Assembly: GCF_045037415.1 (NCBI RefSeq)
Contig: NZ_CP173438.1
Origin: Escherichia coli
GTDB taxonomy: Bacteria > Pseudomonadota > Gammaproteobacteria > Enterobacterales > Enterobacteriaceae
Reading direction: 5' to 3' (one strand)
DNA length: 64,000 nucleotides
Shown in pieces: positions 1 through 64,000 of the stretch. The translations under genes and the position numbers were made by a program. The notes under the pieces were generated by a model. That model was not told the origin of the DNA. It did not search any database and worked only from the letters and a program-made list of their open reading frames with translations. Numbering within the stretch: the stretch's first letter is position 1; every line of letters begins with the position of its first letter.

Positions 1-721
1 TCAGTCTGGCGGTTGTGCTATCCATTGCCAGGATTGCAGCATCAGCCAGCTTTGCATCCCGTTCACACTCAACGAACATGAGCTTGATCAGCTTGATAAT
101 ATCATTGAGCGGAAGAAGCCTATTCAGAAAGGCCAGACGCTGTTTAAGGCTGGAGATGAACTTAAATCGCTTTATGCCATCCGCTCCGGTACGATTAAAA
201 GTTATACCATCACTGAGCAAGGCGACGAGCAAATCACTGGTTTCCATTTAGCAGGCGATCTGGTGGGATTTGATGCCATCGGCAGCGGTCATCACCCGAG
301 TTTCGCGCAGGCGCTGGAAACCTCGATGGTATGTGAAATCCCGTTCGAAACGCTGGACGATTTGTCTGGTAAAATGCCGAATCTGCGTCAGCAGATGATG
401 CGTCTGATGAGCGGTGAAATCAAAGGCGATCAGGACATGATCCTGCTGTTGTCGAAGAAAAATGCCGAGGAACGTCTGGCTGCATTCATCTACAACCTGT
501 CCCGTCGTTTTGCCCAACGCGGCTTCTCCCCTCGTGAATTCCGCCTGACGATGACTCGTGGTGATATCGGTAACTATCTGGGCCTGACGGTTGAAACCAT
601 CAGCCGTCTGCTGGGTCGCTTCCAGAAAAGCGGTATGCTGGCAGTCAAAGGTAAATACATCACTATCGAAAATAACGATGCGCTGGCCCAGCTTGCTGGT
701 CACACGCGTAACGTTGCCTGA
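1..721 (+). CDS. fnr: FNR, fumarate/nitrate reduction transcriptional regulator (5' end cut by window edge; frame begins at nt 2)
   Basis: Translation from nt 2 gives [18 protein letters not shown]... (Fe-S cysteine cluster) followed by the CRP/FNR-type body of ORF 263..721; stop TGA at 719-721. Confidence 0.95.
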
Positions 722-872
722 TTCTTCCGCATAACTCACTATCCTTCTGTCATATCATTAAATTTTTCTGATTTATTGATCTGACAGAAGGTTCATCACT
801 GTTTCATTCACCAGATATGGGTTAATCTTTTAATTACAAACTGCGTTGACAGTTGTTGTAAGGAGACCCTGT

Positions 873-1823
873 ATGGCTATGTATCAGAACATGCTCGTTG
901 TTATCGATCCTAACCAGGACGACCAACCAGCATTGCGGCGAGCTGTTTATTTACATCAACGGATTGGTGGCAAAATTAAAGCCTTTTTGCCGATCTATGA
1001 CTTCTCATACGAAATGACCACCCTGCTCTCTCCGGACGAACGTACCGCTATGCGTCAGGGCGTCATCAGCCAGCGTACAGCCTGGATCCACGAGCAGGCA
1101 AAATATTATCTCAATGCTGGCGTTCCCATTGAAATTAAAGTGGTCTGGCATAACCGTCCTTTCGAAGCCATCATTCAGGAAGTGATCAGCGGCGGGCACG
1201 ATTTGGTGCTAAAAATGGCGCACCAACATGACCGTCTGGAAGCGGTGATTTTTACGCCAACGGACTGGCATCTGTTACGCAAATGCCCAAGCCCCGTGTG
1301 GATGGTGAAAGACCAGCCGTGGCCGGAAGGGGGTAAGGCGCTGGTGGCGGTGAATCTCGCCAGTGAAGAGCCGTACCATAATGCGCTCAATGAAAAACTG
1401 GTCAAAGAGACGATCGAACTGGCAGAACAAGTCAACCATACCGAAGTTCATCTGGTTGGCGCTTATCCGGTAACGCCAATTAATATCGCGATTGAACTGC
1501 CGGAATTTGACCCGAGCGTTTATAACGATGCCATTCGTGGGCAACATTTGCTGGCAATGAAAGCTCTGCGACAGAAATTCGGCATTAATGAAAACATGAC
1601 GCACGTAGAAAAAGGTCTGCCAGAAGAGGTGATTCCTGATTTGGCGGAGCACTTACAGGCGGGGATTGTGGTTCTGGGCACGGTCGGACGCACCGGTATT
1701 TCAGCAGCATTCCTCGGCAACACGGCGGAACAGGTGATTGATCATCTTCGCTGCGACCTGCTGGTCATTAAACCTGACCAGTATCAGACACCCGTTGAAC
1801 TGGATGACGAAGAAGACGATTAA
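873..1823 (+). CDS. uspE: Universal stress protein E (tandem UspA domains)
   Basis: ORF 846..1823; start placed at [10 protein letters not shown] (nt 873) to give 316 aa; recognised protein sequence. Confidence 0.9.
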
Positions 1824-1844
1824 CGACTCTTCAATAACTGACAA

Positions 1845-1871
1845 GGCCCGAGTTATCGGGCCTATTTTTTA
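1845..1871. terminator. Hairpin plus T-tract between convergent uspE and ynaJ
   Basis: GGCCCGA-gtta-TCGGGCC stem followed by TATTTTTTA. Confidence 0.6.
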
Positions 1872-1872
1872 C

Positions 1873-2130
1873 TTACTGCTCTTCGCCGCCAAGGAAATAA
1901 ATTCCCAACGGGATTGCCAGCAACACAGTAAAGACCAGGCTATAAACAAAAATCATCGATGACTGAATCACATACATTGATGTCGTCCACTCAGACAGCG
2001 GAATATTGTACTGTTCTATAACGCCGCCGATGGTCGCGCGAGTCACAACCGACGCCGCAATAATGAAAACCGCCAACAAACCAAAGAGAAATTTCTTCCC
2101 TTTCGCTGACTTCAGTTTCGCCATAATCAT
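1873..2130 (-). CDS. ynaJ: Small inner-membrane protein YnaJ (DUF2534)
   Basis: 85-aa ORF with two hydrophobic segments; position between uspE and ynaI. Confidence 0.85.
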   Translation of the reverse strand: MIMAKLKSAKGKKFLFGLLAVFIIAASVVTRATIGGVIEQYNIPLSEWTTSMYVIQSSMIFVYSLVFTVLLAIPLGIYFLGGEEQ

Positions 2131-2373
2131 GATGTAATCCTTGTGCAGACAAATTTTTTGTTACCTAAACGTAACAATACCATGACATTTCACCGTTGTC
2201 TGCTCTGAAAACCTCACCTCTTAGCTGGATTTACAATCAACGCATTGATTAGTTAGCTAATGTTGCTACTTCCTTCCCTGACTATTGATGATCTGAATGA
2301 ATTGTCGCGGTAAAATAGTCCCGCCAGGGGTTTCCGGCATGACGACAATTATCTGGAGGAGCCTGATAAAACA

Positions 2374-3405
2374 ATGATCGCTGAACTGTTTACAAATAAT
2401 GCGCTTAATCTGGTCATTATTTTCGGTAGCTGCGCAGCATTGATTCTGATGAGCTTTTGGTTTCGCCGTGGAAATCGTAAAAGAAAAGGATTTTTATTCC
2501 ATGCGGTGCAATTTTTAATCTACACCATAATTATTAGTGCTGTTGGTAGCATCATTAACTATGTTATAGAAAACTATAAACTCAAATTTATCACCCCAGG
2601 CGTTATCGATTTTATCTGTACGTCCCTGATTGCGGTTATTCTGACGATTAAGCTATTTCTGCTGATTAATCAGTTTGAAAAACAGCAGATTAAAAAAGGT
2701 CGCGATATCACCAGTGCGCGGATCATGTCGCGCATTATCAAAATCACCATTATTGTGGTGCTTGTTCTGCTTTATGGCGAACATTTCGGCATGAGCCTTT
2801 CTGGCTTGTTGACCTTTGGTGGTATTGGTGGTCTGGCTGTCGGTATGGCCGGTAAAGATATTCTGAGTAACTTCTTTTCCGGGATTATGCTCTATTTCGA
2901 CCGTCCTTTCAGTATTGGCGACTGGATCCGTTCACCGGACAGAAATATCGAAGGTACAGTAGCGGAAATTGGCTGGCGAATTACCAAAATTAAGACCTTT
3001 GATAATCGTCCATTGTACGTACCGAACTCGCTGTTTTCGTCGATCAGCGTAGAAAATCCTGGACGAATGACCAACCGGCGCATTACCACGACCATTGGTT
3101 TACGTTATGAGGATGCGGCAAAAGTGGGCGTTATTGTCGAAGCCGTACGTGAGATGCTGAAAAATCACCCGGCCATCGACCAGCGACAAACCTTACTGGT
3201 TTATTTCAACCAGTTTGCTGATTCGTCATTAAATATTATGGTTTATTGCTTTACCAAAACCACGGTATGGGCTGAATGGCTTGCTGCACAGCAAGACGTT
3301 TATTTGAAGATTATCGATATTGTACAGTCACACGGCGCGGACTTTGCCTTCCCCAGCCAGACGCTGTATATGGATAACATTACACCGGCGGACCAGGGTC
3401 GCTAA
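2374..3405 (+). CDS. ynaI: MscS-family mechanosensitive channel YnaI
   Basis: 343-aa ORF; N-terminal TM helices plus MscS-like C-terminal domain; synteny. Confidence 0.9.
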
Positions 3406-3415
3406 ATCAGACATC

Positions 3416-3445
3416 ACTGGCGTTATCCACAAGGGTAACGCCAGT
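3416..3445. terminator. Bidirectional hairpin between convergent ynaI and mppA
   Basis: ACTGGCGTTA / TAACGCCAGT 10-bp inverted repeat with 10-nt loop. Confidence 0.5.
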
Positions 3446-3455
3446 TCTCATCACA

Positions 3456-5069
3456 TCAATGCTTCACAATATACATAGTCCGACTGTACGCCACATCTTC
3501 AGGGTTGTTAATGGGATAACCTTTCAGCCACGGCTTGATTAATCGTCCATTGGTATATTGATAAATTGGTGCAATCGGTGCTTGCTCCATGAGGATTTTT
3601 TCTGCCGCGTTGTAATCGGCATTACGCGCTTTAACGGTATTTTCCGTCGATGCCTGGGCCAGAACTTTGTCATATGCCGGATTGTTAAAGCGTGAAATAT
3701 TCCCGGAATGCGTTGACGTTAATAATGTCAGGAAAGTGGAGGGTTCATTATAATCCCCTACCCACGAGGCGCGGATAACATCAAAATTGCCGGTATTACG
3801 GCTATCGATATAGGTTTTCCATTCCTGGTTTTGCAATTTAACATCTACGCCCAGGTTCTTTTTCCACATCGATGCTACAGCAATCGCAATTTTTTGATGG
3901 TTTTCTGAAGTGTTATACAAAAGCGTCAGCTTCAGCGGTTTTTGCGGACCATAACCAGCGGCGCTCAACAAAGTTTTTGCCTGCGCATTCAGTTCTTCCT
4001 GACTCATTTGTTCAAACGGCGAAGGTTCCGGCGTAAATCCCGCGGTAACATCTGGTGTAAAATGCCACGCTGGCTTTTCGCCCGTCCCCAACACTTTTTC
4101 GGTCATCAGGCGGCGATCTATCGTCATACTTAATGCCAGGCGAACGCGCTGATCTGCCGTCGGCCCTTTTTGCGTGTTAAACGCATAATAATAGGTCCCG
4201 AGCTGCGGCGGCGTATAAACCTGCCCCGGAATATCCTTCAACAGCTTCTGATACATATTTTTCGGGAAGGATTCGGTGATATCAATATCCCCCGCGAGAT
4301 AACGCTTAGTGGCTGCGGATTCCTGATTAATTGGCAGGAAGGTCACTTTTTGCAGTACCGTTTTGGCGTTATCCCAATAATGGGTATTCGGCACTACGAC
4401 CAGTTTTTCATTGACTACGCGCTCTTTAAGAACATAAGCGCCATTGCCGATCAGATTTCCGGGTTTCGTCCACTCTTTACTGCTTTCTACGTTGGCTTTT
4501 TGCACCGGGAAGAAGGCAAAGTTAGCGGTTAAATTCACAAACCACGGCAACGGTTTATCAAGCTGGATTTTCAAAGTATGGGCATCAACTGCGGTAACGC
4601 CAAGCTGGTCAGGCGTGGCTTTACCATCAATAATCGCCTGTGCGTTGTTGATTCCCGCCAGCGCGGCAAACCATGCAAATGGCGAAAGCGTTTTCGGGTC
4701 CACCAGACGTTGCCAGCTGTAGACAAAATCTTGCGCCGTTACCGGTGTGCCATCCGCCCATTTTGCGTTATCGCGCAGGGTAAAAGTCCAGATACGGTTG
4801 TCATTACTTTTCCACTGAGTCGCAACGCCGGGGACAATCTCCCCTTTCTCGTTCTGATTCACCAGTCCTTCAAACAGATCGCGAATGACCTGAATCTCCG
4901 GCAGGCCCACGGCTTTAGCGGGATCCAGCGACGCTGGCTCATCTTTAATGTGGCGCACCAGCTCCTGCTTCTCTGCCAGTACTGTGCCGCTCGGAACTTC
5001 AGCAGCATACGAAAGAGAAATGCTGCTGACCAACAGCGCACAACACGTGACTGAAACAGAGTGCTTCAT
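3456..5069 (-). CDS. mppA: Periplasmic murein tripeptide-binding protein MppA (OppA paralog)
   Basis: ORF 3456..5090; start placed at MKHSVSVTCCALL (signal peptide) giving 537 aa; SBP family 5. Confidence 0.9.
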   Translation of the reverse strand: MKHSVSVTCCALLVSSISLSYAAEVPSGTVLAEKQELVRHIKDEPASLDPAKAVGLPEIQVIRDLFEGLVNQNEKGEIVPGVATQWKSNDNRIWTFTLRDNAKWADGTPVTAQDFVYSWQRLVDPKTLSPFAWFAALAGINNAQAIIDGKATPDQLGVTAVDAHTLKIQLDKPLPWFVNLTANFAFFPVQKANVESSKEWTKPGNLIGNGAYVLKERVVNEKLVVVPNTHYWDNAKTVLQKVTFLPINQESAATKRYLAGDIDITESFPKNMYQKLLKDIPGQVYTPPQLGTYYYAFNTQKGPTADQRVRLALSMTIDRRLMTEKVLGTGEKPAWHFTPDVTAGFTPEPSPFEQMSQEELNAQAKTLLSAAGYGPQKPLKLTLLYNTSENHQKIAIAVASMWKKNLGVDVKLQNQEWKTYIDSRNTGNFDVIRASWVGDYNEPSTFLTLLTSTHSGNISRFNNPAYDKVLAQASTENTVKARNADYNAAEKILMEQAPIAPIYQYTNGRLIKPWLKGYPINNPEDVAYSRTMYIVKH

Positions 5070-5125
5070 AAGTTTCCCTCTAACCGACATTAAAATTGAT
5101 GCGTAATTATTTGTTTCGCCTTAAA

Positions 5126-5161
5126 GAAATGCAAACAACTTCCATCAAAAAAGTGACAAAG
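5126..5161 (+). repeat. Copy A of a ~36-bp conserved element (AATGCAAACAACTTCC..CAAAAAAGTGA), upstream of mppA
   Basis: Near-identical to 8237..8273 (about 33 of 38 positions by eye). Confidence 0.7.
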
Positions 5162-5405
5162 GAAGCATCAAATGTTTTAAGTATCAATATATCAAATCAG
5201 ATTTAGTGTAAATAATAGTCTCCAAAATGCGGTAAAGCACATAGAACTCCGAACACTACGTTCGGGCTTCGCACATTCAAACCCGTTTTCGGTATCATAA
5301 TCAGCATCTGTCGCCATTGTGCGAAGAATAAAAAATAACCAAAACGTTGAAAGGAACTGAGAATACGTTAAGAGAAGAATTAAATTAATGTATCAGCAAG
5401 TAGTG

Positions 5406-6305
5406 CTAAACAGCACCTTTATACTTCAGCCTATCTATAAATAATGAGAATGCCGAGCCAGCATGTCGACGGTGTGGATAGTACAGGTGATAACCGGGTA
5501 AATCTGGTGTGAATTTATCCAAAACACGTATCAGTTTTTTTTCTTTAATAGCCCGCTCCACCTGATCATAAGGTAGATACGCCAATCCATGCCCATCAAT
5601 TGCAGCATCAATGATCAGATCTATCGTATTCAGTAAAAGCTGACCTTCCATGCGAACACGAACTTCACGTCCACCGCGTATTAATCTCCAGCGATTTGCT
5701 GTACCCGATGTGGGAAGATACAAATTAATTGCCTGATGATCTATTAATTGTGACACTGACGTTGGAGCACTTCGACGAGAAAAATAATCCGGTGAGCCAA
5801 CAATAGCCATTGGTATGTCTGGCCCGATTCGAATGGCGATCATATCTTTATCCATCTCCCCACCCAGACGGACGCCTGCATCAAAACGTTCAGAAACGAC
5901 ATCGGTCAAACCATAATCAATGGTAAGCTGAATATCAATTTCAGGATGCGATTTCAGGAATGTGCGCATGGCTGGTAACAATATCGTTTTTGCTGCATGT
6001 TCTACAGTAGTAATACGTATTGTCCCGGATGGGCGGTTCTGCAGATCGCTCAGGGATGTCAGGGCAGAATCTATGTCATGCAACATAGGGCCAAGAACAG
6101 ACAAAAGATGCTCGCCCGCTTCAGTGGGTACAACGCTGCGCGTGGTTCGCGTCAGAAGCCGCAATCCCAATCGTTCTTCTATACGGCGCACTATCTGGCT
6201 TAAAGCTGACTGCGCCATGCTCAGGCGGGCTGCTGCGCGAGTGAAGCTACGCTCCTCTGCAACAACGACAAACGCCATCAGATCAGCGATTTCTTCACGC
6301 TTCAT
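5406..6305 (-). CDS. ycjZ: LysR-family transcriptional regulator YcjZ
   Basis: 299-aa ORF; N-terminal LysR HTH (FTRAAARLSMAQSALSQ) and substrate-binding domain. Confidence 0.85.
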   Translation of the reverse strand: MKREEIADLMAFVVVAEERSFTRAAARLSMAQSALSQIVRRIEERLGLRLLTRTTRSVVPTEAGEHLLSVLGPMLHDIDSALTSLSDLQNRPSGTIRITTVEHAAKTILLPAMRTFLKSHPEIDIQLTIDYGLTDVVSERFDAGVRLGGEMDKDMIAIRIGPDIPMAIVGSPDYFSRRSAPTSVSQLIDHQAINLYLPTSGTANRWRLIRGGREVRVRMEGQLLLNTIDLIIDAAIDGHGLAYLPYDQVERAIKEKKLIRVLDKFTPDLPGYHLYYPHRRHAGSAFSLFIDRLKYKGAV

Positions 6306-6442
6306 TCAGTATCTCCATACAATCTATTAATCATTTAAATGATAGGTCTAATCATGATTTTGGGTCTAATCAACTTAATGATCAATATCTATAGTGATAT
6401 CACCAACCGTTAAAACGAACCGACAACTCCATGAGGAACGGA

Positions 6443-7363
6443 ATGATGAATAATAAAGTCAGCTTCACTAACAGCAATAATCCAACCATCTCTTTGTCTG
6501 CAGTGATCTATTTCCCTCCAAAATTTGATGAAACCCGTCAGTATCCGGCAATTGTGGTATCTCACCCAGGTGGGGGCGTTAAAGAGCAAACGGCCGGAAC
6601 CTATGCCGAAAAACTGGCGGAAAAAGGATTTGTCACTATTGCTTATGACGCATCTTATCAAGGTGAAAGCGGCGGCGAGCCGCGTCAGTTAGAAAACCCA
6701 TACATTCGTACTGAAGACGTCAGTGCCGTGATTGATTACCTGACAACGCTTTCTTATGTCGACAATACCCGAATTGGTGCGATGGGAATTTGTGCCGGTG
6801 CAGGATATACAGCCAATGCTGCAATTCAGGATCGCCGCATCAAGGCCATCGGTACTGTTAGTGCGGTCAATATTGGTTCGATGTTCCGTAATGGTTGGGA
6901 AAACAATGTGAAATCTATTGATGCCCTACCATACGTTGACGCGGGTTCAAACGCCCGAACCAGCGATATTAGCAGCGGAGAATACGCCACTATGCCACTG
7001 GCACCAATGAAGGAGTCCGATGCGCCGAACGAAGAACTGCGTCAGGCCTGGGAATATTACCACACCCCTCGCGCGCAGTATCCAACAGCACCGGGTTACG
7101 CTACTTTGCGCAGCCTTAACCAGATTATTACCTATGATGCTTACCATATGGCGGAAGTGTACCTGACTCAGCCGATACAGATTGTGGCGGGCAGCCTGGC
7201 TGGGAGCAAATGGATGAGTGACGACCTGTACGATCGAGCATCAAGCCAGGATAAACGCTATCACATTGTTGAAGGCGCAAACCATATGGATCTTTATGAT
7301 GGCAAAGTCTATGTGGCTGAAGTAATTTCAGTATTAGCTCCGTTCTTTGAGGAAACTCTGTAA
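6443..7363 (+). CDS. ycjY: Alpha/beta-hydrolase family protein YcjY
   Basis: ORF 6431..7363; start placed at second/third ATG after an AGGA; GxCxG nucleophile-elbow-like motif (MGICAGAG). Confidence 0.8.
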   Translation: MMNNKVSFTNSNNPTISLSAVIYFPPKFDETRQYPAIVVSHPGGGVKEQTAGTYAEKLAEKGFVTIAYDASYQGESGGEPRQLENPYIRTEDVSAVIDYLTTLSYVDNTRIGAMGICAGAGYTANAAIQDRRIKAIGTVSAVNIGSMFRNGWENNVKSIDALPYVDAGSNARTSDISSGEYATMPLAPMKESDAPNEELRQAWEYYHTPRAQYPTAPGYATLRSLNQIITYDAYHMAEVYLTQPIQIVAGSLAGSKWMSDDLYDRASSQDKRYHIVEGANHMDLYDGKVYVAEVISVLAPFFEETL

Positions 7364-7433
7364 TGAAACATATTCAAATCCGTAATAGTGATATGGCCTG
7401 GCATATTGCTGCCAATAATCTGGGAAAAGTTTC

Positions 7434-8072
7434 ATGAAAAATGTACTGATTCTTGGTGCTGGCGGTCAGATAGCCCGCCATGTGATTAATCAACTGGCAG
7501 ATAAACAAACCATTAAACAAACTTTATTTGCCCGTCAGCCAGCAAAAATCCACAAACCCTATCCAACTAATAGCAAGATTATTATGGGGGATGTACTGAA
7601 TCATGCAGCACTGAAGCAGGCCATGCAGGGACAGGATGTTGTGTATGCCAACCTTACGGGGGAAGATTTAGATATTCAGGCAAATTCAGTGATCGCTGCG
7701 ATGAAAGCCTGTGATGTTAAACGTCTGATCTTTGTTCTTTCCCTCGGTATTTATGATGAAGTTCCAGGAAAATTTGGCGAATGGAATAATGCAGTTATTG
7801 GTGAACCCCTAAAACCATTCCGCAGGGCTGCGGATGCAATTGAGGCTTCTGGACTGGAATATACAATTCTTCGCCCTGCCTGGCTGACTGATGAAGATAT
7901 TATTGATTATGAGCTTACCTCACGCAATGAACCATTCAAAGGTACGATCGTATCACGTAAGAGTGTCGCAGCATTAATCACAGATATCATCGATAAACCT
8001 GAGAAACACATTGGTGAGAATATAGGCATCAATCAACCCGGGACTGATGGTGATAAGCCCTTCTTCATGTAA
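7434..8072 (+). CDS. NAD(P)-binding NmrA/SDR-like oxidoreductase (ymjC-like, apparently intact)
   Basis: 212-aa ORF; N-terminal Rossmann motif VLILGAGGQIARHV. Confidence 0.75.
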   Translation: MKNVLILGAGGQIARHVINQLADKQTIKQTLFARQPAKIHKPYPTNSKIIMGDVLNHAALKQAMQGQDVVYANLTGEDLDIQANSVIAAMKACDVKRLIFVLSLGIYDEVPGKFGEWNNAVIGEPLKPFRRAADAIEASGLEYTILRPAWLTDEDIIDYELTSRNEPFKGTIVSRKSVAALITDIIDKPEKHIGENIGINQPGTDGDKPFFM

Positions 8073-8090
8073 ATCAATTATATAGCTACC

Positions 8091-8117
8091 ATCGTACTGT
8101 ACTATGTGCAGTACGAT
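8091..8117 (+). terminator. Hairpin downstream of the ymjC-like gene
   Basis: ATCGTACTG / CAGTACGAT 9-bp inverted repeat followed by an AT-rich tract. Confidence 0.4.
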
Positions 8118-8236
8118 TTATTAAACTTATTAAGGTGAACTGATCAATCAGATGCGATTAACATGTGTAGAACCAGTAAGAATAAAATACGCCATGTATA
8201 TAACATTACGACAATTCTAATATCTGCACATCAATG

Positions 8237-8273
8237 AAAATGCAAACAACTTCCGGCAAAAAAGTGATACAAG
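8237..8273 (+). repeat. Copy B of the ~36-bp conserved element, upstream of mpaA
   Basis: Near-identical to 5126..5161. Confidence 0.7.
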
Positions 8274-8362
8274 ATCGATGACATAGCGTTGAAGAAAAGG
8301 ATTTGATAATCCGCAAAATTTGCACAACACTGCCTGTAATACTTCCTGAACCAGAGACGATC

Positions 8363-9091
8363 ATGACCGTAACTCGCCCACGCGCCGAACGCGGCGCATT
8401 TCCGCCCGGAACAGAACATTACGGACGTTCATTATTGGGCGCGCCGTTAATCTGGTTTCCGGCCCCTGCAGCCAGTCACGAAAGTGGTTTGATTCTGGCT
8501 GGCACTCACGGTGATGAAAACTCTTCGATCGTCACGCTCTCCTGTGCTCTGCGGACTTTGACACCTTCTTTGCGCCGCCATCATGTGGTGCTGTGTGTGA
8601 ATCCTGACGGCTGCCAGTTAGGGTTACGGGCCAATGCTAATGGTGTGGATTTAAACCGAAACTTTCCGGCAGCGAACTGGAAGGAAGGTGAAACAGTTTA
8701 TCGCTGGAACAGCGCCGCTGAAGAACGTGATGTTGTATTACTGACAGGTGACAAACCTGGCTCCGAACCTGAAACCCAGGCGCTGTGCCAGCTTATACAC
8801 CGCATTCAACCTGCCTGGGTGGTCTCATTCCACGATCCGCTGGCCTGTATTGAAGATCCCAGACACAGCGAATTAGGTGAATGGCTGGCCCAGGCGTTTG
8901 AATTGCCTCTGGTAACCAGCGTCGGTTATGAAACGCCTGGCTCTTTCGGCAGTTGGTGTGCAGATCTCAACTTGCATTGCATCACCGCAGAGTTTCCACC
9001 CATCTCCTCCGACGAAGCCAGCGAAAAATATCTCTTTGCGATGGCAAACTTGCTGCGCTGGCATCCTAAAGATGCAATTCGCCCGTCGTGA
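8363..9091 (+). CDS. mpaA: Murein peptide amidase A (gamma-D-Glu-meso-DAP amidase, M14 family)
   Basis: ORF 8303..9091; start placed at MTVTRPRAERG giving 242 aa; zinc-carboxypeptidase-like HGDE motif. Confidence 0.9.
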   Translation: MTVTRPRAERGAFPPGTEHYGRSLLGAPLIWFPAPAASHESGLILAGTHGDENSSIVTLSCALRTLTPSLRRHHVVLCVNPDGCQLGLRANANGVDLNRNFPAANWKEGETVYRWNSAAEERDVVLLTGDKPGSEPETQALCQLIHRIQPAWVVSFHDPLACIEDPRHSELGEWLAQAFELPLVTSVGYETPGSFGSWCADLNLHCITAEFPPISSDEASEKYLFAMANLLRWHPKDAIRPS

Positions 9092-10031
9092 ACTGAAGCG
9101 CCGGTTCCACATCTACCGCCAGCCAGGTCGGTCCGTCAAGATCGGCGAAACTGACCTGCGGCACCAGCGGTAAAGCGGCGCTAATGGCACGAGAGGTACA
9201 CAACATGCAGCCCAGCATCAGACGAAAACCTTGTGCACGCGCTTCAGTCGCCAGCGCCAGCGCTTCCGTCAGACCACCGGTTTTATCAAGCTTAATGTTA
9301 ACCATCTCATAGCGCCCTTTCAGCGCCTTCAGATTGCTACGAGTATGACAACTTTCATCAGCACAAATCGGTAACGGATGAATAAAATTCTCCAGCGCCG
9401 CATCGTCCTGCGCAGGAAGCGGTTGTTCAAGCATCGCAACGCCTAAATCCGCCAATAGCTGGCAACGCGCCGCCAACCCTTCTGCACGCCAGGATTCATT
9501 TGCATCAACGATCAGCGTCGCATCGGGCACAGCTGTGCGAATTGCCACCATCCGCTCACTGATAAGATGGTTATCCAGCTTCACTTTCAGTAATTTCGCG
9601 CCTGCCTGCCAGAGTGTTGATGCACTATTGGCCATCTGATCAGGCGTACCGATGACTATCGTCTGTGCCGTGGTGACTGTCTCGGGAAGCGTTATGCCGA
9701 TCAAATCAGCCAGCGATTGCTGCTGTTTTCGCGCCGCCAGATCCCACAATGCACAATCCAGCGCATTACGTGCTGCGCCGGCAGGGAGGATTTTTTGCAA
9801 CTCCTCCCGTGTCAGCCCTTTCTCTAGTTGCGGCACGACGCTCATAATTTGCGCCATTACCGAGGCATCGCTTTCCCCATAACGCGGATACGGCGTGCAT
9901 TCACCGGTGCCTTTGATACCCTCTTCTTCCAGTTCAACCACCACCACGCGCGCTTCACTGCGACTTCCCCGAGCAATCACAAACGGGGTATGTAAGGGCC
10001 AGGCCTCCTCAAATACCTTAACGGTTCTCAT
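9066..10031 (-). CDS. ycjG: L-Ala-D/L-Glu epimerase (enolase superfamily)
   Basis: ORF 9066..10073; start placed at MRTVKVFEEAW giving 321 aa; 3' end overlaps mpaA 3' end by 26 bp. Confidence 0.9.
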   Translation of the reverse strand: MRTVKVFEEAWPLHTPFVIARGSRSEARVVVVELEEEGIKGTGECTPYPRYGESDASVMAQIMSVVPQLEKGLTREELQKILPAGAARNALDCALWDLAARKQQQSLADLIGITLPETVTTAQTIVIGTPDQMANSASTLWQAGAKLLKVKLDNHLISERMVAIRTAVPDATLIVDANESWRAEGLAARCQLLADLGVAMLEQPLPAQDDAALENFIHPLPICADESCHTRSNLKALKGRYEMVNIKLDKTGGLTEALALATEARAQGFRLMLGCMLCTSRAISAALPLVPQVSFADLDGPTWLAVDVEPALQFTTGELHL

Positions 10032-10149
10032 CTTTACTCCTTGTTGTCGCGGTGGTCTGCGGATTAAGCGCAAATAGCGTTTGCTGTGTTATTGACAGTT
10101 AGCATAAACTAGGTGTGACGTTAACTATATGTAAACAGGAAAGATAATC

Positions 10150-10656
10150 ATGTCACAAACCGTTCATTTCCAGGGCAACCCGGTTACAGTCGCCAATTCC
10201 ATCCCGCAGGCGGGTAGCAAAGCGCAGACTTTTACTCTCGTGGCAAAAGATCTGTCTGACGTCACCCTCGGTCAGTTTGCGGGTAAACGCAAAGTGCTGA
10301 ACATTTTCCCGAGTATTGATACCGGTGTTTGCGCCGCATCAGTACGTAAGTTTAACCAACTGGCAACCGAGATCGACAACACCGTTGTGCTGTGTATCTC
10401 TGCCGATCTGCCGTTCGCCCAGTCTCGTTTCTGCGGCGCAGAAGGTCTGAACAACGTTATCACCCTCTCCACTTTCCGTAACGCTGAATTCCTGCAAGCC
10501 TACGGTGTGGCAATTGCTGATGGCCCACTGAAAGGTCTGGCAGCGCGTGCCGTTGTGGTTATTGATGAAAATGACAATGTGATTTTCAGCCAGCTGGTGG
10601 ATGAAATCACCACCGAGCCGGATTACGAAGCAGCTCTGGCTGTACTGAAAGCATAA
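10150..10656 (+). CDS. tpx: Thiol peroxidase (atypical 2-Cys peroxiredoxin)
   Basis: 168-aa ORF; recognised sequence. Confidence 0.95.
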
Positions 10657-10659
10657 GTT

Positions 10660-10694
10660 AATATGCCTGATGGTATTGCACCATCAGGCATATT
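10660..10694. terminator. Bidirectional hairpin between convergent tpx and tyrR
   Basis: AATATGCCTGATGG / CCATCAGGCATATT 14-bp inverted repeat with 7-nt loop. Confidence 0.5.
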
Positions 10695-10699
10695 CACGC

Positions 10700-12241
10700 T
10701 TACTCTTCGTTCTTCTTCTGACTCAGACCATATTCCCGCAACTTATTGGCAATCGCGGTATGTGAAACGCCGAGACGTTTTGCCAGTTTGCGCGTGCTGG
10801 GATAATTGCGATAAAGCTGGGTTAATACCGAGCGTTCAAAACGGCTGGTGATTTCGTCCAGCGAACCTTCCATCGCATCTTCGCCCACGGCTACCGTTGC
10901 GGCGTCATAATCCGGCAACAAAATATCCTGTGGACGCAGCTCATAACCGTCCAGTTGTGTCAGTGCACGATAGATAGCGTTCTTTAACTGCCGCACATTT
11001 CCCGGCCACGCATAACGCGTAAGTACAGTATTCAGATCAGCGGCCAGTTTCGGACGCGGCACGCCCTGCTCGTCGGCAAAGCGGGCGACGAACAGCTCGG
11101 TTAACGGCATGATGTCCTGCGGACAGTCACGTAGCGGCGGCAGATTGAGCGTCAACACGTTCAGACGATAATAGAGATCTTCACGGAACACGCCTTTTTG
11201 CACCAGTTCGACCAGATTCTTCTGCGTAGCGCAAATCACCCGCACATCGACATGCACCTCATGGTCTTCGCCAACCCGACGGAAGGTGCCATCATTAAGG
11301 AAACGCAGTAATTTCGCCTGCATCCGTGGTGACATCTCACCTATTTCATCCAACAGCACCGAACCACCGTTCGCCTGCTCAAAGAACCCTTTCTTCCCTT
11401 CCGGAGCATGACCAAACAGTTCACTCTCGACCGCATCTTCCGGTATAGACGCACAGTTCAGCGCCAGGTAAGGTTTGCTCGCTCTGGGGCTTGCCTGATG
11501 ACAGGCGTAGGCAAAGAGATCTTTTCCGGTGCCGGTATCACCCGTAATCAGCAGTGGCGCGCTTAGCATCGCCAGTTTCTGCGCCTGTTCGACAACATGC
11601 TTCATTTTCGGGCTGACAGCGACAATTTGACTGAAGGCGCTGACATCCTGGGCGGCGACATTTTGCAACTGACGGCCCATACGAATCGTTGATCGCAGCA
11701 TCACCACCGCACCGGTCAGGACGTGTTGATCATTTTCATCCTGAAGATAAACAGGCGTAATCTCCATCAGGAAATTCTGCCCATTAATAACGACATGCTC
11801 GTTATGCGAATCTTGCGGTTCGCTTTCCAGCCAGCGTAAAAAATTAAAGCCGTTAATCAATTGCGCGGCGGTATGGTTGCGCAGGCGATCCAATTTTTGC
11901 CCAAAAAGCTGACAGCTCGCCGGGTTCGCCATATCCACTTTGCTTTTCATATCGACAGAGAGCACAGGTTCAGGCAACGCCTCCAGTAACGCGCTCAACG
12001 CCAGATGCTCACGTTCGGAAGGCATCCACGGGACAGTACGCACATCGGTAACACCTGCAATACGGCGTATTTCGGCCATCAGACTGCTGAAACTCTCAAA
12101 CTCCAGTTCAGCAAAATTGAGGTAGATTCGCCCAATGGGGTCAATCTCAATACCGCGTAAATCAATGCCTCTTAGCACGAGTAGATCGAGTAATTCGCGG
12201 GTCAGACCGAGTCGGTCTTCACAAAAGACTTCCAGACGCAT
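10700..12241 (-). CDS. tyrR: TyrR, sigma54-type AAA+ transcriptional regulator of aromatic amino acid genes
   Basis: ORF 10700..12268; start placed at MRLEVFCEDR giving 513 aa; Walker A GDTGTGKD and C-terminal HTH. Confidence 0.95.
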   Translation of the reverse strand: MRLEVFCEDRLGLTRELLDLLVLRGIDLRGIEIDPIGRIYLNFAELEFESFSSLMAEIRRIAGVTDVRTVPWMPSEREHLALSALLEALPEPVLSVDMKSKVDMANPASCQLFGQKLDRLRNHTAAQLINGFNFLRWLESEPQDSHNEHVVINGQNFLMEITPVYLQDENDQHVLTGAVVMLRSTIRMGRQLQNVAAQDVSAFSQIVAVSPKMKHVVEQAQKLAMLSAPLLITGDTGTGKDLFAYACHQASPRASKPYLALNCASIPEDAVESELFGHAPEGKKGFFEQANGGSVLLDEIGEMSPRMQAKLLRFLNDGTFRRVGEDHEVHVDVRVICATQKNLVELVQKGVFREDLYYRLNVLTLNLPPLRDCPQDIMPLTELFVARFADEQGVPRPKLAADLNTVLTRYAWPGNVRQLKNAIYRALTQLDGYELRPQDILLPDYDAATVAVGEDAMEGSLDEITSRFERSVLTQLYRNYPSTRKLAKRLGVSHTAIANKLREYGLSQKKNEE

Positions 12242-12311
12242 GGGAACCTTCACCTGAAAAAAGAACAATTAATATGATGATATGACACTATTTGGATAGC
12301 AGGAAGGTTTC

Positions 12312-12329
12312 TGTCAACAATCATTGACA
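12312..12329. promoter_or_regulatory. Candidate TyrR box in the tyrR upstream region
   Basis: Perfect inverted repeat TGTCAA-N6-TTGACA, one mismatch per arm from the TGTAAA-N6-TTTACA consensus; about 70-90 bp upstream of the tyrR start. Confidence 0.45.
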
Positions 12330-12388
12330 CAAAGACGGAAAAACGGGCACTTCGGCGTAAAGATATCCGGTCAGCACCCGATATTGCA

Positions 12389-13450
12389 TTATTTTTCGCT
12401 GGGCGTTTTGCCTTTTTGCAGAGTTTCTTTCACCTGACCGATAAGCTGACGACGGAAATCCCCGAGGCGTGGCTTGTCATCGTCAATCCACGGCAGCGGG
12501 CGGCAAAGCTCCATAGCTTTAATCCCGAGTCGTGCCGTCAGAAGTCCAGCACCAATCCCCTGAGCTGCCCGGGTAGACAAACGCGCAGCGAGATCTTGCG
12601 ACATCCAGTCCATCCCCACTTCGCGCACCAGTTCGCTGGCTCCGGCGAAAGCGATATTCAGCAATACCAGCTTAAACAGGCGCAAACGGCTGTAATATCC
12701 CAGTTCAATGCCATACAGCGTGGCGATGCGATTAATCAAACGCAGATTGCGCCAGGCGATAAACGCCATATCCACCAGCGCCAGTGGGCTAACGGCAATC
12801 ATTAACGTTGATTCCGCCGCTGAGCGGCTGATTTCGCGCCGCGCCTGGGCATCTAAAACTGGCTGGACCAGGTGAGCATACAAACTGACCACTTCACGAT
12901 CGTTCTGCGTTTCATGGATTGAGGCATACCAGCGCTGCAGCGCCGGATGTGACTGATCGATGCCCGCCTGCTGCGCCAGTTTTTCGCAGAATGCACGGCC
13001 TTTACCCGTGCCGTGACTGTGCAACAAATCGCGCGCTTCATCGCGTTCATGGGCGCGCTGTCGCAAGCGCCATAAGCGCCGCCACTCTGTTACCACAGAA
13101 CCTACGCCAGCGCCGATAATCAATGCCCCAGCGGCACATCCACCCAGCGCCACCCAGTCCTGGGTTTGCCAGGCGTTCATTGTCCACTGCACGCCCTGCC
13201 CGACAACGCTTGCGCCAAACAGAGCCAGCCCGCCCATCACCATTTTGCGCCACAGGCTGCGTTTCGGACGTAACGCTGCGTCCATCACCGCTTCAACTTG
13301 CCCCTCTTCTTCCTGTGCTTCGTCGAGCGTGGCCGGGGCAAAATTTTGCGCCTGATTTTCGTCAAAGGTCTGCTGCGCCCTGAATTTTGGATTCTGATCG
13401 ACCTCCAGTGGACCGTCGAAATCAATACGTGGTTTTAACGGTTCGGTCAT
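12389..13450 (-). CDS. ycjF: Inner-membrane protein YcjF (DUF697)
   Basis: 353-aa ORF; start overlaps the ycjX stop by 4 bp. Confidence 0.85.
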
Positions 13451-14844
13451 CGCAATTTATCTCCTATTAAAAATTCCAGCGCAGCATCAAGACGAATATG
13501 CGGTAGCGGTTTGTCGACATCCATCACCTGCGGACGAAACGCCTCAAACTGGAAGCCTTGCTTATCCCAGAACGCCTGACCTGGCAAACGTGCGGGAACT
13601 TCGCCAGGATAAACAGTGAGCGGTGCGCCATCGCTGAGTCGATTACCGCGCAGCGCCGGGATTTTCTCACCGTTAACATCAATCATTCCGCTGGTGGTCG
13701 CCTGAACAGACGCCAGCCCCAGGCAGTCCATACTGATCCCTTCGAACGCCGCATTTTGCCATGCATCCTGAATCAGTTGTTGCAGCAATGAAACCATATT
13801 GGCGTGCTGATCGATGGTCACATGGTCCGCTTTAGTGGCAGCAAACAATAGCTTATCGATAACCGGCGAAAACAAACGCCGGAACAGGGTACGCTGCCCG
13901 TAGTGGAAACTTTGCATCAGCTGCGTCAGCGCCAGACGCATATCATTAAATGCCTGTGGCCCACTGTTGAGAGGTTGCAGGCAATCCACCAGCACAATCT
14001 GGCGGTCAAAGCGCAGAAAATGATTCTTATAGAACCCCTTCACCACTTTCTCGCAGTAATAATTAAACCGCTCGCGCAACATTCCGGCATTAGTGTGCTT
14101 ATCGGCCTGCGCCAGTTTGGACTCGCCCCAGGCATCGACATCCGGCCACGGGAAGAATTGCAGCGCGGGTGCTCCTGCCATATCTCCCGGCAAGACAAAG
14201 CGCCCAGGCTGAATAAAGTGCAACCCCTGCTGTTTGCAGTGATGGAGATACTCGGTCCAGGCGGCGGCAATGTCTGCCAGCCGGTTTTCGTCGGCAGGCG
14301 CTAGCGGGTCCAGCCCTTCGCACATCATTCGCCATTTCGCCGACCATTCGCCGCGCTGACCATTGAGTAAGCCCGTCATCTGGCGCGACCAGCTTAAATA
14401 GTCCTGCGCCAGCATCGGCAGGTCGAGCAACCATTCGCCGGGGTAATCCACAATCTCCAGATACAGCGTGGAGGTATCCTTAAAGTGGCGCAGCAGCGAA
14501 TCGTTCGATTTAAAACGTAACGCCAGGCGAATTTCACTGACACCGCGCGTAGGCGTCGGCCAGGCGGGAGGATCGCCATATAACTGCGCCAACCCTTCAT
14601 CATAGGTGAAGCGCGGAATGCCAAAGTCACGCTGGGGAATGCGTTTTACGCCCAGCAGGCGCTCTTCACGCACCGCACTTAAAAGCGGCAAACGTGCTCC
14701 GGCATGAATATTGAGCAACTGATTAACCATCGCGGTGATAAACGCTGTTTTGCCGCTGCGGCTAAGTCCGGTTACAGCGAGGCGCAGATGTCTGTCGACA
14801 CCCCGATTCACCAGCGCATTGAGTTCATTTTTAAGTCGCTTCAT
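13447..14844 (-). CDS. ycjX: P-loop NTPase YcjX (DUF463)
   Basis: ORF 13447..14916; start placed at [11 protein letters not shown] giving 465 aa; Walker A GLSRSGKT. Confidence 0.85.
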
Positions 14845-14897
14845 TGCTGTCCTGTGCTGCTCTGAAGACCAGAAAAAAAATCGTTCGTAAGGATATG

Positions 14898-14926
14898 AAT
14901 GTGGGGGCCAGGCCATTGATTATCAA
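14898..14926 (-). promoter_or_regulatory. Candidate sigma32 (heat-shock) promoter for ycjX-ycjF(-tyrR)
   Basis: Minus strand reads TTGATA - 13 bp - CCCCCACAT, resembling the sigma32 -35 TTGAAA and -10 CCCCATNT; ycjX is a reported sigma32 regulon member. Confidence 0.5.
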
Positions 14927-14999
14927 CTACCCGTGTTGTCATCGACGGGCGAACTCCATAAGATGTGCAGCATTCACGTTCGGACGGAGTTCCTGACCT

Positions 15000-15998
15000 A
15001 TGTCCCCTACTATTTATGATATTGCCAGGGTTGCAGGCGTATCAAAATCCACCGTATCACGCGTGCTGAATAAGCAAACCAATATCTCCCCGGAAGCGCG
15101 CGAAAAAGTGTTACGGGCCATTGAAGAATTACAGTATCAACCAAACAAGCTGGCCCGCGCGCTGACCTCTTCGGGTTTTGATGCCATTATGGTGATTTCT
15201 ACTCGTTCGACCAAAACTACGGCGGGTAATCCATTTTTCTCTGAAGTTTTGCATGCCATCACCGCCAAAGCAGAAGAAGAAGGTTTCGACGTGATATTAC
15301 AAACGTCGCACAATCCGGCAGAAGATCTGCAAAAATGCGAAAGCAAAATTAAGCAGAAAATGATTAAAGGCATTATTATGCTAAGTTCGCCTGCCGATGA
15401 ATCCTTCTTTGCACAACTCGACAAATACGAGATCCCGGTGGTGGTGATCGGTAAAGTTGAAGGTCAATACAGCCATGTTTATTCCGTCGATACCGATAAT
15501 TATGGCGACAGTATTGCGCTGACCAATGCGTTAATTGAAAGCGGGCATAAGAATATAGCCTGCCTGCATGCGCCGCTTGATGTACAAGTTTCAGTGGATC
15601 GGGTAAATGGTTATAAGCAAAGTCTGGCTACGCATAATATTGCAGTGCGTGATGAATGGATTGTTGACGGCGGTTATACCCATGAGACAGCATTAAAAGC
15701 AGCACGGGAATTATTAAGCCAGTCACCGTTGCCTGAGGCAGTGTTTGCTACTGACAGCCTGAAATTAATGAGTATTTATCGTGCGGCGGCAGAGAAAAAC
15801 ATTGCTATTCCGCAGCAGTTAGCGGTGGTGGGTTATAGTAATGAAACGCTGTCGTTTATATTAACGCCTGCACCAGGCGGCATCGATGTTCCGACGCAGG
15901 AGTTAGGTCAACAAAGCTGCGAGTTATTATTCCAGTTAATTGCCGGAAAACCGTCACCACAAAATATTACCGTTGCTACGCATATGTCGTTGAAATAA
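15000..15998 (+). CDS. ycjW: LacI-family transcriptional repressor YcjW
   Basis: 332-aa ORF; N-terminal LacI HTH ([21 protein letters not shown]) and periplasmic-binding-protein-like sensor domain. Confidence 0.9.
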
Positions 15999-16003
15999 AT
16001 GTA

Positions 16004-16035
16004 TGCCGGATTTGGCGCTCGCCCCGCATCCGGCA
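16004..16035. repeat. REP-like palindromic unit between convergent ycjW and ompG (probably also a terminator)
   Basis: TGCCGGAT...ATCCGGCA inverted repeat, GC-rich, resembling REP/PU elements. Confidence 0.5.
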
Positions 16036-16048
16036 ATTTAGCACATTA

Positions 16049-16954
16049 TCAGAACGAGTAATTCACCCCAACACCCGCATAATGGAATTTATCGCTGTCG
16101 CCTTCGTCGTGATCCTGCCACTCAAACGCGTATTCCAGCGAAACGGAAAGACCATTCTGGAAATCATAACCGTAAAATAAACCCACACGGTTAAAATCAT
16201 GGCCTTCACGTTCAATATCATCCTGCCAGTCCCAGTTACTCCAGCGATCCAGCCCAATGCGCGTATACGGCGTCACCGAGTGGTTGCCGAGCGTCAGCGG
16301 CAAATAGGCGCGAATTTCTTGCGTGGAAAACTCACCGTTATTGCGGCTATCATCCATATTGAAACCACGCTCGAGATAATAGTTCACTCGCAAGGCAACC
16401 GTTTCGTTGAAGGTATATTGCAGACCCGTTTCCGTTTCGACACGGGTATCAGCATAACCGGTCGTATTCAGATCGTTGGCAAATTTATACATCGACAGCC
16501 AACCGTTGAAACGTAAATCGTCAGTCAGTTTCACATCCCAGTCTGGCGCGATTTTCCAGCGCTGCATATTTGCCGTGTCTTTACCCGGTTCATCAACGTA
16601 GTGATAACCATAGTTACGGAAACCACCAGTCAGACCGAGACTGAAATCATCGCTTTCGAGGAACTGATAATGTACCTCCAGCTCCGGGCGATCAAACCAC
16701 GTTCCACGTTTACCCGCGCTATAATCTACCGGCCCTTCCTGATAATAGGCCAGAGAAATTCTCCACGGCCCGTTGGCGGCATTAAAATAGACAGAAGGCT
16801 CTGCCAGCCCATCCATATCTTCGACATAACCCTCGACGTTTTCTATTTCGTACATCGCGCCGATATTAAAGTGCCAGTTGTTCTTTTCCTCGGCCTGTGC
16901 GCAGGCCATTCCCGCACACATCACCAGTGCGGTACAGGGTAATAACTTTTTCAT
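16049..16954 (-). CDS. ompG: Outer membrane porin OmpG
   Basis: ORF 16049..17005; start placed at MKKLLPCTALVMCAGMACA (signal peptide) giving 301 aa; C-terminal aromatic residue. Confidence 0.9.
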   Translation of the reverse strand: MKKLLPCTALVMCAGMACAQAEEKNNWHFNIGAMYEIENVEGYVEDMDGLAEPSVYFNAANGPWRISLAYYQEGPVDYSAGKRGTWFDRPELEVHYQFLESDDFSLGLTGGFRNYGYHYVDEPGKDTANMQRWKIAPDWDVKLTDDLRFNGWLSMYKFANDLNTTGYADTRVETETGLQYTFNETVALRVNYYLERGFNMDDSRNNGEFSTQEIRAYLPLTLGNHSVTPYTRIGLDRWSNWDWQDDIEREGHDFNRVGLFYGYDFQNGLSVSLEYAFEWQDHDEGDSDKFHYAGVGVNYSF

Positions 16955-16998
16955 TATTGTTCCTTGTATTATCCTGGGAGAATGCCTTCCCCCTGTAT

Positions 16999-18081
16999 TT
17001 AGCAAATTGCTATTTCCGTTTCTGCATCAAAGAAATGACATTTAGTCATATCAAAATGAATAGTGATATTTTCTCCTGCATGATAATCATTTAACGCACC
17101 AGCACGGACCACTAACTCGTGCCCCCCAACCGTGGTGTAGAGCATAAATTCCGCACCGGTTAATTCCGCCACGCTAATTTTGGCGGAAATGTTATTTTCT
17201 TCTTGCGCATCCGGATGAATATCCTCCGGGCGTATTCCCATCACAATGGGTTTATGTAAACTTTCCTGCGTTTTCAGAACCGCTAATTTCTCTTCGGGAA
17301 TGGTTAATTTAAGTGTTTCCGTAACGAATTTATCGCCATCGATCGTGCCGCGAATAAAATTCATTGCTGGTGACCCAATAAATCCGGCAACAAACATATT
17401 CGCCGGTTGGTTATAGACCGTTTTCGGCGCACCGACCTGCTGAACAATCCCATCCTTCATAATGACAATCCGCGTCGCCATGGTCATCGCTTCGGTCTGA
17501 TCGTGGGTCACGTAGATCATGGTGGTGTTCAGTTTCTGATGCAGCTTGCTGATCTCTGCGCGCATTTGCACACGCAGCTTGGCATCCAGGTTAGAGAGCG
17601 GCTCATCCATTAAAAACACGCCCGCTTCGCGCACAATCGCCCGCCCAAGCGCCACTCGCTGACGTTGCCCGCCGGAAAGCGCGCCCGGCTTGCGTTTCAG
17701 GTACTCACGCAGGCCGAGGATTTGCGCCGCCCAGTTAACCCGCTCATCAATCATCTCTTTGGCGATTTTTTGTATCTTCAGGCCAAACGCCATGTTGTCG
17801 TAGACCGTCATATGCGGATACAGCGCGTAGTTCTGGAACACCATCGCGATATTGCGTGCTTTGGCTGGAACGTCATTCATTCGTTTGCCGTCGATCAACA
17901 GCTCACCGCCGCTGATCTCCTCAAGCCCGGCAATCATACGCAGGGTGGTCGATTTACCGCAGCCCGACGGACCGACAAACACGATGAACTCTTTATCGGC
18001 AATCTCCAGGCTGAAGTCCTTCACCACATGCACCTGGTTATCGTAGATCTTTTGAATATGTTGTAACGAAAGCTGTGCCAT
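16999..18081 (-). CDS. ycjV: ABC transporter ATP-binding protein YcjV (MalK/UgpC-like), apparently intact
   Basis: 360-aa ORF; Walker A GPSGCGKST, signature LSGGQRQRV, Walker B FLMDEPLS and a C-terminal MalK-type regulatory domain. Confidence 0.9.
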   Translation of the reverse strand: MAQLSLQHIQKIYDNQVHVVKDFSLEIADKEFIVFVGPSGCGKSTTLRMIAGLEEISGGELLIDGKRMNDVPAKARNIAMVFQNYALYPHMTVYDNMAFGLKIQKIAKEMIDERVNWAAQILGLREYLKRKPGALSGGQRQRVALGRAIVREAGVFLMDEPLSNLDAKLRVQMRAEISKLHQKLNTTMIYVTHDQTEAMTMATRIVIMKDGIVQQVGAPKTVYNQPANMFVAGFIGSPAMNFIRGTIDGDKFVTETLKLTIPEEKLAVLKTQESLHKPIVMGIRPEDIHPDAQEENNISAKISVAELTGAEFMLYTTVGGHELVVRAGALNDYHAGENITIHFDMTKCHFFDAETEIAIC

Positions 18082-18094
18082 GTTGATTCCTTTG

Positions 18095-18754
18095 CTATAC
18101 GTTTTGCCAGAAGGCCGATAACCGCGGCCAGGTCAGGGAGTCCGTTGAGGGCAACAATAATTGCGCCCCGGTTAAGCCCGCGCCGATCCCCACCGAGCGC
18201 ATACCGCTGGCGTTAATGGCGTCAATGCCCGCCTGCGCATCTTCAATGCCGATACATGCCTGTGGCGGCACGCCCAGCCCTGCACAGGCGGCGAGAAAGA
18301 TTTCCGGGTCCGGTTTCGAATTTTTGAGTTGGGAAGCGTCCGCGCAGAAGGTGAAAAACTCGCGCAGCTCCAGCGCTGCTAAAATCGTCGGCGCATTCAG
18401 GGAGACAGAAGCCAGCCCAACTGGAATCTGCTGTGCCCGGAGATCTACCAGCAAATTGTGAATGCCAGGCAGCACAGCATTAACCGTCAGTTCGCGCAGT
18501 GAGTGGACGTAAAGCAGATTTTTGCGATACGCCAGTTGCGCCCGTTCCTGTGGGTTAAAATCGCCCTCTTTACCCCCGTGCTGCAGAATTCGCCGCAGGG
18601 ACTCATCGCGGCTGATCCCTTTTAGGAATTCGTTAAACTGCGCATCAATGCTGATGCCAATTTCAGCGGCAATCTGCTGCCACGCCTGGAAATGCAGATG
18701 CGCGGTATCGGTGATTACTCCATCCAGATCGAAAATTACCCCTTGCAGTTTCAT
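18095..18754 (-). CDS. ycjU: Beta-phosphoglucomutase (HAD superfamily)
   Basis: 219-aa ORF; HAD motif [11 protein letters not shown]. Confidence 0.9.
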
Positions 18755-21018
18755 TCACCCTCCTGATGCGTGGTAGCGGTCCCATTGAAGGGCAAAATAA
18801 AATCCCCCAAACAGAAAACAGATTCTTCAGCGACGTAAATAAGCTGACCGTTCAAACGCAGTGAAACAGGCGCAGAAGTTCGAATCGCAATACGCTGCGC
18901 GTCGAGAGTGACCTGTAATTCGCAGCCCTGCCAGAACAGAGGGAAAGACAACTGTTGCCACTGCTCAGGTAACGCCGGATTGAGATGTAATTCACCGTCA
19001 CGCACGCTCACCCCGGCAAAACCCTGAATCGCCCCCAGCCAGATAGCGCCAGTTGCGGCAGCGTGGATACCGTCATCACAGCTATGCGGATCAGCACCAA
19101 GATCGATTTCAGTCCCCTCGCGCCAGAACTGATAACTTTGGGTCAGCAGGCCACAGCGTGCGGCAACAATGCCGTGGATTGCTTTACTTAATGACGAGTC
19201 GTGAATAGTGCGCGGTTCATAAAATTGCAGATTGGCAAGACACGATGCCGCTGAGAACTGCTCCGGCAGCATGTAATTGAGCATCACCACATCAGCTTGT
19301 TTGAGGATCTGCATCTCGTTCACTTCTGCGCGTGAATAATCCAGCAGAATGGTTTGCTTCCCCGCCGCCGCTTTGTATTTCGCCAGATTAATCACCGGCT
19401 TAGCCATAAACGAATCATCCTGCGGCAAAACGCCGTCGGGCTGAATTTCTGGCAGCCGCAGTTCTTTGAGGTACATTTCTGCACGATGAATAAACGCGTC
19501 GTCGCTACAGCCAAACTGACGAGCGATATTCAGCGCCTGCTGGACGTTGTAATACGCCATATAGCTGGTGAAGGCGTTATTATTGACATGTTCGGTATAT
19601 TCGTCTGGCCCAATAACATCATGAATTTCCAGACGCTCGTTAACCCTCACCGCGCGGCTAATCCAGAACTTTGCCGTCTCCAGAAGTAGCGCCATGCCTT
19701 CATGAGCAATGAAACTTTCATCCCCCGTGGTCCGCCAGTATTGAATCACCGCCCAGGCGATATCGGCGACCAGATGGTGTTCCGCCTGCGCAGAGGCCAC
19801 TTTTTGCCGCAGCCCGGTACGAATGTTAATGGCGGCAAATTCCGGCGTCTCTTCTTCGCCGCTACGCGCGCTTTCCCACGGAAACAGAGCGCCCTGCCAG
19901 CCGTTGCGTCGCGCTTTCTCCTGCGCGCCAGGCAAGTTGTGCCAGCGATAACGCAGTAAACTTCGGGCAACCGTCGGATCGCTAAACAGATGGAACGGTA
20001 GCAAAAATACTTCTGTATCCCAGAAAACGTGGCCTTTGTAGCCTTCGCCGGTTAAACCTTTCGCCGCAATGCTGCTGCGCTCATCGTGGGCAGGCGTCAT
20101 GATGCGCAGGTGATAAAGCGCATAATCTAATGCTTGCTGATCGTGCGCATCGCGGCCGTTTACCGTGATACGACGTTTCTGCCACCATTGACGCCAGTTT
20201 TCTGTTGATGCTGCAAGAAGTTGGTCGTAACTCTGCTGCGCGCACATTTCAAGCTGACGAAGCGACGCACTGCCCCATTCGTCTAAAGCGGCTTGTCTGT
20301 CGTCCCGCCAGTCGATCCACACCAGTTTTTGCAGCGTCAGCGTCTCACCTGCGTGAAGCTGCGCGCAGGTATGTTGCAATAAACGGCGCTCTTTGGCGGT
20401 ATAGCATTGCTGCACATCACCGCTCACCTTACAGCAACAGCTGATGGCCACATCACTACGCCCATCCTGGGTGGTGTAGATCCCCTGCATCAGATGCTGA
20501 CCAAACACCCGCACCTGGATTTCGTCAATATGCTGGCGACCGTGGTTGGTTTGCGTGGCGTCAATGCCTGTTGAAATCAGCACTGACGCGTCGGCGTCCA
20601 GTGGAGTAATAGTGATTTCCAGCGCAATGAGCGGCAGTTGGTCTGCCGAAACAAAGCGACGGCTGGCGATGGTGTAACCAGTGCCGTTGCTGGTACGCCA
20701 GACAACGTTGCGACGTAATTCGCCACTGGCAAAGTTAAGCTCACGCTGCCATGCTTCGCGGGATAACGAGAAAATCTCACCATTTATGGCAATCTCCATC
20801 CCCACGACATCAGGCAGGTTCACCAGTTCGTTGATTTCTCCTTTACCCGCTCGATGATACAGCCCCGCCAGATACATCCCACGGGTCTGGCGCGTGTAAT
20901 CTTCTTCATGGCTGGCACGAAGCCCAAGATAGCCGTTCCCCTGCGCCATCAGCGAAGCATACTTGTTCAGGGTATGCTGGCTGAAATGGGGTTCTGATAA
21001 CGTTACTGGCCTGGTCAT
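18751..21018 (-). CDS. ycjT: Kojibiose phosphorylase (glycoside hydrolase family 65)
   Basis: 755-aa ORF; GH65 architecture; synteny in the ycj cluster. Confidence 0.9.
18769..18785. promoter_or_regulatory. Candidate YcjW (LacI-family) operator, inside the last codons of ycjT and just upstream of ycjU
   Basis: CGTGGTAGCGGTCCCAT, identical over 17 bp to 28696..28712; fits the LacI-family core TGnnAnCGnTnnCA. Confidence 0.6.
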
Positions 21019-22070
21019 AATTCCACACGCGTCCCTGTTTCCGCGGATTGATACAACGCCGCCACCAGTTGCTGGATGATGTACCCCTGCTCGGCGTCGG
21101 CTATCATCACGGGCTTGCCCTGTACGTGATTGATAAAGGCTTCCATGCTGCGCAAATGGCGGTTGTCGTCTGCCATTTCCCGTTGCATCAGCGTCATTAA
21201 TTCACCGTTGTTATCGGTGTAGATATGTGCCGGAAACAGCGTCGCACCGGCTTTATCACCACAAAAGCTGACATTCATAATCGACTGTTCGCGGATGTTG
21301 AGTGCAAATGACGTTTCCAGCCACAGAATGCCGCCGTTATGAAATTCAATGGTGCCAAACAGCGAATCTTCAACGCTGTAAGTTGCCGGGTCCCACTCGC
21401 CAAATTGACCACAGCTCTTTTGCGTGCCGATCTTTTGAAAGCTATGCGCATTCACGCTTTTCACCGCCGGAAAGCCCAGCACATACATCGCAGCATCCAG
21501 CATATGAATGCCGATGTCGATCAGCGGGCCACCACCCTGCAGTTCTTTATTGGTAAAGACACCCCAGCCGGGAACGCCGCTGCGACGCAGGGCGCGGGCG
21601 GTGGTAACGTAAATCTCTCCCAAAACGCCGTTGGTCACCTGTTCACGCAGCTGTTGCGTATCGAACGCAAAACGATGGTGAAAGTCGTAGGCCAGCACCT
21701 TGCCCTGTTTGCGCGCGGTATCGCACATTTCCCGCGCCTGTTCTGCCGTCATGGCGGGCGGTTTTTCGCACATCACATGGCAGCCCGCTTCAAGCGCCAT
21801 CAGGGTATGTTCGTAATGAAAACGGTTCGGTGAGCAGACGCTAACCACATCAGGTTTCACCGCCAGCAGCATGGCCTGCGGATCGTCCCACAAGGATGCA
21901 TTACCGTATTTTTCTGCCAGCGCCTGCGCCTGGGAAAGGCGGCTGTCACAGACGGCCACCAGTTCCAGATCGTTGCGGGTGCAGTAGTACGAAGCATGAA
22001 CCTTATCCGCCACCTGGCCTGCGCCGATTATCGCGACACGCAGCGGAGAGCTTGTCATTGCACTTTTCAC
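21015..22070 (-). CDS. ycjS: Gfo/Idh/MocA-family NAD-dependent sugar dehydrogenase YcjS
   Basis: 351-aa ORF; N-terminal Rossmann fold VAIIGAGQVA. Confidence 0.85.
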   Translation of the reverse strand: MKSAMTSSPLRVAIIGAGQVADKVHASYYCTRNDLELVAVCDSRLSQAQALAEKYGNASLWDDPQAMLLAVKPDVVSVCSPNRFHYEHTLMALEAGCHVMCEKPPAMTAEQAREMCDTARKQGKVLAYDFHHRFAFDTQQLREQVTNGVLGEIYVTTARALRRSGVPGWGVFTNKELQGGGPLIDIGIHMLDAAMYVLGFPAVKSVNAHSFQKIGTQKSCGQFGEWDPATYSVEDSLFGTIEFHNGGILWLETSFALNIREQSIMNVSFCGDKAGATLFPAHIYTDNNGELMTLMQREMADDNRHLRSMEAFINHVQGKPVMIADAEQGYIIQQLVAALYQSAETGTRVEL

Positions 22071-22079
22071 AAAGACCTC

Positions 22080-22868
22080 TTAGCAGGTGCGCAACCAGGC
22101 CAACGAATCACGGTACGCCTGGGCAGGAGCTTCTGCCCGGATACGCCCTTCATACACCACATAACCCTGATAGTTATCGGCGCGCAGCTGTTCAAACAGC
22201 GCGTGGAAATCGAGGGTGCCGCTGCCCGGCTGGTAACGATGGTTATCGGCAATATGCACATGACCGAGCAAGTCGCGGTGGTCATGCAGCGCCTGCGCCA
22301 GGTTATCTTCTTCGATGTTCATGTGATAGAAATCGCCGATAATCTGCACATGTTTAAGATCGTTTTCGACGATGTAACGGCGGGCATCGGCGAGAGTATT
22401 GATCATATGATCCTGATAACGGTTTAACGGTTCGAGATACACCACGGTTCCGGTACGCGCGGCGACCTGTTCCAGTACGCGCAGGGAATCACTCACCATT
22501 TTGCGGTCGCCGTCCAGGCTGCGCGGCGAGGTCATCGGCGGTAAACGGAAGGTAAACATGCCCCATGCAGCAGGAACGACGATACCTTTACCGCCCACTT
22601 CTGCCAGCGCTTCGAGAATGCGTTCGATCTGCTTTAAGCCATTAAGACGACGCTCTTCGATAAAATCACCAATCCAGCCGTCATAGCCGCCGCAGGCAGT
22701 GGTCACCGGTAAACCGGTTTCTTTGATCGCCGCTTTGACTTCTTCGATGTTGTTGACCAGCAGTTTGCCGTCAATCTCAAAACCATCGAAGCCCATCTCT
22801 TTGATGTAACGAAATTTCTCCAGAATATTTCCCGGAAAGAATGCCTGATTCTGTGTGCCTATTTTCAT
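22080..22868 (-). CDS. ycjR: Sugar-phosphate isomerase/epimerase (xylose-isomerase-like TIM barrel) YcjR
   Basis: ORF 22080..22997; start placed at MKIGTQNQAFF (ATG at 22866-22868) giving 262 aa. Confidence 0.85.
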   Translation of the reverse strand: MKIGTQNQAFFPGNILEKFRYIKEMGFDGFEIDGKLLVNNIEEVKAAIKETGLPVTTACGGYDGWIGDFIEERRLNGLKQIERILEALAEVGGKGIVVPAAWGMFTFRLPPMTSPRSLDGDRKMVSDSLRVLEQVAARTGTVVYLEPLNRYQDHMINTLADARRYIVENDLKHVQIIGDFYHMNIEEDNLAQALHDHRDLLGHVHIADNHRYQPGSGTLDFHALFEQLRADNYQGYVVYEGRIRAEAPAQAYRDSLAWLRTC

Positions 22869-22885
22869 TTTTTCATTCCTTTGAA

Positions 22886-23938
22886 TTAAAACGTAACGCC
22901 CATTTTGATGCTCTGTTCCGGATGCTGATCGACATACTGCATGTAGCTTTCCGGGCTGTTGGCAAAGGTCACTACCGGGTCGATTAAATCTTCGCAATTG
23001 AGATAACCGTTCATCAGCAGTTCCCAGCAGGTTTCTTCAATACGCTTACGGCTCCAGCGCGGATAATCCGGGTTCGGTTCGCTGCACGCGCGGGAGAAAA
23101 CAATTTTGGCGTTATTGAAATGCGCTTCGCGTCCGAGGTTAAAACCTTCAGCAAATGGTTTGGCAAACGCGACATAGGAGATGGTGCCGCCGTAGGCCAG
23201 ACCGCGGAGCGCCGACTGCAGCGCGTCGGCGTAGCCGCTGGTTTCGATAATCACATCGGCACCCTGCTTGCCGGTCAGCGTTTTGATCTCTTTACCTACG
23301 TCAGCGCCAATGGGGTTAAGACAGAAATCCGCACCGTGGCGACGGGCAATATCACAGCGATGAGCGATAGGATCGACACCAATCACCACCGACGCGCCAG
23401 CGCGTTTTGCCAGTTGAATGGCAATTTGACCAATCGTGCCAAGCCCTACCACCACCACAAAATCGCCCACGCGCACGTTGGCATCGCGCACGCCGCTCAT
23501 GGCAAACTGCGCCGGGTCGTAACAGACGGCGTTTTTCCAGGAGCTGCCTTGCGGCATTTTGCGCAGCTTGTAGTTATTCACTGCGTTAATGATGACCGTC
23601 TCGGAGAGCGGGCCGTAGCCGCATACGCTGTCGCCCACCGCGTAGTCGTTAACGTCGCTGCCGCACTCGATAATGTCGCCAACCACCATGTTGCCAAGCT
23701 GGAACTTGCCAAACTCAATGCCGCGCGGCGCATTTGCCGGACGCGGGCTGAACATCTGCCATTCACCGTTAAAGTCTTCATCGATAAACGGACTGGCAGC
23801 GCGGAAATCGACCACTTCCGTCCCGTGCTTCGGAGCGCCGAAACGCACGCGGATCTTCACTTCATTGGCTAAAATCGCCCGCTCTTCATACTCAACCAGC
23901 GCAGCTACACGCGGTGCTGTGGCTACTAACTTTTTCAT
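22886..23938 (-). CDS. ycjQ: Zinc-binding medium-chain alcohol/sugar dehydrogenase YcjQ
   Basis: 350-aa ORF; MDR-family NAD-binding GxGxxG (VVGLGTIGQ). Confidence 0.85.
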   Translation of the reverse strand: MKKLVATAPRVAALVEYEERAILANEVKIRVRFGAPKHGTEVVDFRAASPFIDEDFNGEWQMFSPRPANAPRGIEFGKFQLGNMVVGDIIECGSDVNDYAVGDSVCGYGPLSETVIINAVNNYKLRKMPQGSSWKNAVCYDPAQFAMSGVRDANVRVGDFVVVVGLGTIGQIAIQLAKRAGASVVIGVDPIAHRCDIARRHGADFCLNPIGADVGKEIKTLTGKQGADVIIETSGYADALQSALRGLAYGGTISYVAFAKPFAEGFNLGREAHFNNAKIVFSRACSEPNPDYPRWSRKRIEETCWELLMNGYLNCEDLIDPVVTFANSPESYMQYVDQHPEQSIKMGVTF

Positions 23939-23968
23939 GTAAAACTCCTTGTAAAGAAATTGGTCGCT

Positions 23969-24811
23969 TTAGCCCTTCACGCCACCAGCGGTCAAACCAC
24001 TCTTAATAAAACGTTCCGAAAGCGCATACATAATCACTACCGGTAGTGCGGTCACCAGCGAGGCCGCCATCATCCGTCCCCAGATGTAATCAGGCGTACT
24101 GAACAGCGCGTTCAGGCCCACAGGTAAGGTGAAATTGCTGGCGCTGGAAAGGAAAATCGACGCAAACAGATAGTCGTTCCACGCCACCATAAAGCAGTAG
24201 ACGAATACGGATATCAGCCCGGACATTGCCAGGGGCACGGTGATACGGAAGATAATTTGCAGACGATTGAGGCCATCCATCATTGCCGCTTCTTCGATTT
24301 CATCGGGGATGGTGTCGAAGTAGCTTTTCAGCATAAACACGGCGGTAGGCAGAGTTTGCGTCACCATGGTGATAATCAGCGCCATCTCGGTGTCGTAAAT
24401 GCCAAGTGCGGTGATGATTTTGAACAGCGGCACCACCAGCAAAATGCCGGAGAACATGTACACCGTGTAAAAGCTGGCGTTGATGGTCATTCGCCCTTTA
24501 AAGCGCAGGCGGGAAAGCGCGTAAGCCCCAAGAATGCCGAGAAATACCGCCACCACGGATGAAACCACCGACACCACCATGCTGTTACGGAAGTAGTCGA
24601 CAAACGGGAAAATCACCGGATTAAAAATGTCGACGTAATGCTCCAGCGTCCACTGCTGTGGCAGCAACGTAGGATGCAGCGAGATCGCCTCTTTTGCGCT
24701 CTTGAACGAGGTCATCAGCATCACAAAAAATGGAAACAGCGTGATGATGAGAAACAGCGCCAGCCCGCAGTAAAAACCGATTCGACTGAGTGTGCGTTTA
24801 TTTGTTGCCAT
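23969..24811 (-). CDS. ycjP: ABC sugar transporter permease YcjP
   Basis: 280-aa ORF; multiple TM helices and MalG-like EAA loop region. Confidence 0.85.
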   Translation of the reverse strand: MATNKRTLSRIGFYCGLALFLIITLFPFFVMLMTSFKSAKEAISLHPTLLPQQWTLEHYVDIFNPVIFPFVDYFRNSMVVSVVSSVVAVFLGILGAYALSRLRFKGRMTINASFYTVYMFSGILLVVPLFKIITALGIYDTEMALIITMVTQTLPTAVFMLKSYFDTIPDEIEEAAMMDGLNRLQIIFRITVPLAMSGLISVFVYCFMVAWNDYLFASIFLSSASNFTLPVGLNALFSTPDYIWGRMMAASLVTALPVVIMYALSERFIKSGLTAGGVKG

Positions 24812-25679
24812 TGAGGTTCACCCGTTTCCTGGTCAGCAGAATGACAGCGAAAATAATGATGAAAAGCACCACCGAGATCGCCGCCGCTTTCCCTAAGTCA
24901 TTAAAGGCAAAGGCGGTTTTGTAGAGATAGACACCGAGAATATCGACCTTGGTCGTCAGCAGATAAACATCCGCGAACATGTAGAACATCCAGATAGTGC
25001 GCAGGGTCACCACCGTCGCCAGAACCGGCATAATCGCGGGCAGCGTGACGATGCGAAACCGTTGCCAGGCATTCGCGCCATCCATCTCTGCCGCTTCGTA
25101 CAGCGATTTGTCGATGGTCTGCAAAATCGCCAGAAACGAGATAAAGGCATACGGGAAGTAGCGCCAGATGGCGAACAGCACCACCAGCACAAAACTACTG
25201 CCCGGGTTATCGAACCACAGCGGCGCCTGCTCATAGAGATGCAGAAGATCGACGCCGAGGTAGTTCACAATGCCGTAGCCGTTGTTGAACATGTATTTCC
25301 AGGCGAACACCAGCGAAATAGACGGCGTTACGTAGGAAAGGATCACCAGCGAACGCGCGGTTTTGCGCAGGCGGAACTCGCGGTTGAAAAACATCGCCAC
25401 GGCCAGCCCGAGCACGGTGCTGCCCGCCACCACAAGCGCGGTATACCAGACCGTCATCCACAGCGAGTGCCAGAAACCAGGATCGGAGAGAATGCGCACA
25501 TAGTTACTCACCCCAACAAACGTTGACTCGATGTTGGGATTAAGCGGCAGACGTAAAAAACTGATTTCGATATTCGACACCATCGGCCACGCCACCAGAC
25601 CGCCCAGCAGTAATAAGCTGGGCGCGAGAAGCAACAGCGCAAAGGGCATATCGGAACGACCTGAAAAAAGCCTGTTCAT
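24798..25679 (-). CDS. ycjO: ABC sugar transporter permease YcjO
   Basis: 293-aa ORF; MalF-like permease; 14-bp overlap with ycjP. Confidence 0.85.
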   Translation of the reverse strand: MNRLFSGRSDMPFALLLLAPSLLLLGGLVAWPMVSNIEISFLRLPLNPNIESTFVGVSNYVRILSDPGFWHSLWMTVWYTALVVAGSTVLGLAVAMFFNREFRLRKTARSLVILSYVTPSISLVFAWKYMFNNGYGIVNYLGVDLLHLYEQAPLWFDNPGSSFVLVVLFAIWRYFPYAFISFLAILQTIDKSLYEAAEMDGANAWQRFRIVTLPAIMPVLATVVTLRTIWMFYMFADVYLLTTKVDILGVYLYKTAFAFNDLGKAAAISVVLFIIIFAVILLTRKRVNLNGNK

Positions 25680-25699
25680 TGCGGATTCCTGTCCTGGGT

Positions 25700-26992
25700 T
25701 TAGCGCTGTTCGACCAACTCATCCAGCTTTTTCTGGCTCGCTTGCAGCGTGCCAGGGAGGTCGGCTTTACCCACGGTGACGTTATGCACCATTGAACTCA
25801 CCACACCAGACCCCGTCACATCACCCATGCGGGTAAAGTTTTTATCCCCTACTGCGCCAAAGACCTGAATATTTGGCAATTCGCTGATTAGCTGATTCGG
25901 CAATTCTCCCAGCGCCTTAATAACGTCGTTGTCTTTCCAGGTGGCGGTAGTGACAACCGCTTTGTTCACCGGCAGCGCCGCGCCTGGTGACATCATCACC
26001 CAGTCGGCAATGTTGTCCGCCTGCTCCATAAAGGTGACAAATTTTTCAGCCGCTTCGGTCTCTTCAGTCTTTTGCCCGGCGGTAATGGTCAGCGAGGTCA
26101 ACATGCCGTAGACCGCAGAATTTTTCTCGGTTGGCACCACGAAACCAACGTTTTTCGGATCGCCTTCTTTAATCACAGCCGGAAGGATATAGGTGGAGTA
26201 AATCGCCATCGGCGCGGTGCCGTTCATAAAAGCGTCTTTCACTTCCATGATGTCGTTAGAACCTGGCATGGTGTTGGCAGCAAGGTTGCGGTAATAGGTC
26301 AGCGCCTGCATCATCTCTGGTGTATCAAGGGTGATTTTGCCTTCGGCGTTAAAGACGTTAGCCTGATTGGATAACGCAAACTGGGAGAAAGACTGTTCCG
26401 TCAACACGCTTTCTGCTGTAGGCAGCGCAATACCGTATTTTTTATTCGCCGGGTCATTCAGTTTCTGTGCAACGTCCAGCAATTGCTGCCAGTTTTTTGG
26501 CTCCTCCAGCCCAGCTTTTGCCAGCACATCTTTGCGATACCAGATCCCGCCAATCCATGCGCTGACAGGAACACCGGTCCAGGCGCTGCCATCTTCGGTG
26601 CGCACAATCCGCAGTACGCCATCGTAGAACGCGCCTTCACCGACGTTGCTGATGACCGTGGCAACCGCTTTACGATCGATAAGCTGCTCTTTGTCCATCA
26701 CTTTGGCGTAGTCATGGCTGGTTTCGATCACTTCCGGCAGCGAACCGCTACGTGAAAGGGTAATGACTTTGGTGTTATAGGCGTCTTCTTCCACGGGCAC
26801 TTGTTTTACGGTGATACCTGGGTTTTCTTTTTCAAAACGGGCAATCAATTTGCTGATGACGGCCTGGCGCTCCTGCTCCACCGAAGAATGCATAAATTCG
26901 ATGGATACATTATTTTTATTTTCTTCTTTACAGCCTGAAATCAGGGCGCAGGAAACCAGTGCTGATAACAGCACGATTTTTGATTTAATCAT
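25700..26992 (-). CDS. ycjN: Periplasmic sugar-binding protein YcjN (ABC transporter)
   Basis: 430-aa ORF; lipoprotein-like signal (LISGC); SBP family 1. Confidence 0.85.
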   Translation of the reverse strand: MIKSKIVLLSALVSCALISGCKEENKNNVSIEFMHSSVEQERQAVISKLIARFEKENPGITVKQVPVEEDAYNTKVITLSRSGSLPEVIETSHDYAKVMDKEQLIDRKAVATVISNVGEGAFYDGVLRIVRTEDGSAWTGVPVSAWIGGIWYRKDVLAKAGLEEPKNWQQLLDVAQKLNDPANKKYGIALPTAESVLTEQSFSQFALSNQANVFNAEGKITLDTPEMMQALTYYRNLAANTMPGSNDIMEVKDAFMNGTAPMAIYSTYILPAVIKEGDPKNVGFVVPTEKNSAVYGMLTSLTITAGQKTEETEAAEKFVTFMEQADNIADWVMMSPGAALPVNKAVVTTATWKDNDVIKALGELPNQLISELPNIQVFGAVGDKNFTRMGDVTGSGVVSSMVHNVTVGKADLPGTLQASQKKLDELVEQR

Positions 26993-27005
26993 GAAATGTT
27001 CCTTT

Positions 27006-28685
27006 TTATTTAATCCACATAACCTGCCAGGGATGCAGTGTTATTTCATTACCCAATATATCAACTTCACTAATCAGATCCCGACCGTGCAGGTCAGTAA
27101 TATTTATATGCTGAATATTTTCGCTGACATTAAACAATCCCGTCAGGCAATCGCCATCCGCATTGCTTCTTTGAATTCGCATTACAAATGAATTAATTGC
27201 ATCGATGGTGAAATTATTATCCGGATGAAACTCTTTATGACTGCGACGAAGGGTAATTAAATGCGACAACTTATAATATACCGAATACCTTAATGTCGCT
27301 TTATTGTCCAGTTCTGTCGTTATCTCTTTACTAGAGTATTTTTTACGGTTAATCGCGCGATTATATCCAAGTTTTTCGACACCGGCGTAATCATTACGCG
27401 ACCCCAGAATGCTTTGAATATATATCGCTGGCACACCGGGGAAACTTAACAAAATCGCATGGGCGAGAATAAACCTGGCACACCGTTCTTCGTCGCTACA
27501 CTCACGGCGGCTCAACGCATCCATATAGGTGACATTCATTTCATAGGGGCTACGCGTACCGTCGGGATTATTTTTCCAGTTTACTAATGCCCCTTCCTGC
27601 TGTAACACCTCGACCAGCGCTAATATTTCGTTTTCGGGTAACAACCCCCGCAGTGGGTTAAGCCCGATGCCATCGTGAGAGGCAAGGAAGTTAAACCAGG
27701 TGGTGTTGCTGGAAGGTAGTGTCAGGTTTTGCGCCCACGCACAAAGTGCCTCAACGTTCTGTTTTTGCACCGCATGCAGCACCAGCGGCGGCAGCGAGAA
27801 CTGGTACACCATATGCGCTTCGTCATCGCCTTCGCCAAAGTAAGCAATGTTGTCTTTATGCGGAACATTGGTCTCGGTAATGATCACTGTGCCTGGCGCG
27901 ACGTTATCAATAATCGAACGTAACAGTTTGATAATCAGATGTGTTTTTTCCAGATGGATGCAGTTTGTTCCCGGCTCTTTCCACATAAAGCCAACGGCAT
28001 CCAGACGGACATACTCTGCGCCCTTTTCCAGGTAGCACAGCAATACATCCACCATCGCCAGCAACACTTCAGGGCTACGGTAATTGAGGTCAATTTGATC
28101 GTCGCTAAAGGTGGTCCATAAATGACGCGTTGAATGATCGCGCATCTGGAATGGCGTTAATAACGGTAACGCACGCGGGCGAGTGACGGCGCTGAGATCG
28201 GTTTTCGGATCAACGGTAATAAAAAAATCTTCAAAACCTGGCTGCTGTTGTAAATAGTTTTTAAACCATTCACTTTTTGCCGACATATGGTTGCAGACAA
28301 AATCAAACATTAAATGGCTGCATTCACCGAGTTGCTGAATATCCTGCCACTCCCCCGCTTCACTGGCGACCTGATGATAATCAATTACCGAAAATCCATC
28401 ATCAGATGACCATGGATAAAAAGGTAATAAATGAACATGTGAAAAAATTCTTTGCAGCCATTGAGGGTAAAACTGATTAAATGTGGGTAGTGGCTTTAAA
28501 TCATTACTGTGAAATTGATCGGCATAGGTAATTAACACGACATCACTTTCATCCCAGTGTTTTTTACGTCGCTGTGTAATTAATCGTTTCGCACTCTCAA
28601 GACGCGTTACAAGTTTCTGTAAATGAGTCGCGGTAAATGTTCCACCGTAGATTTCGTCCAGGTAATCCGTAATTTTCTGTTGCAT
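27006..28685 (-). CDS. ycjM: GH13 sucrose-phosphorylase-like enzyme YcjM (reported glucosylglycerate phosphorylase)
   Basis: ORF 27006..28712; start placed at MQQKITDYL (ATG at 28683-28685) giving 559 aa. Confidence 0.85.
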   Translation of the reverse strand: MQQKITDYLDEIYGGTFTATHLQKLVTRLESAKRLITQRRKKHWDESDVVLITYADQFHSNDLKPLPTFNQFYPQWLQRIFSHVHLLPFYPWSSDDGFSVIDYHQVASEAGEWQDIQQLGECSHLMFDFVCNHMSAKSEWFKNYLQQQPGFEDFFITVDPKTDLSAVTRPRALPLLTPFQMRDHSTRHLWTTFSDDQIDLNYRSPEVLLAMVDVLLCYLEKGAEYVRLDAVGFMWKEPGTNCIHLEKTHLIIKLLRSIIDNVAPGTVIITETNVPHKDNIAYFGEGDDEAHMVYQFSLPPLVLHAVQKQNVEALCAWAQNLTLPSSNTTWFNFLASHDGIGLNPLRGLLPENEILALVEVLQQEGALVNWKNNPDGTRSPYEMNVTYMDALSRRECSDEERCARFILAHAILLSFPGVPAIYIQSILGSRNDYAGVEKLGYNRAINRKKYSSKEITTELDNKATLRYSVYYKLSHLITLRRSHKEFHPDNNFTIDAINSFVMRIQRSNADGDCLTGLFNVSENIQHINITDLHGRDLISEVDILGNEITLHPWQVMWIK

Positions 28686-28695
28686 GTTGCCTTTC

Positions 28696-28712
28696 CGTGG
28701 TAGCGGTCCCAT
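28696..28712. promoter_or_regulatory. Candidate YcjW (LacI-family) operator in the ycjM leader
   Basis: CGTGGTAGCGGTCCCAT about 10-27 bp upstream of the ycjM start codon; twin of 18769..18785. Confidence 0.6.
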
Positions 28713-28856
28713 GAAGCGAGAGACTACTCCGCATAAAATAAACTGTCAATTGAGCTCAAGGGGTTTAGTCACGCAGGAAATCTTTTTTTACCTGGGAAAA
28801 AGCGTATTTGTGAGCTGACGCAAATAATCTATGGGGATGTAAATAAGGTGTGACAG

Positions 28857-28878
28857 AAAAAAACGGCGCATAAGCGCC
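28857..28878 (-). terminator. Rho-independent terminator downstream of pspE
   Basis: Minus strand: GGCGC-TTAT-GCGCC hairpin followed by TTTTTTT. Confidence 0.7.
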
Positions 28879-28895
28879 GCTCATGGTGAATTCTT

Positions 28896-29210
28896 TTAAC
28901 CTTTGACCTTCGGCATTGCGATGTCTTTCAGGCCACCGGCGTTCTCAACGTGGGTATATCCCATCTCGCTAAGGATCTCTTTTGCCTGCCCTGACTGGCG
29001 TCCGGCATTGCAATACACTTTCACGGTGTCGTTTTTATCCGGAACGGCGGTAGCAATGCGCTCTTTCACTTCCTTCAGGGGAATATTGATGGCCCCCTGA
29101 ACGTGCTCTTGCTGATACTGCTCTGGAACACGAACATCGATCCAGTGTTCAGCGGCGAAAACGGGCAGTGAAAACACCAGTGTCAGAGCAAGTAAGCCTT
29201 TTTTAAACAT
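28896..29210 (-). CDS. pspE: Periplasmic rhodanese (thiosulfate sulfurtransferase) PspE
   Basis: 104-aa ORF with signal peptide and rhodanese active-site region (VKVYCNAGRQS). Confidence 0.95.
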   Translation of the reverse strand: MFKKGLLALTLVFSLPVFAAEHWIDVRVPEQYQQEHVQGAINIPLKEVKERIATAVPDKNDTVKVYCNAGRQSGQAKEILSEMGYTHVENAGGLKDIAMPKVKG

Positions 29211-29284
29211 GTAAGCGTCCTTCTATGGATGAAAATTGCTATCCATTATACGCCTGAGATTTAACCATTTTTGCGAAACTCCCC

Positions 29285-29506
29285 TCACCTTTTATAACGC
29301 TGCGCCAGTTTATTGGCAGCCCGACTTAACAGCGGTTCCAGCGCCACAGCCAGCAACATTTTCAGCGGTCGGCGAGCAACTGATTTTATCGCCCAGCCCG
29401 CCACACCCGCCGGGCCATAGCGCAGTGCGGTAAGAAGTACCAGCTTGCCTGCTAATTTGAACCCAGGCTTCACCTTTTGCCCGGCCTGTTGCCAGCGAGT
29501 ATTCAT
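29285..29506 (-). CDS. pspD: Phage shock protein D
   Basis: ORF 29285..29518; start placed at [10 protein letters not shown] giving 73 aa. Confidence 0.85.
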
Positions 29507-29514
29507 AACTTTCC

Positions 29515-29874
29515 TCACAGTTGACGGAAACGGCTACGCAGCGTGAAAGTGTCGGAAGTGACATAACGTTCCATCTCGCGTAAACGCGTTTCACTTGCCG
29601 CCAGTTCACGGTCGACTTCATCCAGCAATTCGCTGCTGGAAGGTAGCTGCTCACCAAAGGCCATGTTGTCCGGCATTGGATCAAGCGCAAATGACAAAAT
29701 GATGTAAGCAACCAGGGTAAACAGCGCCAGACCGAAGAAAATCGACAGCACCACCAGGATACGCACCAGTTTTACTGGTACATCAAAATAGTTGGCAATC
29801 CCGGCGCAGACGCCACGGACCATGCCCTGCTGCGGAATACGCCATAATTTTTTATTGAGATTAATGCCCGCCAT
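29515..29874 (-). CDS. pspC: Phage shock protein C
   Basis: 119-aa ORF; PspC domain with one TM helix. Confidence 0.9.
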
Positions 29875-30098
29875 TAGCGATCCCTCCAGTTCGGATGTTC
29901 TGCATCAAGAATGGATTCCAGCGCCTGAATACGCTCGCGCATCCGTTTTGCTTCATCAGCCAGTTGCGCTAATCGCTGCTGCTCACTTTGTGACAATTCA
30001 CTGCGACCGGAACGATTGCTGTAATGCAGCCATAACCAGATCGGTAAAACAAACAGCACAAAAATGGTTAACGGAATAGCCAGAAATAGCGCGCTCAT
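29874..30098 (-). CDS. pspB: Phage shock protein B
   Basis: 74-aa ORF; N-terminal TM helix; 1-nt overlap with the pspC start. Confidence 0.9.
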   Translation of the reverse strand: MSALFLAIPLTIFVLFVLPIWLWLHYSNRSGRSELSQSEQQRLAQLADEAKRMRERIQALESILDAEHPNWRDR

Positions 30099-30151
30099 AA
30101 GTACTCCTTAGACGATGAGCGGCGGCGCGTTCGGACGCCGCCTGGATGTTA

Positions 30152-30892
<741 letters not shown>

Positions 30893-30986
30893 TTATCTTT
30901 TTGATTTATAAAGATCTGATTGAAGAATCAACAGCAACATGCCAGGATGAATTAGCGAATTACACTAACAAGTGGCGAATTTCATC

Positions 30987-31964
30987 ATGGCAGAATACAA
31001 AGATAATTTACTCGGTGAGGCGAACAGCTTTCTCGAAGTGCTGGAACAGGTTTCGCATCTCGCACCGCTGGACAAACCGGTGCTCATCATCGGCGAGCGC
31101 GGCACCGGTAAAGAGCTGATTGCCAGCCGTCTGCATTATCTCTCCTCCCGTTGGCAAGGGCCGTTTATTTCCCTTAACTGCGCGGCGTTAAATGAAAATT
31201 TGCTGGATTCCGAACTGTTTGGTCACGAAGCGGGGGCGTTTACCGGTGCGCAAAAACGTCATCCAGGGAGATTTGAACGTGCCGACGGCGGTACGCTATT
31301 TCTTGATGAACTCGCTACGGCACCGATGATGGTGCAGGAAAAATTATTGCGTGTGATTGAGTACGGTGAACTGGAGCGCGTCGGCGGCAGCCAGCCATTG
31401 CAGGTGAATGTGCGGTTGGTATGCGCGACGAATGCCGATCTCCCGGCAATGGTCAATGAAGGGACTTTTCGCGCTGACCTGCTCGACCGACTAGCGTTCG
31501 ATGTTGTGCAACTGCCGCCACTACGCGAACGTGAAAGCGACATTATGTTGATGGCAGAACACTTTGCCATCCAGATGTGTCGGGAAATCAAGCTGCCTCT
31601 GTTCCCGGGTTTTACCGAGCACGCCAGAGAAACATTGCTGAATTATCGCTGGCCGGGAAATATACGTGAATTGAAAAACGTGGTGGAACGTTCAGTGTAT
31701 CGCCACGGCACCAGCGATTATCCGCTTGATGACATCATTATTGATCCCTTTAAACGCCGTCCATCTGAAGAAGCCATCGCCGTTTCAGAAAACACCTCGC
31801 TTCCGACGCTGCCGCTGGATTTACGCGAGTTTCAGATGCAGCAGGAAAAAGAACTGCTTCAGGTCAGCTTGGAACAAGGGAAGTATAACCAGAAGCGCGC
31901 CGCTGAATTGCTGGGGTTAACCTATCATCAGTTCCGCGCGTTGCTGAAAAAGCACCAGCTTTAG
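30987..31964 (+). CDS. pspF: PspF, sigma54-dependent enhancer-binding activator of the psp operon
   Basis: ORF 30972..31964; start placed at MAEYKDNLLG giving 325 aa; AAA+ Walker A GERGTGKE, GAFTGA motif, C-terminal HTH. Confidence 0.95.
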   Translation: MAEYKDNLLGEANSFLEVLEQVSHLAPLDKPVLIIGERGTGKELIASRLHYLSSRWQGPFISLNCAALNENLLDSELFGHEAGAFTGAQKRHPGRFERADGGTLFLDELATAPMMVQEKLLRVIEYGELERVGGSQPLQVNVRLVCATNADLPAMVNEGTFRADLLDRLAFDVVQLPPLRERESDIMLMAEHFAIQMCREIKLPLFPGFTEHARETLLNYRWPGNIRELKNVVERSVYRHGTSDYPLDDIIIDPFKRRPSEEAIAVSENTSLPTLPLDLREFQMQQEKELLQVSLEQGKYNQKRAAELLGLTYHQFRALLKKHQL

Positions 31965-31983
31965 CATTTCGACAATGCAACTT

Positions 31984-32065
31984 GCCGGGTGTGCCGTGAA
32001 CGCCTTATCAGGCCTACAAAATCAATACGTCGTTTGCAGGCCTGATAAGCGCTGCGCATCAGGCA
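31984..32065. repeat. REP/BIME-like palindromic elements downstream of pspF
   Basis: GCCGGGTGTGCCGTGAACGCCTTATCAGGCCTAC ... GCAGGCCTGATAAGCGCTGCGCATCAGGC, typical REP consensus pieces in inverted orientation. Confidence 0.7.
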
Positions 32066-32095
32066 TTATTGCGTTAACCCTGCTTCTGCGTATTA

Positions 32096-32167
32096 ATCTC
32101 TCAGCGCATCCTGCAAAATTTTCATTGCCGCATCGAATTGCGCAACCGGGATGGTATGGGCTTCGTT
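32096..32167 (-). pseudogene. Possible 3'-terminal remnant of a class-III aminotransferase gene (puuE/gabT-like)
   Basis: Minus-strand frame ends ...[24 protein letters not shown] followed by stop TAA at 32093-32095; resembles GabT-type C-termini (TIxDAQ.....I); no upstream ORF. Confidence 0.3.
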
Positions 32168-32255
32168 AGGCGGCGCATATTTGTGGTATTTGATCCGCCG
32201 CTATCGCAAAGTGCCATTGTATGATGGCGACAGAACGCCGGTGAGCGAAACGTAA
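32157..32255 (+). pseudogene. Possible 3'-terminal remnant of an APC-family permease gene (puuP-like)
   Basis: Plus-strand frame ends ...[32 protein letters not shown] (hydrophobic helix end plus basic cytoplasmic tail); no start or upstream ORF. Confidence 0.25.
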
Positions 32256-32388
32256 TAGTCGAATGCGCGGCGCATTATCCTGCCTGAGGGTAATGCACCG
32301 CGCCATTAACTATAAAAATATGTATGACCCGGATCACGAGTGCTATCATCCGCCCTTATGCTTAGCGCATTAACCCCAGGGGCAAATA

Positions 32389-32634
32389 ATGAACCACGAT
32401 ATCCCGCTAAAATATTATGATATTGCCGATGAGTACGCGACCGAATGCGCAGAGCCTGTCGCAGACGCTGAACGCACACCGCTGGCCCACTACTTCCAGT
32501 TACTGCTCACCCGTTTGATGAACAATGAAGAGATCAGTGAAGAAGCCCAACATGAAATGGCTGCTGAAGCGGGGATTAATCCCGTACGCATTGATGAGAT
32601 CGCAGAGTTTTTGAATCAATGGGGTAATGAGTAA
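32389..32634 (+). CDS. ymjA: Small protein YmjA (DUF2543)
   Basis: 81-aa acidic ORF; synteny next to sapA. Confidence 0.8.
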
Positions 32635-32664
32635 TTATTTAATTGCAGACTATCGGTCAGTATC

Positions 32665-32697
32665 GTTGCCCGGATAAAGCGTTCGCGCCGCATCCGG
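32665..32697. repeat. REP-like palindromic unit between ymjA and sapA
   Basis: TTGCCCGGATAAAGCGTTCGCGCCGCATCCGGC. Confidence 0.6.
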
Positions 32698-32946
32698 CTA
32701 AAAATGACACGCACTGCAGCGTGCTTTAATGGGTTTCTCACGATCGTACCGCTCTGCTCCTCGCTAAGTTGTTCTGTGAGTTATAGTTATAAAGAAATCA
32801 CGGGTACGAATGTTGAACTGATGGCGACGCCACCTGTTCAATGACCAACCACACGGCCCTCATTATTACCTCTGAACACAAACGGTAATGGCAAATGTCA
32901 TTAAATATTAGTAAGATAGCCTCTTTACATAAAATCCCTTAATATT

Positions 32947-34590
32947 ATGCGCCAGGTATTATCGTCTCTTTTGGTGATTGCTGGACTTGTGAGTGGTCAG
33001 GCAATCGCCGCGCCTGAATCCCCCCCGCATGCTGATATCCGCGACAGCGGTTTTGTCTATTGCGTCAGCGGGCAAGTCAACACCTTTAACCCATCCAAAG
33101 CGAGCAGTGGGTTAATTGTCGATACCCTTGCCGCCCAGTTTTATGATCGACTGCTGGATGTCGATCCCTATACCTATCGTCTGATGCCGGAACTTGCCGA
33201 AAGCTGGGAAGTACTCGACAACGGCGCAACCTATCGCTTCCACCTGCGTCGCGATGTTCCGTTTCAAAAAACCGACTGGTTTACTCCCACTCGTAAAATG
33301 AATGCCGACGATGTGGTTTTTACCTTCCAGCGAATTTTTGACCGCAACAACCCGTGGCATAACGTTAATGGCAGCAACTTCCCCTACTTCGACAGCCTGC
33401 AATTTGCCGATAACGTGAAAAGCGTCCGCAAACTGGATAATCATACCGTTGAGTTCCGTCTGGCTCAGCCGGATGCTTCTTTTTTGTGGCACCTCGCGAC
33501 CCATTATGCTTCGGTCATGTCGGCAGAATATGCAGGGAAGTTAGAGAAAGAAGATCGCCAGGAGCAACTCGACCGTCAACCGGTCGGCACCGGTCCGTAT
33601 CAGTTGTCGGAATACCGCGCCGGGCAATATATTCGCTTACAACGTCATGATGATTTCTGGCGTGGTAAGCCGTTGATGCCACAAGTGGTGGTGGATTTAG
33701 GCTCTGGCGGTACAGGACGATTGTCGAAACTCCTGACCGGGGAGTGCGACGTTCTGGCCTGGCCTGCTGCCAGTCAGCTATCCATTTTGCGTGACGACCC
33801 ACGCTTGCGTTTAACGCTGCGTCCTGGGATGAACGTCGCCTATCTGGCATTCAACACCGCCAAACCGCCGCTAAATAATCCCGCTGTCCGCCATGCGCTG
33901 GCACTGGCAATTAATAACCAGCGCCTGATGCAATCCATCTATTATGGTACGGCTGAAACAGCGGCCTCTATTTTACCGCGCGCCTCGTGGGCCTATGACA
34001 ACGAGGCTAAAATTACTGAATACAATCCGGCAAAATCGCGCGAACAGTTGAAGGCGTTGGGGCTGGAAAACTTAACGCTGAAACTGTGGGTGCCCACACG
34101 TTCGCAGGCGTGGAACCCCAGTCCACTGAAAACCGCCGAACTGATTCAGGCGGATATGGCACAGGTTGGCGTAAAAGTGGTGATTGTGCCGGTAGAAGGT
34201 CGTTTTCAGGAGGCGCGGTTGATGGATATGAGCCATGATCTGACGTTATCCGGTTGGGCGACGGACAGTAACGACCCGGACAGTTTCTTCCGTCCGTTAC
34301 TGAGCTGCGCGGCAATTCATTCGCAGACCAACCTCGCCCACTGGTGCGATCCGAAATTCGACAGCGTGTTGCGTAAGGCGCTCTCCTCGCAGCAGCTGGC
34401 GGCGCGTATTGAAGCCTATGACGAAGCGCAAAGTATTCTGGCGCAGGAATTACCTATTCTGCCGCTGGCGTCGTCATTGCGTTTGCAGGCCTATCGGTAC
34501 GATATCAAAGGTCTGGTACTTAGCCCGTTTGGTAACGCCTCCTTTGCTGGGGTGTATCGCGAGAAACAGGATGAGGTGAAAAAGCCATGA
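32947..34590 (+). CDS. sapA: Periplasmic binding protein SapA (peptide/putrescine ABC transporter)
   Basis: 547-aa ORF; signal peptide; SBP family 5; heads the sapABCDF operon. Confidence 0.9.
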
Positions 34591-35552
34591 TTATCTTCAC
34601 CTTACGCCGTATTTTGTTATTGATTGTGACCTTGTTCCTGCTGACCTTCGTTGGCTTCAGCTTGAGCTATTTCACCCCACATGCGCCGTTACAAGGCGCG
34701 TCACTGTGGAATGCCTGGGTGTTCTGGTTTAATGGCCTGATCCACTGGGATTTTGGTGTTTCCAGCATTAACGGTCAACCGATTGCCGAACAGTTAAAAG
34801 AGGTCTTCCCGGCAACGATGGAACTGTGCATCCTCGCCTTCGGTTTTGCGCTGATTGTTGGCATCCCCGTGGGGATGATTGCCGGGATTACGCGCCATAA
34901 GTGGCAGGATAACTTGATCAACGCCATCGCCTTACTGGGCTTTTCAATCCCGGTGTTCTGGCTGGCGCTTCTGTTGACGCTGTTTTGTTCACTCACGCTA
35001 GGTTGGTTGCCCGTTTCAGGGCGTTTCGATCTGCTCTACGAAGTGAAACCGATTACCGGTTTTGCGTTGATTGATGCCTGGCTTTCGGACTCACCGTGGC
35101 GGGATGAAATGATCATTAGCGCAATCCGCCATATGGTATTGCCCGTGATCACCCTGTCGGTTGCGCCAACAACTGAAGTGATCCGACTGATGCGTATCAG
35201 CACTATCGAAGTGTATGACCAGAACTATGTTAAAGCAGCGGCGACCCGCGGTTTGTCGCGCTTTACTATTTTGCGTCGCCACGTTCTGCATAACGCGTTA
35301 CCTCCGGTTATTCCTCGCCTGGGCTTACAGTTTTCCACCATGCTGACGCTGGCGATGATCACCGAAATGGTTTTTAGCTGGCCGGGTTTAGGGCGCTGGT
35401 TAATTAACGCCATCCGCCAGCAGGATTACGCAGCCATTTCCGCCGGAGTGATGGTGTGTGGCTCACTGGTCATTATTGTTAACGTGATTTCTGATATTTT
35501 GGGTGCCATGGCTAACCCTCTGAAACATAAGGAATGGTATGCCTTACGATAG
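34587..35552 (+). CDS. sapB: ABC transporter permease SapB
   Basis: 321-aa ORF; DppB-like permease; 4-bp overlap with sapA. Confidence 0.9.
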
Positions 35553-36429
35553 CGTATACAGCGAAAAGCGCCCGCCGGGCACGCTGCGTACCGCCTGGCG
35601 CAAATTTTATAGTGACGCCTCTGCGATGGTCGGCCTGTACGGCTGCGCGGGGCTGGCTGTACTGTGTATTTTTGGCGGCTGGTTTGCGCCTTACGGCATC
35701 GACCAGCAATTTCTCGGTTATCAATTATTGCCGCCGTCATGGTCGCGCTATGGCGAAGTTTCTTTCTTCCTGGGGACTGACGACCTCGGACGCGATGTTT
35801 TAAGCCGTTTACTGAGCGGAGCTGCGCCAACCGTAGGTGGCGCATTTGTGGTGACGCTTGCCGCGACGATCTGTGGCCTGGTACTGGGCACCTTCGCCGG
35901 GGCGACCCACGGCCTACGCTCAGCGGTGCTTAACCATATTCTGGATACCTTACTGGCGATCCCTTCGCTGCTGCTGGCAATTATCGTTGTAGCGTTTGCC
36001 GGACCGAGTTTGTCTCACGCCATGTTTGCTGTCTGGCTGGCGCTGCTGCCACGTATGGTACGTTCGATTTACAGCATGGTGCATGACGAACTGGAAAAAG
36101 AGTACGTTATCGCCGCCCGTCTGGATGGCGCATCAACGCTGAATATTCTCTGGTTTGCTGTGATGCCCAACATCACCGCCGGGCTGGTCACCGAGATCAC
36201 CCGCGCACTGTCGATGGCAATTCTCGATATCGCCGCGCTGGGCTTTCTCGATCTCGGCGCACAACTGCCCTCGCCTGAATGGGGAGCGATGCTCGGTGAT
36301 GCGCTGGAACTGATTTATGTCGCCCCGTGGACTGTCATGCTGCCTGGTGCGGCGATTATGATTAGCGTGCTGTTGGTTAACCTCCTTGGCGACGGTGTCC
36401 GTCGTGCAATTATTGCGGGGGTGGAATAA
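35539..36429 (+). CDS. sapC: ABC transporter permease SapC
   Basis: 296-aa ORF; DppC-like permease. Confidence 0.9.
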
Positions 36430-37421
36430 TGCCATTACTCGATATTCGTAACCTGACCATTGAATTTAAAACCGGTGATGAGTGGGTTAAAGCCGTCGAC
36501 CGCGTAAGTATGACCTTAACCGAAGGTGAAATCCGCGGTCTTGTTGGCGAATCCGGTTCCGGTAAAAGTTTGATTGCGAAAGCGATTTGTGGGGTGAATA
36601 AAGATAACTGGCGTGTTACTGCTGACCGTATGCGTTTTGATGATATCGATTTGCTGCGTCTCTCCGCACGCGAACGGCGCAAGCTGGTTGGTCACAACGT
36701 GTCGATGATTTTCCAGGAACCGCAGTCGTGTCTTGACCCTTCAGAACGTGTGGGTCGCCAGTTGATGCAAAACATCCCAGCCTGGACCTATAAAGGCCGT
36801 TGGTGGCAGCGTTTTGGCTGGCGCAAACGCCGTGCCATTGAACTGCTGCACCGCGTGGGGATTAAAGATCACAAAGATGCGATGCGCAGTTTTCCCTATG
36901 AGTTGACCGAAGGCGAATGTCAGAAAGTGATGATAGCCATTGCACTGGCGAATCAACCGCGTCTGCTGATTGCTGACGAACCGACAAACTCAATGGAGCC
37001 AACAACCCAGGCGCAAATCTTTCGCCTCCTGACGCGTCTCAACCAAAACAGCAATACCACTATTTTGCTTATCAGCCATGACTTACAAATGCTTAGCCAA
37101 TGGGCGGATAAAATTAACGTGCTTTACTGCGGTCAAACGGTGGAAACCGCGCCGAGTAAGGAGTTGGTGACGATGCCACACCATCCTTATACCCAGGCGC
37201 TGATCCGCGCGATACCAGACTTCGGCAGCGCGATGCCGCATAAAAGTCGCCTCAATACGCTGCCCGGCGCTATCCCGCTACTGGAACAGTTACCGATTGG
37301 TTGTCGTCTGGGGCCACGTTGCCCGTATGCACAACGAGAATGCATTGTGACGCCACGTTTGACGGGGGCGAAAAATCATCTCTATGCCTGTCATTTCCCA
37401 CTGAACATGGAGAAAGAGTGA
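36429..37421 (+). CDS. sapD: ABC transporter ATP-binding protein SapD
   Basis: 330-aa ORF; Walker A GESGSGKS. Confidence 0.9.
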
Positions 37422-37422
37422 G

Positions 37423-38229
37423 ATGATCGAAACGCTACTTGAAGTGCGTAATTTAAGTAAAACGTTCCGCTACCGGACCGGCTGGTTTCGTCGTCAGACC
37501 GTAGAAGCGGTAAAACCCTTGAGCTTTACGCTACGTGAAGGCCAGACACTGGCGATTATCGGCGAGAATGGTTCGGGTAAATCCACGCTGGCAAAAATGC
37601 TGGCGGGAATGATAGAACCTACCAGCGGCGAGTTATTGATTGACGATCATCCGCTGCATTTTGGCGATTATTCCTTCCGCAGTCAGCGTATTCGCATGAT
37701 TTTTCAGGATCCTTCCACCTCGTTGAATCCCCGTCAACGTATCTCGCAAATTCTGGATTTTCCACTGCGCCTGAACACCGACCTGGAACCGGAACAGCGT
37801 CGCAAACAGATTATTGAAACGATGCGTATGGTTGGGCTGCTACCGGATCACGTCAGTTACTATCCGCATATGTTGGCACCCGGGCAAAAACAGCGTCTGG
37901 GTCTGGCGCGCGCGCTGATATTGCGCCCAAAAGTCATTATTGCCGATGAAGCCCTCGCCTCACTGGATATGTCGATGCGTTCGCAGTTGATTAATCTGAT
38001 GCTGGAGTTACAGGAAAAACAGGGCATTTCGTATATTTATGTTACCCAGCATATCGGAATGATGAAGCACATTAGCGACCAGGTGCTGGTGATGCATCAG
38101 GGCGAGGTTGTCGAGCGAGGCAGCACCGCAGATGTGCTGGCATCGCCGCTGCATGAACTCACCAAACGGCTGATCGCCGGTCATTTTGGCGAGGCATTGA
38201 CGGCGGATGCGTGGCGTAAGGACCGTTAG
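37423..38229 (+). CDS. sapF: ABC transporter ATP-binding protein SapF
   Basis: 268-aa ORF; Walker A GENGSGKST. Confidence 0.9.
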   Translation: MIETLLEVRNLSKTFRYRTGWFRRQTVEAVKPLSFTLREGQTLAIIGENGSGKSTLAKMLAGMIEPTSGELLIDDHPLHFGDYSFRSQRIRMIFQDPSTSLNPRQRISQILDFPLRLNTDLEPEQRRKQIIETMRMVGLLPDHVSYYPHMLAPGQKQRLGLARALILRPKVIIADEALASLDMSMRSQLINLMLELQEKQGISYIYVTQHIGMMKHISDQVLVMHQGEVVERGSTADVLASPLHELTKRLIAGHFGEALTADAWRKDR

Positions 38230-38236
38230 TGTTTTG

Positions 38237-38272
38237 CACCTCATCCTGACAGGCCCCCCTCAGGATGAGGTG
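38237..38272. terminator. Bidirectional hairpin between convergent sapF and the MFS gene
   Basis: CACCTCATCCTGA / TCAGGATGAGGTG perfect 13-bp inverted repeat with 10-nt loop. Confidence 0.6.
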
Positions 38273-38276
38273 TTCA

Positions 38277-39440
38277 TTACTTTTGGTTGTCGATTCTGGT
38301 GAGAGCAACCAGCAATGCCAGCGTATAACACACCGTAATTGCCAGACTCATTTTTAACAGTGTTTCTCCGCCAATTCCCGACAATGGCGCGGCTATACCG
38401 CCGAAGACAAACATGCTCATCCCCATCAACGCAGACGCCGTTCCAGATTCCTGCGTCCCTACTGCACTCATAGCCTCTGCCCCGCCAACAGTGCCGATGC
38501 CGCTACAAAATGCGATGGTGAAAAATAATGCCACCAGTGCCGGAATGGGCAATTGTATCCATGCGCATAAGACCGTGAGCAATGCACACAAAATTGCCGC
38601 TATCAGGCCACCTCGCAACAATGTCATCGCGTTAATCCGTCGCGCCAGGCGCGAGAAGATCCATGAAGCAATGATAAGTCCGGTGCCGTTAAGGCCAAAC
38701 ACCAGGCTAAATTGCATTGGACTAAAGCCAAATTCCTTCTGCAACACGAACGACGAAGAGCCGATATATGCAAACAAACCGGCCAGCATAAAACTTTGAA
38801 TCAGGCAAAAGCGCATAAAACGGCGGTTCTGCACCACGCTTCGTCCGGTTAATAGCAATGATGAGCCCCTTTTATTTTCTGGCAAGGTCTCATGAATAAA
38901 TAACAGACAGCCCAGCAACAGTACGGTGCTAATTTCAGCCATTACCCAGAATAAAGTGCGCCAGTCAAAAGTGCTAACAATGTACCCGCCCAGCACTGGC
39001 GACAACACCGGTGCCAGGCCATTCACCGTCATTAACAGCGCAAAAAACTGGGTCAACGTTACTCCCTGATATTTGTCACGAGCAATAGAACGAGAGAGCA
39101 CCGAACCACCCGCCCCCGCGATCCCTTGAATAAAACGCCAGACCACCAGCCAGTAAATATTGTTCGTTGTCGCGCATAAAATGGAAGAAACAATAAACAA
39201 TAGCAACGACAAGATTAACGGACGTTTACGCCCTATTTTGTCGCTCAGAGGGCCAAATAACAGTTGTCCGACGCCAAGACCAATCAGTGATGCGGTCAGG
39301 GTTAATTGCGTTATGGTCGTGGTTGCCGCCAGTTGCTCAGACATCTCCGGCAAAGCCGGCAAATAAAGATCGGTACACATCGGGCCGATACCGGCTAAAA
39401 GACCAAGAATCAATGCCCATGAAAGAGAGACTCTAGCCAT
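38277..39440 (-). CDS. MFS drug:H+ antiporter, Bcr/CflA (DHA1) family
   Basis: 387-aa ORF; about 12 predicted TM helices; MFS motif A GPLSDKIGRKRP; N-terminus resembles Bcr. Confidence 0.8.
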   Translation of the reverse strand: MARVSLSWALILGLLAGIGPMCTDLYLPALPEMSEQLAATTTITQLTLTASLIGLGVGQLLFGPLSDKIGRKRPLILSLLLFIVSSILCATTNNIYWLVVWRFIQGIAGAGGSVLSRSIARDKYQGVTLTQFFALLMTVNGLAPVLSPVLGGYIVSTFDWRTLFWVMAEISTVLLLGCLLFIHETLPENKRGSSLLLTGRSVVQNRRFMRFCLIQSFMLAGLFAYIGSSSFVLQKEFGFSPMQFSLVFGLNGTGLIIASWIFSRLARRINAMTLLRGGLIAAILCALLTVLCAWIQLPIPALVALFFTIAFCSGIGTVGGAEAMSAVGTQESGTASALMGMSMFVFGGIAAPLSGIGGETLLKMSLAITVCYTLALLVALTRIDNQK

Positions 39441-39448
39441 ATTATTCC

Positions 39449-40822
39449 TTACTTGAGTGATGACATACCGCCGCCCAGCGACTGCCAGAGCGTGATTCGG
39501 TTTGTAAAATCAGTCAGTTGCAGTGCCAGCAGCTCCTGCTGTGCGCTCCACAAGCTGCGCTGCGCCGTCAACACGGTCAGGTAATCACCAACACCCGCCT
39601 GATAGCGACGCAAGCCAACATCGACCGTTTGTTGTTCAGCTTTAACATACTGGCGCTGTGCATCCAGTTGCTCTTCAAGCGTGGTCCGCCGCGCCAGTGC
39701 GTTAGCGACATCTTTAAATGCGCTCTGAACGGTTTTTTCATAGGTGGCAATGAGTCCACGCTTTTGTGCTTCTGCGTAACGAAGCTGCGCCAGATTACTT
39801 CCGCCAGTAAACAGCGGTAATGTGACCGATGGCGCAAATGACCAGATCTGCATTCCGTGGCTGAACAACGACGACAACGCGTCACTGCCAACACCGGCAC
39901 TGGCAGTCAGCGAAATCGTCGGGAAAAAGTTAGCCCGCGCCGCGCCAATATCTGCATTGGCGCTCTTCAAATTATGTTCCGCTTCCTGGATATCCGGGCG
40001 ACGCAGCAGAACATCAGATGATACTCCCGCAGGAACCAGACTTATCATTTGTTCCGGCAGGCTTTCCAGTGTTCCCGGTAGCAGATTTTCCGCAAGCGTT
40101 GTACCTGCCAGTAAGTTCAGCGCATTTTTATCCTGCATCACTTGTGTCTGATAGCTGGCAACGCTGGCGCGCGCTTGCTGATAAACACTCATCGCCTCAC
40201 TGACATCTGTCGCTGCCGCCGTGCCAACCTGTTGCTGGCGCTGGATAATTTTCAATGAGTTTTCTGCACTGGCCATCGTTTCTTTTGCCAGGGCCAGGTT
40301 GCTGTTATCAGCCGCCAGTGTCAGCCAGGCGGTGCTGATTTCAGCAATCAGCGTTAAACGAGTGTTCTGGGCTGTAAATTCACTGGCAAGCCAGGTTTCC
40401 CGCGCCGCCCGAGATAAACTCTGATTACGACCAAACAGATCTAACGTATAACTGGACACCGTGCCGTCAGCCTCGGCAGTTGTTCCCGTACCATTCGCCA
40501 GCGAACGGCTGCGGGTCGAACTTAAGGCCGCATTCACCGTCGGAAATAACGACGCATTAGTTTGCCCATAGAGCGCCCGTGCTGAGTCAATATCAGCAAT
40601 CGCTTTTTGCACATCGCGGTTACTGTTCAGTGCAATGGTTACTACCTGCTGCAATCGGGGATCGTGGATCACCTGCTGCCAGTCATGGCTGATTGCCTTC
40701 CCCTGGCCCTGTGCTCCCGGCAAGGTCGCCGGGATTGGGGATTCAGGCGTACTGTAGTGAGGATCGAGCGAGACACATCCCGCACTCAACAACACCAGAA
40801 AAATAAGAGAACGACGCAACAT
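39449..40822 (-). CDS. Outer-membrane efflux lipoprotein (OMF, NodT/OprM family)
   Basis: 457-aa ORF; lipobox LLSAGC; two coiled-coil/TolC-like repeats. Confidence 0.85.
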   Translation of the reverse strand: MLRRSLIFLVLLSAGCVSLDPHYSTPESPIPATLPGAQGQGKAISHDWQQVIHDPRLQQVVTIALNSNRDVQKAIADIDSARALYGQTNASLFPTVNAALSSTRSRSLANGTGTTAEADGTVSSYTLDLFGRNQSLSRAARETWLASEFTAQNTRLTLIAEISTAWLTLAADNSNLALAKETMASAENSLKIIQRQQQVGTAAATDVSEAMSVYQQARASVASYQTQVMQDKNALNLLAGTTLAENLLPGTLESLPEQMISLVPAGVSSDVLLRRPDIQEAEHNLKSANADIGAARANFFPTISLTASAGVGSDALSSLFSHGMQIWSFAPSVTLPLFTGGSNLAQLRYAEAQKRGLIATYEKTVQSAFKDVANALARRTTLEEQLDAQRQYVKAEQQTVDVGLRRYQAGVGDYLTVLTAQRSLWSAQQELLALQLTDFTNRITLWQSLGGGMSSLK

Positions 40823-40825
40823 AAC

Positions 40826-43800
40826 TTACTCCTGACGGCGCGGTTTACCGGCAAACAAACGTTTCACCAGTACAAAAAACAGAGGAACGAAGAAAATGGC
40901 CAGTAATGTAGCGGTCAGCGTGCCGCCAATAATGCCCGTACCAATGGCGATGCGGCTGTTCGCCCCTGCGCCGGTTGCTATCGCCAGCGGCATTACCCCC
41001 GCAATAAACGCCAGCGAGGTCATGATGATTGGGCGTAAACGAGTCTGCGCCGCGCGTAATGCCGCACGACTCAAGGAATAGCCCTCTGCAACCGCCGCTT
41101 CAGCAAATTCCACAATCAGAATGGCGTTTTTCGACGACAAGCCGATAGTAGTTAATAGCGCTACCTGGAAGTAAACGTCGTTGTTTAAATCACGCATCCA
41201 GGCCGCCAGCGCCGCGCCAAGAAGCCCCAGAGGGATCACCAGAATGACCGAGAACGGGACTGACCAGCTTTCGTACAGTGCTGCAAGGCAGAGGAAAACC
41301 ACCAGAATAGAAACTGCATACAGACTTAATGCCTGACCGCTGGCCAGTTTCTCCTGCAATGACAAACCACTCCAGGCCCAGGTTGTTCCCGCAGGAAGAC
41401 TGTTTGCCAGTTCCTCCATTTTTGTCATTGCATCGCCGGAACTAAAGCCAGTCGCGTTTTCGCCCTGAATTTCATAGGCTGCCGAGCCGTTGTAGCGCAC
41501 CAGTCTTTCCGGTCCATACAGCCAGCGGGTGGTCGCAAAAGCAGAGAATGGTGTCATGGCGTTATCGCTGCCGCGCACAAACCATTTACCTAAGTCTGAC
41601 GGCGCGGAACGAAATTCGCTGTCGCCCTGAATGTAGACTTTTTTCACACGACCACGGTCAATAAAGTCATTCACATAAGTACCGCCCCACGCACTGGACA
41701 GGGTGTCGGTGACATCATTCAAACTCAACCCTAATGACACCGCTTTATTACTATCAATATCTACCTGCAATTGCGGCATTTGTGGCAAATCATTGGCGCG
41801 TACAGAATGTAACTCCGGACTTTGATTCGCTTTTTCTATCAACTGATTACGCATTTGCAGCAGTGTTTCACGATCGGTTCCACCGTTAGCTAACAATTCA
41901 AACGTAAAACCATTGCTTTGGCCCAGCCCATCAACGGCTGGCGGCGTCATCGCAAATACCGTGGCATCACGAATTGTGCCCAGCTCTTTGGTTGCCCGTA
42001 GGGCGATAGCCTGGGCGGTGTTTTCTGCCCCTTTACGTTGAGACCAGTTTTTCAACGAAACAAACGCCATCCCGGTGTTCTGTCCGCTACCGCTAAAACT
42101 GAAACCATCAACGGTAAAGATGACATCGGTATTTGCTTTCTCGTTAATCAGGAACCAGTCAACAATCTGGCGATTCACTTCTGCTGTACGGGCAGCGGTC
42201 GCCCCGGCCGGCAGCGTGTACTGCACCATGATTTCGCCCTGGTCTTCAGTGGGTAAGAAACTGCCCGGCAGTTTCCACATCATCAGGGCCATTCCACCAC
42301 CCAGCACGACATAAAGCCCCATCGTTCGGGCTGCACGGCGCAGGACATAAATTACGCCTCGCTGATATTTATCTTCAGTACGGCGGTAAAAGCGGTTAAA
42401 TGCGCCGAAAAAGCCTTTTTTATGTGGTGGAACATGCTGGAGGACGGAACCGCACAGGGCGGGAGTCAAGGTCAATGCCACCACCACGGAAAGCAGCATT
42501 GCGGAGATGATGGTGATGGAGAACTGACGATAAATTACCCCCGTAGATCCCCCAAAGAAGGCCATCGGCAGGAATACGGCTGACAACACCAGCGCAATGG
42601 CAACCAGTGCGCCAGAAATCTCGCCCATTGATTTTTCCGTGGCTTCACGCGCGGGCAACCCTTCGTCACGCATAATGCGTTCGACGTTCTCTACCACCAC
42701 AATGGCATCGTCCACCAGCAAGCCGATCGCCAGCACCATTGCAAACAACGTCAGGGTATTAATCGAATAGCCAAACAACGCAAGAACGCCGAATGTGCCC
42801 AGCAAAACGACGGGGACAGCTAACGCCGGAATCAGTGTGGCACGCAGGTTTTGCAGGAATAAATACATCACGCAAACCACCAATACGATGGCTTCAAACA
42901 GCGTCTGAATTACGTCCTCTACGGAGATTTTAATAAATTCAGTGCTGTCTTTCGGGTATGCGATGTCGTATCCCTGCGGCATGTTCCGCTGGAATTCGGC
43001 AATCTTATCCTTGACCAGCGTCGCCGTATTCAGCGCATTCGCACCGGGCGAAAGCATTACAGCAACCCCGGCAGACGGGTGACCGTTAAGTTTGCCGATA
43101 GCGGTATAATCTTCACTGCCCATCTCAACGCGAGCCACATCTTTTATACGAACAACTGCGCCGTCTGACTGGCTTTTCACGATAATATTTTTGAACTGAT
43201 CCACCGTCTGCAAGCGAGACTGCGCACGTACCGTTGCGGTCAGTTGCTGAGTATCCGGTGAAGGCAATGCCCCTATTTTCCCGGCAGTAACCTGCACGTT
43301 TTGCGCTTCAATAGCACTTTGCACGTCTGAAGGCATCAGCGAGTAAGACGCCAGTTTGGCCGGGTCAAGCCAGATGCGCATAGCGTATTCCGCGCCAAAG
43401 ACTTGCAGACTCCCCACACCTTCAACACGCGCCAGCGGGTCCTGAACGTTACTGACCAGCCAGTCGGCGATATCCGAACTGGAGGCTTTGTCAGTGGTGT
43501 CATACACGGCAGCAATCAGCAAAAAGTTGCTTTGTGATTTCTCCACCGTAACACCCGTTTGCTGCACTTCGCTGGGTAGGCGCGACTCCGCCTGCTGAAT
43601 TTTATTCTGCACCTGAACCTGTGCAGTATCTGGATCGGTACCTTGTTCAAAGGTCACATTAATACTGACCGAACCATCAGAGCTACTGGTTGAGCTGAAA
43701 TAGAGTAAATTATCAAGCCCAGTGAGTTGTTGCTCGATAACCTGAGTCACGCTGTTCTCCAGCGTTTCGGCAGAAGCACCAGTATAAGTGGCTGAAATTT

Positions 43801-43933
43801 TAATGGTCGGCGGTGCAACGTCAGGATATTGCGCGACGGGCAATGTGCGAATAGCCAGAATCCCTGCCAACATAATCAAAATGGCGATAACCCAGGCAAA
43901 GACCGGGCGGCGAACAAAAAAGCGCGAAAACAT
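40826..43933 (-). CDS. RND multidrug efflux transporter (HAE1 family, AcrB/MexB-like)
   Basis: 1035-aa ORF; N-terminus MFSRFFVRRPVFAWVIAILIMLAG and overall motifs closely parallel AcrB but not identical; 12-TM RND architecture. Confidence 0.9.
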   Translation of the reverse strand: MFSRFFVRRPVFAWVIAILIMLAGILAIRTLPVAQYPDVAPPTIKISATYTGASAETLENSVTQVIEQQLTGLDNLLYFSSTSSSDGSVSINVTFEQGTDPDTAQVQVQNKIQQAESRLPSEVQQTGVTVEKSQSNFLLIAAVYDTTDKASSSDIADWLVSNVQDPLARVEGVGSLQVFGAEYAMRIWLDPAKLASYSLMPSDVQSAIEAQNVQVTAGKIGALPSPDTQQLTATVRAQSRLQTVDQFKNIIVKSQSDGAVVRIKDVARVEMGSEDYTAIGKLNGHPSAGVAVMLSPGANALNTATLVKDKIAEFQRNMPQGYDIAYPKDSTEFIKISVEDVIQTLFEAIVLVVCVMYLFLQNLRATLIPALAVPVVLLGTFGVLALFGYSINTLTLFAMVLAIGLLVDDAIVVVENVERIMRDEGLPAREATEKSMGEISGALVAIALVLSAVFLPMAFFGGSTGVIYRQFSITIISAMLLSVVVALTLTPALCGSVLQHVPPHKKGFFGAFNRFYRRTEDKYQRGVIYVLRRAARTMGLYVVLGGGMALMMWKLPGSFLPTEDQGEIMVQYTLPAGATAARTAEVNRQIVDWFLINEKANTDVIFTVDGFSFSGSGQNTGMAFVSLKNWSQRKGAENTAQAIALRATKELGTIRDATVFAMTPPAVDGLGQSNGFTFELLANGGTDRETLLQMRNQLIEKANQSPELHSVRANDLPQMPQLQVDIDSNKAVSLGLSLNDVTDTLSSAWGGTYVNDFIDRGRVKKVYIQGDSEFRSAPSDLGKWFVRGSDNAMTPFSAFATTRWLYGPERLVRYNGSAAYEIQGENATGFSSGDAMTKMEELANSLPAGTTWAWSGLSLQEKLASGQALSLYAVSILVVFLCLAALYESWSVPFSVILVIPLGLLGAALAAWMRDLNNDVYFQVALLTTIGLSSKNAILIVEFAEAAVAEGYSLSRAALRAAQTRLRPIIMTSLAFIAGVMPLAIATGAGANSRIAIGTGIIGGTLTATLLAIFFVPLFFVLVKRLFAGKPRRQE

Positions 43934-45054
43934 CAGGCGTTGCCTCCATTAGCCTGAACTTCAACAGCCTTGACGGTCTGCCCTGAAGTGACTTTGGCAG
44001 AACCTTCAACAATCAGTCGGTCGCCGTTGTGCAGGCCGTTCAGCACCAGCCATTTATCACCATACGTTTCTCCCGTTTCGAGCGTTCGCTGCTCTACTTT
44101 ATTGTCTTTATTCACCACCAGCGCAGTTGCATTGCCTTTAGCATCGCGCGTAACGCCCTGTTGAGGCGCGAGAATAGCGTTTTCCATCACGCCTTCATCG
44201 ACACGAGCGCGAACAAACATTCCCGGTAATAACTGCTGTTGTGGATTGGGGAAAATTGCCCGTAATATCACCGAACCGGTAGACTCATCCACCGCGACTT
44301 CGGTGAGTTCCAGACGCCCTTTTTCGCTGTAGGTTGTGCCATCTTCCAGAATAAGTGAGACGCTCATGGTGTCACTGTTGGTCGCCAGTGACTGTTTACG
44401 CAGACGTAATAAATCGACACTGGAGCGAGTGAGGTCGACATACATTGTATCCAGACCACGAATAGTCGTTAACGCTGTATCCTGCGACGCGGTCACCAGT
44501 GCGCCAGGGGTTACCGACGAAATACCAATACGCCCCGAAATCGGTGCGGTTACCGTGGTCCAGTCAAGATTAATGCGCGCAGTTTCCAGTGCGGCTTTTT
44601 TCGCCTCTACACTGGCTTTATCTTGTGCACAGGTAGACTGAGCATCATCAGCATCCTGTTGTGAAACACCATTCTCTTTCACCAGTCGGGCATAACGCTG
44701 CGCTTTCTGGCAATCGGCTTTTACCAGTGCCTGTGCTTGTTGTAATGCTGCCCGGGCTTCATTCCATGCAGCCTGATAACTGGCCGCATCAATCTGGTAG
44801 AGAGGCTGTCCAGCCTTGACCAGATCACCTTCCTTAAATAAGCGTTTCTGGATAATTCCCCCAACCTGCGGACGTACTTCAGCACTGAGCGCAGCACTGG
44901 TGCGTCCGGTTAATTCACTGACTACCGAAACCGGTTGAGATTTGAGCGTAACAACGCCGACTTCTGTTTCTGACGGGGATGAATTGTTACTTTGCGTATT
45001 ATCACAACCCGATAAGAGCAGCATTGCCACTACAGATGTTGCTATATACTTCAT
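43933..45054 (-). CDS. RND periplasmic adaptor (membrane fusion protein, AcrA/MexA-like lipoprotein)
   Basis: ORF 43933..45087; start placed at MKYIATSVVAMLLLSGC (ATG 45052-45054, preceded by GGAG SD); 1-nt overlap with the RND start. Confidence 0.85.
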   Translation of the reverse strand: MKYIATSVVAMLLLSGCDNTQSNNSSPSETEVGVVTLKSQPVSVVSELTGRTSAALSAEVRPQVGGIIQKRLFKEGDLVKAGQPLYQIDAASYQAAWNEARAALQQAQALVKADCQKAQRYARLVKENGVSQQDADDAQSTCAQDKASVEAKKAALETARINLDWTTVTAPISGRIGISSVTPGALVTASQDTALTTIRGLDTMYVDLTRSSVDLLRLRKQSLATNSDTMSVSLILEDGTTYSEKGRLELTEVAVDESTGSVILRAIFPNPQQQLLPGMFVRARVDEGVMENAILAPQQGVTRDAKGNATALVVNKDNKVEQRTLETGETYGDKWLVLNGLHNGDRLIVEGSAKVTSGQTVKAVEVQANGGNA

Positions 45055-45138
45055 TATTTTCTCCAGGGTGAGAAATACCCTCCTCATTGAAATTAATGAG
45101 GATATGTCAGGGATATTCAGTTATAACGAACCCGCATC

Positions 45139-45154
45139 GCGAAATGAATTTCGC
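45139..45154. promoter_or_regulatory. Candidate repressor operator upstream of the adaptor-RND-OMF-MFS genes
   Basis: Palindrome GCGAAATGAATTTCGC (7+2+7) about 85 bp upstream of the adaptor start codon. Confidence 0.4.
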
Positions 45155-45164
45155 AATGAAATAA

Positions 45165-45182
45165 GGGGGATTAATATCCCCC
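45165..45182 (-). terminator. Hairpin downstream of the TetR-family gene (possible attenuating terminator before the pump genes)
   Basis: GGGGGAT-taat-ATCCCCC inverted repeat about 20 bp after the TetR stop, followed on the minus strand by TTATTT. Confidence 0.5.
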
Positions 45183-45202
45183 GCTATTGGTTAATTCTGT
45201 TC

Positions 45203-45769
45203 TTATTTATTTATCAACATACTAACAATATCCTGATATATTTCCTGCAGATGTTGTGGATCGCTTTTTTGCGGTGTTAAACGACGATAAACCGTACCTT
45301 CCATCATGGTAGCAAACACTTCAACGCAGCAACGAATGTGCTCGTCGCTAAGATGGGGATGCATTCTTTTCATATGTGCACAACCGTTAGCGAACATTCT
45401 GGCGTCAGCTTCTTCAAGCATTGCCATAACCCGCGGGTTGCGTGTGGCTTCTGCAGCCACTTCCAGCATCAGCGCGTCGTCGTCCTCATTTAAGGATTTA
45501 CGCAAGGCAAGGACTTCCGGGAAGTGATCGGTACGCGCGTCAATGTCCATTTGGGCAATACGAAAGTCGATGATACGGCGAACCATCTCTTCAATAATGG
45601 CGTCTTTGTTGGCGAAGTAACGATATATCTGACCCACGCTAAGCTGAGCTTCGCTGGCAATTTGCGACATACTGGCGGCATGAAATCCGCAGCGACGAAA
45701 ACACCGACGGGCGGCGTTAATGATTTCATCCTGACGCTGTTTGTGGCGTATCTCCAGCTTGCTGGTCAT
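45203..45769 (-). CDS. TetR-family transcriptional regulator (probable repressor of the adjacent efflux genes)
   Basis: ORF 45203..45868; start placed at MTSKLEIRHKQRQDEI (ATG 45767-45769, AGGAGA SD) because the longer N-terminus would begin upstream of the predicted promoter; TetR HTH (MSQIASEAQLSVGQIYRYF). Confidence 0.8.
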   Translation of the reverse strand: MTSKLEIRHKQRQDEIINAARRCFRRCGFHAASMSQIASEAQLSVGQIYRYFANKDAIIEEMVRRIIDFRIAQMDIDARTDHFPEVLALRKSLNEDDDALMLEVAAEATRNPRVMAMLEEADARMFANGCAHMKRMHPHLSDEHIRCCVEVFATMMEGTVYRRLTPQKSDPQHLQEIYQDIVSMLINK

Positions 45770-45795
45770 TTCTGTCTCCTGGCCTATCACTTGGT

Positions 45796-45827
45796 GAGAA
45801 TGATCATTCTCATTTTTGCTAATTATA
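45796..45827 (-). promoter_or_regulatory. Candidate promoter -10 with overlapping palindromic operator for the TetR-family gene
   Basis: Minus strand: TATAAT at 45822-45827, then 10 bp, then perfect 16-bp palindrome GAGAATGATCATTCTC (45796-45811), about 27 bp before the start codon. Confidence 0.5.
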
Positions 45828-46246
45828 CGTTTCTCCAAAGTAATGGAAAGTATTTTTATCTTATTCATGATGCATATTCTGATAATGAAGAGATTGTGGA
45901 GATTCTGTGAAGATAGTTGACAATATTAAGTTGGAGTCAATTCATCAGAAAGACAGCGACTTGTTGTCGCCAGTTCTGTTTTCATCATTAAACTTATAGG
46001 AGCTAATACGAATAGTTTCAAAGTCAGATTCTATAAGATATTTCCCCAACCTCCCCCTTGCAGGCGTCAGGAGTAGATAACGCAAAATGCTCTGTACCGC
46101 AGCTTCTCTCCGCTACAGAAAGCGCAACTATAGCCACCCACAGCCAGGTTGATTATAATAACCGTTTATCAGTTCGTACTGTTTACTAAAACGACGAATC
46201 GCCTGATTTTCAGGCACAACAAGCATCAACAATAAGGATTAAAGCT

Positions 46247-47035
46247 ATGGGTTTTCTTTCCGGTAAGCGCATTCTGGTAACCGGTGTTGCCAGCAAACTG
46301 TCCATCGCCTACGGTATCGCTCAGGCGATGCACCGCGAAGGAGCTGAACTGGCATTCACCTACCAGAACGACAAACTGAAAGGCCGCGTAGAAGAATTTG
46401 CCGCTCAATTGGGTTCTGACATCGTTCTGCAGTGCGATGTTGCCGAAGATACCAGCATCGACACCATGTTCGCTGAACTGGGGAAAGTTTGGCCGAAATT
46501 TGACGGTTTCGTACACTCTATTGGTTTTGCACCTGGCGATCAGCTGGATGGTGACTATGTTAACGCCGTTACTCGTGAAGGCTTCAAAATTGCCCACGAC
46601 ATCAGCTCCTACAGCTTCGTTGCAATGGCAAAAGCTTGCCGCTCCATGCTGAATCCGGGTTCTGCCCTGCTGACCCTTTCCTACCTTGGCGCTGAGCGCG
46701 CTATCCCGAATTACAACGTTATGGGTCTGGCAAAAGCGTCTCTGGAAGCGAACGTGCGCTATATGGCGAACGCGATGGGTCCGGAAGGTGTGCGTGTTAA
46801 CGCCATCTCTGCTGGTCCGATCCGTACTCTGGCGGCTTCCGGTATCAAAGACTTCCGCAAAATGCTGGCTCATTGCGAAGCCGTTACCCCGATTCGCCGT
46901 ACCGTTACTATTGAAGATGTGGGTAACTCCGCGGCATTCCTGTGCTCCGATCTCTCTGCCGGTATCTCCGGTGAAGTGGTCCACGTTGACGGCGGTTTCA
47001 GCATCGCTGCAATGAACGAACTCGAACTGAAATAA
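46247..47035 (+). CDS. fabI: Enoyl-ACP reductase (NADH) FabI
   Basis: 262-aa ORF; recognised sequence [40 protein letters not shown]. Confidence 0.95.
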
Positions 47036-47179
47036 TCGTTCTGTTGGTAAATATTGGGCGGCGTTCTGCCGCCCGTTATCTCTGTTATACCTTTCTGATA
47101 TTTGTTATCGCCGATCCGTCTTTCTCCCCTTCCCGCCTTGCGTCAGGATAACGATTTCCTTTACGACCAAGGAGCGCCC

Positions 47180-48307
47180 ATGGAACAACGCCACATCACC
47201 GGCAAAAGCCACTGGTATCATGAAACGCAATCCAGTACTGCGGAGTATGACGTTCTGCCTCTGGTCCCGGAAGCCGCAAAGGTCAGCGATCCCTTTCTGC
47301 TCGACGTGATCCTTGATGAAGAAACGCTGGCCCCCTTCCTTTCATGGCTGGTCCCTGCGCGCGTTCTTGCAGTGGAGTTGTTCCCTGACCCGCTTACCGT
47401 GACTCGTTCACAGACCTTCACCGCTTATGAACGCTTGTCGACGGCCCTGACGGTTGCTCAGGTTTGCGGCGTCCAACGGTTATGTAACTACTATTCTGCG
47501 CGACTTACGCCGCTCCCCGGGCCTGATTCCTCCAGGGAAAGTAATCATCGGTTGGCACAAATCACGCAATATGCCCGCCAACTGGCTAGCTCGCCTTCTA
47601 TTATCGACAACCGATCGCGCCAGCATCTGAATGACGTTGGTCTTACTGTCTGTGACTGTGTGATCATTAACCAAATCATTGGTTTTATTGGCTTTCAGGC
47701 GCGGACCATTGCGACATTTCAGGCTTATCTCGGGCATCCAGTACGCTGGTTACCCGGGCTGGAGATACAAAACTACGCCGACGCGTCACTGTTTGCTGAT
47801 GAATCATTACGCTGGCGAAGCAGCTATGAGGTGGAAAAACTCCCTGAAGAGCACACAAAAAGTTCAACTGCAGAACTTTGCCAACTGGCCAACACACTCT
47901 CTCTCCACCCTATTTCACTTTCCCTTCTCGAAAAGTTGTTAAACAGCACACGGGTCAATACACAGCCGGATAATCAGCTTGCGGCGTTGTTATGCGCGCG
48001 GATAAATGGCAGTCCTGCTTGTTTTGCCGCCTGTATGAATTCATCAAATGAATATAAAAAAATCAGCCCCCTTCTGCGCAAGGGCGAAAATGAAATTAAC
48101 CGATGGGCTGACCGTCATTCTGTTGAGCGCGCTACCGTTCAGGCGATACAATGGCTGACCCGAGCACCCGATCGCTTTAGCGCCGCCCAGTTCAGCCCAT
48201 TACTCGAACACGAAAAATCATCAACGCAGATTATTAATCTGCTAGTATGGAGCGGGCTGTGTGGCTGGATAAATCGCTTAAAAATCGCGTTGGGTGAGAC
48301 ATATTAA
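47180..48307 (+). CDS. yciW: CMD (carboxymuconolactone decarboxylase-like) domain protein YciW
   Basis: ORF 47102..48307; start placed at [13 protein letters not shown] (ATG 47180, AAGGAG SD) giving 375 aa. Confidence 0.8.
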
Positions 48308-48374
48308 CCTTGCCGCGTCAGACAGATTCGCGTAAAACTGTCAGCCGCTCTAATGGCCACCAAAATAGACAATT

Positions 48375-50309
48375 ATGTTTCAGGACAACCCGCTGCTAGC
48401 GCAGCTTAAACAGCAACTGCATTCCCAGACGCCACGCGCTGAAGGGGTGGTAAAAGCCACAGAAAAAGGCTTTGGCTTCCTGGAAGTCGACGCGCAAAAA
48501 AGTTATTTCATTCCGCCGCCGCAGATGAAAAAAGTCATGCATGGCGACCGAATTATCGCGGTGATCCACAGTGAAAAAGAACGTGAATCCGCAGAGCCAG
48601 AAGAACTGGTTGAACCGTTCCTGACTCGTTTCGTGGGTAAAGTTCAGGGCAAAAATGACCGTCTGGCCATCGTTCCTGACCATCCACTCTTAAAAGACGC
48701 CATTCCTTGCCGCGCAGCCCGTGGCCTGAACCACGAGTTTAAAGAAGGTGACTGGGCGGTTGCCGAAATGCGCCGTCATCCGCTGAAAGGCGATCGTTCT
48801 TTCTATGCTGAACTGACACAATACATCACTTTTGGTGACGATCACTTTGTACCGTGGTGGGTTACCCTTGCGCGTCATAATCTGGAAAAAGAAGCACCAG
48901 ACGGCGTTGCTACCGAAATGCTCGATGAAGGTCTGGTTCGTGAAGATCTGACTGCGCTGGATTTTGTCACCATCGACAGTGCCAGCACAGAAGATATGGA
49001 TGACGCCCTTTTCGCCAAGGCGTTACCGGATGGCAAACTTCAGCTGATTGTGGCGATTGCCGATCCAACCGCGTGGATTGCTGAAGGCAGCAAGCTGGAC
49101 AAAGCCGCGAAAATTCGCGCATTCACCAACTATCTGCCTGGCTTCAACATCCCTATGCTGCCTCGCGAGCTTTCTGACGATCTCTGCTCACTGCGCGCCA
49201 ATGAAGTCCGCCCGGTACTGGCATGCCGCATGACGCTCTCCACTGATGGCACCATTGAAGATAATATCGAATTCTTTGCCGCCACCATCGAATCCAAAGC
49301 GAAGCTGGTGTATGACCAGGTTTCTGACTGGCTGGAAAATACCGGTGACTGGCAGCCTGAAAGCGAAGCAATTGCCGAACAAGTCCGTTTGCTAGCACAA
49401 ATTTGCCAACGCCGCGGCGAGTGGCGTCATAACCACGCACTGGTGTTTAAAGATCGCCCGGATTACCGCTTTATTCTCGGTGAAAAAGGTGAAGTGCTGG
49501 ATATCGTCGCCGAGCCTCGTCGCATTGCCAACCGTATCGTCGAAGAAGCGATGATTGCCGCTAACATTTGTGCGGCCCGCGTACTGCGCGATAAGCTCGG
49601 TTTTGGCATCTATAACGTGCATATGGGCTTTGATCCGGCGAATGCCGACGCGCTGGCAGCGTTGCTGAAAACGCACGGTCTGCATGTCGATGCTGAAGAA
49701 GTGCTCACGCTGGACGGTTTCTGCAAACTGCGTCGTGAACTGGATGCGCAACCAACTGGTTTCCTCGACAGCCGCATTCGTCGCTTCCAGTCATTTGCTG
49801 AAATTAGCACTGAACCCGGTCCTCACTTTGGCCTCGGTCTGGAAGCATACGCCACTTGGACTTCGCCGATCCGTAAATATGGCGACATGATCAACCACCG
49901 TCTGCTGAAAGCGGTTATCAAAGGCGAAACTGCGACGCGTCCACAGGATGAAATCACTGTCCAAATGGCCGAGCGTCGCCGTCTCAACCGGATGGCAGAA
50001 CGTGATGTTGGCGACTGGTTATACGCACGCTTCCTGAAAGACAAAGCCGGGACCGACACCCGTTTCGCGGCGGAAATTGTCGATATCAGCCGTGGCGGCA
50101 TGCGTGTTCGTTTGGTTGATAACGGCGCTATCGCCTTTATTCCAGCACCTTTCTTACACGCTGTGCGCGATGAACTGGTTTGCAGCCAGGAAAACGGCAC
50201 TGTACAAATTAAAGGTGAAACGGCTTACAAAGTGACTGACGTTATTGACGTCACCATTGCCGAAGTCCGCATGGAAACCCGCAGCATTATTGCGCGCCCA
50301 GTCGCGTAA
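48375..50309 (+). CDS. rnb: Exoribonuclease II
   Basis: 644-aa ORF; RNB catalytic domain plus C-terminal S1 domain; recognised sequence. Confidence 0.95.
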
Positions 50310-50319
50310 TCTCCTTTCA

Positions 50320-50353
50320 CGGCCCATTCCTCATGGATGGGCCGTTTATTTCC
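50320..50353 (+). terminator. Rho-independent terminator of rnb
   Basis: CGGCCCAT / ATGGGCCG stem with 9-nt loop followed by TTTATTTCC. Confidence 0.7.
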
Positions 50354-50542
50354 CCGCTCAACCTTCGTCATATCCCGGCAGATTTTTAACTGACTTTCGT
50401 TTGAAAACTGGCGTTTTTCCAAAACTGGATTACAAATAAATATATAAAAAAACAATGTGTTTAGCCGCCGTTAATTTCATGTAAGTCATGTTGTTCCTTT
50501 TATTTAACTGCGGACTCCGCTGTTAACCGGAGGATATGCATC

Positions 50543-52528
50543 ATGAAAACCGTTAGGGAGTCCACAACGTTGTACAACTTTCTCGGATCGCACAATCCAT
50601 ACTGGCGGTTGACGGAAAGCAGCGATGTTTTGCGCTTTTCTACCACCGAAATCACAGAACCCGATCGTATTTTGCAACTATCTGCCGAACAGGCTGCTCG
50701 CATCAGGGAAATGACGGTCATCACCTCCAGCCTGATGATGAGTCTGACCGTCGATGAAAGCGATCTTTCTGTGCATCTGGTAGGACGAAAAATCAATAAA
50801 CGAGAATGGGGAGGCAACGCGTCTGCATGGCATGACACACCGGCGGTTGCTCGTGATTTATCACATGGGCTTTCCTTTGCTGAGCAGGTAGTTTCTGAAG
50901 CACATTCCGCAATAGTGATTCTCGACAGCCGGGGGAATATCCAGCGCTTTAATCGGTTATGTGAAGATTACACAGGCTTGAAAGAACACGACGTCATTGG
51001 GCAAAGCGTGTTTAAACTGTTTATGAGTCGTCGTGAAGCTGCGGCATCCAGGCGCAATAACCGTGTATTTTTTCGAAGCGGCAATGCATATGAAGTCGAA
51101 CTGTGGATACCAACACGTAAAGGCCAGCGGCTGTTTCTGTTTCGCAATAAATTTGTCCACAGCGGCAGTGGCAAAAACGAGATTTTTTTAATCTGTTCCG
51201 GCACCGACATTACCGAAGAGCGCCGCGCTCAGGAGCGACTGCGTATTCTGGCAAATACCGACAGTATCACCGGACTGCCGAATCGTAACGCAATGCAGGA
51301 GTTAATCGATCACGCTATTAATCAGGCAGATAACAATAAAGTTGGGGTTGTGTATCTTGATTTGGATAATTTTAAAAAGGTCAACGACGCCTATGGGCAT
51401 TTGTTTGGTGACCAGTTATTACGCGACGTGTCATTGGCTATTTTAAGCTGTCTCGAACATGACCAGGTATTGGCGCGTCCAGGTGGCGATGAGTTTCTGG
51501 TACTGGCATCCAATACCTCACAAAGCGCGCTGGAAGCAATGGCATCACGAATTTTGACCCGCTTACGGCTCCCCTTTCGCATTGGTTTAATTGAAGTTTA
51601 TACCAGCTGTTCAGTAGGTATTTCACTCTCTCCCGAACATGGTTCGGACAGCGCGGCTATTATTCGTCACGCCGACACAGCAATGTACACAGCGAAGGAA
51701 GGCGGACGAGGACAATTTTGCGTTTTTACCCCAGAAATGAATCAGAGGGTATTTGAATATCTCTGGCTGGATACCAACTTGCGTAAAGCACTGGAAAACG
51801 ATCAGTTGGTTATTCACTATCAACCGAAAATCACCTGGCGTGGTGAAGTGCGCAGTCTGGAAGCACTAGTACGTTGGCAGTCACCTGAACGTGGGTTGAT
51901 TCCACCGTTGGACTTCATTTCCTACGCCGAAGAATCAGGGCTAATTGTGCCTTTAGGCCGTTGGGTGATTCTCGATGTCGTACGCCAGGTAGCGAAGTGG
52001 CGGGATAAAGGCATTAACCTGCGAGTAGCGGTAAATATTTCTGCACGTCAGCTCGCCGATCAAACCATTTTCACCGCCCTGAAACAGGTTCTCCAGGAAC
52101 TCAATTTTGAATACTGCCCTATAGATGTTGAACTGACGGAGAGCTGCCTGATTGAGAATGATGAACTGGCACTGTCTGTTATTCAACAATTTAGCCGATT
52201 AGGTGCGCAAGTTCATCTGGACGATTTTGGTACCGGCTACTCTTCACTTTCGCAACTGGCGCGCTTTCCGATCGATGCCATCAAACTTGACCAGGTTTTT
52301 GTTCGGGATATTCACAAACAGCCTGTCTCGCAATCACTGGTCCGGGCGATCGTCGCTGTGGCCCAGGCATTGAATCTTCAGGTGATCGCCGAAGGTGTAG
52401 AAAGTGCAAAGGAAGATGCTTTTTTAACCAAGAACGGGATCAATGAGCGACAAGGATTTTTGTTTGCCAAACCGATGCCCGCCGTCGCCTTCGAACGCTG
52501 GTATAAACGCTATCTGAAGCGCGCATAA
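50543..52528 (+). CDS. pdeR: c-di-GMP phosphodiesterase PdeR (YciR; PAS-GGDEF-EAL)
   Basis: 661-aa ORF; GGDEF region and EAL motifs (EALVRW, DDFGTG). Confidence 0.9.
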   Translation: MKTVRESTTLYNFLGSHNPYWRLTESSDVLRFSTTEITEPDRILQLSAEQAARIREMTVITSSLMMSLTVDESDLSVHLVGRKINKREWGGNASAWHDTPAVARDLSHGLSFAEQVVSEAHSAIVILDSRGNIQRFNRLCEDYTGLKEHDVIGQSVFKLFMSRREAAASRRNNRVFFRSGNAYEVELWIPTRKGQRLFLFRNKFVHSGSGKNEIFLICSGTDITEERRAQERLRILANTDSITGLPNRNAMQELIDHAINQADNNKVGVVYLDLDNFKKVNDAYGHLFGDQLLRDVSLAILSCLEHDQVLARPGGDEFLVLASNTSQSALEAMASRILTRLRLPFRIGLIEVYTSCSVGISLSPEHGSDSAAIIRHADTAMYTAKEGGRGQFCVFTPEMNQRVFEYLWLDTNLRKALENDQLVIHYQPKITWRGEVRSLEALVRWQSPERGLIPPLDFISYAEESGLIVPLGRWVILDVVRQVAKWRDKGINLRVAVNISARQLADQTIFTALKQVLQELNFEYCPIDVELTESCLIENDELALSVIQQFSRLGAQVHLDDFGTGYSSLSQLARFPIDAIKLDQVFVRDIHKQPVSQSLVRAIVAVAQALNLQVIAEGVESAKEDAFLTKNGINERQGFLFAKPMPAVAFERWYKRYLKRA

Positions 52529-52675
52529 GTAGATGAATATATATACTTAGCGCTATATTCCGTCATTATATATCGTATTCCCGGATGATAATTAGCCGTT
52601 GCTGTTAAACCCTTCTCTTTTAGCGGCAATTTTTGCATTATTCATTTTCCCCCTTTTGCTATAAGGATGTCCTTG

Positions 52676-52849
52676 ATGTCTGAATTTGATGCCCAGCGCG
52701 TTGCCGAACGTATTGATATTGTGTTAGATATCCTTGTGGCAGGCGATTACCACTCTGCGATCCATAATCTCGAGATACTTAAAGCAGAACTCTTGCGCCA
52801 GGTTGCTGAATCTACGCCAGACATCCCGAAGGCACCGTGGGAGATTTAA
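52676..52849 (+). CDS. yciZ: Small hydrophilic protein (UPF0509 / YciZ-like)
   Basis: ORF 52667..52849; start placed at MSEFDAQRV (ATG 8 nt after AGGA) giving 57 aa; name from memory. Confidence 0.5.
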
Positions 52850-52937
52850 CAATCGTGCCTTCAGGTTTTCCTATTTGAGGATGCCGGCGCGTCAGTATTT
52901 TTTTATTTAGTATTATAACGTTATAAGAATTACAGCG

Positions 52938-53687
52938 ATGAATTCCCGACAACAAACTATTCTACAGATGGTCATTGACCAGGGTCAGGTTAGCGTAACC
53001 GATCTGGCAAAAGCCACTGGAGTTTCTGAAGTTACCATTCGCCAGGATCTCAACACCCTCGAAAAACTGAGTTACCTCCGACGTGCACATGGTTTTGCAG
53101 TTTCGCTTGATAGTGATGACGTCGAAACCCGTATGATGAGCAACTATACGCTGAAGCGTGAACTCGCCGAGTTTGCCGCGTCACTGGTTCAACCGGGCGA
53201 AACCATCTTTATCGAAAATGGTAGCAGCAATGCCCTGCTCGCCCGGACTCTGGGCGAGCAGAAGAAAAATGTCACTATCATCACGGTCAGCAGCTACATC
53301 GCGCATTTGCTGAAAGACGCGCCTTGTGAAGTCATTTTGCTCGGTGGCGTGTACCAGAAAAAAAGCGAAAGTATGGTTGGCCCTTTGACACGCCAGTGCA
53401 TCCAACAGGTGCATTTCAGCAAAGCATTTATTGGTATTGATGGCTGGCAACCTGAAACTGGGTTTACCGGTCGCGATATGATGCGTACCGATGTGGTCAA
53501 TGCCGTGCTGGAAAAAGAGTGCGAGGCGATAGTCCTGACCGACAGCTCGAAATTTGGTGCTGTACATTCATACTCCATCGGCCCCGTTGAGCGATTCAAT
53601 CGCGTGATTACCGATTCGAAAATACGCGCCAGCGATCTGATGCATCTTGAACAAAGTAAACTCACCGTTCACGTCGTTGACATTTAA
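52938..53687 (+). CDS. deoT: DeoR-family transcriptional regulator DeoT (YciT)
   Basis: 249-aa ORF; N-terminal DeoR HTH and C-terminal sugar-phosphate-binding domain. Confidence 0.9.
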
Positions 53688-53955
53688 CCATTTCCCTTCT
53701 CTACGGATGATTTGCAGTTTGGCAAATCATCCGCTCTAAGATGATTCCTGGTTGATAATTAAGACTATTTACCTGTTATTAACACTCTCAAGATATAAAA
53801 TTATTATCAGCGATATAACAGGAAGTCATTATCACCTGCGTGATATAACCCTGCGCGCGAGCGGATTTCACGGAATAATTTCACCTGGCTTATTCTTAGC
53901 TATTATAGTTATAGAGAGCTTACTTCCGTGAATCATAAATTCAGGAGAGAGTATT

Positions 53956-54174
53956 ATGTTTGTAACGAGCAAAAAAATGACCGCGGCTGTTCTGGCAATT
54001 ACCCTGGCAATGTCTCTGAGTGCCTGTTCTAACTGGTCTAAACGGGACCGCAACACCGCAATCGGCGCAGGTGCAGGGGCATTAGGCGGTGCAGTACTGA
54101 CCGATGGCAGTACGTTGGGTACATTAGGTGGTGCAGCCGTCGGTGGTGTTATTGGTCACCAGGTCGGTAAATAA
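53956..54174 (+). CDS. osmB: Osmotically inducible lipoprotein OsmB
   Basis: 72-aa ORF; lipobox LSAC; glycine-zipper repeats (GAGAGALGGAV...). Confidence 0.95.
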   Translation: MFVTSKKMTAAVLAITLAMSLSACSNWSKRDRNTAIGAGAGALGGAVLTDGSTLGTLGGAAVGGVIGHQVGK

Positions 54175-54270
54175 TCGTAAATAAATGTCGATTATCGACT
54201 CGCAATTATAATACGCTTGATTCTGTTCAGTACGAAATAACTGAATAATACACACAGTAAAATATTCGAA

Positions 54271-54298
54271 AGCCACGGATATATCCGTGGCTTTTTAT
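54271..54298. terminator. Bidirectional terminator between convergent osmB and yciH
   Basis: Perfect 22-bp palindrome AGCCACGGAT-AT-ATCCGTGGCT followed by TTTTAT. Confidence 0.7.
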
Positions 54299-54299
54299 G

Positions 54300-54629
54300 T
54301 TAGCCGCCTGCAAGTTTTACCTTCATCCCTTTCGCTTCAAGCATTGATTTTAATAAATCACGCTTATCGCCCTGGATTTCAATAATTCCATCTTTTACTG
54401 CTCCGCCGCAGCCGCATTTTTTCTTCAGTTCAGCTGCCAGTTTCGTCAGTTCGGCATCATCGAGATCGACACCGGTAATCAGGCAAACGCCCTTACCTTT
54501 GCGTCCACTGGTCTGACGCTGAATACGCACCACACCGTCGCCTTTAGGGCGTACAGGGGCCGCTTTTGGCTCATCAATACGTCCGGTTTCCGTTGAGTAG
54601 ACCAGACGGCTGTTGGAATCACTCATCAT
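54300..54629 (-). CDS. yciH: SUI1/eIF1-like translation factor YciH
   Basis: 109-aa ORF (true start may be the second Met); SUI1 domain; 4-bp overlap with pyrF. Confidence 0.9.
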
Positions 54630-55363
54630 GCACTCCGCTGTAAAGAGGCGTTGATCGCTTTCAGCGTCTGCGCTGGATCTACCGATTGCGTTACCGGGCG
54701 ACCAATCACCATATAATCAACACCAGCCGCCAACGCCTGTTCTGGCGTCATAATGCGGCGCTGGTCGCCAGCATCACTCCCCTGCGGACGAATGCCCGGC
54801 GTAACCAGTTTGAACTCCTGACCGAATACCTGTTTAAAGCGCACAGCTTCCTGAGCAGAACACACCACACCATCAAGGCCACATTTTTGCGTCAGTGCCG
54901 CCAGACGTTCTGCATAATCTGCAGGTGACAGTGTCACGCCAAGATCGGCCAGGTCGCAGGCTTCCATGCTGGTCAACACTGTCACAGCAATCAAAAGCGG
55001 TGCATCTTTGCCAAACGGAACCAGTGCCTCACGCGCTGCGGCCATCATACGCGCCCCACCGGAGGCATGAACATTCACCATCCACACGCCTAAGTCAGCC
55101 GCAGCAGCGACAGCGTGCGCTGCAGTGTTGGGAATATCGTGGAATTTCAGGTCAAGAAAGATATCAAAATCACGCTGTTGAAGTTCGCGCACAAACTGTG
55201 GCCCAAACAATGTAAACATCTCTTTGCCGACCTTCAGACGACAATCGCGTGGGTCGATCTTGTCGACAAAGGCCAGCGCGGCATCGCGATTATGATAATC
55301 AAGGGCAACAACTACAGGAGAATTCGTAACAGCGCGGGAAGAAGATGAAGCAGTTAACGTCAT
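54626..55363 (-). CDS. pyrF: Orotidine-5'-phosphate decarboxylase
   Basis: ORF 54626..55423; start placed at [22 protein letters not shown] giving 245 aa; recognised sequence. Confidence 0.95.
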
Positions 55364-55554
55364 GACCAGACCTTCTTGATGATGGGCACCGGAAGTGGCG
55401 CGAAACAGGTAAACGGCGAGCATTCTACCCGTGGAAATAAAAAATTAACAGTTGCGATTTCTCCTCTGGCAGGCTTTTCCGCGCCGTCGGTACCGGAACA
55501 CAATAGAAGATCAATAATTAGTATGTTGTAACTAAAGTCGGATTTTTTTAAAAA

Positions 55555-56724
55555 TTACAGGCCATCAAGACCGCGAATTGGTTTAATGGTTGACCAGGCC
55601 CGACAAGACGGACAATGCCAGTAGAGGGTGTATGCGGTAAAACCACATTTCTGGCAGCGATAACGAGGCTTACTACGTACCTTCTCGCCAACCATGTCAC
55701 GCAGCACCATCAGACTCTCTTTGGCACGCCCTTCTTCTGCTTCATTTAAGTGGTAATCCATTAATTTATGGAACACACGCATGGTCGGATGACGCTGAAG
55801 CTGGCGCGTAATATAGACCTGTGCAGCCTCACTACCGTCGCGCGCTTCGATGATATCCGCAAGCATCAATTCAGCATCGGCACCGGTGTTCTCTTCCACC
55901 GCGCGCTGCAGGAATTCTGCCCATTCGGCAGTTTTACCCAACAGCTGATAGCATGTTTGCAGCATTTCCAGCGTTTCGCTGACCAGTTCTCTGTCCTGGG
56001 ATATGACACGTTGCAAACTTTCGACGGCTTTGGCGTATTCTGCTTTCGCCATAAACACGCGTCCCATCATGATGGATACGCGGGCGCTGTTTTTATCTGC
56101 CGCCGCACCTTTTTTTAGCAAAGTCATGGCACGATCGAGATCGTCGCTGGCCATATGCTGCAGAGCTAACTCACAGTAGAAATGGGCAATTTCGACGCGC
56201 TGTTTATCTTTACCCAGCTTCACCAGGCGTTCGGCAACATCAATTGCTTTCTGCCACTCGCTGGTAGCCTGGTAAATTTGTAGCAGTTGTTGCAGCGCGC
56301 CGATGCGGAAGTCAGTTTCATCTGTCAGCTGATTGAACATGTCTTCCGCGCGGTCGTATAACCCGGCAGCCATGTAATCACGCCCCAGTTGTTGAATCGC
56401 CAAAAGCCGCTGTTCATAGGTCAGCGAGGCGCTTTCCATTAGGGTCTGATGGATGCGAATAGCGCGATCAACTTCGCCACGCGAACGGAACAGGTTTCCG
56501 AGCGTAAGGTGGGCTTCAACGGTACCTGTATCCTCTTTAAGCATATCGAGAAACAGGTCTACCGCTTTATCCTGTTGATTACTAAGCAGGAAGTTAACCC
56601 CCGCTACGTAATCACGCGACAAGCGGTTGGCTTCATCTTGCTTGTTTTGTTGCGCACTTCTGCGGCCCATATACCAGCCATAGGCAGCGGCTACAGGCAA
56701 AAGCAGAAACAACAACTCCAGCAT
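55555..56724 (-). CDS. lapB: LPS assembly protein LapB (YciM; TPR repeats plus rubredoxin-like zinc finger)
   Basis: 389-aa ORF; C-terminal CQKCG...CPSC motif. Confidence 0.9.
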   Translation of the reverse strand: MLELLFLLLPVAAAYGWYMGRRSAQQNKQDEANRLSRDYVAGVNFLLSNQQDKAVDLFLDMLKEDTGTVEAHLTLGNLFRSRGEVDRAIRIHQTLMESASLTYEQRLLAIQQLGRDYMAAGLYDRAEDMFNQLTDETDFRIGALQQLLQIYQATSEWQKAIDVAERLVKLGKDKQRVEIAHFYCELALQHMASDDLDRAMTLLKKGAAADKNSARVSIMMGRVFMAKAEYAKAVESLQRVISQDRELVSETLEMLQTCYQLLGKTAEWAEFLQRAVEENTGADAELMLADIIEARDGSEAAQVYITRQLQRHPTMRVFHKLMDYHLNEAEEGRAKESLMVLRDMVGEKVRSKPRYRCQKCGFTAYTLYWHCPSCRAWSTIKPIRGLDGL

Positions 56725-56730
56725 AGAAAG

Positions 56731-57039
56731 TTATTCCTTCGCCGCAGACGAGTGCGGCGCTACAGCCACGTCAGTCGCGGGTGAAAGCTGGTTTTCCAGT
56801 CGCTTTATTTTACGTTCAGCGCGCGCCAGGGAAACACGAACTCGCAGCCAGAACAGGCCGCAAATCAACCAACCGATAGCAAACCCCGCAGCAAACAATA
56901 CCGCCAGCAATGTGGAAATACGGTACTCCCCTTGCGCTAACAGATAATTAAACGTCACCTGTTGATCGTTCTGCGCACCCAACGTGACCGAAATCACGAA
57001 GATCGCTAACACCAGTAAGAAAATGAGTAAATATTTCAC
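56731..57039 (-). CDS. lapA: LPS assembly protein LapA (YciS)
   Basis: 102-aa ORF; two TM helices; directly upstream of lapB. Confidence 0.9.
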   Translation of the reverse strand: MKYLLIFLLVLAIFVISVTLGAQNDQQVTFNYLLAQGEYRISTLLAVLFAAGFAIGWLICGLFWLRVRVSLARAERKIKRLENQLSPATDVAVAPHSSAAKE

Positions 57040-57187
57040 ATTACTTCCCGTTATGTGGTTAGAGCGAATAAATTATGGTCAACTTACCGCAATAGCCCTT
57101 TAAAGTACCATTTTCGCGCCGTCTGCGAAATGGCATCCACGCGCATTGTTGATGATTTAAGGGCTAAATTCGGAAAATCAACCAGCG

Positions 57188-57952
57188 TTAACTTTCTTGT
57201 TCTCGTTGCGCTATTTCGCGATTTTCTTCCGCAGGTGGTGTTAATGGCCCACAAATTCGTTGCGCAAGCCACGTTGCCACCGCCACCAGCGCCCACGAAA
57301 TCAACGTAGCTACAACCAGATCGCGTGGCCAATGCATCCCGAGCAGCAGGCGGCTTCCCATGACTCCCGTTGCCCAGACCAACAAGATAGCAATGGTTAA
57401 CGTTCGCCGACGCGGCCACAGCAAACCAACGGCCAGCAGTGCCCAACTGGCAGCAAACATCGTGTGACCGGAAGGAAAGGCAAACCCCGTCTCTTTCTGC
57501 CAGTGTGAACGCAAATATTGTGGGATATTTTTCTCTTCAGCCAACTGTTCTTTCACCAGATTTCCGCGTTCTGCTCGCTTTAAAGTGTAGAACTCATCAA
57601 CCGGAATATGATGTGTTTTTTCCAGCCAGATAACAAAAGGTCGTGGTTCCTGGACTTTGTCTTTGATCCAGGATTTAACGCCTTGTCCCATAAGGATTGC
57701 TGCCGCCAGAATGGCAAATAACATAATGGCAGCCTTAATGCGAAAACGCAGACACCAGAGAAACCAGCCGAATAAAATCAAATGTGTAATGACGCCCCAG
57801 GGCTGGGTGACAGTTTCAGTAACCCAAAAAGCCGCTTTTAGTAACCAACTTTGTTCTCCAGGTTGCCAACGCCAGCCAGAAATCCATACGGCTACTGGCA
57901 TGACAAGCAATAGTGCAGCTCCCACTGCGGTACGTCTGGCAATCGAACGCAT
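57188..57952 (-). CDS. pgpB: Phosphatidylglycerophosphatase B (PAP2 family)
   Basis: 254-aa ORF; PAP2 motifs (PSGH, SRLLLGMHWPRD). Confidence 0.9.
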   Translation of the reverse strand: MRSIARRTAVGAALLLVMPVAVWISGWRWQPGEQSWLLKAAFWVTETVTQPWGVITHLILFGWFLWCLRFRIKAAIMLFAILAAAILMGQGVKSWIKDKVQEPRPFVIWLEKTHHIPVDEFYTLKRAERGNLVKEQLAEEKNIPQYLRSHWQKETGFAFPSGHTMFAASWALLAVGLLWPRRRTLTIAILLVWATGVMGSRLLLGMHWPRDLVVATLISWALVAVATWLAQRICGPLTPPAEENREIAQREQES

Positions 57953-58121
57953 GGCCTCTCCTTTTTGATAAGTCCCACAATCATAACTGAAAATGCCAGT
58001 TCCAGGAAAAATTGACAGATTTGTGCCATTCCGTGAACGATCGACGCGTCGTGATTAGGTGAACCCCTTCTCGTTATGGCAAAATAAGCCAATACAGAAC
58101 CAGCATTATCTGGAGAATTTC

Positions 58122-58712
58122 ATGCAGCTTAAACGTGTGGCAGAAGCCAAACTGCCAACCCCATGGGGCGATTTCCTGATGGTGGGATTTGAAGAACTGG
58201 CAACCGGACACGATCATGTCGCGCTAGTCTATGGCGATATTTCCGGGCATACCCCGGTACTTGCGCGCGTCCATTCCGAATGTCTGACCGGTGACGCCCT
58301 GTTCAGCTTGCGCTGCGATTGTGGCTTCCAGCTCGAAGCGGCATTGACGCAAATTGCCGAGGAAGGCCGTGGTATTTTGCTGTATCACCGTCAGGAAGGT
58401 CGTAACATTGGTCTGCTGAATAAAATCCGCGCTTACGCACTGCAGGATCAAGGTTACGATACTGTAGAGGCTAACCACCAGTTAGGCTTCGCCGCTGATG
58501 AGCGCGACTTCACTCTTTGCGCTGATATGTTCAAACTCCTTGGCGTCAATGAAGTCCGCTTGTTAACCAATAACCCGAAAAAAGTCGAAATTCTGACCGA
58601 AGCAGGGATTAATATTATTGAACGCGTACCGTTGATTGTAGGTCGCAACCCCAATAACGAACATTATCTCGATACCAAAGCCGAGAAAATGGGTCATTTG
58701 CTGAACAAATAA
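58122..58712 (+). CDS. ribA: GTP cyclohydrolase II (riboflavin biosynthesis)
   Basis: ORF 58059..58712; start placed at [10 protein letters not shown] (ATG 58122, GGAGA SD) giving 196 aa; zinc-binding cysteines. Confidence 0.95.
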
Positions 58713-58733
58713 CCCTCTTGCATTGTGTAATTA

Positions 58734-58770
58734 ATTTGCTTGCCGGAAGCAAAATAACCGGCAAGCAAAT
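58734..58770. terminator. Bidirectional terminator between convergent ribA and acnA
   Basis: ATTTGCTTGCCGG / CCGGCAAGCAAAT 13-bp inverted repeat with 11-nt loop. Confidence 0.7.
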
Positions 58771-58775
58771 ACTCG

Positions 58776-61451
58776 TTACTTCAACATATTACGAATGACA
58801 TAATGCAAAATGCCGTCGTTCTGGTAGTAGGTCAACTCCGTCGCGGTGTCGATACGACAATGGCAGGGTACGACTTCCTGGCTACCATCCGCGCGCGTAA
58901 GCGTCACCGGAACCGTCGCGCCGGGTTGTAGATTTTGCAGATCACCAATATCAATCTTCTCTTCCCCGGTAAGCTCTAACGTTTTACGCGTCACACCTTG
59001 TGGAAATTCCAGCGGCAGGATGCCCATGCCTATTAAATTCGAACGGTGAATTCGTTCAAACGATTCGGCAATCACAACACGAATACCAAGCAGACGCGGA
59101 CCTTTTGCCGCCCAGTCACGGCTGGAGCCTGATCCATACTCTTTCCCGGCAATCACCGCCAGCGGCGTTTGCTCCTGCTTATAGCGCATTGCGGCATCAT
59201 AAATAGAGACGACATCGCTGTCAGGTAAATGGCGCGTCATCCCCCCTTCAACGCCAGGCACCATTTCATTACGGATGCGAATATTGGCGAAGGTGCCGCG
59301 CATCATCACTTCATGGTTACCACGCCGCGAACCATAGGAGTTAAAGTCTTTCCGCTCAACACCCCGACCTTGTAGATATCGACCCGCCGGGCTGTCGGGC
59401 TTAATACTGCCCGCCGGAGAGATATGGTCAGTGGTGACTGAATCCCCCAGCATTGCGAGGATCCGCGCACCGTGAATATCTTCCACAGGTGCTGGTGTTG
59501 CCTGCATTTCATCAAAGAAAGGCGATAAGCGAATATAGGTTGAATCCTCCTGCCAACCGTAGGTATCGGATCGTGTGACGTTAATTTCCTTCCACTCGGC
59601 TGTGCCTTCAAAAACTTCTGCGTACTCTTTGCGGAACATTTCTGTGGAGACTTGGTCTACCGCACGGGCAATTTCTTGTGCCGATGGCCAGATATCTTTC
59701 AGAAATACCGGCTCGCCTTTGCGATCATGGCCGATAGGCTCAGAAGCCAGATTGATATTCATATTTCCCGCCAGCGCATAGGCAACCACCAGCGGCGGCG
59801 AGGCCAGCCAGTTGGTTTTAACCAGCGGATGGATACGGCCTTCAAAGTTACGGTTGCCGGACAGCACTGCACCGACGGTTAAATCGCCTTTTTTGATTGC
59901 CGTTTCGATAGGATCGGGCAACGGTCCCGAGTTACCAATACAGGTGGTACAACCGTATCCCACAAGGTTAAATCCCAGTTCATCGAGATACGGTGTCAGT
60001 TTCGCTTTTGCCAGATAATCAGAAACGACTTTCGAACCCGGTGCCAGCGACGCTTTGACCCATGGTTGCCGCTTGAGGCCCAGAGTTACGGCTTTTTTCG
60101 CCAGCAAGCCTGCGGCCATCAGCACACTTGGGTTAGAGGTGTTGGTGCACGACGTTATCGCAGCAATGACCACAGCGCCATCAGGTAACTGATACTGATG
60201 TCCGTTCATAACATAATCGACCGGCAGGCGATCTTTATGCGTGGCATTCACTTCCAGTTCGCTACTGGCAGCAAATGCTTTTGGTACATCGGGCAGTGCA
60301 ACGCGATCCTGCGGGCGTTTTGGCCCTGCCAGGCTCGCTTCAACGTCATTCATATCCAGTTCTAACACACTGGTAAAAATTGGTTCATCGCCCGGATTAC
60401 GCCACATGCCCTGCGCTTTGGCATATTTTTCGACCAACTCGACCTGATCTTCACTGCGCCCGCTTAAACGCATGTAATCGAGGGTGACAGCATCGATTGG
60501 GAAGAAGCCACAGGTGGCACCATATTCTGGCGACATATTGGCAATGGTGGCGCGATCCGCCAGCGGTAGTGAATCCAGCCCATCACCATAAAATTCGACG
60601 AATTTCCCCACCACGCCATGTTTGCGCAACATTTGGGTAACAGTGAGAACCAGGTCTGTGGCGGTAATACCTTCACGTAATTTTCCGGTAAGTTTAAAGC
60701 CCACTACGTCCGGGATAAGCATGGAAACCGGCTGGCCTAACATTGCGGCTTCTGCTTCGATGCCACCAACGCCCCACCCCAGCACGCCAAGGCCGTTGAT
60801 CATGGTGGTGTGCGAGTCAGTACCAACGAGTGTATCCGGATAAGCAATCCATTCACCGTCCTGCAATTCGCTCCACACTGCTTTGCCGAGATATTCGAGG
60901 TTAACCTGATGGCAAATGCCTGTGCCTGGCGGCACGACGCTAAACCGACTGAACGCCTGCTTTCCCCATTTCAGGAACACATAACGTTCGTGGTTGCGCT
61001 CCATTTCCAGGCGTACGTTTTCTTCAAATGCCTCATCATCACCAAAACGATCGACGGTCACCGAGTGGTCAATGACCAGGTCGACCGGTGAGAGCGGATT
61101 AACCTTTGCAGTATCGCCGCCGAGGCGTTTAACCGCTTCGCGCATTGCCGCCAGATCAACAACGGCAGGTACGCCGGTAAAGTCCTGCATCAGCACTCTT
61201 GCCGGGCGGTAGGCAATTTCACGGTCAGCATGGGCATTTTTCAGCCATCCCGCCAGCGCGTGGATATCCTCTTCGGTAACCGATTTACCATCCCGCCAGC
61301 GCAGCAGGTTTTCGAGCAAAACTTTGAATGACTTGGGTAGACGGGTGATATCGCCCAGTGATTTGGCAGCAAGCGGCAAGCTGTAGTAGTGGTAAGTTTT
61401 ATCTTTGGCCTGCAACGTGTCCTTACTGGCTTCTCGTAGGGTTGACGACAT
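58776..61451 (-). CDS. acnA: Aconitate hydratase A
   Basis: 891-aa ORF; recognised sequence; aconitase family. Confidence 0.95.
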
Positions 61452-61600
61452 AGCTCCTCCTTAATGACAGGGTTGCGAAGCCCTGATTCTCTTCAGGGTG
61501 AATATTAAAGATAACACAAACATCGCGTAACGATTTGATAACAACCCAAATTGATAAAAGAGGAGAAACCTTGAGGCAAAGCAAACAGCGGGATCAGGGA

Positions 61601-61696
61601 TCAGTGAGTAATGATCCAGAGGAGTTCGGCCCAGAAGAGCATCGACAGAGAAAATGCGCCCATCCAGGACCAATATTTCATATTTGTGTTGATCAT
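61601..61696 (-). CDS. Candidate 31-aa small hydrophobic protein (sORF) in the acnA upstream region
   Basis: Hand translation MINTNMKYWSWMGAFSLSMLFWAELLWIITH; AAGGG SD-like element about 8 nt upstream; below the ORF-track length cutoff. Confidence 0.3.
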   Translation of the reverse strand: MINTNMKYWSWMGAFSLSMLFWAELLWIITH

Positions 61697-61809
61697 AGGC
61701 TACACCCTTAACGGTTATTACTTTGTGTTGAGATAACTCAACCTGTTATTGCTGCGGTGTATTAAAAGCCCTGTAATTCATTAAAAATGGGTAATAAGAA
61801 TGATGATAA

Positions 61810-61977
61810 TTATTGTTTCGGCTGATCATCTTCAGCAAACAGTTCTATAAAGGCTTGTTGCTGCGATGTTAGTTGCCAGTCGTCTGGAATAACGACGGAA
61901 CATTCCCGTTTTGCTTCTGGTTCATTGTCACTATGCTGACATAATGGTGACGACTCCAGTTGCTCCTGACCGACCAT
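61810..61977 (-). CDS. yciX: Small acidic protein (YciX-like)
   Basis: ORF 61810..61998; start placed at MVGQEQLESS, whose ATG overlaps the stop of the upstream small ORF (TAACCATGG) giving 55 aa; name from memory. Confidence 0.45.
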   Translation of the reverse strand: MVGQEQLESSPLCQHSDNEPEAKRECSVVIPDDWQLTSQQQAFIELFAEDDQPKQ

Positions 61978-61979
61978 GG

Positions 61980-62120
61980 TTATCCCCACAATTTCCAAAT
62001 AAGCAGTGCGACAACCACCCAGAAAAGTGCAGAACCAAGAAAAACCGCCAGCCAGGCTTTACGTTTTAATTCAGGATTGCGGCGGGGTTCCTGATTTCCA
62101 GAAGGCATTGCTAACCTCAT
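61980..62120 (-). CDS. ymiA: Small membrane protein (YmiA-like), translationally coupled to the downstream small gene
   Basis: Hand translation MRLAMPSGNQEPRRNPELKRKAWLAVFLGSALFWVVVALLIWKLWG (46 aa; alternative start at the second Met preceded by GAGG); one TM helix; name from memory. Confidence 0.4.
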   Translation of the reverse strand: MRLAMPSGNQEPRRNPELKRKAWLAVFLGSALFWVVVALLIWKLWG

Positions 62121-62438
62121 ATAATCGCCATCACTTATCAGCAAGACGTTGAACGATTGGTGTAATTAATCATACGATGAGACAAATCCTAAAGAAACTT
62201 TAGTCAAAAATCCAGCGAATTTACGAATCGTCTCCAGTGAATAATTCAATCTTTTGACCTGAAATAGATATTTGAAAACTGGAGTTTGCGAGGTGTGTAA
62301 TTAGACACTACTTTACAGGTAATTTACCCTATAAATATGAGGGATAAAAATATTGTGCACCGGATACAAATAAGTAACAAAGGAGAATATATTCCGGCAC
62401 CTTCGCTACATAAAAGGTGCCGAAAATAACGCAAGAAA

Positions 62439-63437
<999 letters not shown>

Positions 63438-63567
63438 TCAGAACATCGTTTTTTCGCCACACCAGGCGGGTGACTAATACGATTTAATAATAAAAAAGGT
63501 GCTAACTATAACCACTATATCATTTATAGCCTTAGTGTATAGGTGTGAAGAAAAAATAATATGCAAT

Positions 63568-63591
63568 AAAAAAGGGCCGCTTTCGCGACCC
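63568..63591 (-). terminator. Rho-independent terminator downstream of topA
   Basis: Minus strand: GGGUCGC-GAAA-GCGGCCC hairpin (one G-U pair) followed by TTTTTT. Confidence 0.6.
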
Positions 63592-63622
63592 TTTGTTTAT
63601 AAAAACCAGACGGAATTAAAGG

Positions 63623-64000
63623 TTATTTTTTCCCTTCAACCCATTTGCCATCAACATAAAATGCTGACCAACCAGTCGCCTTTCCGTCTTTTTCCGAAGA
63701 GACATATTGCTGTTTGGTTTTACGGCTAAAGCGAACCATGGTCTTATTACCTTCCGGATCCTGCTGTGGCGCATCGGCCAGATAACGCAGTTTTTCCGGC
63801 AGACGGTCGCGGAAGCGATAAAGCTCCTCCACCAGAGGCGCACGCGTTTCACGCGATTTCGGGAAGGTATTGGCCGCCAGGAACACACCGGCAGCACCGT
63901 CACGCAACACGAAATAGGCATCTGATTTTTCGCACGGCAGCTCCGGTAATGGCACCGGATCTTCTTTCGGTGGTGCCACTTCGCCGTTACGTAAAATCTT
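63623..64000 (-). CDS. topA: DNA topoisomerase I, C-terminal part (gene continues beyond the window edge)
   Basis: Minus-strand frame open to the window end; ends ...[16 protein letters not shown]; lysine-rich C-terminal domain; synteny upstream of cysB. Confidence 0.8.

Follow-up and report, generated by a model that had tools for sequence, protein, structure and literature searches.

Repressors with a helix-turn-helix (HTH) domain that act on drug efflux are well known from AcrR/acrAB and TetR/tetO. As with EefR, the subject of this work, these regulators are encoded beside the efflux gene, bind a palindromic operator in the promoter and regulate their own expression. The genes for AcrR and TetR are, however, divergent from those they control, while eefR occupies the promoter-proximal position in its own operon, and the operator sequences are unrelated. 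QacR of Staphylococcus aureus, like EefR, is a TetR-family repressor of a multidrug exporter. Its operator at qacA, IR1, is an inverted repeat located downstream of the −10 element and over the transcription start, and not between the −35 and the −10. IR1 is much longer than the EefR operator and is bound by a pair of dimers, and the two sequences are unrelated. In addition, qacR is divergently transcribed and, unlike eefR, does not head the pump operon.

At the protein level, EefR is only distantly related to AcrR, since it reaches 33.5 bits in NCBIfam against a cut-off of 271, and the AcrR structure 3lhq is found among its weak sequence matches (E = 1.9e-4). Its best sequence match in the PDB, and closest relative with a solved structure, is UidR/GusR (PDB 6ayi, E = 1.4e-12), which has also been reported as the closest characterised TetR regulator, with 21% identity (Shen et al, Virulence 2025; PMC12482432). 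UidR/GusR controls glucuronide catabolism and not efflux, and its likeness to EefR lies mostly in the DNA-binding domain.

EefR itself has been studied in E. coli ATCC 35218, where an 18-bp palindrome, TGAGAACGATCATTCTCA, was described upstream of eefR (Shen et al, 2025; PMC12482432). In that work, purified EefR shifted a 129-bp probe in electrophoretic mobility shift assays (EMSA), with specific competition, and the shift was abolished by deletion of the palindrome and by single- or multiple-base changes, the substituted positions of which are not given in the main text. Wild-type EefR repressed a PeefR-gfp fusion, whereas the S1 and S2 mutants (V45, R50 region) failed to do so. RT–PCR across all junctions indicated that the five eef genes are co-transcribed, and deletion of eefR increased the transcripts of eefA to eefD 27- to 83-fold by qRT–PCR (83-fold for eefA). 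Derepression arose from HTH mutations and a deletion, and not from induction. The same authors described functional EefR as a protein of 188 aa with Val45 and Arg50 in helix α3, and their −35, −10 and start of PeefR, shown in a figure, were only predicted. Described elsewhere as the seventh RND system of E. coli, eefRABCD is found in phylogroups B2, D, E, F, and G only (Pugh et al; PMC12817139).

The eefRABCD locus and the start of eefR

The sequence analysed here is a stretch of 64,000 nucleotides of E. coli DNA, referred to below as the window. The locus under study is the E. coli accessory operon eefRABCD, located between sapF and fabI, as identified by the gene order tetR–MFP–RND–OMF–MFS between these two genes. 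The five co-oriented genes replace ycjD, which K-12 carries at this place (RefSeq annotation of an identical locus), and Pfam and NCBIfam agree with the families of the encoded proteins. All of them are on the minus strand. The regulator gene eefR (45203..45769) is followed by eefA, encoding the RND periplasmic adaptor (43933..45054; NCBIfam RND_mfp and RefSeq), and eefB, encoding the RND permease (40826..43933; NCBIfam TIGR00915 at 1553 bits and RefSeq). The outer-membrane factor gene eefC (39449..40822) and the MFS exporter gene eefD (38277..39440), the last of the operon, were placed by mapping the RefSeq annotation onto the window. A segment of 1.3 kb around the operator site is present with 98–100% identity in 2034 of 5426 complete E. 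coli genomes, while the remaining genomes match only from window position 46124 on, i.e., on the fabI side. Position ~46124, about 120 bp upstream of fabI, marks the junction of the accessory eef segment with the core shared with K-12, and just inside this core we noticed a promoter-like TAGCCA-17-TATAAT for fabI (46131–46159).

The original prediction, made from the sequence alone, assigned the regulator gene to the TetR family and considered that the long N-terminal extension of its open reading frame is not translated, and both assignments hold. The TetR_N HTH domain (PF00440, E = 2.8e-15) covers residues 16–62 of the 188-aa protein, which correspond to residues 49–95 of the long ORF. The latter, taken from a mechanical ORF list, has 221 aa and begins at 45868, whereas the ATG of the short form lies at 45769..45767 (minus strand). 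RefSeq WP_000202113.1 has the coordinates of the short ORF, all the orthologues aligned (about 21–22) begin within three residues of the short start, and the in-frame ATG at 45868 is missing, or its frame is closed by a stop, in other Escherichia representatives. Moreover, the ATG of the long ORF would be outside the eefR transcript because it lies upstream of the −35. We therefore rejected the 221-aa form, which lacks conservation and starts upstream of the promoter, and annotate eefR as a 188-aa TetR-family repressor on the basis of PF00440, the RefSeq entry and the orthologue alignment.

EefR is 99% identical to a cluster of 188-aa proteins with 1296 members. It did not reach any curated equivalog cut-off in Pfam or NCBIfam: the best NCBIfam match was BetI, but with 54.5 bits against a cut-off of 201.3, and membership in the BetI, AcrR, and MtrR equivalogs was rejected as the scores were far below the respective cut-offs. 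The recognition helix L43–F52 is invariant in orthologues down to 58% identity, and this includes V45 and R50, which were altered in the derepressed mutants described previously (PMC12482432). This invariance matches that of the operator arms described below.

The operator and its promoter

Direct reading of the sequence bears out the perfect 16-bp palindrome originally proposed at 45796–45811, GAGAATGATCATTCTC. This is only the core of the element, however, as the full palindrome extends to 18 bp, TGAGAATGATCATTCTCA, at 45795–45812 (minus strand), and its length had thus been understated. No other exact copy of TGAGAATGATCATTCTCA exists within the 64-kb window, and a scan with TGAGAA-N6-TTCTCA, the motif upstream of eefR, likewise returned a single match without mismatches, at the same position. 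We describe this element as the EefR operator, consisting of two TGAGAAYGA half-sites, based on the scan, on its conservation and on the EMSA published for a one-base variant. The published eefR EMSA primers, given in the supplement, match window positions 45770–45788 and 45879–45898 exactly, so that the 129-bp probe corresponds to 45770–45898 and contains the palindrome. The Discussion of the same paper writes the motif as TGAGAAN5TTCTCA, but its own sequence and MAST query have six central bases; N6 is the correct spacing.

To judge the palindrome against chance, we scanned for perfect palindromes and used Markov-1 random sequences of 64 kb as the null. Perfect palindromes of at least 18 bp were present in 26% of these random sequences (~0.3 expected per window), and thus the length of the element is unremarkable by itself. 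The element stands out from chance through its location within a ~100-bp promoter, together with its conservation upstream of 80 orthologues. The longest perfect palindrome in the window is another one, the 26-bp AAAGCCACGGATATATCCGTGGCTTT at 54269–54294, which is probably a bidirectional terminator since the genes that flank it, osmB and yciH, are convergent (mapped from the annotated locus).

Read along the minus strand, the promoter region consists of TTTCCA, a 16-bp spacer, TATAAT, TAGCAAAAA, the palindrome, and 25 nt that include GGAGA, followed by the ATG at 45769. Promoter scan and conservation point to TATAAT (45822..45827, minus strand) as the −10 of PeefR and to TTTCCA (45844..45849, minus strand), preceded by an A-tract, as the −35; with the 16-bp spacer, this arrangement matches 10 of 12 positions of the sigma-70 consensus in the promoter scan. 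The TATAAT is separated by 10 nt from the 16-mer, as had been claimed, and by 9 nt from the 18-mer. The distance to the start codon, first given as about 27 bp, is 26 nt by our count from the 16-mer and 25 nt from the 18-mer. The Shine–Dalgarno sequence GGAGA (45775..45779, minus strand), located 5 nt before the eefR ATG, was assigned by sequence reading, and GGAG-type sequences are found at the equivalent place in orthologues. Judging by the position of the −10, transcription would start ~7 nt after it (45814..45816, minus strand), and a start near 45815 would place the operator at about +4 to +21. The overlap between palindrome and promoter is correct in the sense that the palindrome lies within the promoter and over the predicted start site, but in this strain the −10 and −35 hexamers themselves are not overlapped.

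The promoter of the original prediction is supported by the conservation of its −10 and −35 across lineages. A TATAAT-like hexamer lies beside the operator in practically every lineage. A perfect TATAAT was found in 51 of 81 sequences and five of six positions in 22 more (73 of 81 with at least five of six), always from −1 to +14 bp upstream of the operator and in all but one case within +12. The gap between the two elements is 9–10 bp in Escherichia, Raoultella, and Kluyvera, and 0 bp in Serratia and Brenneria. In Enterobacter and Leclercia, we observed a gap of −1 bp, the last T of TATAA(T) being the first T of TGAGAA; the loci of this type are L016, L020–L022, L024, L025, L027 (an unclassified MAG), L066, and L077. 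By sequence comparison, the operator of the Enterobacter/Leclercia-type loci is shifted relative to the predicted start site, with both elements retained. TTTCCA or TTTTCA at a 16-bp spacing is common to Escherichia, Raoultella, Kluyvera, Lelliottia, Enterobacter, and others, and an A-tract precedes this −35 across Enterobacteriaceae. The position of the operator downstream of a conserved −10 strongly suggests that the bound repressor would clash with RNA polymerase.

The operator in the window is not identical to the one published. Locus, gene order, 188-aa repressor, and TGAGAA-N6-TTCTCA arms are the same as in ATCC 35218, but one central base differs from TGAGAACGATCATTCTCA (TGAGAATGATCGTTCTCA on the plus strand of the window), and it is the T at position 7 that makes the palindrome of the window perfect. 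With allele-specific 40-nt megablast queries, which are unable to seed if the central base differs, we counted 705 complete E. coli genomes with the perfect allele and 1289 with the published one. The published assays thus used the commoner allele, and an effect of the position-7 change on binding appears unlikely, because this base is a pyrimidine in all 80 species examined (T in 45, C in 35). In addition, the dyad of the operator contains GATC (45802–45805), a Dam methylation site shared by the two E. coli alleles and most Enterobacteriaceae, whereas Serratia, Erwinia, and Pantoea have GAAC or AAGC at this place. We consider it doubtful that the central polymorphism changes the affinity of EefR and that Dam methylation affects binding, so as to set lineage-specific pump levels; if this were true, basal or replication-coupled levels of EefABC and EefD would differ among pathogenic lineages. 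Both features are more likely neutral, since T and C are about equally frequent at position 7 and the GATC is not conserved outside Enterobacteriaceae.

Conservation across Enterobacterales

For comparative footprinting, 22 orthologues (58–100% identity) were aligned, and the alignment was used to fetch 80 species-representative loci from at least three families of Enterobacterales (Escherichia, Raoultella, Kluyvera, Enterobacter, Lelliottia, Leclercia, Kosakonia, Phytobacter, Cedecea, Erwinia, Pantoea, Mixta, Serratia, Brenneria, and Lonsdalea). Every orthologue is preceded, at no more than 250 nt, by TGAGAA-N6-TTCTCA with at least 9 of the 12 arm positions matching, and in 35 of the 80 the match is perfect. 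In a control scan over the initial 253 nt of each gene's coding sequence, no score was higher than 8 of 12. In 32 eefR–eefA loci, aligned on the motif, the operator columns carried 1.86 bits on average versus 0.35–0.63 in the flanks. Positions G4, A5, A6, C11, T14, and C15 were invariant in 80 of 80 loci, position 7 was always a pyrimidine and position 12 a purine in all but one (79/80). The refined consensus for Enterobacteriaceae, TGAGAAYGATCRTTCTCA, is valid across Enterobacterales.

Some lineages carry a longer version of the site. A perfect 22-bp palindrome, TGAGAATGAACGTTCATTCTCA, was found in L045, L067, L068, and L080 (Erwinia sp., Brenneria, a Serratia marcescens strain, and Lonsdalea), and with one change in L073 (Lonsdalea). 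These 22-bp sites are located ~95–100 nt upstream of the regulator gene (55 nt in L045) and can be viewed as a pair of GAA-N6-TTC sites shifted by 4 bp relative to each other, while most Serratia carry TGAGAATGAACGTTCRCA. Both the 22-bp site and the Serratia form may reflect a different stoichiometry, for example two dimers. In L067 and L068, an RND operon is found upstream in divergent orientation.

The gene content downstream of the operator also varies. An eefA gene after eefR was seen in no more than 36 of the 80 loci, practically all of them from Enterobacteriaceae. An EefR orthologue and its operator followed directly by an EefD-like MFS gene (45–68% identity), without eefABC, were observed in Erwinia, Pantoea, Mixta, Serratia, Brenneria, and Lonsdalea, and also in some Kluyvera and Kosakonia (loci L012, L013, L026, L028, and L032–L082; see, e.g., L069 2441–4252). 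From this distribution, operator–eefR–eefD looks like the older unit, into which eefABC would have been inserted later.

A further element lies in the spacer between eefR and eefA (45055–45202, minus strand; 148 nt), which can form three hairpins with an MFE of −47.3 kcal/mol (z = −3.4). The first one, GGGGGAUAUUAAUCCCCC followed by UUAUUUCAUU, resembles an intrinsic terminator and lies 20 nt past the eefR stop codon. A comparable hairpin with a T-run was found at the equivalent place in 29 of 37 eefR–eefA sequences (36 fetched loci plus the window), and hairpins 1 and 2 show compensatory changes across genera. These observations suggest that regulator and pump genes are separated by a conserved element, either a leaky terminator or a processing site, and this may have a bearing on a published comment that pump phenotypes require sequences upstream of eefA. 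With such a terminator-like, leaky hairpin after eefR, the operator may not be the only determinant of eefABCD control. A search of 44900–46300 against Rfam returned no known RNA family at E ≤ 1. We also considered a second EefR site before eefA, at 45069–45086, and rejected it: it has one mismatch, at the invariant T14, it is not conserved in orthologues, and near-matches of this kind occur in the window at chance level (4 vs. 2.08 expected). It is moreover contained in the eefR–eefA spacer fragment used as the non-specific competitor probe in the published EMSA (window 45055–45200), which did not compete.

Repression by EefR and alternative explanations

We conclude, with a probability of roughly 93%, that the palindrome is the single EefR operator of eefRABCD, through which both eefR and eefABCD are repressed. 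This mechanism is already known for the exact locus. The proposal that the palindrome is an autoregulatory operator of the TetR-family gene agrees with the published EMSA, competition, deletion, point mutants and PeefR-gfp data (PMC12482432), which at the same time extend it, since the regulated target is not just eefR but the whole eefRABCD operon.

Other explanations fit the data less well. A chance feature of AT-rich intergenic DNA could be entertained in view of the frequency of such palindromes in random sequences of this size, but its probability is negligible, because direct binding has been published (PMC12482432) and the element, set between flanks that have almost fully diverged, is conserved beside the regulator in 80 species from at least three families. 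A Fur box, or the site of another global regulator, either instead of the EefR operator or superimposed on it, is suggested by the half-site GAGAATGA, which resembles GATAATGA in the Fur consensus; aligned to GATAATGATAATCATTATC, the site scores 13/19 at best, a value reached by only 12 of 488 segments of 131 nt across the 64 kb. We nevertheless regard this as very unlikely. The half-sites are 3 bp closer than in a Fur box, with a symmetry of 9-0-9 instead of 9-1-9, and the similarity is lower elsewhere, with 12/19 for the major allele of E. coli and 10–11/19 for the commonest operator types of other genera. Furthermore, the invariant G of GAG and C of CTC are exactly the positions that depart from the Fur consensus, and EefR alone accounts for the published RNA-seq and EMSA results.

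Alternatively, the palindrome could act at the RNA level and not as protein-binding DNA, folding into a hairpin within the 5′ UTR of eefR that influences transcript stability or translation: with a start near 45815, it would be transcribed entirely and could form a 7-bp stem with a GAUC loop. Several lines of evidence leave little room for this. Compensatory changes are absent from the arms, whose sequence is fixed, and the symmetric pair that does vary, positions 7/12, displays no preference for pairing (T/G 24, T/A 20, C/A 25, and C/G 10), whereas covariation is seen in the spacer hairpins of these loci. The first base of the Enterobacter palindrome is already part of the −10, which would leave the left arm largely upstream of the inferred start and untranscribed, and point mutations in the DNA abolish protein binding in vitro (PMC12482432). 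Finally, H-NS spreading over the AT-rich fabI–eefR region might be the main silencer, with a minor role for the palindrome. The intergenic region between eefR and fabI (45770–46246) indeed has 38.6% GC compared with 50.1% for the whole window, and H-NS silences eefABC in Klebsiella aerogenes, according to the passage in which PMC12817139 cites that work. Against this, a deletion of eefR is by itself enough to raise expression of the operon 27- to 83-fold in E. coli (PMC12482432), and the authors of PMC12817139 considered H-NS silencing unlikely so near the essential fabI promoter. As the main silencer, H-NS is therefore very unlikely in our view, but it could provide a second layer of eef control.

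Taken as the EefR operator, the palindrome would be bound at its two TGAGAAYGA half-sites by an EefR dimer, a stoichiometry that we infer, through the invariant HTH. With the operator directly downstream of the −10 and over the predicted start, bound EefR would probably block either initiation or escape of RNA polymerase. Repression keeps eefR, by negative autoregulation, and eefA, eefB, eefC, and eefD at a low basal level, and loss of EefR binding derepresses the whole operon, the published cases being HTH mutations. By analogy with the TetR family, EefR may also be released by a ligand.

Operator, promoter, and start codon had all been called correctly from the sequence alone, for a mechanism that had been published already. 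What is new here is the cross-genus operator consensus, the two-allele polymorphism, the support from conservation for the promoter and the short start, and the evidence for operator–eefR–eefD as a conserved core. Phylogroups B2, D, E, F, and G, the sole carriers of EefABC in E. coli, cause most invasive infections, and the loss of EefR binding at a single operator can raise resistance to several drug classes if AcrB is absent or inhibited.

What the first reader, a model, noticed from the sequence alone, without database searches (positions are those of the whole stretch)
61601..62120. Three tandem small ORFs upstream of acnA, two of them translationally coupled
On the acnA strand there are a 46-aa single-TM ORF (61980-62120), a 55-aa acidic ORF (61810-61977) whose ATG overlaps the upstream stop (TAACCATGG), and a 31-aa Trp-rich hydrophobic ORF (61601-61696) with an SD-like element. 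The first two probably correspond to ymiA/yciX; the third is not in the supplied ORF track and is the least certain.
Basis: partly seen in the sequence, partly recalled or inferred. Interest (0 to 1): 0.35.

Follow-up and report, generated by a model that had tools for sequence, protein, structure and literature searches.

The report
Known small genes ymiA, yciX, ymiC
The three small open reading frames upstream of acnA are the already described E. coli genes ymiA, yciX and ymiC, all real protein-coding genes, so the finding is correct but ordinary.

Summary
The window carries E. coli cysB-ymiA-yciX-ymiC-acnA on the minus strand. The least certain one, the 31-aa ORF, is YmiC. It was found by epitope tagging in 2018, later shown to localise to the membrane, and is reported to be part of a low-Mg2+/PhoQP-induced ymiA-yciX-ymiC operon. 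All three frames are under purifying selection (in-frame pN/pS 0.22-0.34 against 0.9-2.2 out of frame). One detail is wrong: the yciX ATG does not overlap the ymiA stop (TAA-CC-ATG). The 1-3 nt spacing is conserved in 16 of 16 loci, which fits translational coupling.

Side observations that I did not find in the papers I read:
- YmiA and YmiC look like tandem paralogs.
- Rfam's 'sRNA' STnc180 is the ymiC mRNA plus its terminator.
- This strain carries a 14-nt deletion that destroys that terminator.
- The annotated ymiA start codon is not conserved between genera.

Verdict: already known, low interest.

The parts
61980..62120 (-). ymiA: small single-pass membrane protein, 46 aa as annotated. 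An alternative start, conserved in every genus, lies at 62106-62108 and would give 42 aa (MPSG...).
   Evidence: RefSeq CDS. NF000536 93.2 bits and PF22868 120 bits. pN/pS 0.22 in frame against 1.27 and 2.21. The annotated ATG is replaced by ACG or GAG in 6 of 18 loci, while the codon-5 ATG is invariant. Weaver 2019 favours the MRLAMP start in E. coli. Detected by PRM mass spectrometry.
62115..62118 (-). GAGG, 6 nt upstream of the conserved ymiA ATG at 62106-62108. It lies inside codons 1-2 of the annotated 46-aa form.
   Evidence: Invariant in 18 of 18 loci.
61975..61982 (-). ymiA stop / yciX start junction TAA-CC-ATG, a 2-nt spacer with no overlap. GGGGA in the last ymiA codons is SD-like.
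   Evidence: Direct reading. The spacer is 1-3 nt in 16 of 16 loci that have yciX.
61810..61977 (-). yciX: 55-aa acidic soluble protein with a conserved C-terminal block (IPxxWxLTxQQQAFIxxFxEDD) and a variable N-terminal half.
   Evidence: RefSeq CDS. pN/pS is 0.34 for the C-terminal 26 codons and 0.71 for the N-terminal 26. The AlphaFold model is disordered except for one helix at residues 38-48. No Pfam, NCBIfam or PDB match.
61601..61696 (-). ymiC: 31-aa Trp-rich small membrane protein.
   Evidence: RefSeq CDS WP_001310756.1. NF041484 and PF23694. Identical to the tagged protein in VanOrsdel 2018. GFP fusion localises to the membrane. pN/pS 0.31 against 0.93 and 1.62.
61703..61709 (-). SD-like AAGGGTG upstream of ymiC. 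The part conserved across genera is GGTG(T).
   Evidence: In the Rfam STnc180 consensus structure it pairs with an upstream ACACC.
61557..61769 (-). Full-length match to Rfam RF02079 (STnc180). It comprises the ymiC leader, the ymiC ORF and the remnant of the ymiC terminator.
   Evidence: 182.6 bits against a gathering score of 50. Matches occur in 13 of 14 non-E. coli loci with ymiC and in 0 of 3 loci without it.
61575..61600 (-). Remnant of the intrinsic terminator that follows ymiC. A 14-nt deletion relative to K-12, between 61586 and 61585, has removed the 3' arm of the hairpin.
   Evidence: Alignment to K-12. Fold energy is -4.7 kcal/mol (z 0.03) here against -17.8 (z -2.4) in K-12. The terminator scan finds the site in K-12 but not in the window.
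62121..62290 (-). Strongly conserved non-coding block upstream of ymiA, presumably promoter plus 5' leader. It includes the invariant TTTAGGATTT motif.
   Evidence: Alignment of 17 loci. No convincing PhoP box.
62392..62425 (-). cysB terminator-like hairpin, which marks the upstream boundary of the ymiA unit.
58776..61451 (-). acnA (aconitate hydratase A), the downstream neighbour.

Best explanation
The region holds three genuine, already named protein-coding genes, ymiA, yciX and ymiC, between cysB and acnA.

Shown here or in the cited papers:
- YmiA and YmiC are small single-pass inner-membrane proteins.
- YciX is a small acidic, largely disordered soluble protein.
- All three frames are under purifying selection.
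- According to published reporter and RNA-seq data, the genes are transcribed together from a promoter upstream of ymiA that is induced by low Mg2+ in a PhoQ-dependent way.

Inferred:
- yciX is translated by ribosomes that terminate at the ymiA stop and restart 2 nt downstream, helped by the GGGGA in the last ymiA codons. This would tie YciX output to YmiA output.
- ymiC is translated independently, about 110 nt further on, from a GGTG-type SD.
- In most Enterobacteriaceae an intrinsic terminator right after ymiC closes the unit before the acnA promoter.

The biochemical role of the three proteins is not known. My best guess is that YmiA and YmiC, as apparent paralogs with the same predicted topology, modulate a larger membrane protein during Mg2+ limitation, as MgrB and MgtS do.
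For: Identity:
- The coordinates match RefSeq features exactly.
- Curated HMM scores are well above their cutoffs.
- The YmiC sequence is identical to the one in VanOrsdel 2018.

Coding status:
- pN/pS in frame against the two other frames is 0.31 vs 0.93/1.62 for YmiC, 0.22 vs 1.27/2.21 for YmiA, and 0.34 vs 1.22/1.72 for the YciX C-terminus.
- Variation is highest at the third codon position, and no in-frame stops occur.

Expression and localisation:
- Tagging and ribosome profiling.
- GFP-YmiA and GFP-YmiC localise to the cell periphery.
- YmiA is quantified by PRM at about 1,000-3,000 copies per cell.

Operon and regulation:
- The reporter upstream of ymiA is PhoQ-dependent, and the region immediately upstream of ymiC has negligible activity.

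Coupling:
- The stop-to-ATG gap is 1-3 nt in 16 of 16 loci.

Terminator after ymiC:
- A hairpin plus U-run is present in 13 of 16 loci.
Against: - No function is known. Single deletions of ymiA or ymiC gave no phenotype, and only YmiA overexpression slowed growth.
- I found no convincing PhoP box upstream of ymiA. There are only 3-mismatch matches, at near-chance density, so the PhoQP dependence may be indirect.
- Translational coupling is inferred from spacing alone.
- The cluster is dispensable in evolution. It is absent from E. albertii, ymiC is absent from two Citrobacter loci, and yciX is absent from Salmonella and Superficieibacter.
Confidence: 0.93

Rival explanations
1. The 31-aa ORF is incidental. 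On this view the region is a non-coding RNA (the Rfam sRNA STnc180) or simply the acnA 5' leader, and it is conserved for RNA-level reasons.
For: A full-length Rfam STnc180 match covers the ORF at 182.6 bits. The RNA was recovered with Hfq in Salmonella.
Against: - The conservation pattern is codon-like and frame-specific.
- The peptide motif KYWSW-GAFS-S-LFW is kept while synonymous sites vary.
- The protein has been tagged and localised.
- The authors who reported STnc180 saw only 500-2000 nt species on Northern blots and concluded it was a processed mRNA.
Confidence: 0.03
2. ymiC works mainly as a regulatory upstream ORF of acnA. On this view the act of translating it controls termination or read-through into acnA, and the peptide is secondary.
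For: - Adams et al. 2021 list ymiC-acnA among candidate uORF-dependent regulators, with an RNA 3' end at K-12 1335835.
- ymiC ends 5-15 nt before the terminator hairpin in most genera, close enough for a terminating ribosome to interfere with it.
- From my own recollection, not verified here, Cunningham et al. 1997 mapped a distal acnA promoter about 400 nt upstream.
Against: - The peptide sequence itself is under purifying selection and inserts into the membrane, unlike typical leader peptides.
- The mapped 3' end lies 4 nt inside acnA, about 170 nt from ymiC, and was scored as not Rho-dependent.
- acnA keeps its own conserved proximal promoter region even in E. albertii, which lacks ymiC.
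- Citrobacter has acnA without ymiC.
Confidence: 0.15
3. The YmiA product conserved across genera is the 42-aa form starting at MPSG, not the 46-aa form that is annotated and that the reader adopted.
For: - The annotated ATG is ACG in 5 loci and GAG in 1 of the 18, while the ATG four codons downstream is invariant.
- That downstream ATG is preceded by an invariant GAGG at 6-nt spacing.
- The 11 codons upstream of it have pN/pS 0.95, and their third position is the least variable.
- The NCBIfam model starts at residue 5.
Against: - Start-site ribosome profiling in E. coli K-12 was read as 'likely initiates with MRLAMP'.
- Every locus that lacks that ATG has another in-frame ATG 7 codons further upstream, so N-terminal extensions may be real and lineage-specific.
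- Eleven codons give little statistical power.
Confidence: 0.3
4. The YmiA-YmiC similarity is convergent, reflecting generic transmembrane-helix grammar or a shared partner, and not common descent.
For: - The aligned region is only about 22 residues and is hydrophobic.
- The curated NCBIfam YmiC model hits YmiA only at E = 2.5.
- The YmiC profile did not retrieve YmiA-like proteins at E <= 0.001 in the 1.84-billion-protein library.
Against: - hhalign gives 90% probability and E = 1.5e-6.
- None of 300 shuffles of the transmembrane-segment columns reaches the observed score (28.5, against a mean of 11.2, sd 2.9 and maximum 20.7).
- The two are reciprocal best non-self hits among 1,523 natural ORF segments, with large gaps to the next hit (16.6 vs 4.8 bits and 11.5 vs 4.6 bits).
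- They are adjacent, on the same strand, and both were tagged as N-in.
Confidence: 0.28

Closest known systems
ymiA-yciX-ymiC of E. coli K-12 (b4522, b4523 and ymiC; Hemm 2008, VanOrsdel 2018, Weaver 2019, Vellappan 2025)
   Same: Same locus and same order between cysB and acnA. The YmiC protein is identical (WP_001310756.1), and YmiA and YciX are 96% identical to K-12.
   Different: This strain differs from K-12 by a 14-nt deletion that removes half of the terminator hairpin after ymiC, plus a few substitutions.
Rfam RF02079, 'Enterobacterial sRNA STnc180' (Sittka et al. 2008)
   Same: Full-length, high-scoring match on the same strand.
   Different: The family consensus contains the ymiC ORF, and its 3' hairpin is the ymiC terminator. 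The original authors saw only 500-2000 nt transcripts. It is better described as an mRNA segment than as an sRNA.
PhoQP-induced small membrane proteins MgrB and MgtS
   Same: Small single-pass inner-membrane proteins induced by low Mg2+ in a PhoQ-dependent way.
   Different: No partner or phenotype is known for YmiA or YmiC, there is no sequence similarity to MgrB or MgtS, and I found no canonical PhoP box.
Translationally coupled small-gene pairs such as mgtS-mgtT
   Same: The stop and the next start lie within a few nucleotides, and the SD-like sequence lies inside the upstream ORF.
   Different: mgtS-mgtT overlap out of frame, whereas ymiA and yciX are separated by 1-3 nt. Coupling has not been tested.

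Membership tests
YmiA family (NCBIfam NF000536, Pfam PF22868) | HMM score above the curated cutoff | tested here: met
   93.2 bits against a cutoff of 30, and 120 bits against 27.
YmiA family (NCBIfam NF000536, Pfam PF22868) | Position between cysB and acnA, with one hydrophobic helix preceded by a basic segment | tested here: met
   Synteny holds in 18 loci. Kyte-Doolittle window of 2.54 at residues 24-42, with KRK directly before it.
YmiC family (NCBIfam NF041484, Pfam PF23694) | HMM score above the curated cutoff, and identity to the experimentally validated protein | tested here: met
   66.3 bits against 42, and 87.5 bits against 27. The 31-aa sequence is identical to the one in VanOrsdel 2018.
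YmiC family (NCBIfam NF041484, Pfam PF23694) | Frame conserved as coding across genera | tested here: met
   pN/pS 0.31 in frame against 0.93 and 1.62. No stops in 16 sequences.
YciX | Near-identity to proteins named YciX, in the same position directly after ymiA | tested here: met
   RefSeq names the identical locus 'protein YciX'. 95-100% identity to YciX clusters. No curated HMM exists for this protein.
Rfam RF02079 STnc180 (sRNA) | Covariance-model score above the gathering score | tested here: met
   182.6 bits against 50.
Rfam RF02079 STnc180 (sRNA) | A discrete small non-coding transcript | not testable with these tools
   The sequence holds a conserved coding ORF. The literature reports only 500-2000 nt species, which argues against it.
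Translationally coupled gene pair | Upstream stop and downstream start within a few nucleotides on the same strand, conserved across genera | tested here: met
   Gap of 1-3 nt in 16 of 16 loci, and 2 nt in E. coli.
Translationally coupled gene pair | Downstream translation depends on upstream translation | not testable with these tools
   Needs a premature-stop experiment.
Direct PhoP regulon member | PhoP box (T/G)GTTTA-N5-(T/G)GTTTA at the promoter | tested here: inconclusive
   Only 3-mismatch matches at 62179-62206. Window-wide there are 174 matches against about 137 expected by chance. PhoQ dependence is reported by reporter assay.
Regulatory uORF / leader peptide of acnA | The ORF lies in the acnA transcript leader, and its translation alters downstream expression | tested here: inconclusive
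   A terminator separates ymiC from acnA in 13 of 16 loci but is deleted in this strain. Adams 2021 proposes it as a candidate only.

The most novel reading that the evidence does not exclude
In the minority of E. coli strains that carry the 14-nt deletion seen in this window, the terminator after ymiC is non-functional. In those strains the low-Mg2+/PhoQP-driven ymiA promoter would read through into acnA. That would make ymiA-yciX-ymiC-acnA one transcription unit, with ymiC as a true upstream ORF of aconitase A. It would be a lineage-specific rewiring of a TCA-cycle and oxidative-stress enzyme to Mg2+ signalling. Alongside this, YmiA and YmiC would be tandem paralogs still able to recombine, and Rfam STnc180 would be a misfiled mRNA.
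Probability: 0.35. Interest if true: 0.4.

Novelty: already known. Interest (0 to 1): 0.12.

Why it matters
The finding itself adds nothing new. All three genes are named, annotated in more than 5,000 RefSeq genomes and covered by curated HMMs, and YmiA and YmiC have been studied experimentally.

The side observations have modest practical value:
- An Rfam 'sRNA' family that is really a small-protein mRNA shows how conserved small ORFs can be misfiled as non-coding RNA.
- The apparent YmiA/YmiC paralogy suggests that single deletions may be masked by redundancy. Published single deletions had no phenotype, so a double deletion is the obvious experiment.
- The natural terminator deletion offers a ready-made test of whether Mg2+ signalling reaches acnA.

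Tried and rejected
I used YmiA and YciX searches plus a profile search of the representative library instead.
- RNAalifold on a MAFFT alignment of the ymiC leader predicted no pairs, because the variable hairpin cannot be aligned by sequence. Single-sequence folds show a recurring outer ACACC/GGUGU stem plus an inner hairpin, but the mean z-score is only -1.0. I do not claim a validated structure.
- The PhoP-box search gave only chance-level 3-mismatch hits.
- Three literature searches for the acnA P1/P2 promoter positions found nothing usable. The distal promoter rests on my memory only.
- YciX has no PDB relative, and its model is one helix in a disordered chain. I did not run a fold search because it would be meaningless for such a model.
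I supplemented these through exact YmiA sequences. Those loci are biased towards genomes that have ymiA, so absence frequencies are not population estimates.
- Rejected: the idea that the ORFs are chance ORFs, and the idea that ymiC is non-coding.

Full report
WHAT IS THERE. On the minus strand the window reads cysB (62439-63413), a roughly 320-nt spacer, then three small ORFs, then acnA (58776-61451). A 1,001-nt query spanning the region matches 5,421 of 5,426 complete E. coli genomes. The features under the match are annotated ymiA, yciX, ymiC, acnA and cysB.

One detail is wrong. In TAACCATGG the TAA stop of ymiA and the ATG of yciX are separated by CC, so they do not overlap. Small ORFs are common by chance here, with 60 of at least 20 aa in 3.5 kb, so the ORFs alone prove nothing.

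IDENTITY. YmiA matches NCBIfam NF000536 (93 bits, cutoff 30) and Pfam PF22868. YmiC matches NF041484 (66 bits, cutoff 42) and PF23694. YciX has no curated model.

The 31-aa sequence MINTNMKYWSWMGAFSLSMLFWAELLWIITH is printed as YmiC, between yciX and acnA, in VanOrsdel et al. 2018, who validated it by chromosomal epitope tagging. Vellappan et al. (2025 preprint) report the following:
- ymiA and ymiC are among 17 small-protein genes induced by Mg2+ starvation.
- A reporter for the region upstream of ymiA is PhoQ-dependent, while the region just upstream of ymiC is inactive. From this they infer a ymiA-yciX-ymiC operon.
- GFP-YmiA and GFP-YmiC localise to the cell periphery.
- Single deletions have no phenotype.
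- YmiA overexpression prolongs lag phase, and YmiC overexpression does nothing.

YmiA has also been quantified by targeted MS at about 1,000-3,000 copies per cell.

THE CODON-LEVEL TEST. I collected the cysB-acnA interval from 18 Enterobacteriaceae loci that carry the cluster, anchoring on AcnA or on exact YmiA sequences. Besides E. coli, these cover E. fergusonii, Salmonella, Citrobacter, Enterobacter, Leclercia, Franconibacter, Scandinavium, Metakosakonia, Superficieibacter and others.

Pooled Nei-Gojobori ratios, in frame against the two shifted frames:

| Region | In frame | Shifted frames | Note |
|---|---|---|---|
| YmiC core, 24 codons | 0.31 | 0.93 / 1.62 | no stops in 16 of 16 |
| YmiA, 42 codons | 0.22 | 1.27 / 2.21 | |
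| YciX C-terminal, 26 codons | 0.34 | 1.22 / 1.72 | |
| YciX N-terminal half | 0.71 | | |

In each case the third codon position varies most.

A profile of YmiC finds only 18 representative clusters in 1.84 billion proteins. Nearly all are 27-33 aa and carry KYWSW, so the family is narrow.

Distribution:
- Rahnella, Yersinia, Photorhabdus, Providencia and Acerihabitans have none of the three genes.
- E. albertii has lost the whole cluster but keeps flanking motifs.
- Two Citrobacter loci lack ymiC.
- Salmonella and Superficieibacter lack yciX.

COUPLING AND STARTS. The ymiA stop and the yciX ATG are 1-3 nt apart in all 16 loci that have yciX, and the last ymiA codons (TGG GGN) supply a G-rich SD-like run. 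This is what termination-reinitiation coupling looks like, but it remains an inference.

For ymiA itself, the annotated ATG (46 aa) is ACG in five loci and GAG in one. The ATG four codons downstream is invariant and sits 6 nt after an invariant GAGG. The 11 upstream codons have pN/pS 0.95, with the third position least variable. Comparative data therefore point to a 42-aa core product. Start-site profiling in K-12 was nevertheless read as favouring MRLAMP, the 46-aa form, so I leave this open.

(a) Rfam RF02079, 'sRNA STnc180', matches 61557-61769 full length at 183 bits.
- Its consensus contains the ymiC ORF, and its 3' hairpin is the terminator after ymiC.
- It is found in 13 of 14 non-E. 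coli loci with ymiC and in none of 3 without.
- The original authors saw only 500-2000 nt bands and called it a processed mRNA.

(b) That terminator, a GC hairpin plus U-run starting 5-15 nt after the ymiC stop, is present in 13 of 16 loci including K-12.
- In this window a 14-nt deletion removes its 3' arm. The fold energy falls from -17.8 to -4.7 kcal/mol, and the scan finds no terminator between ymiC and acnA.
- The allele is a minority one, roughly 12-19% of complete E. coli genomes.
- The predicted, untested consequence is read-through from the ymiA promoter into acnA.

(c) YmiA and YmiC align in register over about 22 residues (K-x3-W-x3-F-x2-S-x-LFW).
- hhalign gives 90% probability and E = 1.5e-6.
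- None of 300 composition-preserving shuffles of the transmembrane columns reaches the observed score.
- Each is the other's best non-self hit among 1,523 natural ORF segments of the window, with a wide gap to the next hit.
- Sequence-to-profile detection is weak, at E = 2.5.
- I rate tandem paralogy at about 70%. The main paper on these proteins does not mention it.
- Natural reciprocal recombinants exist. One E. coli assembly has ymiA-yciX-[ymiC::ymiA]-yciX-ymiC, and others have a single [ymiA::ymiC] fusion next to acnA. Both join at the shared CCTGG Trp codon.

(d) About 170 nt upstream of ymiA is more conserved than parts of the coding sequence, yet it holds no convincing PhoP box.

(e) YciX is predicted to be disordered except for one confident helix in the conserved C-terminal block.

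MECHANISM AND RIVALS. The best-supported account is a small stress-induced operon with these parts:
- a promoter and leader upstream of ymiA;
- YmiA and YciX made in a coupled way;
- YmiC made from its own weak SD, which the Rfam structure pairs with an upstream ACACC (only weakly supported by my folds);
- a terminator that closes the unit.

The idea that ymiC is mainly a regulatory uORF for acnA (Adams et al.) is not excluded. It fits poorly with the selection on the peptide, its membrane insertion, and acnA's own conserved proximal promoter. I give it about 15%. It becomes more plausible in strains like this one, where the terminator is gone. A purely non-coding reading is effectively refuted.

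VERDICT. Interest is low. The side observations (paralogy, the misfiled Rfam family, the terminator deletion, the non-conserved ymiA start) are minor and testable.

Noticed in passing
window 61557-61769 (-): Rfam 'sRNA' family STnc180 (RF02079) matches full length at 183 bits and contains the ymiC ORF plus its terminator. It co-occurs with ymiC in 13 of 14 other loci and in 0 of 3 loci that lack ymiC. The family looks like a misfiled small-protein mRNA.
   Followed up: yes
window 61575-61600 (-); junction between 61586 and 61585: A 14-nt deletion relative to K-12 removes the 3' arm of the intrinsic terminator after ymiC. The terminator is intact in K-12 and in most genera. The allele is present in roughly 12-19% of complete E. 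coli genomes. The predicted consequence is read-through into acnA.
   Followed up: partly
window 61601-61696 and 61980-62120 (-): YmiA and YmiC appear to be tandem paralogs. hhalign gives 90% probability and E = 1.5e-6, none of 300 shuffles reaches the score, and the two are reciprocal best hits among 1,523 natural ORF segments.
   Followed up: yes
L092 1589-2484; L093 2001-2120: Natural E. coli recombinants between ymiA and ymiC at a shared CCTGG. L092 carries a tandem duplication with a ymiC::ymiA chimera. L093 carries the reciprocal deletion, leaving a single ymiA::ymiC fusion next to acnA.
   Followed up: partly
window 62106-62120 (-): The annotated ymiA ATG (46 aa) is ACG or GAG in 6 of 18 loci. 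The ATG four codons downstream is invariant and has an invariant GAGG 6 nt upstream, so the product conserved across genera is 42 aa. K-12 start-site profiling nevertheless favours the 46-aa start.
   Followed up: partly
window 62121-62290 (-): A block of about 170 nt upstream of ymiA is strongly conserved across genera (for example an invariant TTTAGGATTT). It contains no convincing PhoP box, although PhoQ dependence has been reported. It could be a promoter with transcription-factor sites or a structured leader.
   Followed up: partly
window 61697-61769 (-): The ymiC leader has a conserved AATACACC-CAGCAATA motif, then a hairpin whose sequence differs between genera, then GGTGT before the ATG. 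An outer ACACC/GGUGU stem would sequester the SD. Single-sequence fold z-scores are weak (mean -1.0).
   Followed up: partly
L004 2241-2501; L003 and L007 about 2215-2500; L083 1662-1848: Lineage-specific losses. E. albertii lacks ymiA, yciX and ymiC but retains the upstream motif and a terminator. Two Citrobacter loci lack ymiC. Salmonella and Superficieibacter lack yciX.
   Followed up: partly
window 61468-61485 (-): A conserved hairpin (CAGGGCTTCGCAACCCTG) lies directly before the acnA SD. Adams et al. mapped an RNA 3' end 4 nt into acnA just after it and scored it as not Rho-dependent.
   Followed up: no
records H11, H12, H30: Some E. coli genomes carry IS1 insertions in the cysB-acnA interval. 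In one (H30) ymiA and yciX are no longer annotated.
   Followed up: no
window 61506-61522 (-): A 2-mismatch match to the PhoP-box pattern (TGTTTGTGTTATCTTTA) lies in the conserved region about 55-70 nt upstream of the acnA ATG. Matches at this stringency are common by chance in the window.
   Followed up: no
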